A stretch of DNA of 64,000 nt from Rhodosorus marinus CCMP1338 (taxonomy: Eukaryota > Plantae > Rhodophyta). Location: assembly GCA_029953675.1 (NCBI GenBank), contig JAMWBK010000005.1, positions 1,612,001 through 1,676,000 on the forward strand. Direction: 5' to 3'. The notes under the pieces are model-generated. The model ran no database searches. It saw nothing but the letters and a program-made list of their open reading frames with translations, and had not been told where the DNA came from. The translations under genes were made by a program, and so were the position numbers. This document shows, piece after piece, positions 1 through 64,000 of the stretch (positions are counted from its first letter, which is position 1; the number at the start of each line of letters is the position of its first letter).

Positions 1-418
1 GTACACTGCCATCTGCTCGCTGGAAGGGAGCTTCAAGGTCCATGCTGATCGACTTCCTTAGGTTCTCTGCGAAGGCCGCGTTGAGCGTAAACGAGATGAC
101 ACTTCCGATAGCTTCCCTTTCCATGATCCTCAGATCGAGCAGCTGTGTGCTCGCGGTTTGGTACGATCTGTCCGACTCAAAAGACGCCCGAGCAACGTCG
201 TAGGGGATCGGACTCGAATCGGAGTTGGGCAGGTACAGCAACCGCATCAGCAGATGTCGACAAGCCGGCGGAATCGCTCTAAGCAAACCACAAACGGCAA
301 AACGAGATTTGTACAACAGCCTCAACTCCTTTGATTCCCATCCGAGCAGCTCCTCCACGATCGGACCGGGGAGTTGACCCCCACCTTCTCGGCTACCCCC
401 CCTGCTCTCGGATCCCAT
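1..418 (-). CDS. TFB2: TFIIH core subunit p52/Tfb2, N-terminal part (gene runs off the left edge)
   Basis: Manual translation of the minus strand from ATG at 418 is open to base 1, so it is missing from the ORF track: MGSESRGG...ELRLLYKSRFAVCGLLRAIPPACRHLLMRLLYL...FTLNAAFAENLRKSI. This matches the Tfb2/GTF2H4 N-terminal pattern LY.S...C..I.R.LPP.....MRLL...LN..F..NLR. Confidence 0.7.
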   Translation of the reverse strand, partial: MGSESRGGSREGGGQLPGPIVEELLGWESKELRLLYKSRFAVCGLLRAIPPACRHLLMRLLYLPNSDSSPIPYDVARASFESDRSYQTASTQLLDLRIMEREAIGSVISFTLNAAFAENLRKSISMDLEAPFQRADGSV

Positions 419-1026
419 CACATGAAAAAGACAAAAGGAAACGCACCGGTGTCGCCAGGAACTGAGCTCCCCGACTACTGCCCTAAGATATCAATCTATC
501 TCAATCTCCTCCCATACTTGTCAACCCCACCTGCGTTCTTTTCAAATGCCGTCGTCGGCAACCACCCCTGTTGACGGGACAAGCCGACGCCAACACGAGT
601 CTGCTCTTCCAGAACCTCGCACATTTCGTTACCGCGTCGAACTTCTAGTACGATAATAGTAAATACTAGCGTTTGTACTAATATGTAGTTCAGATTGCTC
701 GTCGCTGGAATAGATTGAATTTTGGTAAATTTGAAATTCGGCAGCTGTCCTTAAGTGAATCCCTCAAAATAATTTTATTATATGAATACATAGTTAGGGC
801 CTTTAATTTATTTCGGAATTATGATTTCAACGTTCACCAACACAGATTACTTAAATATTACGTAAAATCTATAATAGTGTATGGATTTCTGAGAAAAAGA
901 GTAGTGGAGAGTAATTTGTTAAGTAATTCATGGTCAAAATTGGCTTCGTTTGCTGTTCGTGGACGTGTAGTTGGCCACTTGCGGCGACGTTCAAGGAGCG
1001 AGAAGAAATCCGTTTAGACTTGGCAG

Positions 1027-1169
1027 GGTCGGAGCAATAAAAGCTTTCGTAACTTGGGAGGCTGAGTGAGGTGCGCTAGGTGAACTTTTCGCGGCAAACG
1101 GGGTTGGTAGTAGTACTGCCGGTGAGCGGAGTTCAAAGTACAATAAGAGCACCTCAGCACCGCTTTTTT
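1027..1169 (+). ncRNA. candidate structured small RNA (long hairpin followed by T6)
   Basis: Nested complementarity: tgaggtgc (1067-1074)/gcacctca (1149-1156), tgaactt/gagttca, ggca/tgcc, then TTTTTT at 1164-1169. Identity not established. Confidence 0.25.
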
Positions 1170-3086
1170 GGCGAGCGCTTTTCTTGGACTTCAGTTAAAT
1201 TCAAGCAACGAGTACACGCGTTTCGTAGCTTCTGGCGTGCTGGTTAAGGCCAATTGATGACTCCTCATTACAATTTCGCCAACTTTTTCCGGAGGCTGAG
1301 ATCGCGCCCGAGGAACGCAATCTGTAGATGAAAGAGGGGTAGTTTGTTCGCTGGAAACCTAAATTCCGGGAAAACAAATTGCTTAAGAAAATAGGATTCC
1401 TGCAACAGCCGCAGGAGCAGTCGGAGCTCCACGGCCGCGGGTAGTAGCCTCGTTCTACTCAGGTATTATCACAAAAGTGCGGTCAAAAGAAGAACGCCAA
1501 CATTCCGACGAATACTATACAACTTCCCACAGAGAGCTACTTAGGTCTAGACCACCAGGTCACCAGCATCACCCTGCATATATCCCCCTCCATCCCCTAC
1601 AAAAAATCAAAACCCTCGCACCGGATTTTTGCAAAGAGTAACCCACTGCGGCCACATTGAGAAGCCACAGTCCAGCAACCACATCTGAACAAACACGCAA
1701 TCGTCCTTGTCCATTTAACGCTATTAGAATCTGAGCCAAATGTACGACGACCAACCCCCAGGGGTGCGAAGTCCTTCCCATTATTCACAAAAAAACAAAA
1801 AAACTTCGCCCCTGTGCTAGGTTCCAAGCTTGTTTTTGATAAGAATTTAACCCCTTCCGTATCGATGAATGGAAATTCTCGAATGAACTTGGATATCCCC
1901 ACCCTCACCCCATAAAAAAAAAAGCAAAATGTGGAACCTACTCAGATATCTACACTCTCCGTAACTGATTAGTAGACTACTCAGGGTTTCTTATTGCAAA
2001 AAAACAAATACGACGACAGAAAAGAAACGCGGAGAAGGACGAGGTGCTGACACATCATATCCGAGGGCATATTTGAAATCAAAATCAACTGAAAATTTTG
2101 GAAGAAGTAGTCCAGCAAATGGGAGTGTCGCGCGCAATCGCCGCCCCAACATTTACTTTCGTTTTGAGCCAAACGATTAGCTGGGTTTTGATTGAACATA
2201 TTTAAAATATAGTAAAATTATATTTTACGGCCAATAGATAACGCTCAAGAATATTTAACCCAACGAAGAACAGTTTAACGGGAAAAATGATTGAATACTT
2301 GTTTTCTTAGCTGTAGTTGGTTATATTGGGTGGTTATTGATTGAGACTTTGGCGAATGAGAACGACGATGATCCTATCCTCGCGGAATGAATTCGTTTTC
2401 TCAGTTAGCTCTCGGAAAGTGAATGCACTTGTGGTGCAACGACGATTCTCCTCTGAGCTCGACAGGATGTTTTGATACTTCCGCGTTCCCAGGGCCTTCC
2501 CCTCGTATGGATGGTCAGCCCAGGAGGGGGCGTTCCGAGCAAGGCGACAATGCAAGTGAGTCCTCTTGGCCTCTGTCCTTCCCCCCCTCCACCGCCCTCG
2601 CCCATCTCGCATTCACATAGATACATCTGTCCGCAGTTTCAGGGTGACCAACAACCGGGGCGTCCTCTTACCGCAGTTCCCGAGTCCTCGGATGAGATCT
2701 TCGAGCAAGGAGATAGTGGCGCGACGGCTTAGGACCTTCGCGCATAGCAAGTTGAAGCTTCTATACAAGTGCTATTGCGGTAGATGCCGCTCTCAGCGCC
2801 TTAGACGAAACGACGAGGTACGGGAATTTTCTCGAAGAAAAATTCCTCTTAAAATAGTAGTAATAAACAATTGTTTGTTTTAGCGGCGAAGGGTTTTAGT
2901 ACAGGCGACAACGTCGGGGCTTTTGAATATGAGGGAACGGCCGGTTGAGAGCGAGGGGAGTTTGGTGTAGAAGATCTAGGTTCTAATATGAGGGCCCGAG
3001 AGCGAGGAAGTCTGTTAGAACGGAACTTGTGAAGAGGAGGATTTGTCTTAGACGTGCCTGAGGTTGGGGCTAGGTTGAAACCGGAT

Positions 3087-6000
3087 ATGGACCGAGGGCA
3101 GATTGCCCATATGACGGCGTTGTTGATGAAGTCAGCTTCTTCGTTGCCGTTAACACCGCGCGGCTCGATGTCGCTAATGAATTCAGAGGATACCTCATCG
3201 ACGGAAACGGAAGAGTGCTGTTCGCAGCTTTCCGCGCAAAAGGTTTGCAACTCCCGTTCATCCAAAACTGGGGTCCTCGGAAGCGAAACTTCATGGTGTT
3301 CAAAGCTCTCTCGAGTCACTGAAGGTTGCTCCATCTCTGTAATCTTTGTTCAGAGGGTTCAGGACCGAAACTACTTAAAGGGGGGTACAGCAGCGGCTGA
3401 GGATAGTACGGAGGCTCGACTTGCATCCGCGAACCGCACCACGACGGCACGAACCATCGCTGCTAAAGGTTCACACGCTGCAGCGGTGGCTGTAAAGCTA
3501 GAACCGCAAGTTGATGAGACAATTACCCCTCCAGCAGACGCTTCGTCAGCTCTGTTCCCAAAGGCCTGTGAGTATTGTGGGGTTTTACCATCTTCGTACG
3601 GAAAGTCGAAAAGATTCTGTTCCTCTAGTTGTGCCCACTCGTACTCAGCGAATGTGGGCAAGGCTTCTCGATTGGGCTTGGTGCCGTCAGGTATTGCATT
3701 TTTCAAATCGACCTCTCGAGACTTGCAACTAATTCCGCCGCTGAGATATATGCTTTGGTGAAGCGACAGGGTCCAAGAAGAAGAGACAGAAGAAACCGAA
3801 TTCCCCTCAAAATTGTGAAGTATGCGGAAAAGCGACGAACATGTTTTCGTCCTCTGGAAGGTTCTGTTCATCGTCCTGTTCACACAAGTATTCCGGCAGC
3901 TTCTCTGCGCGGAAATCAATAGCAAAGAAGTATGCCCCTAGCCGTTGCTTTGTCCTCTCCGTGACCGACACTCTTCGTCTAACGCCTTGCTGTACTTCTG
4001 TTCCAAACGTTTCAGAAAATTACGGAAGCCATCCAGTCCCGCAGAAAATGCGGAGGAGAAAAGCGCTGGTGCAGACACTAGACCATCTGTACCTGGTCCA
4101 CAGCCAAACCCGGTGGCAGCTACTCTGTCCTCTCCCCCGCCCCTGTCTGCTGCCCCTTCTTCTTTGGCAGCTGAGCCACCTGCTCTACCTCAGCGCGGGC
4201 CAAATAAGACTCTCAAACGCAAGGGCGTTTCGACTCAAAAGACGAGGTTGGTGGCTACTCTAGATCCTGAGCGGGACTCGAATCTGGAAGCCCGGTAAGG
4301 CGAACACTCGTTTGGACATGGATTTCGATTCACACTTGTATAAGGGGAGCCAACCAACTTAGTTCATTCTTCTTTTCAACTTTGTGATTGTCTTGGCAGG
4401 GAAAACTATTGCGAACTGAGAGCAGACTATATGTACCCATTCGCGGAAGCTGATGTGAAACTCTCAGCCCTTGAGAATGAATCTTGTGTGACTTGTGGCT
4501 CAGGGGGGACTTTACTTGTGTGTAGCCGATGCCCGAGAGCAGTTCATTTGCCTTGCGTCGATCCACCGTTATATACGGTACCTGACGGTGACTGGTATTG
4601 CCGGTCGTGTTCAGCTCCGCAGACGTCCAAGGAGCAGTCGGAAGGTGATCTACCCCAGCAGTTTTATTGCCCCTTTTTGCCTTCCTTGTTGTGCAGTTTC
4701 TTTCACAAGATTACGGTGTCCTGATTAACGAAGACCGTTACGCTTTCCCCATCAGGTCAACTCTTTGACGAGCTGATTCAGGCAGCTGCTCAGCGCAATC
4801 CACTTTGCATGGCTCTGGACGCTGATCGCCATACGGACTACACTGAGAAGCACGAAGGGGACTGGTTTCGCTGCGATGCATGCCGATCGTGGAGACCAGT
4901 TGATTCCAACATCCTCAGCGAGATGTTGGAAACCGGCCTCGAGTGCAATGATATGTTTTGGCTGAGCGCATGCGTTGAACAAGGCTGTGAGGCAGGAAGC
5001 AGCCGTTCTGCTGCAAAGTTCGCGAGAAGGAGCAGGAAGAGATACCGCGATGAACTGATGAGGGAGTTCGGGGCGGATGTACGTTTCAATATATATTTAT
5101 ATTGATTTTGCGCCCAAGAGATCTTTGAGCTGACTATGCTCGATTCGTCGCTCTGCCGTTAGGATTATGCATTGTTTAGGGAACAGGAGAAACCCCACAT
5201 TGCTCAAGTGCCAGTACCGACGCATGTTGAGTTGCCGCTTAAGAAATCTCCCGAAAAAGTGCAGACTGAGAAGACACCGGAGAGTTTGTTTCGTACCGAA
5301 GGATATCGTGCATCGCAAGTTTCTTCGGAAACTGTGGGAGCGGAGAAGATACTTGGGACTTCAAGCCATGTGGAAGTACAGGCTGCAACTACGGGAGGTT
5401 CCGAAACAGGTCAACCGAAGAAGTTACGATCTGATCCAATTTTCGCAATAGCGCCTGCGACTAAGAGTAGTTCGGAAACCGTCCAACCAAGAAAGCTACG
5501 ATCTGATTTAAGTTCGGTCGTATCTTCTTCAACGAAGACTTCCCCGGAGACAAAGCAACCGACAGATTCAACTGCTGTCGGAATGCGCTCTGCTACGGAC
5601 ACCTTGTCGGAATCAGTGCAAAAAGGACAGAGTTTCAAGAGCAAGATCAAAAATGCAAATCCGGAGACCACTGGACAGAGAACCGATCACTCTCCGGCGC
5701 CTAAAGCCCTCCAATGGTTGCCACCTGGAATTTCTGGTGTGTCTAGTGGACCACCACTACTACCTGAGGGAGTGGTCGGCGTGCTACCGTCCGAAACGCC
5801 GACACATCAATTCAATACTGACGGTGCTCAGAGCCCTGCTTCCCGGCAACCGGCAGTGAAGATTACCCAGGTTCAAGAGTCAGCAGGCCAACCGCAGATG
5901 CAAGCTGGGAAAATGGCATTTCCCGCCGTAAAACCGTGCTCAGAGGTCGCGAAGGCTTCAACCATCACTCCCGTGCAGAGCTCGACTACGGGATCGCAGA

Positions 6001-7577
6001 ACATCGCGTTGGCCGCCTCTGGTAGCGACGTGGTTGATGCAAAGCAAGCGGAAGATAATGCGACGCAGGACGCGATGGGAGCGCAGCGCACCACGAACCC
6101 CGGTGGGAAAGGACCTGGGATTTCAAGACGTTCAAGTACGACCTCAACTTTTAGCTCCCCAAAAGTTGGGCCTGAGCAAGCTCAAGCGTCCGCCATCCCC
6201 AAGACGGTATCCTCTCCGTCGGCAGCTAATACGCCGGGGGAAAAGAGCTTATGCCCGCTTAATCGAAACAAGGACGAGAAGCAAACCCCGAGCTCAGTTG
6301 GGGGCCCTCAATCGCTTGGAGCACCTGAACCGACCAACCCAAAACCAACCCCGGCAAGGCTTGAGAGTGAAAACCCGGTTGCGAGTGTGCGAGTGACATC
6401 TCATCCTTTCACACTCGCTCCCCGTAACCCAGCGACTACGGCGTCGAAACAGAATAGTGGAACAGAAAAGCCACATGCAGGTTTGAGCTTGACGGAAGAG
6501 CAGTCGAAGAGACTGGTGCTTACAATATCCAGAGCGGCTCCCATTGCTGAGCAAGTCTCCGGCTTCGTTCGACCTGCATCCTTAGCCTCGCAGATTGCTC
6601 CAGTGCATTCTCGTGGGGATGGACAAGCTGGCGACGCCCAGAAGCGAGTTCGGGGACAGACGAATGCTCTCCACCGCTTGCCCCATGAAAATGGTAGCAG
6701 GCCAGTTGCTGGCCTTCAAGCACCAGACCAGTGTTCAGCGTGGAAGAAACCTTCCTCCAGTGAGTCTCGCGGAGGTAGTGAGAAGGAACCTCACGAGCAG
6801 CATGAGATGTCAAAGAAGGTGCCTGAAAATCAGCTGGAGAAGTACCAACCAGCGCAAACAGCGTGGAGGAGACCGTCATCCAGTGAATCGCGGGTAGGTA
6901 GTCACAAGAACACGCGCAAGCAGCTTGAGGTGTCACAGAAAGTACTTCAAGCCCAGCGGAAAACCTACCCCGACAATGCCGTCAATTTAGTTGGGCGTGG
7001 CCATGGACAAACGCAGGCCGCAATGCTCGCCCCAAGCACAAACGCCCTGGGCGAGATTCACATACTTGATTCCGCACCAGTGGAACATCCTATCGATGTT
7101 AGTCCCTCATATGGAAACGCGCACTCTGCTCCGCTCACGAGACAGACTGGCCCGGAGATTCAGAATTCAATGGTTACACGGGATTCTGGGGACGATTCAT
7201 ATGAAAGAGGCCAGGTAGGGAGACCACGAACGGAATTCGCAAACCAGCACACACTGAACGATAAGATCACCTTTTTTGCTGTACAATTCCTAGATATTGA
7301 AAGGGATATCATCTATGGGCATTGAAGACGAAGATGTAGAGGACGAACTTGTTGCGCTTGTGATGGACGGCAACAAGTAAGTGCAAAGCGCTTCCTCTTT
7401 TCGGGGCACCCGTGATCTGGCTGCTTTTCTGTGGGCACTGACCATTAGTTGCATTTTTTTGTCCCTGGATTGTTTAGGGAGCTGAAGGCATTGTACTACG
7501 GATTCTCTCACCGACCAAGCAAGTTTCTCCGACACGCAGAGCGCTTCCTAGCACGTCGACGCTCGTCTGATCCATAA
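3087..7577 (+). CDS. multi-exon chromatin-reader-like protein: two FCS zinc fingers, PHD finger, CW-type zinc finger, long low-complexity region
   Basis: CEYCG..SKRFCSSSCAHSY (~3565-3650) and CEVCG..SGRFCSSSCSHKY (~3817-3900). PHD CVTCGSGGTLLVCSRCPRAVHLPCVDPPL..VPDGDWYCRSC (~4480-4612). CW-like WFRCDACRSWR...LEC (~4860-4990). ORF 5172-7325 is Ser/Pro/Gln-rich. The last two small exons were joined by eye through GT-AG introns, ending ...FLARRRSSDP*. Confidence 0.7.
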
Positions 7578-8688
7578 AATCGGCGCTGATTCGCACACGC
7601 TGTACTCTGCTGAGACGTATCAGTTCGCTTGTCCATCCGCGCGCCTACTTTATCACCCCGTGGAGGATCTATCAGCCACGCTTATTTATCCACCACTCTT
7701 TATTGATGAATAGACTAGTTCCTCCCTAGTTTGCTATGCTCCTCTTCGCCGTGGACGCCTGCACAGTTCTGCTTGTACATAAATGAAAGTTTTGGTTTTT
7801 CGTCGTATAGCTCTACATGTGATTTCGTTCCGGCGTCCTAGCTCCTGGTCAGTCGAATGCTGCTTTTCCTTCTGTTCTTGCGCTCGACCACATGATTTAT
7901 CAAATCTCGTTAGTGCTCTGTTGAACCACTTTGCGCGGTGGAACGACGTCGTCAAGAACGAGCTTCTTCATTGACCACCCAATGCACCCCGTCAAAAGCT
8001 TCTAGGCTGTGACCGTCGACCAGGACGCGTTTGCTTGCGGTAGTGCATAGGTATTTTAGTCGCATGCATTCATCCAACAGGGAGGTGATGACGAACCCCG
8101 TTTTGGCTATCAAATGCTGGGGATATACAAACTGCCTTGATCTCCTAGATTTCGTGTCGGTTGCTGATCGTAGCAGATACAAACCCAAGTCACATCCGGC
8201 CGTAAAAAAAAACCCAAACCAACGGTGTGGTCTTGCTTCCCAAGGCGTCTTACGCGAGAATCGTCACCTCTAATAATCATATCCGAGGCATTATGCGGGA
8301 CGTCGGACGTGCTGAGCCACCTTGCGTCTCCCTCCCAACGCGTTGGTTGACTACGGGCGGAGCCAACCACACCTCCCCGATGAAGATCACGGCCAATGCT
8401 CAGTGAACGAGCAAGCTACCGACTGGTTTTACTGCATCTGGGTTTCTCCTGGGAGAGAATCCATACGGTTTTTGTAGACGCGTTTTGCTCGCAGGTTTTC
8501 TTGTTCTGTTCAAGTCGTGATTTTCTGCCGCTTGAAAGACGACAAATTACTCATCACTGTCACGCCCACGTCGTTTTCGCTCAATGACAAGGAGTTTTCA
8601 AACCTGCACATGTACAACGTCGCAACAAGATACTTGAGATTAATTCCGGGCAACCCTTTTCGCGGTCGTCGTCAATTTGCAAATGCTC

Positions 8689-9508
8689 TCACCTCTTCGT
8701 ATGTTCAGGACAAACCTTCCATTTCCTCACGACGCCTGGAGTAATAACCGGGTCCAACATAAAGTATCTGTTCAATTGCAGGACGCGCCGAACGCCGCTG
8801 ACGAGGCTTGTCTTGGTACGGTAGGGATTTTTCGGGTTTTGGAAAATTCTGTTCCAAATGGTTGAGGTGATCTCGTCTACGGTCTTCTTTCCATCCTCTC
8901 CCCCGCCTGAAAGCGCTTCGCCAACCCTGTCGACAATGTTGATTTCTCTTGTTGGAAGTTTCTGCTTATGTTTCCTTCTATGAACTTCAGTAGTTGAGGC
9001 GGATGGTAAACTAAAGGTCATAACAATCGGACGCTGGCTTCCCATGATAATTTCAACTTGGGAACGAAGTAGTGCTGGTCTGTTGTGCCTCGTTATATAC
9101 CTGACGAGGACGAAGCAGACGGAAACGAACAAAACAGAAATTCTCAGCTGCAGTCGGAAAAACTCTCGTCTTGCCTCGGGAAAACACTAAGTGTTGAATT
9201 GCTCATGCTCACCTTCCGTTTACATAAATACCGTTCTTCCCTAACGCTTCGATCTCAAAAGCCTGCTCCACGACGGAATAGCTTATTCTCGCGTGCATCC
9301 TGCTAATCACAGAGTCCGTGGAAACAAGAAAATCCGCGGTTTGCTCCCTACTCGTTACCCGCCCGAGCGTCGCGGAAAACTTTGTCACATAGAAAACGCA
9401 ATGCTCCCCGACGAGCTTTGCGAGCAGAGGCCATCGATCGTTTTCTACCCACGTCGACGAAGACATCACACCTTCGTCCTTCGAATCCGCCTTTCCTCTC
9501 TTTTCCAT
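8689..9508 (-). CDS. FHA-domain protein with C-terminal forkhead-like winged helix
   Basis: Exon 1: LAKLVGEHCVFYVTKFSATLGR...SRMHARI...FEIEALGKNGIYVNG (FHA motifs GR, SRxH, NG). A GT-AG intron (~9212-9103) joins it to exon 2, which ends TVDEITSTIW...SGVRRVLQLNRYF...PGVVRKWKV. Confidence 0.7.
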
Positions 9509-10617
9509 TCCTCCTACAAGCACCGTCCTCAACACCCACCCAGTCGCTCAACAGTATCACCTCCGTCTCCCCCTACCTCTCCACGTCTTCCTCAGATGAT
9601 CATCACGCCGGTACTCACTTGATATACCTACGCAACAAACGCTCTCCTGACCGCTGTGAACATGAGCATTACGATTAAGAAGTCGAAGTCGCCCTCGTCC
9701 ATTTTTTTTCCCCCCTTCGTTCAACTCTTGAACAACATTCTCACCACCGTCCTCGAGCTTCCACAAGCTCTTCGCCGCTTACAAGTCTACCAAAAAGTCA
9801 GCAGCGTTAAACCTTTTTTTGGCTAGTTCCTCTCTACTTTCGTCGTCTGCTTTTACAGAAAAACTCACCCTCCTTCGTCGAACTGTCAAGTACAATTCCC
9901 GCGCCCTCCTCTCCAAACTCCGAGGAACTTATTCATAAACGAAATTGTCACTAAAATCGCGGGGGGTTTTTTTGAGCGAAACGGCGTTGATTTCGTATAG
10001 TGACGATGGAATACGGGTTTTTTTTCTGGTCTTCAGCTTCCTTCGCCGCACATTGTTCGTCTTCTTCAAGGAGTTTGTGGTGAGGGGAAGGAGGCAAGGG
10101 TTCCATCAACGTCAAAAAGAGGAGAGCAAAAATTGCTGGTTTCGCGAAATTGGAGGGTAGACGGTGGGGCAGGAGGGGGGTTTTAGCTTTGTTTTGGGGA
10201 AGTTCTGTGATCCCTTATGTTCGTGTCGTGGTTAGCTTGAGCCGTGCTGCAAGGAGTTGTTATTTTCTGTTGTTTTTGTTTTTGTCCTACTTGGCAAGGC
10301 GCTTGGCGCTTGTGTGTGAGCTTCTGCAGGAACGTTCCGTATGGGTTGCTGTTTTTGAAGTGAGGAAACCAACCGTTTTGTCATTGATCCATGGGGAAGT
10401 GGACTTGCATGGCTATGGATGTCCGCTGATCATGGCAACGTTCATCCGTGTTTTGACTTGTTACTTAAGCGCCTGATGGATGAAAGCACGTGGTGATTAG
10501 TCTGGTTCGGTTCAGTTCATTTCCACAGTTCTGCCGGTGTTTAAGGTTGGATCAGGTGGTTTTCGTGCTCTTGGCCGGACGGAAGGGTTGAGCTTGGCGT
10601 GTTTTTGATCCAATCCC

Positions 10618-11563
10618 ATGGAAGTTGTTGAGGTTGGTGTAAAGCACGATCGTGAAGGGTTTGTAAAGGGCGATGATTCTTTGCTCGGCCATGGAGCTGA
10701 AGGAGTGAGTAACTGCGTAGTCAAAGATAGACGGATCGTTTTTGCCGCTTTCATGCTCATTCCCTGGTGAATGTCGTTTCTTGTGGAATCTCACCAGGTC
10801 GTCAAACGGGTCAAGTTCCTCGGACGGGATGCGGTGGTGAAAGAGCGGTTCAGCAAGGATTATCGTCATCCGATTCTTGACCGGTTGTTAACCTCGAGAA
10901 GGCTTGCACAGGTACTAAACCATTAATGCGCTTGTCCCTATCCTGATTTGCTCACGGCCAGTCCGGGTTGTACTCGCTTAGGAAGTCAAAACTATGGCCC
11001 GGTGCCGAAAACTCGGCATAGCTTGCCCTGCCCTGTATTACGTAGACATGGACTCGGCGAAGGTCTATATGGAATATTTGCATTCCGCGAAGACTTTGAA
11101 GGATTGCCTGAGTGAACCCTTATCGTCCTTGCAACCGATATGCGCTAAAGTAGGCGCCCTTGTTGGTAATCTACATGCTGGAGACATTGTACATGGTGAG
11201 CACTCCAAGGAGCAGAGATCAAGCTTTTCGCGTAGTACGGAACGAATCTGGAGTCCAGCCCATGTAACAATTTCAATGCATTGATTAGGTGACTTGACCA
11301 CGTCAAACCTGATGATGCGAACTGACGGCTCGCTGGCTATCATTGACTTTGGCTTGAGTTATTTGAGTTCTGCCGAAGAGGACAAGGCGGTGGACTTGTA
11401 TGTGCTGGAGAGAGCAATCAGCAACGTGCACTGTGAAGTCGCCGAGAAAGTGAACGCGCTCATTTTGGAGAGCTATCGCCAAGCGTTTGGTTCAGCCAAG
11501 CAGGTGCTTCGACGTCTACAGGAGGTTCGCAGTCGCGGTAGGAAGCGTCTCATGGTCGGCTGA
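10618..11563 (+). CDS. BUD32: KEOPS complex kinase Bud32/TP53RK (4 exons)
   Basis: Motifs GHGAEG, VVKERFSKDYRHPILD, EVKTMARCRKLGI, IVHGDLTTSN, IDFGL, EDKAVDLYVLERA and the C-terminal VRSRGRKRLMVG are diagnostic. Confidence 0.93.
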
Positions 11564-11680
11564 CACCCGTGTCAAAGAGAGCCCCAATTCCGAGGCAGAA
11601 GAGTTTTGAGAAAGAACCCATTGAAGGCGACTAGATGTATATACACACTCCAATCCTGCATAGGCCTAAGGAGAGAGGTA

Positions 11681-12716
11681 TCACTTCGGCATGACTACCG
11701 TTAGAACAGAGCTCAATCTCACGGCGACCTGCTTGATCCACGCACGATCCTTCTGGTCGAACGCTGCAGTGGACGTAGATGCGTCACCAGCTACGACAAG
11801 AACACCCTTCCCGCTCACCAAAGGTACTACTGAAGCTGAGACGCGATCAGAGTTCAGAAACGGGAATCCCACATCCGGTGGCAAAGTACTGGAATCATCT
11901 ATAAAGATCTCCTTGTTCTCTGCGGAAACTCTACGCACGACTTCGCCCACGTCGTCTCCATGCGTATCGCCAAAGTGAAACCTCAGCGCTAGTTTCGGAG
12001 CGACAACGAATTCAGCGATCGCTAGTTATCCTCTCCGCACGTGTCATAGCTTTACATCTTACCGTCACCGACAGCCACAGCGATCGAAGAAGCGTTGGTC
12101 AGATCAAGTAGGACTGTCTTAGCCCACTCCACCTCATCAACAAGTTTCGGGTCCTCCAAACTTGATGGACTAGAGGAAACGACCACGGAAGCACCTGTTT
12201 GCTCCTTATCGACGGACGTTGCCGCAGCCTTAATTGCCGCTTCTTCATCAGCTTCACTCCATGCCGTATAGGCGGCGCTAGCAATCACCCCAGTCGCTGA
12301 TAAACCCGCAATTAGTTCTGAAATAATGAAATCTCTCGGAAGATTCTGAGGGTAACGTGGAGAATGCACTCTCGTTAGACCACAAAGAAAGCAAGCAATT
12401 CTGAAAAGATCTAAGCCGTTGGAACAACCGTTGGTCCACTAAGGTGAGGAACAGGCAAGAAGAAAAAACCAACCTGACCCGCTGATATATGATTCGCGGT
12501 AAGCAGAGCTATCAACAGCGATCCAACCGAAGCCCTGAGTCGCCATCCCCGTAATCCAGGGACGTAAAACCCGCCGCCTTTCTCTATCGCCTTACTAGGC
12601 CGTTTGTAGAAGCCTTGCTTAACGGCCCCAGGATTCTTCCTCCCATCACGCGCCGAACAAACCGTCAAGCTCCTCCTCACGGAACTCAGCAAAGCCACGT
12701 TCTGAAAGGCATACAT
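11681..12716 (-). CDS. plastid CCB2/CCB4-family protein (cytochrome b6f heme ci assembly), multi-exon
   Basis: Transit-peptide-like start MYAFQNV..., then SKAIEKGGGFYVPGLRG and a hydrophobic segment. The C-terminus VLVVAGD...FDQKDRAWIKQVAVRL resembles the DUF2930/CCB2_CCB4 family end (recalled, not searched). Confidence 0.6.
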
Positions 12717-12948
12717 ATTTGCTGATCGGATATTATGCCACAAGTTTTCCACTCTGATGAAAACTAGCCCTTTTACAAAGCGAAACGATCTCCCTTCCTA
12801 AGTATCCCAAGTGACAGCGTCAAGCACCCCACACATTCAACATGCCCTTCTCTGAACAAGGCAAGCGATGCTATCATTCTCCGAGGACAACTGTGAAGGA
12901 ACTGGAACGACAACGAATCAATTTTTTTGATGTCACTGTTCGAGTTGG

Positions 12949-13472
12949 CTTGAAACTACACTACAACGGGACCCGATCGATGATCAATGGTTGTCAAGCG
13001 ACCTCCGTAGCGTTCAATATGTCAGAGAGTCATTAGCAAGCTTATCCGTGGCTGTTACAGGACACATGGTCATGATCATAGTCGATGGTTGTCAACCGAT
13101 GTAAAGATCTTGTTTCTCACTGCAATGAAGGTAGCTCCTTTCCTATTTTCCGAAGTGATGCCGTCAAGTGCCACATCCACTCCCGGACCTTCTTGCGACC
13201 GACCTCTGCACTAGGCGACACTCTCCGGCGCAGAATGTGAAGGACCTGGAAGGGCAAGCATCTACATTTCAGAGATCAACTTCCGGTTTCCTTGAGACTG
13301 AAGTCCAACAAGACCCGGCAATTGATCGATTGTTGTAGAACGATCACCGCAGCGTGGTTCTTGTGATGGTGAGGCCCGGTGCAAAGTCATTTAGCAAGCT
13401 CGGTGCTAACCCGAACAGGACATGGCCATCGGTCATGATTGTCAACAACTTGTTTCTTACTGTACTGAAGGT
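12949..13472. repeat. degenerate direct duplication of a ~183 bp unit (12949-13132 and 13291-13472)
   Basis: Shared blocks in the same order: cattagcaagctt/catttagcaagctc, acaggacacatggtcat/acaggacatggccat, cttgtttctcactgcaatgaaggt/cttgtttcttactgtactgaaggt. Confidence 0.6.
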
Positions 13473-14245
13473 GTAACAAAGCTGCTTCTCTGTAAGCCGT
13501 AACCAACGGATCAACAGTTAGCTTCTGGCGGCTGCGAATATGTGCAAGCTTGCTCCTCATCTTCTTCATCTTCCAAATTTGAGATTTCGAGGCTCTTGAC
13601 TGGATTTCTTTACGCGACCACACGCACTGCGTAGGCTAGGACCTCTCTTTCCTAGTCTCCATCGAGGAGAGCACGTCGTTTGTTCTCTGAACGCGATTCA
13701 TGCAGTGCTGAGGGACACACATAGGAGCATAGCTGTTCAGTGCCAGTTTCGAGCCCTGGAAGCCGAGGATGACCGTTCCAAGACTGCTTGGATAATCTTC
13801 TGAGTGTCAACAGCGAGCGGCAAACGACGAGAAGAACTCTGCAAAGTTAAAACAAGGAATTTAATCTCGATCATAGCTTTTTGGGTAGGGGCCGTTCTGT
13901 AACCAGCTCAACACGAACGGACGTCCTTCAGAAGTCTTGAGCTGCATGGTTACCTAGCATCTGCTTGGGCCTTCCTTGCGACAAAGACTTAATACGGAGC
14001 ATCTGCTTCCATCAATTCAGTCACAAAAAAGTGGTTTGCAATAAAAATTCGCTTTTTACATTGACACGTCCACAACCACGGTTCTAACAATTTTGCGCTT
14101 ATATGTACTTCCGGTAAACGCCGCTTCCTCTTCTCTCGACTTGAGCATGCGGGTCGGCGATGTGGCTGGCCATCTATTCCGTATTGAGGCGAAGCAGCGG
14201 TTTCCGCACTCGGAGAATCTCGGTAACTCAAGTCGCAGTCCCCTT

Positions 14246-15754
14246 CTAACCCTCGTCAAGAAGTCTATGGAAGTTACTGTAGCTGGACTCCAAGTCGAAC
14301 AAGAGTTGTCGTACCTACAGGATAGTCGAAAAAAAGGGCTACAGGGTCAATAAGCAGCCCAAATGTCATCCCTGAACTACTAGCTTGCAACGGTTTCAAA
14401 ATTACGTCCTCATCGCTCAAGTTCTCACTGGCTTTCATGCTGCTGAACTTGGTAAGCCACGCCTTTAACTTGACCTTTCCCTCAAAATCGGGTGGTAAAA
14501 AGCTCAGCTTGTTGAGATGCCTGCACGACAAGAGACAAGAACGAATTAGCCGAAATACCGTGTGTGAGAAAGAACTAGTCCTTCAACGTCGAAAACAGCG
14601 CCTACTCCAAAATATCTAGAAGATGTGGCTGAACTTCATCCACAGCCGTGAAATTCAGTCTCAAATTGTCTGTCGCGGAAATGAAGCAGTGTACAGCTTT
14701 CCCAACTCTAGCGCTTTCCCCTTGCGTTCTTTGAACAGCTGCACCCTCTCCGAAAACCACTGTCCCGGGTATTGGCGTCTCGAGTAATCTCGTTATCGCC
14801 GAATTCGCCCCCATGTTATACTCTTCAATAAACCTGTATGAGCATCGGAACACGACGGTGAGAAATCTTGCACGCAAATATTTCATCAATCAGCCCAGCC
14901 CTTTAAGTCTGCCATTCGCCCACCTCCTAATGTCCGGTACGAATTCCTTCACTACATCCTTCGTTGCCTTAAATCTGTTGATTAGTTTCCAGCATTCGGA
15001 CTCATAATCCTCATCCTCGATGAAATTTCTCCTCCATGCCGTCTCCAAGTGCTCTACCGCCGTAATGATTGAAAAAAGATCAGCCATGTCCTTATACTCC
15101 TTTTCCATTTGGTGATTCTAACCGTAGCAAAAGCAACAGAAGAGAGCGCGCGAGTCAGTACCAGCGAAAAAACCACGGGGGGATCATTTGGCCACCTCAA
15201 AGTAGAGATTGACGGTTCTGGAGTCGAAAGGTATCCAAGACAGTACGTACTTCGTAAAGTTCGACATGCTTGCCAAGCCGAGAATTCTTCCGCGCCCCGG
15301 TGGAGTCTGGAGCTCCCCCATAAGCGATGTGGTTGAGAAAACCAGAACTCGGCGTTGGTTGATTTGTACTGGGCTCGCCATCTATAGGCTCCGATTGGCG
15401 ACGCTGCGCGGGAGCTCCAACCGGATAGGGCATCCCCATGGGCATATCATTTGTACTATACAGTTCTCCCCATAGGCCTTCCGATGATTGTTGTGAAGGC
15501 GGTGCTGGTCTATGTGTAGGTTGCCTGTAGATATTGATAAATCCAACGGAAAATGAATACTTCCAGAAAACCCGTATTGTGCATCTCTGGTAAGACTATT
15601 CTTGACGTGACGCAAAAAAATATAGAACTTACCCATGCATTGGCATCGATGCAGACAACGGGACAGGCGGTGGGTAGCCACCACGCGGTGGATTTCCGTG
15701 ATTCCCTTGTACTCCCCCATAGATGTCTCTACTGGACCCATTAGAACCATTCAT
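14246..15754 (-). CDS. VPS28: ESCRT-I subunit Vps28 with Pro/Gly-rich N-terminal extension (about 6 exons)
   Basis: Spliced reading: KHVELYE-NHQMEKEYKDMADLFSII..HLETAW; FISATDNLRLNFTAVDEVQPHL; LPPDFEGKVKLKAWL; VRQLLFDLESSYSNFHRLLDEG*. The start (MNGSNG, 15754) is inferred from in-frame GT-AG joins. Confidence 0.88.
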
Positions 15755-16249
15755 CTCCGCCAGAAACTCGAGCAAGAAAAAACAAACACAGGTACGTGGA
15801 AACAACCTCGACCCTTCTGCTCTAAAACAGAAAAACCTCCAAAATCACCAACCAGCAGTAGCAAAAAGCTTCACACAGCTCCTTCGATTTCAAGCGACAA
15901 CAAGTTTAAACACCTCAAAAAAAAGAAAAAAGAAACACCCAGTTCAACACACCCCTTCCCTCTCTTTTCCCCGGACAAAAGCCACACACCAGACGCCCCA
16001 ACTCCTTTCCAGTTTCGACCCAAAAACAAAACAGAACCAAATGACAAAACTAACCGTAAGAAACGCCAAAATGGACGAGTACCAGGCTCACCATTCGCTT
16101 CTTCTTCGTACTTGGAAAAGACTAGCTCTTCTCCTAAGCTCCCCTAACCATCTCTGAGATCATTACAGCACCCACTCCATCTTTATAGAAGCCCAAAAGT
16201 TGCAAACAGCCCAAAAAGTTCATATCTTCAAATACTCGAATTCAAAAGA

Positions 16250-16372
16250 CAGGCTGTCTATCCAAACAAAAATATGAATAATATTCTGACTAGATTCATC
16301 CATTACGACGTTTTTGGATTCTATTAGCGGACTAGATTTCATATTAATTGTTTTTATTTTTATTTTTCGATG
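16250..16372. promoter_or_regulatory. AT-rich putative bidirectional promoter
   Basis: Sharp AT-rich island upstream of VPS28 (minus), flanked by G/T-rich leader-like tracts on each outgoing strand. Confidence 0.35.
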
Positions 16373-17698
16373 AATGGTCGTTTGCTTGGTCGGAGTAAGG
16401 TTTGGAGTGGCGGGGGGTGGGGATTTGCTTGGGGTGATTGGGTTAGAAGAGAGGTGGATGATCAGAAATGAGCTTCACAACCTGTTTTCCTTCACAAGCC
16501 ACGTCTTGTCTAGCGCTGCTTTGTCTTCCCGGACTTTGGTGGGAACAGGCATCGGCCTATTGGCGGTGAGAGGTTTGAGATAGGTTTGAAAAATACCCTT
16601 CTCATTCTGTTCGCTCTGAAAAAGCACACACCTTGTGCAGTGGGTCATTCTAACATCCTGGCTGAGGAGTAGACTTTATGTGGGCGCAACGCTGAAGTGA
16701 TCCCTGTGGTGTAACCGGTACCCTGTCCCGAAGAAATTTCCTCAGTGCTTTCAGAGTCTTGAGCACTGGGTGAATCTAGGAGCTCATGCGAAACTTAGCA
16801 AAAAAAAAGAAGGGTAGGACTAAACGCTTGCTTCTCGCTTCTCCTGGTAGTTAGGCTCTGAATCAACGGAAGAAGACTAAATATCTCAGAGTGGTTTGAG
16901 GCCTGATGACGCCGCTATACTTGCTCAGGTAGGAAGGTCGCGATCCCATAGCCTTTGAGCGTTTTGCAGCGCATGCTAAACGCTGATTGGGTGGAATCGG
17001 TAATGATTTTTGTTCATGCTAATTTCGAAAACTGTTTTTGTGAGGTGGGGGGGCCGGGTAGGGGGCTATAGGATCTCTCGCGCCAAAGCAGGATGAGCCT
17101 TGAGGCCAATGGTATGCAATGACTCGTTTTGGGACGGTATCCTCTCACAACGAAACGAAATCGATTGCTCTTTTGTTGACACTGAAATAATCTGTCTCCG
17201 CACCTTGCATCATGTACTTTGCGTGTGTTCAACGAAACTAGACTGCCCTGGAATGCCCAAGGTTGGAAACCTGTGTTAAAGCTTTTGCCTGTTCACGATG
17301 GCCTTCAGTGGTCACCCAAGAGCTACGGGCGACCATTAGGAGAGTAGCTGAGGAAGATCCGAATTGTCCGAACGAGCAGACCACAGCGAACCCCGAGGAT
17401 GAAAAAGAGAATACTAAGCAACAGTGATGGCTTAGTGATTTCAAAGTCACTTTCTGTCCTGAAGTACAAGCCCGTTCGCGTTCGGGTTGAAACGTGACAC
17501 GCAAAGAATTCGGGCCTCGTCGCAATCGGGAATGAAGCGGTCTATTTAGGTAAACGACACCGGTGCAGAAGAAATCAAAAACACGAGCTAGGCTTGTGGA
17601 GGGTCGCTGCATGGTCCACATGAGCGCGCATAAAGGCTATTCCCACAGTGCTCACTACGTCGCGGGTATTGAATATGGAGTCATTAGATTCTTTTTAC

Positions 17699-19160
17699 TT
17701 AGTTCTCGTCGAGCGCAGCAACTCCCGGAAGGACCTTGCCCTCCAAGAGCTCGAGCGACGCACCTCCTCCGGTGGAGATGTGGCTCATCTTCTCGGCCAA
17801 ACCAGCCTTCTCTACAGCTGCAACGGAGTCACCTCCTCCAATGATGGTGGTGCATCCCTTTCCAGTGAGCTCAGCGAGGGTGTCAGCGATATCGAAAGTG
17901 CCCTTGGCGAACGCCTCGAATTCGAACACTCCCATGGGACCTACGCGTAAAAAAACATTCGTCAGATTCTTCCTGATGTTTCAATCTTGACGTTATCGGC
18001 GAGCAGAGTCTTCTTATTACCATTCCAGATCACAGTCTTGCACTCAGAAAGCTTCTCCTGGATCATCTTCGTGGACTCAGGGCCGTTGTCAAGTCCCATC
18101 CAGCCGTCAGGGATATCTTCGACGGACACAACTTTGGTGTTGGCGTCAGCAGAGAAGGCATCGGCAATGACCACATCAGTCGGCAGAATGAACTCAACTC
18201 CCTTCTCAGCAGCCTTCGCCTCCAGCTCCTTGGCGAGGTCGAGCTTGTCTTCCTCTACGAGCGAGGATCCAACGTTCAAGCCCCTGGCCTTGAGGAAAGT
18301 GAACACCATTCCTCCGCCAATGATGAGCTTGTCAACCTGGGCCAAACACAACCGCGAAACACAAGTTGGGGATGTGAGGCTCTGATCTGGGAACAATAAC
18401 AGACAAAGAACCCGCTTACCTTGGCGAGGAGCGACTCGATGACTCCGATCTTCGAAGACACCTTCGATCCACCAACAATGGCAGCGAACGGCCGGGCGGG
18501 GTTGGAGACAGTACCCTCCAAATAGTCCAATTCCTTCTGGAGGAGGAACCCAGAGACTGAGGGCTTCAGGAACTCAGTCACGCCAGCGGTGGATCCATGG
18601 GCTCTGTGAGCAGTTCCAAAAGCGTCGTTGACGAACATGTCTGCGTTAGCGGCCAACTTCTCGGCGAACTCAGGGTCATTCTTCTCCTCCTCCTTGTAGA
18701 AACGGACGTTCTCGAGCAGGGTGACGGAACCATCGTCCATGGAGCTCACGATCGACGTGACCTCCTCGCCAACGCAGTCGGGAGCCATGGTGACGTCCAC
18801 CCCGAGGAGCTCAGTCAGTCTGGAGGCAACAGGCTTGAGGGAGAACTTCTCCTCAGGGCCAGACTTCGGACGGCCAAGATGAGAGCTGAGGATGACCTTG
18901 GCTCCGTTCTTCATGAGGTACTCAATGGTCGGGACGGAGGCACGGACACGGGTGTCATCGGTGATCGTTGCACCATCCAAAGGCACGTTGAGGTCACATC
19001 GCACCAGAACCTTCTTTCCGGCCAGATCTTCACCGCTGAGGTCACCGACAGATTTCTTCGCCATCATGGTGACGGTAGCCGGGCGTGCAGCTCGCGCACG
19101 CGTCGAAAGCCCCTTCGGACGCATGAACGAACCGTTTGCAACAACCTGAACGAAAGCCAT
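17699..19160 (-). CDS. PGK: plastid phosphoglycerate kinase (3 exons)
   Basis: MAFVQ... transit peptide, then [75 protein letters not shown]. Confidence 0.97.
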
Positions 19161-19949
19161 CTCTCCTCTTCACAGCAAATACTTCAATTGAAAAAAAATC
19201 TGCAAATCCAAATCCGCCGTGAGTCTCCTACTCAGATCCTGACCTGTGGGTCTGCCAGTAGATCTGCAGCTGAAGGATCCAGGCTCCTAATATACCCACC
19301 CCACTGAAAAGCCTCCTGGACAAAGCGATCGGCACAAACCCTTTCGTCACCGCTCCACCAACGTCCAACCAAACCACCCCCTTCCCCTGACCTCCGCAGA
19401 AGCCATGGATTGTAATTCTCTCAACAATTAAGAAGGATTTTCGCCGCATCCTTTCGATTCTGATGAAGGGGGTAAAAAGCATGAAATCGATCCTAGATCA
19501 CCCTTGTCTTTTCATGGCGCACCGAAAAACCCCAAAGCACTCTCCAAGAAACTCGCCTTGCTATCCGCTCGCTTCTGTTCCGCAATACTTCGTCACAGAT
19601 GATTGGACAATACAGATCGAAGCCATTCAATGGTTGGTCAATACTAATCTCCACGCAATCCACAACCGTTTTCTTTGGTTCGCGCTGCTTCTCAATTTAG
19701 ATTTTTTTCGTTATCCTTACCACTTGGATGCCTCTGATTTTCCTCCTCAAAAAATATTCCATTAAACTGGCAATTTAGGAAAGCACCCACCGACCCCTTC
19801 TCCTCCACAACCTCTCTAACACACCCCCCGAAAAAGTCCGATCCACCAGGAAACTCCGGGGGAAAACAGCACTTAATCATTTTTTCGCATAGCTTTTTTT
19901 TTTCGTATACACTTGGCAGGGTAAAGTAGACGAATAACAATCACAAAAA

Positions 19950-20350
19950 TCATTATATTAATAAATATTTAAGCCTTTGGGATATAGAATCAAAAATTTA
20001 ACAAAGGGTAAAATCAAGATCGCTAAATATCGGCTAAAATCAGTTGGGATTTTATTGACGTAGCCTAGGGAGGGGGAATTAAGATGTAAATATTCATCTT
20101 TTTAAATCAATAACCTTTGCTACGGTTTGACAACGTTTTTGTGGCAGGGGTGAAAGTTGCTAACTGCTGAAAACGACTGGAGATAATTTTAATAATGTAT
20201 TTGAGAAGAAAATAGATGGATCTTTCTCTGAACGTATTGATGTCCACTCGAAGCGATCAATATTCGTTAATTTATTTGCTAAAGCTGGTGTTGTCGAGCC
20301 ATTGGATTTTCTGGGTTTTTGCTGGTTAAAAATCTTTGATTAAGGGAAGG
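19950..20350. promoter_or_regulatory. AT-rich intergenic region between divergent PGK and HST
   Basis: Composition drops to AT-rich between two divergently oriented genes; no specific motif identified. Confidence 0.3.
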
Positions 20351-21250
20351 ATTTTCGTGTATTGGCTGTGATTTCTGGTGTCGCTCACAACAGGGAAAAA
20401 GAGTTCGTCGAACAACTTGGGACAAAATCCATGTCCGTAGAGTTCCATAGCGTTTGACGCAAAAGTTGATTTCAAGAACAGTCAGTAATCGATTCGGCCT
20501 AACCCAGATGCGTCAGCGCACTCGCAGACTTTCGCTGCTTCTCTGGGTCGGGCATGAGGTTGCTTCAGATATGTAGGAAACCTCAGCTGTGACGACGAAA
20601 ACTTCCGCCTTCGCAGGATACCGGTGATGAGCCCCTCGAAGCCTTTTCGAAAACTCGCCGAAGTGTGTCTGTGTCTCCCTTCACGAAGTTCACTCGCTCT
20701 TCTCATTGCGTATGACCTTCTTCTCCTCGTTTCCTCTCCGGAGAAGCTTTTTGTTTGGTAGCTTGCAGGGGGGTCAGTGAGATTGTGCGAGCCGCCGCAA
20801 GGGCTTCAATGCATCTCGAGGACGAATTGTGGGAGTGAATGCATCTATCTTCTGGTAAACATGTGGTCCGATCGATTTGCTTTTGTCTAAATTCGTCAAA
20901 TCGTTCGGTGTTAAAGCCGAAGCAGCGTTCCCGAGCCCACTCCCTTTTTTGTGTTTTATCTCTACGGCCGGAGATCGAGTAGGAACCGTTCGATAGCTGT
21001 TCCAGAGGCTGGGAGTGCACAAGTTTCGGGAGACAGTTCCGGGCTTTTGTGGAAAAGGAGAGGGAAGGTTAAGGAGTTTCTTAGCACTTGTTGATGCCGT
21101 ATAAGGCCAGGTAAAGGTAACCATCTTTGAGGTGTTGTTCACCGGCGACCACTGAGTTCGTCTGAGGGTATAGCGAGTTCTGTGCGGAAGAGATTGCCGC
21201 TTTTGAATCCGGAAGCGGAGTGTAGTTTTCGGATAGTACGACCAAGCAAT

Positions 21251-22297
21251 ATGTCTTTCAGCGGCTTTGTTGCACCTGCTTACGGGGCTCGACCCATCGC
21301 ACCATCGAAGAAATGTTCTGCTAGGACCCTGGCTTGGAATACAACGCGCGTGCGAATGACAGTTTCTGGGGACGGGGGTGCGGCCCGGGAGCAGAAGAGT
21401 CTGGGCAGTCTTGTCAAGTCTGTGAACAAGTTCACACGGCCGCATACAATCAGAGGAACAATCCTGGGAGCATTTGCTGGATGTACGAAGGCTTTGGTTG
21501 AGAATTCTTCCGCGATCGACTGGGGACTTATTCCGACCGCGGTCATGGGGTTGGTTGCGCTTCTTTGTGGAAACGCGTATATCGTGGGAATCAATCAGAT
21601 CTATGATATTGACATCGACAAGGTGAACAAGCCGTTCTTGCCGCTTGCCTCCGGCGAGATGAACAAGACCGTTGCGTGGACGGTAGTCCTCGCAAGTCTT
21701 GCCTGTGGCATGGCGATCGTGTACAGATTTTACTCAAGTTTGATCTTCAAGTTGTATAGCTTTGGGCTTCTGCTCGGCACAATCTACTCCGTGCCACCGT
21801 TCCACTTGAAGCGCTTCCCGGTCCTTGCTGCTTTGATTATCTCCACAGTTCGAGGATTTCTTCTTAACTTTGGTGTATATCATGCGACTTGCGCTGCTCT
21901 GAAAGTTCCCTTTGGTTGGAATGTGCCGATTGCCTTCCTCGCGACATTTATGACGTTGTTTGCTGTCGTGATTGCGCTGTCGAAGGATATTCCCGACATC
22001 GAAGGGGACCGGACTGGCAACGTGGAAACTTTCTCAACTAGGCTTGGTCCACGTAGAATGGTACAGACAGTTACTAACCTGTTAACTGCAAACTATATGA
22101 TGGCGATTGGTGTAGCGCTCAGGTTTCCCACACAGGTGAGAGCGCCGGTGATGATCGCCGCCCACCTTGCCATGCTCGTGTCGCTGAGGATCCGATCTAC
22201 CAAGGTGGAATATGAATCCAAAGAAGGCGTTAAGAAGTTCTACGCGTTCATTTGGCTTCTATTCTATCTGGAGTACATGTTATTCCCATTTTTGTAA
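21251..22297 (+). CDS. HST: homogentisate solanesyltransferase (UbiA prenyltransferase, plastoquinone synthesis)
   Basis: MSFSGFV transit peptide, then FTRPHTIRGT, GNAYIVGINQIYDIDIDKVNKPFLP, YSVPPFHLKRFP, KDIPDIEGD, FIWLLFYLEY. Intronless ORF. Confidence 0.9.
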   Translation: MSFSGFVAPAYGARPIAPSKKCSARTLAWNTTRVRMTVSGDGGAAREQKSLGSLVKSVNKFTRPHTIRGTILGAFAGCTKALVENSSAIDWGLIPTAVMGLVALLCGNAYIVGINQIYDIDIDKVNKPFLPLASGEMNKTVAWTVVLASLACGMAIVYRFYSSLIFKLYSFGLLLGTIYSVPPFHLKRFPVLAALIISTVRGFLLNFGVYHATCAALKVPFGWNVPIAFLATFMTLFAVVIALSKDIPDIEGDRTGNVETFSTRLGPRRMVQTVTNLLTANYMMAIGVALRFPTQVRAPVMIAAHLAMLVSLRIRSTKVEYESKEGVKKFYAFIWLLFYLEYMLFPFL

Positions 22298-24261
22298 ATT
22301 GCGAAACATCATTGCTGCCGGGAGGGTAGCCATATCTTGTTAGGAAAACTGAATATCGCACTCTGGAAAGGGTCTTTATGCCAATCCGCTTAAGCCGCGC
22401 CATTTCGCTAGCAACTACCGCAAAGTATGAGAATACGCAGTTCATCAATGTGATCCCTGAGTGTTATACCAGAAGCGACTACTGGATATGAACAGAGATC
22501 GTCTCTCAAACCAGACCTCCCCGAAAGCAGTGCCGGGACATGCAGCATGTGCCAATCACAGTGCTCTGGCAGAAAACAACTTGAGCTTTTTAGAACCCAG
22601 CGTCTCTGAGAAGCCTGATTGGGGAAGGAGCTGCAAGAATCATACGCTCGGTCTGCTTAGGTGCGTGATGAGCTCCCGAGGGCGCAATCAGCATTCTCCC
22701 CGCAAGCACAGTTGATTGACAGGACCACTTATCTTACCCTCCAACCCTGAAGCTGGAGAATCTACCACTGCGGATCACAACTACTTATCCAATCCAGAAC
22801 ACAGCTATATCGTATTTTACCTCAGACCCACAATTTACCTTCGAATTTTATAAGATTTAAACACCCATAATACTATAGAATCACCGAGCTCAGCTTATAT
22901 TGAATGTTATAAATTTTATTAACCGTGCGGAAAAATATCTGCGACCGACGGTGAAAAAAACCTAAACCCCCCGAAAGACTTTCCCTCGCGATCTGTCCCG
23001 CGCTCCTCTTTCCCCCCCCCCCGGCCCCCGGCCCTCTGGATCCGAGACCTTCAGCAATAAAAAAAAAGTCAACTTATTTGAATTTTCATACCTGTTTCTC
23101 TCAACGAACACGAAAGATCACCGGGGTTGCTGGGAAGGATTTGTAAGGGTAAGAAGAAATATCCAATCACAACATCAAGATATTGATTGAATAGTCAATA
23201 TGTATTTGTCCAGAGAAAACTTTTGCATAGGAATAGGCCAAAAAATTCGTGTCGTATGTATGAATGAATCCGGCTCCCCTGGATCAGCAGCGTCAAGGAG
23301 AGGGAACTCCTTTTGTGGGGCTTTTTTCGAGGGGGGGAAGCGCGGTGTCAGTTGTGTGGATAACGGGGTCAACTTATTTTTCATTACTATTTTAATAGTT
23401 TGAGGTGAGGTCGTCGAGATCATCTCAAAAACTGAGATTTTTGTAGGGGTAGGCCTCGAGGTGTTAGAATACTGTTTATAAGTCATCTGCTAGGGGAAAT
23501 AAATAACCGGTGGTTGCAGTCATTATTTAATGAACAAAAATATAAATTTACTATATCAGTCATTATTTTATATGACAGTAAAGTATGGCAGCCGGTTTTT
23601 TCTTTGGCATTTGGGGTTCGCTTGAGATCTCTCTCACAGAAACACGGAATTGATAAGATGAGCACCCACAAGAAAGAGGTGGGGGCGGGGGGGGTTAGGT
23701 TTAGCAAGACGAAGTCCATCCCTCCCCAAAGCACAGCCCACTAAAAGCACAATGGGGTAACTACTTTTACCAAGTTTTCTAATATTTTAATTTAATAAGA
23801 ATATAGAGGTATTTTGATTTGATTTCGATGTTGGACTATGAAAGCTTGAGGATCTCCCCCCCTAAGGTGGCTCTTGTGGATGATGGGACAGGTCGTGGTG
23901 AAGAAGTCAGAAAGAAAAGGGAGGGGGGGGGGAAGGGGACTAGGCGTTGGAAGGAAGTTTGTTTTTCGCGGAAATACTGAAGGTTTACCTGAAATAGTGA
24001 TTTGTGGGAATAATTTTCATGGTTCGGGGTGGGAAGTCTAAATGTTCTTTTATGGATTCCTGGAAGCGGACGTAAAAGCTGTGTGCTAGTCGGTACTGAT
24101 GAAGAGGCGGGTGAGGGCGTAGCGTAGGGGGGGGAGGGGGATTCGGTTGTGGTCTGTTATTTGTTGTAGCAGCTTTTCTGTTTTCGTTTTTTTTGAAAGG
24201 GACCTGCAGCCTGTCAGTGACTGTGTTTTTTTTCGGGGGGAAGTAGGAAGAAAAAGGAAAT

Positions 24262-24983
24262 ATGAATCCCGCTCTTTGTGTGACTGCGGCGAAGACCGCT
24301 GTGGTTCCTGCCATCATGACCGGTGTTGCTTTGACGGCCGATCAGACCATTGAATTGCCTCAGGTAGGTCAAGCGCTGCGTCTTGTAGAGGTCTGGGAGA
24401 GTGGGGGGGGTCGGGATTGCTTGTTGATTGGTGTGTGGAATGTGGGAGTGACCGTAGTCTGTCTGACTGATTGCATGGGATTAGAATTCGAAGTCGGACC
24501 CCAACAGTAATCTCCCAGGAGATTACTGCTGGGACCTTGGGTTCAATGTGTAAGGGAACTCTTTGATTCTGCGGCTTACGTTGGTTTGTCTTTGCCTGTG
24601 TTTAGTTTCTCAAGATCAAGCTTCCCGGTATCGGTGAGGTGAACTTCGAGTTGCCGAAGATCAATTTGCCCGACTTGCCCGGTACGGGCGGTGCCGAGAA
24701 GGAAGCTGCTACCTACGTTGATGACAACCCGAACGCGGCGGCTAGCAAGCCAAAAGCAGCGGCCCCGAAGCCTTCCAAGAAGGCCGGGGGCCCGACAATT
24801 AAGGTTGGCGGCAAGTCGGCAGCTGGTTCGGCCCCGACGCTCGATGATCTGAAGAGGAGCGCTGGTAAGAACGTGACAACCGTTTCTATCGATACTAGTG
24901 GGGCAGAGTACCAGAAGTTCCCAGTACGCAGACTGCCGGGGAAAAACATGTCTTCATACCTCGACATGGCGCGTGATTTGTAG
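24262..24983 (+). CDS. uncharacterised Ala/Lys/Pro-rich protein (2 exons)
   Basis: Exon 24262-24363 joins exon 24615-24983 in frame through a GT-AG intron. The protein ends EYQKFPVRRLPGKNMSSYLDMARDL. The true start is uncertain. Confidence 0.6.
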
Positions 24984-25243
24984 ATCCGAATTCCATTCCC
25001 ACCAAAAATAGTTTTAAGTGAAAGGCGCACGTGAGTGCGCTGCAATTCATATCTACAAGGAAGAGTTCCAGCGCTGAAACCGGAGAGCTGCTACGCACAA
25101 AGTGTGTCGCAGCCAGACAAGTAAAAACCTTACTTCATTTGAGAATAATCGGGCTTTCAGTTAACTAGCTTTGATATGGGCGAGGAGCTCTCTACCAAAG
25201 CCGCGAGTCTCTGATCGTACCTAGAGTCCTTGACGATGCAGAC

Positions 25244-25642
25244 TCAGTCCTTCGACTTCAGCGTGAGTGCGGGCGGATCGCAACTTTTACATATTGTTTG
25301 AATAGCACTAGGATCTGTAGCATTCCGGACTGCTCGCTGCAGTTCCAGCGCTGGTGGACCGCGTGGATGCAGTATCCTTAAACAACAATTTCCATCGCAG
25401 AGTTCACAGTATACAGGAAGGCTCTCCAGAGGACCAAAGAGCGCACACAAAGCCAATCCCAGAAATGATAATCCGTATGAAGACTGAAACCCTAAACACC
25501 GACCAGGAGGCCGCCCCTCCAGGGGAAATGAACAACAGGTTATTCTGTTAGCTTTGCGCGCTCCACCATGCCCAGAAGCGTATGAGAAAGCAATGATTGA
25601 CTTCCGAACGGTGACGGTAGTATTAGCGAATCCGCTCGCCAT
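25244..25642 (-). CDS. hypothetical protein (possible transit peptide plus hydrophobic segment)
   Basis: ORF from MASGFANTT; no family recognised and splicing unresolved. Confidence 0.25.
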   Translation of the reverse strand: MASGFANTTVTVRKSIIAFSYASGHGGARKANRITCCSFPLEGRPPGRCLGFQSSYGLSFLGLALCALFGPLESLPVYCELCDGNCCLRILHPRGPPALELQRAVRNATDPSAIQTICKSCDPPALTLKSKD

Positions 25643-26191
25643 GCAGGCACGAAAACCGGTGCCCAGAACTCCGTGTTGACGCACGTGCCATTGAAGAAAA
25701 AAACAACAGTTTCGGCATTCTATTCTACAAAACCTTCCGCTCTGCCCTTCCCAACAGCTATACTTGTGTCTTGAGAAGGTCCTTCCCAACCGCTCTATGT
25801 CTGTGGCTGGATAAGGACACTTATCCCAGGCCGTCCCGCCTCCTCGGCATATTTGTCAACCATTGCCAAGTCGATGGCACTGACAGCGCCTCGCTGAGTA
25901 AGACACAAGGAGTGTATACTCCAAAAAAAGAAAATCTCTTTGTCTCCGTAGTAAAGTTTGAAATAGGAGTAGAAAAGGACCTAGAGTTAGGAGCTGCCTT
26001 TGGGCTTCTTAGTGACGGGTTGCATGAATTTTGTCCCCTTCGTCACCAACGAGGAGGACGGGAACTGGTGAGGGGTCAATTGGTCAGAGGGTGGCTCGCC
26101 TTTCAACCTTCCACGCGTGGTTTGAAAAGCATCCTGTATACTGCTAAGGAAGCTTCTAGCCCGACAGTGAGAACCTCTTAAGCACGCCGAT

Positions 26192-27275
26192 ATGCTTAAG
26201 CACTTTCGTCAGCGCAAGCGAATTGCGGATAGCCTTTGTCGTCCGCTGGGATCCGATAAGAAACAAAAGGGAGAGGCTAGCGTGAAGGTCGAACCTGAAT
26301 TGGAAGCTGGTGGATTGAGGAGAAGCTTGAGGTCATCTACCCGCCTTGATACCAGAACGGATGATGTTGTATCAATAGGGAAGATCAAGCAGGAACCGCA
26401 GTCTCAAGGAAGGAAGCTACTGAGAGGCACAAAGATAGCCAAGCAGTCTACAAAAGAAGAGGTCCTGCCAGCGACTTGTCCCAGGGAATGCATCCGGATC
26501 AGTCCGACGCGTGATTTTCTCACGGAAGATATCCGCAAGCTGGACTTCTTCTCCACTCTAGTAGGCGCTTCGTCAGGGTTCGAGCCTCTGATAACGCAGT
26601 ACGGGGAGCCCAACTTGAAGGCCCGCGATGTTTTTACCTGCTTGATTCGTGCGATTGTTGGTCAACAGCTCAGTAGCTCGGCGGCGAAGAGCATTTGGTA
26701 CCGCATGCTCAAGGAGATTGAGTTCAAAGGCAGCTTGGCCGTCTACAGGGGAGAGGTGGTGCCGCCCGGCCTCTTCAAAACTGTTGAAGTGGATCGCCTG
26801 AGGTCAGCTGGCCTGTCCAACCAGAAGGCCAAGTACATTCTGTCGATTGCAGATGATTTCTGCTGTGGTCGAATATCCGGGGAAGAACTCGCGAAGCTTG
26901 GTGACGAAGACGTAAGCTTTGCCTCCAATCGCAAGCGGTACATCTCTTGGAAAGGTTATTTATAGATTTGGCTCAGAAGGTGCTTTGCGTTCTCTTGGGT
27001 TGAACTTTGCTTAGGTTAAGAAGGCGCTCACAAAGTTGAAAGGCGTCGGTCCGTGGACTGTGGACATGGTTCTCATGTTCTCTCTTCAGAGGAATGATAT
27101 TCTTCCCGTTGGAGACGTAGCGGTTCGCAGGGGTATGATGAAGTATTTCAAGCTGCGCTCAGTTCCATCTGAGAATCAGATGTTGGAGCTCTTTAAGCCG
27201 TTCCGCCCATACCGATCTCACGCCTCCTGGTACATGTGGATGGTTTGCGATCCGGAGTTCATTTTGCCTGAATGA
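26192..27275 (+). CDS. DNA-3-methyladenine glycosylase, AlkA/HhH-GPD family (2 exons)
   Basis: LIRAIVGQQLSSSAA, LRSAGLSNQKAKYI, HhH motif LKGVGPWTVDM, LPVGDVAVRRG, FRPYRSHASWYMW. Confidence 0.92.
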
Positions 27276-27546
27276 GGTTGACCGCAAGTGACACGACTGG
27301 GACGACGTGATTCCAGTTGATACTGTTGTTTTATTCTTTAACAAAAATAGAAAGAGTACATATGTTACAGACCACACAAAACAAAAAAATCAAAGGCCCT
27401 CAAGAGTCGGAATATGCAACGAACCATGCGTGCTAGGCGTCTGAGTCTTGGGAACAAGTCTGCGGCTTGACGCCGCAGACTTGTTCTGGTAGTAGAATTT
27501 GATGCCAACCCATCACAAGAACACTGGGTTTTGCGGACCCGACATG

Positions 27547-30044
27547 CTACTTATCTGTAAGCGTGGCGGAGTGCTTGCGCAAGTCTTCCAAGGATACAAT
27601 CGTGGCCGGCAGAGGCAGGTTCACAGATGGGGACTGGGTCAGCACGCGACTGCGTGGTTTGAATGCTGAGTGAAGGATTTTGTCCCCTTCATCCGGCCCG
27701 TTCTCGCCAGGGATGTATTCAACGCTTCTCACTCTTCCTTGCTGCGCGTCTGGCCCGTCCTCTATCTTGCTCACGCTGATGATCGGAACGCTACCAAGCG
27801 CATCCATTGTCAAAGACTTCGGAATCAGGTTCTTCACGACTGGTACCTGCTTCCTACCCGCCAGCGCACCGTACGATTGGAAAAGTTTCACCAAATTCTC
27901 GTGCTTCCTTTCCACCGCAACATCGACTGGCGTATGTCCCTTGAGATCCTTCGCGGTGAAGTCACCTCCGTTAAGCAACAGTAGCTCGCTGATTTCGGAG
28001 TCGCCTGTCGCACTGGCGTAGTGCAGAGGGGTCCGGTTGAGCTCATCTGAACAGTTCACAAAGGCTCCCCCCATTAAACTCTGTCTGACTTCCAGAAGCG
28101 ACCCGTTGGCGCAAAAAGCAAGCAACTCTCTTGAGCTGCTTTCATCCGGGTTGAACGCAACAAGCTCGGCAGCGTCCGCTCCGTTTTTCTTAAAGATTTC
28201 CAAGATTTCGTTCCGCTGGAGTTTCACCGCAGCTCGAAGTGGGCTCTGACCCCACCTGTCCTTTCCATCATATCTCGCTCCCCTCTCCAGTAGAATCGCG
28301 ACGGTTTCCGGGTGATCCTCCTCAACCGCGAGATGCAAGGGAGTTCTCATGTCGTAGTCTGAGAAGTTTGGGCTCGCCCCTCTGTCCAGCTGCTTTAGCA
28401 CGCTCGCGCTGTCCCCCTCCTTGCAGGACTTCATCAGCCCGATGCATAGTTTGAAAAGAAGCGGCTCCCGCTCAGAGATGACCAGCCTCCTCGGAGCTGA
28501 TCTTTCCTCGTCGGAAGCAGATGATTTTTCCGGGGGGAAAATCTCCCCTGTCGTTAAGGATACAGGTCTATTCGCCGGGGCCAAAGAAATTGAAGAGACA
28601 GAAGCTGTGGAGAGCACCGGAGAGTTTGACAATGTGCTACCCTCTCTTTCATCTTCTGCGCTCGGTCTCTTAAGTAAACTTGTTCTGTACACATCGATCT
28701 GCATTTGAATTTCCTCCTGTACACTCATCGCATGCTCATCATCCATCTTAAATTCAGCCTGCATCTCATTCGCAATCTCCTCGACTGAGTCTTCCGTTAG
28801 GTCGAACATAAACTCCACTTTTTTGATCATTCCCTCCAACGGCACATGTACGCTTATTCGAATGGCGCCCTTCTCATCTCCAATGGGAGGCGGCGGAGGA
28901 CTGAAATTCTCCTGCTCTAGTAACAAACCCTCTTCCGCGTCAGGGATACTCTTTGATATGACCACGTCGCGATCTATTGATTGCACGTTATGCACGACAA
29001 GGTGTCCAATCGTAACGTCGTCCGGGGCTAGGGTGAGCTCACGCAGGATAGTTTCTTGTACCTTGCTCCCCATGAGCTCAATATTTGTCCCTGTTCCCTT
29101 GTCCTCTTTCCAGTCTCGGAAGAAAGGATGCATTAGCAACTCTTGTGCGCTTGGACGCTCGTCTTCCGGGCTCAGGCACCGGTATACAATCTTCTTCACC
29201 TCACTATCTTTCATACGAAGAAGCGCTAGAGGTTTAACACCCTGCCAAACCTTCCTGAGCACCACAGCGGAATTCTCACACTCGCTGTAAGGATACTCCA
29301 TAGAAACCATTTGCAGGAGGCACATTCCAAACGCGTAGATATCAACCTTCTCCGTATGCTTCTCGCGGTGCAGATCAGGCGCGGACAGTTCAGGGGAGTC
29401 AATCACTTGGAATGCCTTCTGGCTCTCGCGGAGGCGAGATAATCCCCAGTCTCCGATTTTTACCTCTCCTTTCGGACCGTTCAGGAAGACGTTGTCGCAC
29501 TTCAAATCCCGGTGTATGATGGGAGGATGACGGCCATGCATATACGCCAGGGCCTGCAGCATATTGGAGCCCCATCGCCTGAGCACCTTCATGTTAATCG
29601 AGGTTGCGTTGTTAAGAAAATTCTGCAGAGTTCCGCTCCGCATCAATTCCGTGATTATGTTAATATTCATAGCATGATTGCCTTCATACGCCACCCAGGA
29701 CGACATCGTGTTCATTATATTCTTGTGATACAAGTTCTCCAATATATCCATCTCCTTCTGGGTTCTCCTAACATCTAAATCTGAGTACTGCTCCACATTG
29801 AACTTGCTCCAAGACACGTCCAGTGCATTCACCTCGTCGAAAGCCTTATATACAGTCCTGGCAGTTTGGGAATTCAGTACTCTCGCTCGCTGAAGAGAAG
29901 TAGAGCCAAAAATAAGGCCAAAGTAAGCAACTGAGACGACGCCAAGAACCGGAGCTTGCTAAGCCTCAGTCTCAGAAAAATCCTGAAGCAAGTTCTTACC
30001 CTCTTGTACCTTCCGGTGGGATCCACCTCCTCAAACTCCTCCAT
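27547..30044 (-). CDS. WNK-like kinase domain + CCT/OSR1-C-like domain + ankyrin repeats
   Basis: Exon 1 MEEFEEVDPTGRYKR; intron 29999-29890; then TVYKAFDE, ITELMRSGTL, PPIIHRDLKCDNVF, VKIGDWGL, VDIYAFGMCLL, EYPYSEC. Next KKVEFMFDLTEDSVEEIANEM, then ankyrin repeats (DYDMRTPLH, DRWGQSPL, DELNRTPLH, DLKGHTPV). Confidence 0.88.
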
Positions 30045-31259
30045 TGCGCCTGTAGGACACTAACTCAAAGCCAACACAAACCAGTTCACTCTCAACAAAC
30101 CCAAACCCCGATCAAATCATGCCGCGAGGAGACACCACAACGCACAGCCCAGCAACGCCAATTTCCGCCTCCCATCCCTCGAGCAACCCCAACCAACTGC
30201 CGTCTCCCAAAACCCTTCCAGCTATCAAGACCTTTCCAAATCCAAACCACCCTCTACCCCCCCCACCAAAAAAAGCAAAAGAGCAAGGCACAAAGACCTG
30301 TCCTCCTTAACCAAAAACAGGTCCACCAGTTCAGGACAACCCCCTCCCCCCCCAAACGACCGCAAAATCTCCCCTTCCGAAGGACAAATACACACGCTCT
30401 TCTTAAACAGCCATGAACATCTCACTTACCCGTCTTCCTCCGCCAGACCCTTCGTGCCATTCCCAAGCGGGTTTAATAGACACCTCCAAAGCCCACACGC
30501 AAAATGGATTTGGAAACACCAAAGAAAAGCTAAACTGGAAAATTCCGTTTTCCGATACCAATAGAAAGTCCCTGCTCCCTCTCCTCGAGGAAAAAAAAAC
30601 AACAACAAAACCAAGCCCTTTCACCTACCAAAAGGGAAAACCAAAAAAAGGCGAAAAACCCTGACCACTAAGGCTCCTAACCCCCCCGAATGCAACTCGG
30701 AAATTTTCTTATTCACCCCCCTAAAAAAAATTTCTTTGGCACAGTTCTCTACAACGAAAAAAGGGGGGTGGTCTTTTGATTACCTCTGTCCATCGGGTTC
30801 AAATTTTCTAAAGTAAATTACCCTTATATCAAACAGGTAATGTCTAAAGTATTCGATAATCCGAAATTTTATGAGGTGCATGTTTGTAGACACCCCCCTC
30901 CCCTCCCCCGCCATCGCCTACAGACGATTGCGAATGGAGGGGTTCAGGATACCATTAAGAATCAGGAGCAGTCAACGAGTTTTTGCACTTTTGTGAACCC
31001 CCGTCCCCCTCCGCGGGTTGAATATCCTGGGTGGTTGTTTTTTTCCCCCCCCAGAAGGATATTGTTTATTTTTTCGGCGGGGGGAGGGGGGAAGGGGGTA
31101 TGGTGGAACTTGTTAATGTATGTTTTGTGCTAGTTTATTCTACTATTGATTAGTTTTTTGAAGATTTTCTTCGGTAGTGATTGGATCCGGTCTAAGATCA
31201 AGGCGGGAATATCATTATTTGGGAAATATTGTTCAAAATTATGATCAACTGGTGTTTTC

Positions 31260-32068
31260 TTAAGTGTTTAAGTTGAATATCGCATTTTTTAGGACTGGTT
31301 CTTGTTCAGGGCGGGCGGAGGTTGGTGGGACTTGGGGGTGTGCGGCCGCAGAGTTATCAGCTCTCTTCGACCTCGAACAGTGCAGTTCGTTTTGGGATTT
31401 TAGAAGCTCTTTGGCTGACGTTGGGGACATAGTAGAGTACTCCCGATCGACTAGCTGGACATTTGATGACTGGTCAGCATGCGAAAACAGCACCCTCGGC
31501 GTCCCGCAACAGTTCAATCCACCGTCACAGCAGACTGATTCCTTGATACCTTTCCTCAAAGGATGGTCGCTCCCAGGCCAAAACTGAGAGAACGGAGCTG
31601 CTTCGTTTGCAGTTCAGTACTTAGATTACGTTTAACTGAGACCTTATGAGGGGTGGATAGGATGCTTCGATATCCCGATGTAATACTGAAGCGACGATCC
31701 AAAGCCAGTGCTTTCCGAAGAAGGATTCGAAGCCCGGCAGGAACAGACTTGGAGAATTCCGTCATTCCCGAACCTTGACGGTGGTGGTCTCTTTGAAGAT
31801 CACAACCCGTTCCCCGCTCAAGCCATTTCACCCGCACTTCCCGAGTTGACGTCAGTTCGAACCAATAACCCACCACCTGGTCTCAGATGTCAAAGCCTTG
31901 GATTTCCTTTCAAAACCTCACGTATTTGGGTCACAATCGATTGAGCCCACCCCTTCTCCAGAACAATCGTTCGAGAAAAAAAAGGAGGATCCCAGAACCC
32001 TGTCCGGCCTCCTCAACCCAACTCCAAATCTCGGACAATCCAAACGCGCAACAACCCCGGGGTCCATG
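31260..32068 (-). CDS. hypothetical multi-exon protein
   Basis: Adjacent minus-strand ORFs (31260-31559, 31556-31876) with plausible GT-AG joins and an upstream ATG near 32068; no family recognised. Confidence 0.3.
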
Positions 32069-33863
32069 ACACTTTTCAAACTACTCCCACAGAAAAGTTA
32101 GGTTAATATAGGAAGGGGGTTATTGAAAATACCCTAGTTGACGGAAAAACTATCGCTTCAAAAAAAAAGGAGAAAAAAAAGATCATCCAAGGGTTTCGTT
32201 CTTTATTCTCGAAAATAATCCATACCCCCGTCTCTCGCCGTAAAAAAATGATGTTAGTTGTTCATTGGGGAAGGGGGTTTCTATTTTGAACTTCAGTTTT
32301 GGTCAGATCTTTCGAAAACCCTTGGAAATCCTTTTTCTTTTTTTAGGCGGCGGGCGGGGGGGGGCGAGGTTTGAAAAGAGAGGAATTGATTGGAAACGGG
32401 GTAAAGTTTTTTAAAGTAAAAAAGTGGGTTAGCTCCAAAACAAGGGAGGAAAATGGAAAGGGCTGATTGGCTTCTACGTCCTGAGAGAAAAATCAAAATG
32501 GAAGATTGTTTTCATCGGAAATGGAGAATTACGTTGAATCGTGGATGAAAAGATATGATTTTAGTCATTGAATTGAAAACCCTGCTTTCGTTCTGGGGTA
32601 TAATTGGCTGAAGAGGTTACGGACCGATGCACCAAAAAAAGTCGTTTTCCCGCTGATTTTTAGAATATCACAAAAAAGCGTAGAAGTATATTGAAAATTC
32701 TAGTTTTAAATAAATATTTTGAAGAATATCTTGGAGATTTGTTGGCTGACTATTTATTATTTTGAATTTCAAAATCTGAATACGCCTCTATTGATTTTGG
32801 TTGGTGTACTGATGCGGGTGGTTAGTAAATATTTCAATTTTAGTATAGCGAGTATTAAGATTTCGTACAGAGTACTAACAGCAATGAATGGGTTCTAGTG
32901 CATTTTGCCTGGCGCCGAGCTCGTCTCTGAGGGTGAATGGTTATGCGGAGGTGGTGAAAGTTCGCTTCGAACATGACACCGGTAGCAAGATCATGTTGAC
33001 TTCATTCGTAGAGATTTTTCAGATATTGCCAGCTTTATTTTGGAAAACCAGCGTCCATCAGTTTTCAATCAAGACGCCCTCAATACAGATCAGATCAGCC
33101 TTACTGCCGTGTTACATTCGCGTGGCAAGAAATTTGAGCAACAGCTCGTTTCTGCCGACCTTTTGCGCACGCTGCAATTCGCTTGCAGTTCAATGCGTCG
33201 CAGTTCTGCTTGCAAGAGGGGGTGTACTTTTCCGGAACAGATGCTCCGGTACGGTTCTCGGATGATTTCCTGGATGACTCAAGTCAGAAGATTGTAAAGG
33301 GAACTAGCCAGCTGATGAAACATGCACATATGCTCAACAACGACCCAAGTCATGGCCTCTAAAACAAATTTGATTGAAGGGCAAACTTTATCCACGTTGA
33401 CTGCCAAATCCTGCTATCTGCCTCTATCCAACACTCAGCAGGTAGATCTACTTTGCGCGTAGGTTACCTTAGCCTTTCCGTCTGTGCGCAAGGCTGACAG
33501 TAGTGGAACATGCAGATAATGTGAGAAAAGGAGCGAGAGTACAAGAAACTTCCAGAAAACATCGAACGTCTCTTCGATGCTAGTCGCCGCGGGACAGGTC
33601 CATTGCTTTTCTCAAGACAGTAGCACCTCAACTCAGTGCCTTCTAACCCAAAGAGTACGTCTAATAGCAACTGCTTTCCCTCTACAAAGAAAGGAGTTTT
33701 TCATCAGCAGCATGGACGCTTCCGTCGGCGGTCCGATGTAGAAACTGCGTTGCCGAGATATCACCACACCACTTTTCTAATCGGAAGCTGTTTGGCATCT
33801 ACCTTTCGCTTCTTCGAAAGCAACAAAGGACTAGCATTTGCAGTTGCTCTATTCGCGTCGAGG

Positions 33864-34241
33864 ATGACGTCCGTAGTGCTTGAGTTCAGGTAGGCTGCTG
33901 CTGCGTCGAAACCAATTCCTGAAACCTGTTCCGACCTAATTTTTCGGGGTATTTGTTCTTCTTTTTGGCTTCACGGAAGTGGAGGCCTCGAACTTTTGGT
34001 TGACGGTAAGAAACGGTTAGAGCAGGAGGTCCCAGATAAACTGACTCTCGGCGGACTTATAGGTTGGATTCGATCCAACCTTATCAAAGAACGACATGAG
34101 CTGTTCTCGCAGGGCCAAAGAATACGACCTGGAGTTCTTGTTCTGATCAATGACGTTGACTGGGAGCTGGAAGGGAAAGAGACGTATAACCTGTCTTCTG
34201 GAGACTGCATATCTTTCATCTCAACTCTCCATGGTGGATAA
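33864..34241 (+). CDS. URM1: ubiquitin-related modifier 1 (2 exons)
   Basis: MTSVVLEFS/GGLELL...IRPGVLVLINDVDWELEG...FISTLHGG*, ending in the diagnostic C-terminal GG. Confidence 0.95.
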
Positions 34242-34917
34242 TTCTCCTCAATCCGTGTTGGATTGAATTCGCTCATGGCAAGACTGGGTGTGCTCCTACT
34301 CGCTCTCTAGAAGGAGACCTCTATCCCAACAGCTGCTCACACGAAATGACGAAGTACTCTTCAGCAACTACTCAACGACCGGGGCACCCAGGTCTCACCC
34401 AGTCTTCACAACTTATTGCAGAAAGGAGTGGTTCCATCAAACTACTAGAAGAATCCTAACTGCTGGGCACTCCGCCTCTTCGTGACGGAGGGACGAACTT
34501 GCTAAGTGCAGCTCCTAGCCGTTGGTAGCCTAGAATGATAATCAACCCGCCGATAAACAAAACGAAGCTACGGATTGTTGAGCTACTTGAGCAGTCTTCG
34601 TGTCCAGTCATAAAACAATAGCAGTAGCAATGGGCTCAATGCTCATCTTCAATGCCGCCAGGGATCTCTTTCGAATCGCTTGTCCTGCTGTTTTCGAAAA
34701 CATGCTGGCATCGAAGCATGCTGCTTGATGTCAACCTGTTCGCTACGAAAGATTGTATATAAGATGAGCCTGGTACACATGGGCAGCTGTCTGCTCTAGA
34801 GGAAGCTGACCAGCAGGGGTTTTCTTCCGCGGAATGATGCGGAGGAAGTCTTTGGCTCTCTTTGCTTACGGGATAAACCCGATTTTCTGAAGTTTGGTTG
34901 AGAAGGTAGCAGGAAAA

Positions 34918-37900
34918 ATGGGGTGGAAGAGCGCAGGCGAAGAGCTCGCAGAGGATCAGATCAGACATTTGTGCGTATGGCGGGACGAGAGGCGGTCAAG
35001 CTTGTCAAACGCTACGCAGCAAATGGCTCTCGACGCTGGAGAAAGCCTCGAGCTCCTTGTCAACACTCTTCCCCGGTCCGAGGTTGGTAGGTTGCTCTTT
35101 GTTCAGCAGTTGGACTCGTCCATCTCATCACACTCAACCTGAACTCGGTGCTCCTCGTTCCTTCTGTTTACGAAAGTCTCTCTGCGCAACGTGCTCTTCG
35201 ATCCGAAGGACGGGATTATCGCATTGGTGGACAGTACCCGCGAGAATCTGTTCACAACAGATGCTGTGGCTGATGCCTTACGGGCTCGACTCCTCAGAGT
35301 ATCCATTTCGCACTGGAGATGGACGTCGTCACCTCCTAACCCTTTGCAAGCGAAAAGCATCATCGAATCTGCGTGGTCGATCTACAAGAAGGATAGAAAG
35401 AGTAGTATCAGAGTTGAAGCCATCGCGCTTATTTCCGCTCTTCTCTTGCCGAGAAGCAGTCCCTACTTTGCAAAGGATGGTGCGTCAATTCTCGGATGCT
35501 AGGGTTCTTCCGTTGAGAAACCTGCGCGTCCGTAAGATAACACACCGCGGTCTGCTAAGGCTTTTGCCCCGTTTCTCTTCGACAAGGTACCGGAGATCCC
35601 AATCTTTTTCCGTTCGCTGAACGGGTCTGTAGCGGCCTACGAGAAGAGGTACAACATGGCATAATTTGGAATTCTAGTTCTCAAACTCTTGCATCATCGG
35701 TCTATCGCCTTATCGGAGGATTAATCTGGTCGTATGGCCACGATTTAGTCGGTGGTCGTACAGCAATGCTCGCCAAGGAGTTTCTGGAGGCGACGACAGA
35801 GAAAGCGGAGAGTTTGGATGGCCCAGACTACAAAGCGGCCAGGGCTGAAGGAGCGCTCTACGGGCTGTCGGGAGTTTTGCGGTTTGTTGAGGCAGACTAT
35901 GCTCGGCTCATCGCCATATCCGTCGTTCCAATTATTCGTGCAATTCTGGCAAGCGTCTCTAGCACGAGGTACGGACTGAAGAAAGCAGCGCTATCTTTGT
36001 TAATGACGAGCGCAGAAGCAGTTATTGATGAACTCACCAAAGAGGCGCATCCTGGTGAGCTTTCCACTGGCTCGGCAAGTACCCTGGACAGCATATCCGG
36101 CATCACTATAGGAGTTAGCAATGGACGCGCGATTGTGAGATCAATCATACGTTCATGTGAACATCAGAACTATGAACTCCGGGCGCAGGTTTGCTGTTTC
36201 CAGACAGTGACTGGTTTGATCTCTCCCCACTTCCATCCTGGACTGACTCCAAATTTTTTTTTGGCGAACCTCGGTCGGCGTGCCTGTGAGCACAGAGTTT
36301 CAGAACGTTGAGCGCCGTTTCCAAGGAGCTCGGAGCTTGGTTTGAGGCCGTACCAAACGCGCGGAGTATTCATCCCCTGTACCGGGAGTTGGTAAATGAG
36401 GTAGCTCGGTTGCTCTTTGTAGAAACTGAGAGCGGCATGGATACTTCCAGCATACGTGCGATGAGAATATCGGTTTGCATTCTGGAGCACATGAGTCGAA
36501 CGATTTCGAAGCTGTCAGGGGAGGAAACAACCCGGAAATTCCTAAGAAAGCTACTTCAAGCCCATACCTTCACAATCTTGTTGACTCACGAAGCTGATGT
36601 ATGGGGAACAGGTAACAATCAATACAGACGAAAGTCAAAAGGGTATTCCTGTTTCCGATTAGGGCTCCTCAACTTATTCTCCCATCACCCGTGTTCCAAC
36701 ACGACAACTTTTGCTTGGCGCTGAAGATGGTCTATACTCGAGGACAGAGAAACTTGGAGACTATTCCGTGCAGCTTCTATCAGGGATTGGAGCGCTTCTG
36801 TCGGGCATAAAAGGCAAGGAAGATGACGGAGAAGTTGCAATGCGAATCGATCAAACGCTGGCATCGGTTCTTTCAGATTTGACGAACTTAGAGGAGAAGA
36901 AACGGAAACAGTACTATGTTGCGATCTCAAGACTTTGCGTGGTTCTTTGGGATCGCGGTGAAGGACCTCTCAGGCAATCTCTTGAACAACTCGTATACGC
37001 CTCGCTGATGAGAACCGCAGATTCTCATTCAGAGGACGTTGTTGAGCTGCGGAGCGTGAAGGTCTTCCATGGTCTCTGGCAAAGCCTCATAGGTATGATA
37101 CCTTTCTGGAAAACCCTTTAGAGCAGTCTTCGCATGCATCTCACAGCTAATAATCACAGTCTTGTATGCCGTTAACCGCAGGCAGTAGACCAGATCGGTC
37201 GGATTCGGGGTCACTTGCTCCCCTGCAACGATTCCTCTTCGGCAAGCTTGTCACCAGCATTTGGAACTCGCTAAACGAACTGAGCCTCGAGAGCTCGGGA
37301 TCTTCTGAGCTAGAAACTGAATGGCACGGAGAAGCACGGAGCGCAACCCACCCTAGCACGATGCAGACAGTGTACCTGCTCGGCAGAATAGTGAAATGCT
37401 TGTGCGTCCTGCTTGAGGTAGCCGATAATGGCTTACTACAGGAATGGGCTCCCAACCTGCTTAAGGAGTCTTCAGAATTGCTCGTGAGCAATATATATCA
37501 AGCCGAGTTCTACGTTCTTATGAAAGCTGCTCTCGCTGCTTGTAAGCGGGTGCACTTTCTTGCGGACACAAACAACACTTTGGTAAAGGATCTTATCTCC
37601 GGAGTACTCGAGTCCACTGCCGGTTCTCTGCTTTTTCAAGGGCAGGATACCCTGGTGAATATTGTGGAAATGGTCTTGGAGGTACCGGCTATTTGGTCAA
37701 GAACGAGGACAGATATTGTTGTGAGGTGTATTTCTAGTGCGTTGGGTAGGCATGGGCAAATTTTTGAACAATGCTAAGTTACGACTGCTTAGCTTGCTTA
37801 AGTCAATCGCCTTCCCTTTTTTGTTGGCCGTGGCCACCCCTAGAACTTGGTGCAGTCATGGAGGAGGCTGCACAGCGGGCCATGGACGCAATAGAGGAGC

Positions 37901-40900
37901 TGCTGAATCAGGATCAGACCTTCTTCAACCACATTATGAGACCGGTGATCTTGAGGTTGCTTCCTTTTGTGCGAAACGATTGGAGTTCCATGAGCTCCGA
38001 GCTGACTCGACCGGATCGATCGGTGAATGGAGATTGGCGTTCGCTGCTGAGTCATAGAGCGGTATTGATCATCGGAAAGATGGGTGCGTGCTCATTTCCG
38101 TCTTGAAGTAGCTCGGCGATGTCTGCTTACTCTGCTAATGTTTCTTTGCATTAGGCGTCGACGCTGTTCAATGTGCAAAGCAACTTGTTTCAGAGCCTTT
38201 CGATTTGGAAACGAGCTTTGACTTCGGATGGCTGGATGTTCCAGAAATGTACTTTCAGTATTCGGACGCTGAGGGAAGAGTGTTGGGTCTACCGGCTCCA
38301 AACGTGGGAGGATCCGTTCCGCTTCCCTTCAGCGGCAGTTTTCAGAGCAAGGAGTTGTTCCCACACATACACACGATACTCCTGCTTCCTAGCCTTTCCG
38401 AGCTGATTGTTTCGAACAACCCAGAGCAAAGGGTGACGGCCTGCGAGCTGCTACATGCTGTGACAGTGAAGCTCGTGGCAGAATCGTCCAAATTGGATAA
38501 ATCCGCCCAGGAAAGAAAAGTACGCTTAGAATACGTCAGCTGCTCTCTTTCCGGAGTGCTAATTATGGAGTATTGTGTCTTTGTAGTGTACAACTGAAGT
38601 CTTCAAAAGACTTTTCCCGATGCTTGTCAAACTTGCGTGCGATCGCGATGACCTTGTACGAAGTATCTTCCGGCCTCTGGTGCTGCAGTTGGTACACTAT
38701 ATTTCCTCGCGTGGCGCACCGAGCCCGCCAGAGTCATCGATCCTTGTAGAGGCACTCGTTGAATGTGCTACCCTCGCGGCGAGGGCAACTGCTTCGACAA
38801 CGTCCGGAATATCGGATCTGCTGGCGGAATACATTCGATGGTCCCTAAAGCATTTAGGGGACCAAGGTCTTCAACGGCCGACGCATGACATTGATGCGTT
38901 GATCTATCGTTTTCTTGCGCTTCTACGAGACCCGGACGAAGGCAAGCGAGTTGCAACTATATCGCTGTTGCTTGACTGTAGACCCGCGTTTGATGAGCAC
39001 TCTTCCGCTCTCGCGGGGTAAGCCACGGCGTCCACTAGCAACAGAGTGGAATTTGACGGTGACTGAGCTGTTGATTTCTCGATCACAACTTTCTCTGATG
39101 TCAAGGCACATGTTTCAGCTGTCAAAGGCCGCGCTAGAGTCGCTCATCCTGTATCACATGTCCCAGAATGATGTTTTAGGGAGCAAAATTCACAAGGCGC
39201 GACGTTTGAACAGGTACCTAACTCGACTGATTAGTAGTGAACTTCCCTCAAGTCGAGCAGAGGACGAGAGTGGGCGGGTTGCTGTTGACTGCGAAGAGCA
39301 CCTCGACTGGCTCTTCAAGAACGTGCGCCCACTACCTCAAGAGAGCATATCCTTGTCCACAATCCACTGAGGCGAGTTTCACTACATGACTCTTTTAAAT
39401 TCAGGTTTTCAGTTCCTCTTGCACCGGAAATGTTCGGGAAGAGCTCATGTGGTCTTTGCATCATCTTCTACAGAGTGAAAAAAGAGAAATGTTCTGGCTA
39501 TCCCAGCGACTCTCGTATATGCGAGATGCGACAACGGATGTGGCTGCTACTGTAGCGGGTGGTAGCTCTACTGAACAGAACGACGCCCTGATTCATGCTG
39601 CGCGCTTGGTTTGTTGGATGCTGGTCTCGGTCATGAAAACGCGCGCTGACTCTGCCTTTGAGGTAAGAATTTAGTGCAACCGGGACGCTTTCAAAAACCG
39701 TCAATTCGTCCGATTGAGAGACGATCCCAAAGATGATGTTGACGTCGCCTGCTTCGCTTAGGAGCGTGAAGATCTAGATGAAATCTTGTTTTCAAGCGTG
39801 AGCATTATTTCTGGAGCTCTAACAACTGGTTTAGCGTTGAGAGATGATGCACTCCGCGCTGTGCTCGAAGTCTGTCGCGTTGTTGCTAGATCGTTCATGA
39901 CCGTGGAGCCACTGTCGAGCTTAGTAGTCTCAACCATGTCCATCCTCATAGCTTACCTTCTGAGCAAGGAGGCACTAACACTAGCTGAGAGCAGGCGAAA
40001 GAGCAAGTTCGTAAGGGGGCCAGTGAGAGACTTGCTGAGAGAAGTTTTGGTCAAGTATGTAATGGGCATGACTATTTAGTGGGTTGTTGGTACGTCCCTG
40101 GCTTAAGGATACTTAATGAGCCCTGGTATGCAGGAAACCGGAGGTGAGAAAACAGCTTATGGAGGCGTTTGACCGTGAAGTGTCGTCGAGGAGGTCAAGG
40201 CTGACAATGCAGGAGGAAGACGACCCCGATTTAGAGCTTGCTCGTTCGATTTCTCAAGGAGAAGGAGGGGAGCTTCCCGACCACGTCCTCGGTAGCACCA
40301 TTCACGACAAAGCTGAACCTGGGGGTCACAACCGGCACGGTATCTTATACGAGGGGAACTCCTCCTTTGTTCTTGTTTGTTAGATGCTATGAGGGTTCTC
40401 GCCGAGCACAATCTGCTCCCGAGAGCAAGAGCCCTATCGAGGGGCCTTTGCCATTGTGCAATACTGACTTGGGAGCTTGCGGAGGCCTGGCAACCACGAC
40501 CGAGTTACGCAAACGGGGCCCTGCAGCGAATAGCCGCTTCTAAGCTTTTGTCGACGTCCTTTGAAACGGGACTGGAGCTGACCGATCTGGACGATGTCTT
40601 GTTGATCGTCAAAACAAAAGTAACGAAAGACTCCTTCTGCCATTCGTTCGCAACAGTTCTACATCATCAGATTGCGTTGAGCCTGGACCAGCGCTTGGAC
40701 TACTTTCTAGAGCGGATATCTCCGGCCTCAGGTGCGGGCTTTTCTGAGACGACCAACGCAAAGCTCCTGCTCGGTTCTGTTGGAAGCTTCCTTCTTCTGT
40801 CTGCTAGAAGCCAAACAGAAGCTCAAATATGCTCCAAACTAATGTCGATCCTTCCAGATCCTGAGAAAGCTCGATCGATGTCTCTTTCAGGTAATAAGTG

Positions 40901-43900
40901 GGTAAATTCATTTGGCATCCATCATCTCCTTCATAGAGCTCAACTGAAAAGCCTATTGTGGTTCAGACAATGTATACTGGATATCGCTCGCGAAGCTCTT
41001 GTTGGTACTTGATCGAGAAACGACCTTGGCTGCTGGGAAAAAATCTCCTGTCTACCAGCTAATCGTGGGTTATGGCTTGTCCAGAGAAGCTCGTTTCAAT
41101 TCGTTAACCGAAGAAGCAACTGTCGACATTCGACTGCTTGCCATCGAATCCCTTCCTCTGTTTCTGTCGGATGGGAGGGAAGAGCTTTCCAACGAGATCG
41201 GGGATGAGCTAAACGCACTGTTCGTTGAGGAATTTCCCACAGCGTCCAGCGTACTCGCTGATCGACGTCAGCAGCGAAAAGCTTACGACCTCATTATACT
41301 GAAAATCCTTTCCTCGTTGGAAGCGAGTCCATTCGGGGCTGCGGTCCTTTTCCCGTTTCTGGTGAGGGTTGCGATCACTGACGCGGTTGCCTGATTCCCT
41401 GACTGACCTAAGTATTTCACCTGAATAGGTTCGTACCGCTGCCGAAGGAACTTCTCACCATTTGTTCGTTGCTATTGCGGATGCGGTTGAGTCAATGTCG
41501 ACGTGCGCGTCCAGGAAAGCTGCAAAAAGGGCTTTCAATGATGTCTTTTCGACATTCACCGATGGTTGGCGACCAGAAAACGTTCGCAGGGCTGCTATAT
41601 TGGACTTCTCCATTCCACTCATCAAGCACGTGCGTGACGCCGGGATCGTTCGCGAGATTGCAGAGGAGCGATTGAACTTTCTCCTGAAGTTTGCAGAAGC
41701 ACCAATCACGAAGCAGGTGGGCTCTGCTCCAATGGGCCAAAAGGGAATGCACTTGCTTTACGTTTTTCAGTAGAGGCATTTATTTTCGCAACGTTTCTCT
41801 ACACCAGGGCAGTGGAAAAGACCCGAGCATGGATCAATATCGAACTACGCTGGATCTGTCCGCTTGTAGCGTTCGCCTCCTCGTAGAGCTCCTTGAGAGG
41901 CTACCATCGGATTCAGTGCGAGGTGAATTGAACACGATCTTCATTCAAGGACAAGATATGCCGCAAAACGACAAAACACAGGGGAGTGAACTGTTGAAGC
42001 ATATGCTGAACTTTGGAGATAGGGTGAATTGGTGTTCCTCATACCTTGCGAGAACATGAAAAAGCTGATCAACTAGAGTGCTGAGCAAATATCTGTTGTT
42101 GAACAGGTTGCTAAGGGCAAGATGGAGGCTGCATATGGCGAGACATATTCTAGTTCCACCATAAACTTGGCCGCATCGAAATGGGAGTACCGGTGTGCTG
42201 CGTACAACTTGGCAGCGATTGTCATATTGAAGGTTAGTTTCGTCTTAGAAGGACCCACATGTCCGTCAAGCCTAACACCATATCACCTGTTTCGGAAACC
42301 GCACCAGACGCTAGGTCAGCAGCAAAAGTTTTTGGCGACACTTCTGCATCCAGATTTCATCAAGAATATCGTGAATACCGATGAAGACTGGTCTCCCATG
42401 TTCACAGTGGAGACTTCGTTCAGACGCCAGCGTTCTGCTCTCAGCTCTATGAGAAAGGACAAATGGAGGCGTGGAAAATTGCCTGTAAAATACCTCTCAA
42501 CTCAATTTCTAGTAGCGACAAACATGTCGCAGGACTTTCAGAGCTTTGTTGAAGGGGAAGTTACCACCGGGAAGAGTAGTAAGCTCAGCGCCAAGTCTGA
42601 TTTGGTTTTTGAATGTACACCTTACTGAGGCCGGTCCCTGTCTTCAGTAGATTACAGAGCAGTTGATGAGGACGGGGAGTCTTTTGATACAGAGCTTGAC
42701 GCAGTCAACAAGAGCATCTGCTGGTCATACATGCTCCAAGCATTTCATAGTCTGTTTGCGTTGTCGAGCGCCACTCGAGGGTCTTCTAAGGTACTGCATG
42801 CTTCATATGAGCGATCTGAGTCGTCTATTCAATTCTTTTGGTCTGCATGACATTGTTACGGCAATCAATCCTGGCGAATCTGGCGCTTGCAGCTAGTAAT
42901 TAATCTCCTTTGTTTTTAGGACGAAGAATCCGATGTGTACTACAAGCACGTCGAGAAGCCTGTTGTTCGTCTTGCTGAAATGATTTCAATTCGGAGCCAA
43001 GCACATCGAAATGTGAAATGCTTCGTTTCGAAGCTGCTTTTGCAGGTTTACGATCGGTTGAGGCCCACAACCCAAGAGACTTTATTCAAACCGTTTGTCG
43101 ACGCGGCCATAGAATGCGCCCGCTTTGGTGAAGGCGTCCATTACTTCTTGAGGGACCTGGTGCTTCAGATTGTTTCTATGTGCAACTCAGCTATTGTGGA
43201 CAATAACACGCTTCTTGAGAGCGCCGATGCGTTGAAGGATTTGATGGTTTCCATTGCGAAGAAAATTTTGACTTTCAACCTCAAGTCTCGTATGTGGAAA
43301 GCCGTGAGTTTCCCTTCAATGTGAACTGTCACCGCAAAGAGAGGTACCTAGTGGTCTAAACGCGAAGCTTTCCTAAACACGAAAATTCGCAGGTGATGGT
43401 TGCCAACCTGGACCTGGTGAAGGAGTTGATGGAGTGCTGCAAGGGGTTGAGGCGGGTCACCCTCCCATCCAACGTCTGGAGAGCGTATCTTTCGTTTCAA
43501 GGGCAGGATACTGGCGCGGAGAGAGGTCGCCCAAGATACCCTTCAGAAGTGATGTCAAGCGTAAACGATAGAACAAAGTGCCGTTTGGTGGGTCTCAACA
43601 TTCTCTACTCAGCGCTTTCGAACGATGTCGTGGTCGAGGACGTCAAGAAAGGTACGCACCCTTCCAACACGGACATTGCTTTTACAAGGGGGTTGACCTA
43701 CTCCAGTCCCTTTTTCTCAGGGTTCAGAACGATCTTCCAGCTGATGACTGAACCTGACGCTCACTCAGCTGTGTACGAGTCCGCTGCACAGGTAAGTTTT
43801 CTGGAATGGTATCCCGGCGCAGTTGAAACTGAACCGTCCTAACTCTGTATACATGTGTGCGAACAGGTGGTTGGAAAGGCCCTTTCAGTTATGGGCCGAG

Positions 43901-46900
43901 GCGACGAAAACCGGCTCTACCAGAATTCCCTCTACGAATCCATAGAGGCTTTGACGATCGCGTGCTTGGAAAGGATAGAAACTGATTTTGATAAGAGAAG
44001 ATCGATTCGGACAATAGAGAAGGTGAGAAAGAATGTTACCAGTCCACCTAGAAACGTGGCAACACATATTCAACTGTAATAGAACTATGCATGCTCGAAT
44101 TTGGGTAGGTTTCAGCGGAATATGGCAAAATCGCGCGCAGCTTTGTGAGCAGCATGTGCGACACAGTGCTGGACAAGTCACTAGGCATTTTGCGTGTTAC
44201 GGTTCGTTGTCCGCGCACTATTGCTTTCCGCCTACAGACTTCTCCGACCGAGCCGGATGATTAATTAATGGCGAACGCTCCAAAACGCTTGCTCCGCCAT
44301 TTCAGGTACTGAAATGCCTTAGGCGATTGGTTCAAACTGATGAGTCGATGGTGAAGGAAGTGCTCGAGAAGCTGTCACCGCATTTCCTCGTGATCACAGC
44401 GGGCAATGATAGTCCTCAGCTTCAGCACGGCTTGATTCTTCTTCTAGGTGATACTCAACGACCAGCTTGTAGGCAGCGATGTGACTCTTTGCTTTTGCAA
44501 ATAGGACGGGAAGGATTCCTCCGCTGACCGCGCGTCTTGTTGATTAGGCAACGTGCTTAGTAGCGGAGGACTCAGCAGAACACAAAAGGAGTTGTGGTCT
44601 CTTATCCGGCGGGTCTGCAACGAATTCTCACAACACCCGCAGAAAGAGCTTCGTAGAGACCTCTTTCAGATCGTCTCCCAGGCTCTGAGAGCTTTAAGGG
44701 AAAACGGGGAGGAAGATGCCGAACTAGAGAAGACTTTGTTCCAAGCACTGATCGACGAGGATATGGATTGCCGGGTAGTCGGTTTAAGGCATTTCCACAG
44801 GAAACTCACTCGAAACTGTCACGAACGGCTTGCGGCGCTGCTCAGCCCAGAGTTCTACTCAGCGGGAGATCGCAGGTTGTGGATCTCGAACACGCTGGCG
44901 CTCCTACTAGAACTGGGTCTGGAGAGCGTTGATATAGACTATGCGTTGCACGAACGCCTCAAAGGCGCGACCTTTGAGCCGCTGGAAACTGGCTGCTCCA
45001 GCAAGAGCGGAGCAACTGAAAACTCCGTCGTCGCGACGCTGAGCCTGTCCCAGCTCTCGTCGCTTTCCAGACTTGAAACGGCTGGTGCGCCGATATCTTT
45101 TATGGAGTCATTAACTCAAGTGGCACAACTGGGAAGCTCAACTGTCGACCCTATGCAGCCGGGTTCAGCTTTCGTGAGTGAACTTTTCGCCTCGAACAGC
45201 AACAGATTGGGGGTGAGCTAGCGATGGATCTACTGGTGAAGAGCTATCTCTATCAAAGGACACTAAGATTGTTTTCTCGCAGGTTGCGAAACGCGTTCGA
45301 TTCGAGGAACCGCGGAAGGACAGTGAAGTGAGCACAAGCGAGAGGTTCGCGGCGAGAGCCGCGAGAGAAAAAATGAAAAAGGAGGATGAAGAACTGCGGA
45401 AAAACCAAAGATCCTCGGCCTATGTGCCTGCTACCCTCCTCCGAAAATATCGTCAGGTACGCGAACATCCTCTACAGCGGGCGCTTTTTCGAGCTTCTCT
45501 CAGTTCCATCTGCTTTTTTTTTGCCTACCCAGGGTGACCTACCCGACTTTGAGATAACAGCGAGGACTTTCCTGGAACCCCTCAAAGTTCTGGCCATGAC
45601 GCAACATGATATTGCAGCTGAGCTACTTTTAATGGTCCTGAAAGTGCTCTATGCTTATGAAGGTGAGGCCTAGAGCGTAAAATTACCATGGTTTCTACTA
45701 CTTCAGAGTCCTGAGGAGCAGCCTCTGCCCACTTGAAAAAGGAACGACGAACCTGCGCGAACTGATCCGTCTTCGAATTTGCGATTCTTTTGGGCACCTA
45801 CTTCGCTCATCGGAATCTTCTGTGGGAATCAAGATGTTGTTGGGTTTCTTTCTCAACGCCTTGACGTACTGTGGTGCTTCTAGCCTGGCGGTTGGCACAT
45901 TGCATAGATCGGTATGGCTCTCAGCAGATAAGTTCTCCGGAATCACAGCTCTTGAACACGCAATCCTTGAAAACGTAAGTTAGTCGCAGAATGGGTATGG
46001 TCATCTAGGTATTGGTAAATGTCCTCGTAGGTGCTAAGAGCTCCTTTTGTTTCTTTATCGTGACATAGCGGGAGAAGCAAGGAATGGAGCATCCGGACAA
46101 AAAGCGAAAGATCGATGCAGCGCGTTCTGACAAGGACGCTTCCGCTATGGACATGGCGCTTATCAGCGTTGGCCAAGAAGATATGATCCAGGAAGTGCGG
46201 TTGTCACTGTCCGTCAACTTTGAAGCTAGAGAGCGTTTCTGAAAACCACTGACATGGTTTTCTGTGTTCTTAGTCAGTGCTCTCGGAGTTCGAGCTCCTA
46301 GTCCACGAGCTCAAAGATTCGAAAAACAGTACGGATTCAATGCTGAGAGCCGAAATTTTAACTTGCGCCTTGCGCTTGTCCAGGTGGGAGGATGTTAAGT
46401 CCTTTGCCCATCCACTGGAAGGATCCGTTCCAGAGCAGTGGGGTAATGACCCAGCTTCTGTCATGGTCGCAAAGATTTCGACATCAGTGTTCGTGGAAAA
46501 CAATGCGCTGAGACTTCTTGGTCTCAAAGCCAATGTAGAGGTTCGTCCCCCGCTTTGATTCTACCTGAACTGTTGCAAGCAGAGCGAGTTTCTATCAATT
46601 TTGGATATTTCTTGAAGAGGATTCCTGTGCTAAGCCCTTTCTCTTTACTCTTCTCCCCCATACTATTTTTCCATGCGGCTAAGGACGGGTTTCTCAAGTG
46701 GTGCCAGGAACTCTTGGAGCAAAACACGAACTCGAAATCGGGATTTACACTGTTCAACATTCTTCGAGAGGAGTTTCCTGAACTCACGATCGTCGCGGCG
46801 CTGGTTGCAAATCCAGAGGAAGGGTTGATTGATCATTGCCTAAGCCAATCCTTGAAGCGCATGGTGAGCTTTGACCGTGAACAGGTCGAACTCGACTTGA

Positions 46901-49900
46901 AGTCGAACGAGCTGCTGAACTATTTCACGTAATGAAACGATGGCAGGTTGTCAAATTGGTTGCGACCAGCAAGCGTCATGCTGGATCTGAAGAGTGTCTT
47001 TCCAACCTCAGCTTACTCGTTGATACGGCGAGTATATTGAAAGCTTCGTTTGAGAATCATTGTAGCGTCGCGGAGGCGGTGGGGAAATCACCTGACTTTT
47101 CGTGGACAAATCTTCGAGGCCAGTCATTGGAGGAATTGAAAGTTCACGCATGTTTCAAAGTTTTCTGCAGTGTCGTCTCGTCGTCAAGAACCGACGACTC
47201 TGCAGTTGTTGAAAGGTTCGAACAAGTCGCCTGGAAGGAGTCTCAACACCATACCCGCCAAGCAAAATTCCTGAGAAGCTTGTCCCGCTACTCTCTGCGC
47301 TCTCATTGGACAGAATCAACCGAGGTCTTGTGGAAGCCTTAACGGTGGCTTCATCAGCTTCCAGAGACCATGGGGACAGAATGAGCTCTGAAAGTCTATT
47401 GCGGCTGGCAAGGAAGCACGTGACAGCTTATGGGCTGACCGTACCCCACGAGTTGCAAGAGCAACTTATTCGACAGGTTGCTGAGAAGTACTACGATGAA
47501 GGAAAGCAGGATTCGGTTGCTAGCATGAGAGTAAGGATGATAGAAAGATCTTTGTCGTCAGCGAAGCAATTGCAATCAAAGGTATCAGACCACCTGACTA
47601 ACACAAGCTTGCGTGAGAGAAGAGTTTGAAGAATTGCTAATGAGGCTGCTCTGCAGGACCCCTCATTTGCTCTTTTAACCGGTAATATTGCTGAGCAAGC
47701 TCTACGTAGTATGCAAGAGGCTAAGTTAGAATCCCACGGAGCCGTGGACCCCAACGAGCTACGAAGGCTCGCCGAGGAATCATACGCCCTGGCTGCTGAA
47801 GTATGCGCCCACGACGAGAAAGCAGGGGCGCTCGTTCGTCTCTCCACGCTCTTGCGGACTGATTCAGAGAATGTGGCTGCACAGCCTGATTCGTAAGCGC
47901 GTGTAAAAATTGAAGGGTTCAAGAAGCTCCGAAAGCTAACTGAAAGACCTGTGGCCTCCTGGCTTTTGTAGGCTCAGCGCTAGGAGAGTCTCGCTCCTGG
48001 TCAGTGCGCTCAGTGTAGGTTCTGGGAAGCAGGATTACTTGATGCTGCAGGTTTTTGACTTGATTCGCCATGGAGGCCGTGAGACCAGAAAAGAGTTCAG
48101 AGAGGAGTCGTCGAATATAGCTGTGAGCTTGCTGGCGAAGTGGACCCCGCACATTGTCGGCTTCCTCTTTCAAGACGCCAGCAGAGATGGTTCAGAGTCA
48201 GCCTCCCTCGCAGCGCACGAGACCATGGCATGGACTGTTTTTCCGTGCTTGATGAAGATCGCAAAATGCCGTCCACAGTACGTGAAGTGCGAAGAAGTCA
48301 AAGCGTACTTAGATTCTGAGAACGTCTTTCGTGACCTCTCGTTTAATTCCGTCTGTAGAGTCGTCTTCTTTCAGCTGAGGGTTGCGGAGCAGGCTCATAA
48401 GAAACTACACAAGAAGCTTTCTGCAGAAAGCCAACAGATGCTATCGAGGTTGGCTCTCGTGTTGGGACGGCCAGCGCAGACTCTCGAGAAATTCGCGCAG
48501 CAGCTTGAACTGTTAATTGACCCTGACACGAATTCTCGCAAGACGATCGTAACGCTCTTGAACTCTTTACGCTCCCAGAATCGCCAAAACTTGACAGCAA
48601 CACTGAGGTGTGCATGCGGCATAAGTTTTTCCTCACAACCCATCCGTTGGCCTCAACTCGACGTTCCAAATATTGAACAGGATACTTTTGGACAAAGCTT
48701 TTGAGGAGAGAAGCGGAATGGGAAGAGTACATCGAGAATATGCGCTCGCTCTCCAAAGGCACTTTGTCGGTCTCTGTAATTCGCTGAACCTCAATGTAGA
48801 GCAAGCTGGGGGGGTCCGTGGCACCCTGAATAGGTAAGCGAACAAGCTGCATTTCCAGCTAGCTAGTTTTCACCACAGCTCAGACAACTAACGTAACCCC
48901 GTTATCAGGTGGACGGATAATGCAGGTGAAACCGAGCTTTACCTTGGCCTGACGCCTTTGTGCGAAGACATAAGAGCCATGACAGTATTTGACTCTAACC
49001 AGACTTCTGCAAAGCTTCGATCGTATTCTCCGTGGCTTGCGAGCTATGTCCATCATGCTGCGGAGACTGAAGACGCGTTTGCACTTGAAGTCCCAGGAAG
49101 TATGGAAAACGGAAACCATGCCAAGATCGTGCTCTTTGACCAGGTCAGTTTGCTTTTGATTAGGACACGTCGTTGCAGCCTCTATTGAGGAGTCAGTGAG
49201 GGTTGCGGTGCTGTTGCGTTGAACACTAGTGGCTGGATGGCTTTTGTACACTCTCATGTTTGCTCAAAGTCAGCATTAACTTTTAACTTTTCAACTCTCC
49301 GTTGATTCCTGCCCAGAGTCTCCGCGTCATGCAGTCCAAGCAGAGACCCAAGGTACTAGGGATGATTGGCGCAGACCAAAAACAGTACAGTTTTCTGGTT
49401 AAAGGAGGAGAGGATCTGCGAACGGATGAGCACGTTCAACGAATTTTCCGTGGCTTCAATCGCTCCCTTGCCGCATTAAAACCAGGCCAAGGTTCCCGGC
49501 TAGCGGTCTACAGCGTCGTTCCCGTTTCTGTGGATTGCGGTCTTATTGAATGGTGAGCGGTTTGGTTTCGGGCGAATGAATTACTTCAATGCTCTACAGT
49601 GGTGATGACCATCACAGTTCATGAAAACTCTGCAGGGTCTCGAACACGGTCTCCGTTAGATCGCTTCTCGAGGATGATATTGTTAGTCTGGAGAATCACG
49701 AATTGAAAACAGCAGGGAAGGAAGCGATCTTTTTGACTCGCGCGGCTCGTATACACATGCACACGATCCTGCACGGTTCTCCGCCTTCAACTGATTCGGT
49801 CGCTGATGTCGTGAGGGTGCGGTTTCGATTCTCACGACTTCGTTTGTGCGGTCTCTGATCTCTGACCTATTCTAGTTTCTACGCCAGTTCCCGTTGGCTG

Positions 49901-50785
49901 CAGACTATCTGCGAGCGTTTGATCAGGTTTCTAATGACAAGGCCCGTCAAAGCCAGCTGATGCAAGAGTGCTTTTCAAACTCGTATCTGTTGCAGATGCG
50001 CATTATGCGGCTATGCGCGAGTCCGAGATCGTTCCTGATGATTCGAAATAGGCTGGTCCGTTCTTTAGTGGTCAACTGCATTGCCGGATACTTTTTGGGA
50101 ATTGGAGATCGCCACCTGGACAACATACTGATCGATTTGAAGCGCCTAAACGTTGTGTCGGTCGATTTCGGATATTCGCTGGGCTCTTCCATGGGCCTAC
50201 CAGTACCGGAGCTCCTACCGTTCCGATTTACTGCTCAGTTTCAGCACTTAATTTCACCGAGGGATCCTGTGCAGGTGATGAAAGTGGAGCTCGAATTGGC
50301 CTTCCTTTCAAGAGGCGCTCGCTCATGACGGTTGCCTTTTCCTATAAATCGCAGGTGTTTGTCAAGCTAATGAGCAAGGCGATTCAGTGCATCGTTCAGG
50401 ATGCCGATGATCATCTTATCGAGTGTGAAACCTTTGCCTCGGATGTTCTGGATCAGGTTGATGTACAGTATGCTGTGAGTTCGACCCGCGCCAAGCTCAA
50501 TCGGAAACATCCACTGCAGATTTGTCTGATCGATTTAAGGAAGCATGCGAAGCCCGAAGTGAGTAACCTCCGAAAGGATATCTCCCAGTACATTGCTAAC
50601 GCACAGCTTCTCCCATGCAGGCATTTGAACTACTGCGAAGGAACGTCTACGGGGGAGTGAATGTTGGGCGCCTAGAGGAGGTTAAGGTCCTTAGTCCAAC
50701 GGATCAGGCGATGTCTCTCGTGGAAATGGCAACCAATCCATGCTTGTTGGCAAGAACATATTATGGCTCAACGCCATGGCTCTAA
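34918..50785 (+). CDS. PRKDC: DNA-dependent protein kinase catalytic subunit (PIKK), dozens of short exons
   Basis: NUC194-like YLSTQFL..NMS and DELELDAVNK; LRKYR-GDLPDFEI; kinase SKQRPK, FLVKGGEDLRTD, LGIGDRHLDN, VDFG, PVPELLPFRFT; FATC DQAMSLVEMATNPCLLARTYYGSTPWL*. The HEAT-like helical exons upstream are consistent. The 5' end is approximate. Confidence 0.9.
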
Positions 50786-52315
50786 CTTACTTGGACCAAC
50801 ATGCTGTACATAAGTATTATAAAAGGTTCAAGCGCTTCCGAAGACTTTGTCCGGCGCGCAATACTTAAAACAGTCGGAACGTTGGAAATATGAAACTTAA
50901 GTCTTTTTCGCAGTAGGTCGCGTCTACTTCGCAAAATCAATTAGCTATTAAGAGCCAATGCGAGTTGCTCGCAACGTCACAGGGGCAAACCCCCTCTACG
51001 TCTTCTCGAGAAGACACGCCCTGGGCATTACAGAGTCGATTGCAAGCATAGCTCCTTCTTTACACTTGTGATATGTTCACACAGCTCGGCGGTATGGTCT
51101 TCAAACAGCTCTCTTGAACGACCTCTAAACCGGCTTTCAATAATCCCAGGCTAACTCTAACTCGCACTTGATTTCCAGCGTCCGAAGTTTGCTTTGCAAT
51201 CGATTTCCTTTTCCAATTTTTTTTTGTGCTACGAGTGAACCTCCTGAATTCTGCGAGTTCTACCCTCATTTTGGCCTGGGGGAGACGTTCACAGATGATG
51301 TATTTCTTCCAGTCGCCCCGAAGCCCACCCGTACGTAGTCACGCTACAATACTCTCCGATACTTTGTTTGAATAGAAACCTCACCCGAGGGCTTAGTAAC
51401 CCTGAGAAGAAGAACTGCAAACGACGCAAAGGAACCCACGAACGCGAGAAGTACGCAGTTTGGTGTGCTGTTGTGAAAAATGGAGGCATCTCCCCAACAC
51501 GGTTGTGAACGTGGACAACGAGACAAAAAGACAATAAACGCGAAAACCACCGCGTCCTTACATACGCGCAGAGCATGAGGAATCCCGCGCGAAGGACATC
51601 CTGACAGCCTCCACACTGAGCTGTCCTTGGCACTCTGGCGCTCTAACGTTGCTTTGCTGTTGGACGCGCGCGCGTCATCACCGTCCCCCGTTACGCTCCT
51701 CAGGGTAGTTAGGCTCTGAACAAACGCGCGTGGTGATGATGATGGTCTACAAAGTCGGCTAGATCTGTCTGATCTCCGAACACGTGCTCCTTCACGCTAC
51801 CAACGACCCAAGTACCTCCAAGAGACATACTGTCCACAAGATGATCTTTAACGCCCAACTGATATGTGAGTCACGTCACGAGTCCAACGTCAGGACATTT
51901 GACTAGCCTCCTCCCCCTGGCATTCTACAGGAAGACAGGTGACATGCCCCCTTCCTGACGTGAAACTCTTCTTAGAATCAGCGGGTTTTGAACGGTCGCG
52001 GACCAATATTGACTGACAAATCTCAAAGTTTACAGTTAAAGGTGTATTCAATCATTATATCAGTCAGTACTGTTCTTTGAGGGGGTTTATTGATGAACGC
52101 TTGAGGATCCTCTGGTTTGAGATTGGAGGGAGGCAGGAAGAGTCCTTGAGGAGGTCCTGGACTTTTTCCATGCATTCTATGCCGTTCTAAAGCTCAGTCA
52201 AGGTGGCATTTTGTTCTTCTCAAGGAGACAAGAGCTCGTCTATATTTTTTCTGGCTATTCTTGTTCTCTGTTTGTGTTTGGTTGCTTGTGTTTTCGTTTT
52301 CTTCCGTGGGTGGTC

Positions 52316-52774
52316 ATGAGGATCCTTCGAAAGCTCGCAGAGTTTGTAGAGCGCGACTGTAGACTAGCCTTCGAAGATGGGTACAGGTTTGGGGTACAGG
52401 AAGCTACGAAGATGATCTCCGCTGTTTCAATGGGCAATACCAACCTGCTGGTTCAGCCACGCGTTGTGAAGCGTCAACAAAAAAAACCATCTGGCACGAA
52501 CCAAGATAAGCGTAGCTCGTCAGGCCGAGGATTGGAAGGCGAAGAGAATACGCAAGTATCCGTTGACAAGAAGGTAGTCAGTCTCCACGTGAATTATCCA
52601 AGACCCTCAATACATGATAAAGCCGGTGTATACAAGAGAATTAAATCCGGAGGAGTCGAGTCCGTTCAGCTCCTTGCAGTGAAAGAGACAAAGAAAGAAA
52701 TTAAGAATGTGAATGCACGTCCTAATGAAACCAAGCAGGGACGGGTGTTCGAAGCTCAGGCAGCAAGCGGCTAG
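52316..52774 (+). CDS. hypothetical 152 aa protein with N-terminal AFxxGYRxGVxE module and basic tail
   Basis: Intronless ORF from ATG 52316 (MRILRKLAEFVERDCRLAFEDGYRFGVQEATK); its N-terminus aligns with the convergent neighbour. Confidence 0.6.
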   Translation: MRILRKLAEFVERDCRLAFEDGYRFGVQEATKMISAVSMGNTNLLVQPRVVKRQQKKPSGTNQDKRSSSGRGLEGEENTQVSVDKKVVSLHVNYPRPSIHDKAGVYKRIKSGGVESVQLLAVKETKKEIKNVNARPNETKQGRVFEAQAASG

Positions 52775-52982
52775 GTTTCATTTGAGGCGCTCGACCAAGT
52801 CTCTTGTCCTAATTAAAATTTAGACCCGGGATGTGGTTTTGGGTCTTTAGTCGAAAAGGCGTAGAACGATCTTAAGCCTAGTTCTCGCTCCGTATGCACT
52901 TGACTATTGGGTTTTGACCCTGCTGACTCGATTGAAGCTTGTACTCTTGAGGCCTCGAGGTCTCCATAGCTTGTGTTGAAAT

Positions 52983-53603
52983 CTATCTCGTGGCTGGAAA
53001 CAAGTTCTGGGCTGAACCTGATAAATACTGGTGTACTTGCAAATGGTCCTTTCGTCGCATGGGGACTAAATTGAACCACGAATTTGGCCCACCAAATGCT
53101 AGAGGAATTACGTGATGCCAGTCCGGCGTCGTCATCCGTAGACTAGACGTTGCCGTCATCACCCTCCAGTTTTGAATGAGTTGCGTTCGCTGGTCTTGAA
53201 ACTCCTTGCGTGCAAAAGCCAACCTTGTGTGGTCCAGCTTCCTGAAAGGCATTTCCTCCTTGAAATAAAACTTGAGGAGGTCACGCTGATCCTTCTTCAT
53301 GGGCGACAGTTCACGGAGGAACATCAGGTATACATCGAACGTGCCTCCACGTGCTTTCAATCCATCCATCGAATTCACCTGCGAAACTCGTAGAACTTTT
53401 TCACGCTTTCCGGACTCAGCAATTCTCCGCCCAGAATACTCCCCTACCTTGCCAATATCATACACTCCTCCCAGATTCCGCCTAAACTCCTCCACACCAC
53501 ACCTGTAGCCATTGTTGAACGCTCTAGTAGCGTCCCCATCCGCAACCTCCCCGACGTTCTTCACCAAGGACCGAATCACTGCTGACCCCGTCTTCGCATG
53601 CAT
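52983..53603 (-). CDS. HNH endonuclease-domain protein (206 aa) with N-terminal AFxxGYRxGVxE module
   Basis: Intronless ORF from ATG 53603. The C-terminal DWHHVIPLAFGGPNSWFNLVPMRRKDHLQVH has the HH..P...GG.N...NL......H..H pattern of HNH nucleases. Confidence 0.75.
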   Translation of the reverse strand: MHAKTGSAVIRSLVKNVGEVADGDATRAFNNGYRCGVEEFRRNLGGVYDIGKVGEYSGRRIAESGKREKVLRVSQVNSMDGLKARGGTFDVYLMFLRELSPMKKDQRDLLKFYFKEEMPFRKLDHTRLAFARKEFQDQRTQLIQNWRVMTATSSLRMTTPDWHHVIPLAFGGPNSWFNLVPMRRKDHLQVHQYLSGSAQNLFPATR

Positions 53604-54342
53604 GACGAGAACCGAACACTGCAAAACACGAGCTCTAAGAAGCTTTCAACATAAACAAGTACATTCCTCGTTTAGCAACGCTCTACTCTACTCTATTCAA
53701 GATTCCGCTTATGAAGCTCGTGATAAGACTCCAGTCTCCCTCTTTCCCACTCCCACAGCACATGCCATCCGGCAACCCGGAAGTCTTGACGAGCTGCAGG
53801 GGACGGGCGATTGCTCTGGAAGCTGACGATCGTGGTTTACTTCAGGGGCTAACAGCTTTGAGAAGGCTAACCAGCGATTAGGCGTGTTTCAAAACAAATT
53901 TGCGATGAGGACGGTGGACTAGAAACTCAAGTATCCTCTGCATGAATTGTATTGTAAGATTCGTCAAGTACGACAAATCTGTTCACACGCACGCTTTCCA
54001 CAGGAACCGCTTATTTTGGGCGCTTTTCGATGAGCACTCATCCTAGCCTAGGTCGATCTGATCTGATAAGCCAAGACTGCTTTCTAACTGTTGAGGCTAA
54101 CCCGTTCTATCTAGTCCTTTTCTTGGTACCTTTCGCGAGCACTCCTTCCCGAAGCCATTCCTTCCATTGCTTTGCCAAACCCAATCATGAAACTTAAGCC
54201 GATCAGGATGCCGCAAAGGGGTTTGGGGAGGACGGTGGACAAGATCTGTTTGGCTTCCACATAGACGATTTCGGATGAACTAGAAGCTACTTCTTCTTGT
54301 CTATGTATGGTTTGCTGGAAGGCTTTCTAGGATCCTTGTAAG

Positions 54343-55995
54343 ATGGATCTGTACACGAGCTTTGCGCAACAATGTGCCTACTGCATAAGAACGAGGGACG
54401 GAGTTGGGCTCTCAAACCTTCTGAAGCCTGAGAATGAAACTGCTAAAGAGGCATCTATTCAGTATTTAAGACAGCCCTCTAGTACTCCGTTTACTCAGAG
54501 TCTGTCTCCTGATTATGCTGTAGTCGTGGAGAGGTTGTTGGCTGCTCGAGGTGCAGTCGCGGCGATGGAATGGTATGACGCGTTCTCGCTTCACAACCTG
54601 GCGATGCAGGCTCTTTTTAAGGAGTATGATGATTTGAGCATGGACAATTGGCTCTGCGGGCCGATTGTAAGACTTTGCACTGAACATCGAATCATTGCTC
54701 AGGAGGTAGTTTCGGAGACGCCAAAAAACGCTTTCTAGTTAGATCCGCGTCACAATCGATGCTCTAAGACTTTCCCGACATTTCCCGTTCTACCTCTCTT
54801 TGTCACCTTTGCCTTACCAGGCTTACGAACAGGCTAGGAGAAGAAACCAGAGGCTCGGGACTCTTAGCACGGCTGAAGAAACGATTCGGAAATTTTTCAG
54901 GAAAAGCGTGCAGGACAAGACCAACGAGATGGACAAGACGAAGAAGCACGCTGTTCTCGCCCTTTCAGTTCAGTTATTTAAGATCCATTTCAAGCTGAAT
55001 ACGCTCAACCTCTGTACAGACGTGACTCGACTTATAGACTCAATGATCCTCGGTGAGCTTCCATATGCCTCTACGACGAACGGGTCAAGCTCTGCTGAAA
55101 GAATCCTGACGAGCATTCTGTTTGTTGCGGTATCTGATACAGATGTAATCGATTTCGAGTCATTCGCTATGGCTCATAAAGTTGCCTACTCCTACTTTGT
55201 CGGTCGATTGGCTTTGTACGATGAAAACTACAAGAGCGCGAACAAGAACCTCACCTATGCGTTTGTAAGGTGTCCTCCTTCCGCGAAGAAGAACAAACAT
55301 CAAATAGCGCAGTTCTTGGTATGCGCAAGGTTGAACATCGGCGTTCTGCCCAGGATGAACATGTTGAAGAAGTACAGACTGTCACAGTTTATGGATATCG
55401 TCACTGCGGCGAGATCGGTACGACCTGCCACGAAAGATCAACAACATGCCTGGGAAAAGGCCTTCAGAAGTCAACGCATTTCCAGAACTAGATCTGACCT
55501 TGGCGCCGGGCTCTCTTACACCACCTTCACCGCAGGGGAACATACTTGGCTTCGAGCGATGCCTCGCTGAGCACCAGCGATACTTCATTGTCAAAGGAAT
55601 ATATCTATCTATTGAAAGGCTGCAGAAAATTGTGTATAGGTCTCTTGTGAGAAAGACTTTTCTAATTCTTCAGCCGACGAAAGGCACCCGAATCCCGCTG
55701 AAGGCATTTAATCAGGTTGCTGAAGGAATCGGAGCGGATGTCGGAGAGGACGAAATGGAGTGCATCCTCGCAAACTTAATATTTGAGGGTCTCATGAAGT
55801 ACGTTTGTTGACTGCCAAATTCCTGAGAGTCTGCACTTCTACAAGTTAGTTGATTTCATGGTTTTTTAGCAAGTTCCGCTGTCTTCGTTTGCTTTTCGTA
55901 GAGGCTACATCTCGCACAAACGAAAGATGCTGGTGTTGAGCAATCAGACGGCTTTCCCTAGCATGTCCAGCGTTTTCGGTGCAGGCCCCACGTGA
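54343..55995 (+). CDS. PCID2: PCI-domain protein PCID2/Thp1 (TREX-2), multi-exon
   Basis: KKHAVLALSVQLFKIHFKLN, YSYFVGRLALY, YAFVRC..KNKHQI, KGIYLSIERL..YRSL, ECILANLIFEGLMK-GYISH...VLSNQTAFP. Confidence 0.88.
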
Positions 55996-56169
55996 ATCTA
56001 GATTCTTCAGGAAGCGGAAAACAACAAAACTTGGATCTTTGGAGCCATGTTCTCCATGGAAAGCATAGGGGCTTCGGAGAACGAGAGCGATCTGTGGGAC
56101 TGGGGGGAAAGGGAACTGATCGGGGAAATCTCTGAGTGTGCAATCGAGCACGGGAAATCAGCTTACTAT

Positions 56170-56922
56170 TTACTCTAGATCGACAGTGCCTCCTAGCTCT
56201 TCGAGCTTGGCTTTCAGTTCATGCGCTTCTTCCTTTGGTACTCCTTCCCTTACGACGTTCGGTGCTTCGTCGACAAGGGCCTTAGCTTCCTTCAACCCGA
56301 GCCCAGTAACAGCTCTCACCTCCTTAATGAGCTGTGTACGGAGGGAAACACAAAAAAAAAGTTGATCTCGTTCAGAATCCCTTCAGCCAGAACCGATGAC
56401 TCCCAGTTAGCATCCTTACCGCGATCTTCTTCGCCTGATCAAACGCCGCAAGCTTGACTATGAATACTGACTTCTCTTCCACTTTCGGTTCTTCAGCAGC
56501 AGCTTCTCCATCTGCAGCGGGGGCCGCAGCAGCTGCAGCAGCGGGCTGCGCAGTCATGGGCATTCCCATCGGGATGTCGCCTACTCCAAGCTTATCCTGA
56601 TCCGACGGAATTCCACAAGAAACTTGAATTAAGAACGCAGACCTGCCCTCGTTCCTTGCGTTCGATCGTGATCAATTCATACCTTCAAATGCGTCGTCAA
56701 CTCACGCACTTCCAACATATTCAAGGCCAAAATATCGTCCAGCAGTTTTCCAATCTTTTCAGTTGGTTTCTCCAGACTCTCCTCATCGCTGGCCACCGCC
56801 TCCGAGTTTCTCAAAACCAAACCTGAGTGGAAGCCTCTATATACACCACAACCTGCCAGCCTCAGCTGCTCACCCGCTGCATACCTCCGCAAGGGTCGGC
56901 TAACAACTCTGGCGACCAACAT
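56170..56922 (-). CDS. MRPL12: mitochondrial ribosomal protein L7/L12 (3 exons)
   Basis: Arg-rich presequence; [16 protein letters not shown]; Ala-rich hinge; [34 protein letters not shown]...[14 protein letters not shown]. Confidence 0.93.
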
Positions 56923-58291
56923 CACCCCACCCCCCGCCCGTAGCCCCTCGAAACAAAACAAAAATGTAATGATAATATTCAAACCAAATCCAAAAACAAG
57001 AGAAAGAGAACACCCTCCCTATCCACAGTCCAAAATCACCCGTGCTCCTCCTTCTCTCTTCCCCCCCACCCTATAACATTACACTCACACTCACTCACTC
57101 CCCTTAAACACTTCTTCGCGCCCCCAGAGAAAAACAATCAAAATCAACCCAAAAACAACGAAACCGCAAAACGAACCAAAAAACAAAACGAAACAAAAGA
57201 GAAAAGAACAGGTAAACCTCCCCAACACCATTGACCATCCAGAAATACTTTCGATCCCCGATGATCATCATCTCCTTCCCCCGTCAAAAACAAAACCATT
57301 TCCACGACCATCGCCACGAGAACAAACAAAAAAACAAACAAAAAAAAAAAACTCCTGTGATTTTTGGATCGATAGTGCCAACCGGCAATCCGATCTTAAA
57401 ATGTTAAATAAATATGTAGGACAGACTGTCTTTTTATGTACTGGTTTGGTGACACGTTCTCCGTTGGGGTGGATAGGTGAGGGGGGGGGGGGAGGAGGGT
57501 CTGTTTTCAAGCGACGATTTGGCTGTATTCGCGATCGCGGATGGGACTCGCTCTCGTGTTGTCGGTTAGAATTTTCGCCACAGGGATAAACCCCTGTCTC
57601 AACGCCGCCTTGGTATTTTGGTGGTGTACTGTTTCGGTTTTGGGCTGGCCGTTTCACCGGTGAAAGTTCAATGTCTGTGAAGAAACAACGGTGATCGTTG
57701 GAAGAGATGGATACTGTTTTGATATAATTACTCCAAGCACTACGTTACACCTTCCCTCTGGAGCTTTCTCACCGAGATCGTAGTACCTTTCTCCCTGATT
57801 TTCTCTTACGTAGCTGTATCAGTTGCTACGTAAAGAAAGTCCATTTAAACCGAATACGACTCGAGAATTTCGTGTTCCCCACGAGCTTGAAACAATTCTT
57901 AGTTACCCGGCGTGTTGCAGGCAATAGTTTCAATGTTCTACGCCTGCAACCTCGTCGAGCCCAGTCGGGACTTGCAGGCAGTTCGCACTGTGCCTGAGCT
58001 GGACCCCTAAGGATGAGGAAGCGAGAGACTGTGGGATCCCAGAATATGTTTTACAGTACCTCTGAGGAGTCAGGTGAGTAGGTTTACAAAGTTAGCAATT
58101 TCAAAATACAAGAGTCCGTACGACACGGATAGAATGGCTTCTGGAGTGCGGCAGTTTGTTCTCCCCCGTAGTGCCTTTCCCATTCATTTAGAAGCACCGT
58201 CAATGACGTGCAATCCATCCTTGCTTCCGGTTAAGCGCGGAGTCCTCGGTTTGACGTAGTTTAACACTGGTCACATATTGACGAAAGGTGC

Positions 58292-59036
58292 TCATTTGCT
58301 ATCTTCACTGACAGTACCATTCTGCTCCGACTCATCACTCGCAGGTCCCCCTCCCCCTCCGAAGAGGCTCTGCTTCAACTTTGACATGAACTTCTTCAAG
58401 GGTTTGACGATTACCCTGTCAACTGTGGGAGCAACGAGCGCGGCTCCTGCAATGCGAAAGGGACGAGAGAAATTGTTGATTCCGTACATGATGGCCAGAA
58501 TTGCAGGAAGTGTGTTCCAGCTGAGGGCCTCGCCTGTAGAAGCAGTATAGCCTGAAGAAAACAAGAAAAATGCTCACATCAGAATAGATTCCGGGTACAG
58601 CACGACGCCGGTTGCGTCAGAACCTCTGCTGGCAGTGCATACTTTTCATGGCAATAAGAAACGACAACGAGTAGGAGATAGAATCAAACATTCCGTAGGC
58701 AATCACAGCCGCTATGCCATAAGTCCTCAGCTTATTTATTATCGACTTGTTATCCTCAGTTCCAACAAATCCCATCCATCTTCCCATCTGCAGCAGGGCC
58801 TGTTTCAGTTTCCCAACCAATCCCACAGCCTCTTCAGCTTTGTCGTTACTACCTTCCTCCTTCACCTGCACCACTTCCTCCACAGCCTCCTGACTAGGGC
58901 CATTCGACGAAGAGCTCATCATCCTCACACAATCACGCGATCTCCTCCATACCACCGCTCCACGCCTCCCACAAACAACAACTCCAGCAGCCTTACCAAC
59001 ACCAAACACCCCGCTACTTGCTACAAAACCTTCCAT
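58292..59036 (-). CDS. plastid-targeted FAM210/DUF1279-like membrane protein (2 exons)
   Basis: MEGFV transit peptide; KLRTYGIAAVIAYGMFD..Y; NNFSRPFRIAGAALVAPTVDR resembles the DUF1279 pattern (recalled, not searched). Confidence 0.6.
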
Positions 59037-59309
59037 CTTCAATCCAACTCCGAAATTACCGAAAGTACTTCCCTTCCCACACAAGCTCTCAATCACCGAA
59101 AAACCTAAACCCCTTATCTATCACAACTGTAGCCTTCAACAAGACAGTAAAAGAAAACACGAAACCAAAGGGATTGCTCTATTGCCCTTAACCTTCTCCA
59201 ACCTCGTCGAACCGCTTTTCCCCCAACCACAACTTCTCCCCCAAGGAAGTCGACAATCACCACTTTTTGCAGCGAAACATATCAGCGCGCGGCTGTTTGA
59301 TCTTGATGA

Positions 59310-60330
59310 GCTGCTTTTGCTTCAGTCACTTCTGCTTGGGTGGAGGTGACTGACTGATCCGCTCCGGGCTTCTTTTAACTCGGGATCGCGCGAGTATCTG
59401 GCGGGTAGAGCTTGTATCGATTGTTCGTCGTTTCCGACTTGCCTTAGTGGCTGTGCATCTGAACGTTTTAAACGTTGTTTCTCTCCATCTCTGTGGAGCT
59501 GAGCTGCCTTCATTCACTTGTGCTTAAGTGGAGATGACTGACCTGCCTCCAGCTTCCTTAACTAAAGACCGCGCAAGTATCTGGCGGGTAGAGCTTGTAT
59601 CGCATACGCGTCGTCTCCGACTTTGCCTTAGTGGTTGTGCATCTGAAAATTTCAACGTTGCTTCTTCGTCTCTGTGGAGCTACGCTTCTGCTTGAGTGGA
59701 GGTGACTGACTTGCTCCAGGCTTCCTTAACTCAGGACACCGTGAGCATCTGGCTGGTCGAGCTTGTATCTCACGCGCGCCGTCTCCGACTTGCCTTTGTG
59801 GCTGTGTATCTGAACATTTCAACATTGTTTCTGCATCTCTCTGGAACTGCGCTTGCTTAGAACCCGGTCCGCGGTCAGGTTGCTGGCCCCACAGAGGCTT
59901 TAACACACAGAACTAGCACCGGAGGTGCTTGGTTTTCGTCTCGCCGTAGTTGGCTATGTGGCTAAGTACATCACGCATTTGTTCCTGATCTTAATGAGCT
60001 GCGTTTGCTTCAGTCACTTCTGCATTCACTAGGGTGACTGACCCCAAAACTCTTCCGCGTCCGGAGGAAATCCGGACAAGGAATCATCGCTGGAGCCTGC
60101 ATCTGAGGCGCGTGGTCTCCGACTTGCCTTATTGGTTGCGAATTTGAGCACACCAAATTTGTCCTAGATCTGTTTGAGCTGCTTCTTCACCAGCCACTTC
60201 TGCATTGAGCGAGGTGATCCCAACCCACCCAAGGCTTCTTCTACTCACACGTGAGTAGCTAGCGGAGATATCTACGCTTGGAGCTTGTGTATGGGAGGCG
60301 CATGATCTCCAACTTGCTCAGGGCTACGAA
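59310..60330. repeat. degenerate tandem array of ~170-190 bp units (at least 5), possibly an LRR-like pseudogene
   Basis: Anchor gagcttgtatc at 59408, 59591, 59759, with variants at 60093 and 60281. The blocks cagtcacttctgc, gtgactgac, ccgacttgcc and gcatctgaa recur in register. Confidence 0.75.
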
Positions 60331-62233
60331 GCTATAAGGCCAGAACCGCTCAGAGACTAGGGTCTCGACGAAACTGTAGCCCCAAAGGAAATAAGCCCTT
60401 TTAGGCGCAGAGGAGACACTGCGGAGACCTTAGAGGGGGGCGGAGTGGGGACAGGATGGCCATCAAATTTTGCATGCCCGATGTTTCCAGATTCGCCCCT
60501 CCATCTCGCCATTCCAAGAGCTCGGCGTCGCTTCTGGTCTTGCTCATAATACAATCCCATTACGAAAAACCTACAGAAGGATCTGAGAGTTGATAGAAAG
60601 GAAGAAACAATATTGAGGAGACAAGATCGGCGTCACCTTTATCCGGTTGCGATGGAAAGCTCTCCTCTGGTGCCGTTAGCGGAAGATATTACCAAAAGTT
60701 TTAGAATTACAAAACAAAATCCGATATAGATTGAATCAGTCATTATGAGAACTTTGGTCTGGTAAGGGATGGTAGCTCGAGTACGGGCTGGGTCTGGGCT
60801 GGGTTGGGAGAGATGGACAAGTTGGACAGTACTCCATGTCCAGTTTGGGTGTGCTAGGAGGAAATTACGGATATCGCTGCTGTCTTTTTGTTTAAGAACA
60901 ACTCTTGGTTGAGATTTTTTTGTGGGTTATTTTCTTCAGCCAGGGACTCTTTGCTGAAGGACCTTCCCTCTCCCGACTCTGGAAGTTTTTGCTGCGAGGG
61001 GTACGCCATGGCAACCACGGCATGGACGGAAGCGAAGAGCGAGGATATTCCGTCTGGAGACGTTCAGGTTCCAAGCGGGACATCTGTACTCAGCAGAATT
61101 AGAGAAAACGTGGGTTGTTGAGGTAGAATTGTTTCTTCGAGATCCTGAGCTATTCTCTAACGGTTTTCTTACCGCTCGTGTGCTTTTTGGAAATACTAGA
61201 TTTTGACGGTCTGTTACATAATTGGCGTGTACGCTATAGTATGGTCCGTCCTTAGGCTGGACTACTACAATCTGAATTGGATCGAAATACGACCTTACAC
61301 GTAGACCGTAATGTTGCTGATCGGAAAACCGTTCCTCATTAATATTTTTAAAAGCGCAACCTGACATTCCGAGCTTACCACAACGGAAGTCGCATAGCTG
61401 AACTTAGGTTGCTCGTTTCGAGGCTCCAACATACCTGAAGATTACTAGGGTCACTGACTGCGTGAGCAATATCAAGGCATTCTACTTGTCATCGAACATT
61501 CCCATCAGGATCTGATGGTTAGAATGTCATTAAAGGTAATCTTGGACAAAAACCAAGAGCGCGAACAAGCTTTTGCCTGGTCGGCCGTTTTCTACATCGA
61601 AAACAGAACGCGAAAGCTCAACAGGGCACACCTCGCGAGAACAGGATTCCTCCAAGGAGGAAAAAAACCGCGTGCTTCTTGGATGTTACAGGGACCGCAA
61701 ACGACCACAAAACCGGAGGAGAGCGTTCACCAGGAGACTGGGATACCTTAGGTAACCTCTCCTGCTCGAGCCATGGCAACCTCTCCAACACCGCAATCCA
61801 GAATCCTATTGCCCGGAATTCCACACCAAAATCTAATCCAGTTGTAATCCTCTTCCACAAAATTTCAAAGCAATGTGTCATGAATCAACAATTTTTCGGG
61901 CATATCTCCCAAATTAGGAATAGTTCTCCTTACATAAAAGGTATTCATCCTTTATCTAGACCTGAACGGTTGCAACTTGAATATGCATCTATTTGTTTAT
62001 TAGAAACTTTTCATCTCTTAGCTGTAGGGATACGTTTTTGGGCCCTTTTTTCGAAACCTCATTTTTTTGGTTCGGTTTTTGACGCGAAATTGAGTGGAAA
62101 TCTCGGAAGCGCTATTTTGGGGTGAGCGGGAAGGGGAGGGAGCGAGTTGGGGGAGGCAAGGGAGGGTTGGCTTTTCGGTTGGAGCTTTTGAGGAAGGTTG
62201 GAGTGGTCTTTGAATAGGTAACAGAAGAATAAG

Positions 62234-64000
62234 ATGGGCAAGCACATATTTACGATTCTTCCAAATGTGGATTACAATGAGCACACGAAACTTCCCCCGA
62301 CGAAGGAGTTCTGCAAACTGGTCCACGCGACCTTGAAGGCGATCGACGAGAGCACGGAGACCGTGTCCTTTATCACGTCGAGGAGGATTACTGCGGATCT
62401 TGCCGAGTATGTTTTGAACTGTGATGGGCATTACAAGCTTGATATCACGAGACACTCGACGCTGCGCACCGCTTTGGCTCGACCCGAGTTGTCGGTTGCG
62501 AGGGTGTGTGAGTTCGTCCTTTTCACTGGAGAGAATCCTCTTGAAGCGGATGACGACGCAGCTTGGCAGAAGTTCTGCATGAGAGCGGTATGTAATTTTG
62601 CACCCAACTTTAACCTTTTTGTGCTTGTGAAGCGCTACTAAACGATTCTTGGTGGGATTCCAGGTCAGTATGGGTAGCTCTAAAGCAACCCTTTACCAGC
62701 TGAAAGACGACCCATTCCGCTTCCCAGGGTTTGACAAGGAGGCTTTCTTAAAAAAATGGCAAGCTCCTTCAACACTGTATGTGGTACCCGGCGAGCAGGG
62801 AGTCGACTCTGTGATGCCCGCTCCCAGCACGATCAAGCGGCTCACGAAGACCATGGATCTCCTCTGTGAGGATGACGATGCAGTTGCAGTATTTGTGGGA
62901 GGAAAGAGCGGTGACGCCGTAGTCAGTGAAGCTATGTTGATGTGCGGTTATATGGAATCGACGCACCAAAGACCGAATAGGAATATTCCCGCCAGACTAG
63001 CAGTGATTACTAGGGGAAGGACGCTCGAGGTAGGTCCCAAATCTTTTCGTTCGATTGGTTTTTGGGTGCGTCATTTCCTCCGTGTCAGGGGGTCCCTAAC
63101 GAGACTATGCACAACAAACACCAGGAGAAAGCGGAGCTATCACAAGATTTTATTAGCACGGTTGGTCGAAACGCGAAGGAAACGTACCTCATCGTTAACG
63201 GCGATCAAGTCACAGAGATTAAGGAGATGGCGGCTCTCGCCCAATACGACCTGGTTGAAGAAGTGCGTACAATTCGTAGCCTTCTTTTTGCATCATAGAT
63301 TGAGAACAACAGTACCTAAACCTGTTTGAGCACCATGTTCATCAGGCCGACGAGGACGGGGAGGACGAGGACCCGCTTGAAGCTCTGCGCGCAAAGTATC
63401 CGACAGTTCAAGAGCCAGCCGAGGACGAGGCAAACCCGGCGGAGGTTTCGGAAGCTGCGGAAGCGACAGATGCTGCTGATGAAACTGGGGCTCCGGAGGC
63501 AATCGATGCTCTTGAGGTGGTTGTCGCCGCAGAAGTGTTGGACGCCCCAGATGTGCTGGACGCCCCAGATGTGCTGGACGCCCCAGATGTGCTGGACGCC
63601 CCAGATGTGCTGGACGCCCCAGATGTGCTGGACGCCCCAGATGTGCTGGACGCCCCAGATGTGCTGGACGCCCCAGATGTGCTGGACGCTCCAAAGGTGG
63701 TCGACGCACCAGAGGTCGTGGACGCACCAGAGGTCGTGGACGCACCAGAGGTCGTGGACGCACCAGAGGTCGTGGACGCTCCAGAGGTCGTGGACGCTCC
63801 AGAGGTCGTGGACGCTCCAGAGGTCGTGGACGCTCCAGAGGTCGTGGACGCTCCAGAGGCAGTGGACGCTCCAGAGGTCGTGGACGCTCCAGAGGCAGTG
63901 GACGCTCCAGAGGTCGTGGATGGTCCAGAGGTGGTGGATGGTCCAGAGGTGGTGGACACTCCAGAGGAGGCTGGCGCTCCAGAGGCGGACGATGCCCTTG
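62234..64000 (+). CDS. uncharacterised multi-exon protein with acidic hexapeptide repeats (runs off the right edge)
   Basis: ORFs 62234, 62649 and 63062 join by GT-AG introns. The last intron (63263-63312) is phase 0 into an open frame YLNLFEHH...(DAPDVL)n(DAPEVV)n that reaches the window end without a stop. Confidence 0.7.
63532..63963 (+). repeat. 18 bp coding minisatellite, about 24 units in two sub-blocks
   Basis: gatgtgctggacgcccca repeated, then gaggtcgtggacgc(a/t)cca repeated. Confidence 0.95.

Follow-up and report, generated by a model that had tools for sequence, protein, structure and literature searches.

Two small neighbouring genes of a red alga, one of which encodes an HNH nuclease, begin with the same helix, which raises the question of whether the second protein controls the first. 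The window (the whole 64-kb stretch of DNA analysed) belongs to the nuclear genome of Rhodosorus marinus. Gene A (P0002; 52316..52774, plus strand) runs from an ATG at 52316 to a TAG stop at 52772-52774 and encodes a protein of 152 aa with a pI of about 10, and gene B (P0001; 52983..53603, minus strand) runs from an ATG at 53603 to a stop at 52985-52983 and encodes 206 aa without a signal peptide. Both are intronless coding sequences, seen as open reading frames and as gene calls, with a single exon each in the gene calls of the collection. The two genes are convergent, lying tail to tail with 208 bp (52775-52982) between their stop codons. Of the six gene models around them, five are complete; all five span more DNA than their products need and are therefore intron-bearing. 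An earlier note on this DNA had given the coordinates and letters of both genes exactly, and its description of two intronless genes amid intron-bearing neighbours, with stops 208 bp apart, matches the gene calls. Genes of the DNA-damage response are neighbours of the locus in two species: DNA-PKcs in the window and PARP in locus L003.

The C-terminal part of B (residues 86-206; 52986..53348, minus strand) is a nuclease domain of the Rhs2-CT type, a helix bundle followed by a beta-beta-alpha-metal finger, and it contains the HNH catalytic core (residues 161-195; 53019..53123, minus strand) with W162-H163-H164, N174, N178, H187 and H191. Pfam HNH (PF01844) matched residues 163-191 of B at 16.6 bits, against a gathering cut-off of 21.4, and it matched 17 of 22 family members at E-values up to 0.1 (best 1.6e-14). 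Despite the sub-threshold Pfam score, the HNH identity of B, already called in the earlier note, is secured by PDB and fold matches. The best PDB sequence match was 8cm0_A, Rhs2-CT (E 5.5e-6 with B alone, 4.3e-10 with the family profile); profile positions 111-170 were aligned, and the likeness reaches the helices preceding the HNH core. Foldseek also placed Rhs2-CT (9t38/8cm0) at the top, with a probability of 1.00 over 100 residues and a target-normalised TM of 0.62-0.66, four orders of magnitude ahead of other HNH structures (next non-Rhs2 match, E 4.5e-2). The sequence identity between B and Rhs2-CT is only about 25%. In the AF2 model of B, the nuclease domain has a pLDDT above 90 (the model is confident from residue 80), and strands 161-164 and 179-182 with helix 184-195 form the beta-beta-alpha-metal fold, also at pLDDT above 90. 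H163, H164, N174, N178, H187 and H191 are invariant, or nearly so, in an alignment of the 22 family members, and the catalytic set is conserved in all four algal orthologues. Judging from its sequence, B is probably an active intracellular HNH DNase. The solved member of the clade, Rhs2-CT of Serratia marcescens, is a potent DNase toxin; it depends on metal, is lethal to both bacteria and yeast and requires an immunity protein (bioRxiv 10.1101/2025.10.28.685041), so that reading the pair as a nuclease plus a cognate partner is reasonable.

The comparison with Rhs2-CT/RhsI2 (the T6SS Rhs effector system of S. marcescens Db10; 8cm0, 9t38) shows how much of such a system the alga has. The atypical HNH fold is common to Rhs2-CT and B residues ~86-206, as is the HH...N...H...H catalytic set, and in both systems a neighbouring second gene is the candidate controller. 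Unlike Rhs2-CT, B is encoded by an algal nuclear gene and has no PAAR/Rhs cage or secretion signal. Its bacterial relatives either carry a signal peptide or stand at the C-terminus of an Rhs protein, followed by an immunity-like ORF, whereas B has neither feature; a search of its 206 aa for a trafficking region revealed no hydrophobic leader and no repeat domain. A, for its part, departs from the Rhs-type toxin-immunity layout, since it is convergent to the nuclease gene, not downstream on the same strand as RhsI2 is, and matches no known Imm family. It also differs from RhsI2 in being basic, in having the N-terminal helix of the nuclease and in showing no sequence likeness to any PDB chain. 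The same clade includes stand-alone bacterial HNH proteins exported by Sec (P0007, P0009, P0011/P0030, P0012, P0015 and P0016, among others), which have the same domain limits and share the motifs F..Y...L, R..F......L...W and HHIIPL..GGPN.WWNL.P....H..IH. These proteins bear N-terminal signal peptides, whereas the algal ones carry the N-module instead. Their genes, in Gram-negative bacteria, are surrounded by housekeeping genes and have no evident partner. The algal B proteins (orthologues P0005/P0029 plus a fragment in L001, P0004 and P0006) form a tight group of their own, with E-values of 1e-16 to 1e-20 versus 1e-9 or worse for bacteria. Exhaustive and indexed searches found only these few eukaryotic members, and a metagenome scan for further eukaryotic copies returned generic HNH cores only. 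We also considered a viral origin and rejected it, as a BFVD fold search and an IMG/VR scan likewise gave nothing beyond generic HNH cores.

What links B to its neighbour is the N-terminus. The N-module of A (residues 3-37; 52322..52426, plus strand) is a predicted amphipathic helix with the core AFxxGYxxGVxE, and that of B (residues 13-47; 53463..53567, minus strand) is a homologous helix. Within them, the 27-aa stretches encoded at 52322-52402 (plus) and 53567-53487 (minus) align without gaps with 10 of 27 identities, and this likeness, the starting point of the earlier note, exceeds chance. BLASTP of A against B gave 11/35 identities (E 2e-4 for one comparison). An HMM built only from four B-family N-termini was searched against 1895 six-frame ORF segments, taken from the window and from related loci. 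Its top non-self matches were the two A proteins, the Rhodosorus orthologue with 25.3 bits (E 1e-6) and A itself with 21.2 bits (E 2e-5); the next match reached 9.5 bits. Alignment of the A family with the B family by hhalign covered 30 columns (E 3.6e-5), and in P0006, the distant B orthologue, the N-module was matched by A as well (E 5e-4). By sequence comparison, the N-modules of A and B, of ~35 aa each, are homologous. Within the distant pair itself, P0026 and P0006 show no significant likeness in their N-modules, and the B-only HMM does not recover P0026. The module is present in every B orthologue. AF2 predicts a helix at residues 2-39 of A (low confidence) and at residues 7-43 of B (low pLDDT). 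A single GxxxG (GYRFG, GYRCG or GLESG) occurs in five of the seven sequences, P0004 and P0026 being the exceptions. The suggested resemblance to FliH/Yae1-type helices did not hold up: the module drew no Pfam match at E-values up to 10, whether searched within the full proteins or in isolation, and no PDB chain was matched by the module or its profile. What the N-module has in common with Yae1-Lto1 (deca-GX3) and FliH helices is small residues four apart, which could permit close helix packing, but it has one GxxxG where those have a run of repeats. A recent duplication or gene conversion of the 5' ends was rejected, as there is no inverted repeat at the DNA level and the modules are about half identical in DNA.

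Beyond the module, A is one of three known members of an orphan family, its only homologues being P0003/P0028 (72% identity) and P0026 (BLASTP E 2e-10). The earlier note had described the rest of the protein as a basic low-complexity tail. It is indeed basic, but in place of low complexity we found a fast-evolving linker (residues 38-79; 52427..52552, plus strand), itself basic and predicted to be disordered, and then a conserved domain of about 70 aa (residues 80-152; 52553..52771, plus strand) with a net charge of +7 and the motif YPxP..VYxxIxxGGV..ET. This C-terminal domain aligns to residues 108-164 of P0026, whereas neither the length nor the sequence of the linker is kept there. Classical DNase immunity proteins are acidic, unlike the strongly basic A. 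A had no match in Pfam, NCBIfam, PADLOC or the PDB (the copy searched lists 8cm0 and 9t38, which are complexes with RhsI2) and one stray match in PHROGs (14.6 bits, E 0.054). Nor did it resemble the immunity-like ORF that accompanies P0023, the Rhs relative, and together with the database results this led us to discard the idea that A is an immunity or defence protein of a known kind. Another candidate, suggested by a GG and a hydrophobic spacing, was that the C-terminal domain is a dead HNH paralogue; it was discarded because hhalign aligned the N-modules only and tblastx in all frames found nothing else. The AF2 model of A is poor (pLDDT 49.6) and insufficient for a fold search.

The pairing of the two genes recurs, as the earlier note had asked of other genomes. 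In a second R. marinus lineage (L001) we found the same convergent A-B order with an identical 208-bp gap, and in a much more distant organism (L004/L006) the B-like P0006 and the A-like P0026 are convergent and 84 bp apart. In this distant pair, identity to the window proteins is 33-34% for B and 23-28% for A; a tblastx comparison of L004 with the window matched the stretch of the A C-terminal domain, and the short flank in L004 matched nothing in the window, showing no synteny beyond the pair. The linked convergent pair is known from these three lineages only; the contig that carries P0004, the fourth B homologue, stops short of where a partner would lie. The retention of the pair in related algae suggests that A may control the nuclease.

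Selection has acted unevenly along both proteins. Within A, dN/dS is 0.25 in the N-module (residues 1-40) and 0.38 in the C-terminal domain (residues 86-152), and within B it is 0.20 in the nuclease domain. The linkers, in contrast, evolve neutrally (dN/dS 1.1-1.5): in A the value is 1.13 (residues 41-85), with a pLDDT below 50 at residues 35-77, and the linker of B (residues 48-85; 53349..53462, minus strand) reaches 1.49 (residues 45-85), with a pLDDT below 50 and a gapped, unconserved alignment among orthologues. The N-modules and C-terminal domains of A and B are under purifying selection and the linkers are neutral. The spacer between the stop codons, which probably holds both 3' UTRs, is unusually conserved: it is 85% identical to that of L001 and of the same length, whereas the region upstream of A is 67.5% identical and coding dS is ~0.3. 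A search for structured RNA in the spacer gave no Rfam match and, with two sequences compared, no covariation.

We favour, tentatively and stopping just short of calling it probable, the reading that the locus encodes a domesticated toxin-type DNase and a co-inherited partner, with the shared helix docking A to B and A acting as the control subunit; the DNase activity, the association of A with B, the inhibitory direction of the control and the bacterial origin are what we infer from the comparisons above. An algal ancestor would most likely have acquired the catalytic domain of B from bacteria, with the ~35-aa N-terminal helix and floppy linker replacing the bacterial delivery region, be it signal peptide or Rhs cage. 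A, a small basic protein, is organised like B: the common helix comes first, then a floppy linker, then a conserved C-terminal domain of its own. It would descend from an ancient duplication covering only the 5' part of a B-like gene, or the copying went the other way. The shared helix, with its GxxxG-like face, would unite A and B, either in a heterodimer or at a docking site common to both, and A would be a co-inherited control subunit, most likely a safety catch holding the nuclease back until needed. The genes would have stayed tail to tail over long evolutionary distances because, we propose, selection opposes separating a dangerous nuclease from its control. Against this reading stand the basic character of A, its lack of likeness to known immunity proteins, the decayed module in the distant pair, the low AF2 confidence of the N-modules and the small number of lineages, three, from which the pair is known.

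Alternatively, the pair might be a two-subunit nuclease in which A, not a brake, binds nucleic acid and, coupled to B by the shared helix, targets or activates it and brings it to its substrate. Candidates for that substrate are nuclear DNA that has been damaged, foreign DNA and the DNA of organelles, such as the mitochondrial minicircles found in this algal class. The C-terminal domain of A is very basic in both divergent orthologues (net +7 to +10), as expected of a nucleic-acid binder, although it contains no recognisable DNA-binding domain. Ordinary purifying selection and host-like composition, as in housekeeping genes, are also in line with this explanation, as are the DNA-damage-response neighbours in two species, but gene neighbourhood may be coincidence and eukaryotes do not usually hold mere functional partners adjacent across such distances. 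The mitogenomes of Stylonematophyceae are unusual and minicircular (PMC10250338), yet such a nuclease goes unmentioned in that paper, and the acidic-rich N-termini of A and B are unlike organellar presequences. Overall, we regard a two-subunit nuclease as possible but on the unlikely side. A different role for A, that of antidote to a poisonous B in a selfish cassette that kills progeny or cells from which it is lost or in an anti-viral suicide cassette triggered by infection, was part of the earlier proposal of a nuclease and cognate partner. The partner half of that proposal is reasonable in light of the recurrent linkage and the toxin-clade nuclease. The selfish or defence half would draw on the same tight conserved linkage and toxin clade, on the intronless state of both genes among intron-bearing neighbours, on the very narrow phyletic distribution and on the shared N-module, which recalls the co-assembly of poison and antidote through common sequence, as in wtf. 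Signs of such a life were nevertheless missing: the pair is single-copy within the window; no flanking, terminal, direct or tandem repeats and no mobile-element genes were found around it; its GC and GC3 resemble those of neighbouring exons; and known defence families in PADLOC gave no match. Moreover, layout and spacer length are the same across a dS of ~0.3, and selection on the functional parts is purifying, not diversifying, whereas rapid turnover and variable copy number are usual among drive elements. The material bearing on mobility, copy number and presence/absence variation was one genome and a few short contigs, and on it we consider a selfish or defence cassette unlikely. The absent repeats and the neighbour-like GC and GC3 also speak against a mobile element or a recent horizontal transfer.

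The remaining explanations dispense with a functional partnership. The pair might be left over from a local, inverted duplication of part of a gene, with no coupling between the products, the helix being baggage or a signal for a third partner or compartment. The N-module is all that the two proteins have in common, their C-terminal domains being unrelated in every frame; its likeness has decayed in the distant pair, and in compact genomes adjacent genes with little DNA between them may simply be slow to part. However, the convergent order has outlasted divergence to about 25-35% protein identity, the module of A is under purifying selection and that of B is kept in every orthologue, and the spacer is more conserved than synonymous sites, so that we find this explanation quite unlikely. 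Most sceptically, the N-terminal likeness might be a matter of chance or composition between two amphipathic helices, with the adjacency coincidental. The module is short, and an E-value of 2e-4 is modest given the many ORF pairs in 64 kb. Against this, the B-only HMM put the A proteins at the top, 12 bits clear of the noise, the profile-profile alignment and the cross-species match of A to P0006 agree with it, both modules lie at the extreme N-terminus, and the pairing recurs in other genomes; chance is disfavoured already, and we consider it highly improbable.

Set beside better-known systems, the preferred reading of a nuclease held by a co-inherited partner has several partial parallels. 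Colicin E-type DNase/Im pairs also combine an HNH DNase with an adjacent gene for a small cognate protein, as B and A do, and colicin DNases gave only a weak fold or Pfam match with the B family. An Im protein is acidic, consists of four helices, is encoded on the strand of its toxin and has no domain in common with it; A is basic, and no PDB chain resembles it in sequence, not even those of colicin immunity proteins. Tight linkage of poison and antidote is also seen in fungi. In the wtf genes of Schizosaccharomyces, poison and antidote are isoforms of one membrane-protein gene that share sequence and co-assemble, and in Spok of Podospora both functions reside in a single protein. The wtf and Spok genes are multi-copy, fast evolving and variable between strains, whereas neither multiple copies within the window nor fast evolution is seen for A-B. 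Toxin-type HNH domains have been domesticated in eukaryotes, as in the teneurin Tox-GHH, HNH-CIDE and NGO1392 clades (Zhang et al, 2012; PMC3482391), and B would likewise be a toxin-type HNH that came from bacterial conflict systems and became fixed in the nuclear genome of a eukaryote. B falls in a different HNH clade, and it keeps intact catalytic residues where the teneurin HNH is inactive. In the passages of that survey drawn on here, the eukaryotic groups listed do not include red algae, and no case is described with a linked partner that has a module in common with the nuclease.

Toxin domains from bacterial conflict systems have thus entered eukaryotes before, usually alone or inactivated. 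B, by its sequence, appears active and belongs to a clade with a proven yeast-killing member, and it is encoded in an algal nucleus without an export signal; an orphan partner gene with its N-terminal helix has accompanied it over a long evolutionary distance. If A controls B, the pair would be a compact and tractable case of a eukaryote taming a bacterial toxin, and the duplicated docking helix would represent a new way of coupling toxin and controller. If A instead targets B, a DNA-processing activity would have gone unrecognised in a lineage with very unusual organelle genomes. The boldest interpretation is that this eukaryotic nucleus encodes a toxin-antidote module of new design, or one for suicide triggered by infection. 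An active DNase of the polymorphic-toxin type and an unrelated basic antidote would find one another by means of a duplicated N-terminal GxxxG helix, their convergent genes being held together across a conserved common 3' spacer. We consider this improbable; if true, it would be, to our knowledge, the first such system described in red algae. Both proteins are small and easily tested.

Finally, orthologues of both genes are transcribed: the MMETSP transcriptomes of Rhodosorus marinus contain the A orthologue P0028 and fragments of the B orthologue (P0005/P0029).

The window comes from the nuclear genome of Rhodosorus marinus, a red alga of the Stylonematophyceae (contig JAMWBK010000005.1, assembly GCA_029953675.1). 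An earlier note had singled out a convergent gene pair as intronless, with stops 208 bp apart and unlike most of its neighbours, and both the coordinates and the single-exon gene calls bear this out. Gene A (+ strand; ATG at 52316, TAG at 52772-52774) encodes 152 aa and gene B (− strand; ATG at 53603, stop at 52985-52983) encodes 206 aa, with a spacer of 208 bp (52775-52982) between the facing stops. Each of the five complete neighbouring gene models spans more DNA than its product requires and therefore contains introns; among them are a PCI-domain gene, divergent from B, and a ribosomal L12 gene. A DNA-PKcs gene (+ strand; ~42983 or earlier to 50785; 3998-aa product) ends ~1.5 kb upstream of A.

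The HNH domain attributed to B scored below the Pfam threshold (16.6 bits), and was backed by a PDB sequence match, the predicted fold and the catalytic residues. In the PDB sequence search, 8cm0_A alone stood out (E 5.5e-6), and a profile of four algal proteins matched it at E 4.3e-10, the match reaching the helices that precede the HNH core. The AlphaFold2 model of B, made with 22 homologues, was confident over residues 80-206 (pLDDT mostly >90) and showed a helical bundle followed by a beta-beta-alpha-metal finger. Foldseek placed Rhs2-CT (9t38, 8cm0) on top (probability 1.00, TM 0.62-0.66 over ~100 residues), with all other HNH structures at E 4.5e-2 or worse. Rhs2-CT forms the toxic C-terminus of a type VI Rhs effector from Serratia marcescens and acts as a metal-dependent DNase, lethal to bacteria and, at low induction, to yeast (bioRxiv 10.1101/2025.10.28.685041). 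The residues that are invariant or near-invariant in the family (H163, H164, G172, N174, N178, P181, H187 and H191) all occur in B and its algal orthologues. Sequence, fold and catalytic residues together place B in the HNH superfamily and in an Rhs2-CT-like clade, and because the conserved catalytic residues are all present it would be expected to be an active nuclease. B is not a polymorphic toxin, since it has no trafficking part and no immunity gene from a known family lies beside it on its own strand.

When phmmer was run exhaustively against 1.84 billion representatives, B had only 22 matches. The majority are small proteins of Gram-negative bacteria that carry signal peptides and whose genes lie among housekeeping genes. 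Stand-alone loci of this kind (L021 6001-6519, L023 6001-6957 and L007 2703-3167; neighbours MurJ, CsrA, FliE, BamA and NrdR) had no obvious immunity gene alongside, and one stand-alone member adjoins a resolvase; such proteins may be nucleases destined for secretion and not part of classical toxin-immunity pairs. One of the 22 is an Rhs-type C-terminus; an immunity-like ORF comes directly after it, the two overlapping by 4 nt. A few ciliate-like, low-complexity JGI metagenome proteins (P0010, P0013 and P0021), annotated McrA by their source, carry two tandem copies of the helical-plus-HNH unit, which suggests that the clade expanded separately in eukaryotes. Three others group tightly with B: P0004 (186 aa, MMETSP transcript), P0005 (the N-terminus of the B orthologue of R. 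marinus MMETSP0011) and P0006 (195 aa, Logan run SRR22824290). P0004 and P0006 have the nuclease domain in common with B (E 1e-16 to 1e-20), as well as the N-terminal helix, hereafter the N-module. No signal peptide or Rhs part was found in the sequence of B, so the bacterial delivery region appears to have been replaced by N-module and linker in the algal lineage. The pair has the composition of neighbouring exons (GC 0.48-0.51, GC3 0.49-0.57) and we found no flanking repeats around it, so that any transfer from bacteria would be old.

Gene A proved to be an orphan: 5.8 billion clusters were searched by index, first with A by itself and also with a profile of three members, and yielded only three further proteins: the Rhodosorus orthologues P0003 and P0028 (72% identity) and the 193-aa P0026 (BLASTP E 2e-10). 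Aligned to A, P0026 has an 8-residue insertion in its N-module, an unalignable middle region and a conserved C-terminal stretch with the motif YPxP..VYxxIxxGGV..ET. The tail of A had been described as basic and of low complexity; basic it is (pI 9.4-10.0, with a C-domain net charge of +7 to +10 in both divergent orthologues), but the conserved stretch shows that it is not just low complexity. Pfam, NCBIfam, PADLOC and PDB gave no match to A, the PDB set including 8cm0 and 9t38, complexes with the immunity protein RhsI2, and PHROGs gave one stray match only (14.6 bits, E 0.054). The AlphaFold2 model of A was poor (pLDDT 49.6), with residues 2-39 helical, 40-78 disordered and beta strands within 80-129.

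The two 27-aa strings in which a resemblance between A and B had been noticed (52322-52402, + strand; 53567-53487, − strand) are indeed there, ungapped and with 10/27 residues in common. BLASTP extended the match to 35 residues, 11 of them identical (E 2e-4 for a single comparison). This is a modest value given the many ORF pairs open to a reader's scan, and for that reason an HMM was trained on four B-family N-termini and nothing else. Among 1895 stop-to-stop segments from the window and related loci, its best matches after the B proteins were the A orthologue of a second Rhodosorus lineage (25.3 bits, E 1e-6), followed by A (21.2 bits, E 2e-5); the third-ranked non-B match reached 9.5 bits. 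A- and B-family profiles aligned over 30 columns (E 3.6e-5) and in no other region, and A matched P0006, a distant B orthologue, in its N-module with 12/31 identities (E 5e-4). Within the distant pair itself (P0026 and P0006), the similarity is no longer significant. Both proteins carry the module at their very N-terminus, where a helix is predicted. We consider the two copies homologous. No DNA-level inverted repeat was found between the 5' ends of A and B, which points to an old duplication. The proposed resemblance to FliH and Yae1 did not hold, as neither family was matched in Pfam and PDB searches and the sole likeness is a single GxxxG, absent from two of the seven sequences. The N-module region of P0004 (L003 3726-4286), residues 10-46, weakly matched phrog_23611 (19 bits, E 0.0023), a phage family with 71 positions and of unknown function, to which the other family members had no match.

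The key test set by the earlier note was whether linked copies recur elsewhere, and they do. L001, a Logan contig (SRR32518362) with >95% protein identity to MMETSP R. marinus sequences, has the A orthologue at 304-762, with a convergent B orthologue from 971 on, 208 bp apart as in the window. At this locus (52316-53603) the two lineages differ by a dS of ~0.3 and share 72-79% protein identity, so strains named R. marinus are quite divergent. Contigs L004/L005 and L006, from two further runs and a far more distant organism, place B-like P0006 and A-like P0026 tail to tail, 84 bp apart. These are only 33-34% (B) and 23-28% (A) identical to the window proteins; the arrangement has thus outlived most sequence similarity. 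The short flank of L004 had no match anywhere in the window, and the transcript bearing P0004 (L003) ends 179 nt past its stop, too little sequence to show a partner gene. The pair is known from these three lineages only.

Between the window and L001 (dS about 0.26-0.32), dN/dS in A was 0.25 for the N-module (residues 1-40), 1.13 for the linker (41-85) and 0.38 for the C-domain (86-152), and in B 1.49 for the linker (45-85) and 0.20 for the nuclease (86-206). Purifying selection thus falls on the shared module and both C-domains, and A and B have the same three-part build. The spacer (52775-52982) is of equal length and 85% identical in L001, more conserved than synonymous sites, whereas identity upstream of A is 67.5%; the spacer is therefore constrained, presumably by closely apposed or overlapping 3' UTRs. 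It had no Rfam match, and two sequences gave no informative covariation. Orthologues of both genes occur in MMETSP transcriptomes and are therefore transcribed.

What has to be explained is a toxin-type DNase that is intact yet has no export signal, beside an orphan basic partner with the same N-terminal helix and the same predicted helix-linker-domain plan; a linkage that has been kept although gene order in eukaryotes normally decays; and purifying selection on precisely the shared module and both C-domains. The simplest account, which we advance tentatively, is a two-protein unit that the shared N-terminal helix would join and in which A would control B. Restraint is the favoured form of control, with A acting as a safety catch, because a free intracellular DNase of a clade whose member Rhs2-CT kills yeast would be dangerous, and because selection against parting a poison from its control is, to our knowledge, the only force known to hold such gene pairs together. 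Its main rival, rather less probable, makes A a nucleic-acid-binding subunit that targets or activates B. Classical DNase inhibitors are acidic, and the strong positive charge of A fits this role better. Against it stands the precedent of RhsI2, by which inhibition need not mimic DNA (bioRxiv 10.1101/2025.10.28.685041).

The selfish toxin-antidote or defence cassette originally proposed is somewhat less probable again; nothing specific spoke for it, and we saw no mobility, copy-number variation, diversifying selection or defence-family match. That A and B are independent neighbours is more doubtful still; a chance resemblance of the N-modules, set beside the HMM and profile matches, is highly improbable. 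Both are less likely than the other readings. That eukaryotes have taken up HNH toxin domains from bacteria is already known, such transfers being established for other clades (PMC3482391). We know of no captured domain of this type that is intact and kept with a partner gene having a duplicate of its N-terminal helix, nor did the literature searched describe one.

DNA-damage-response genes are neighbours in two species: DNA-PKcs upstream of A in the window and, in transcript L003, an ankyrin-WGR-PARP gene (L003 2-3307) with the P0004 gene 419 bp downstream. This may be coincidence. Elsewhere in the window, at 63535-63960, an ORF contains about 20 tandem repeats, each of 21 nt, that encode acidic heptads, DAPDVLD and then DAPEVVD; the region is GC-rich (0.63-0.64) and extends to the window end.
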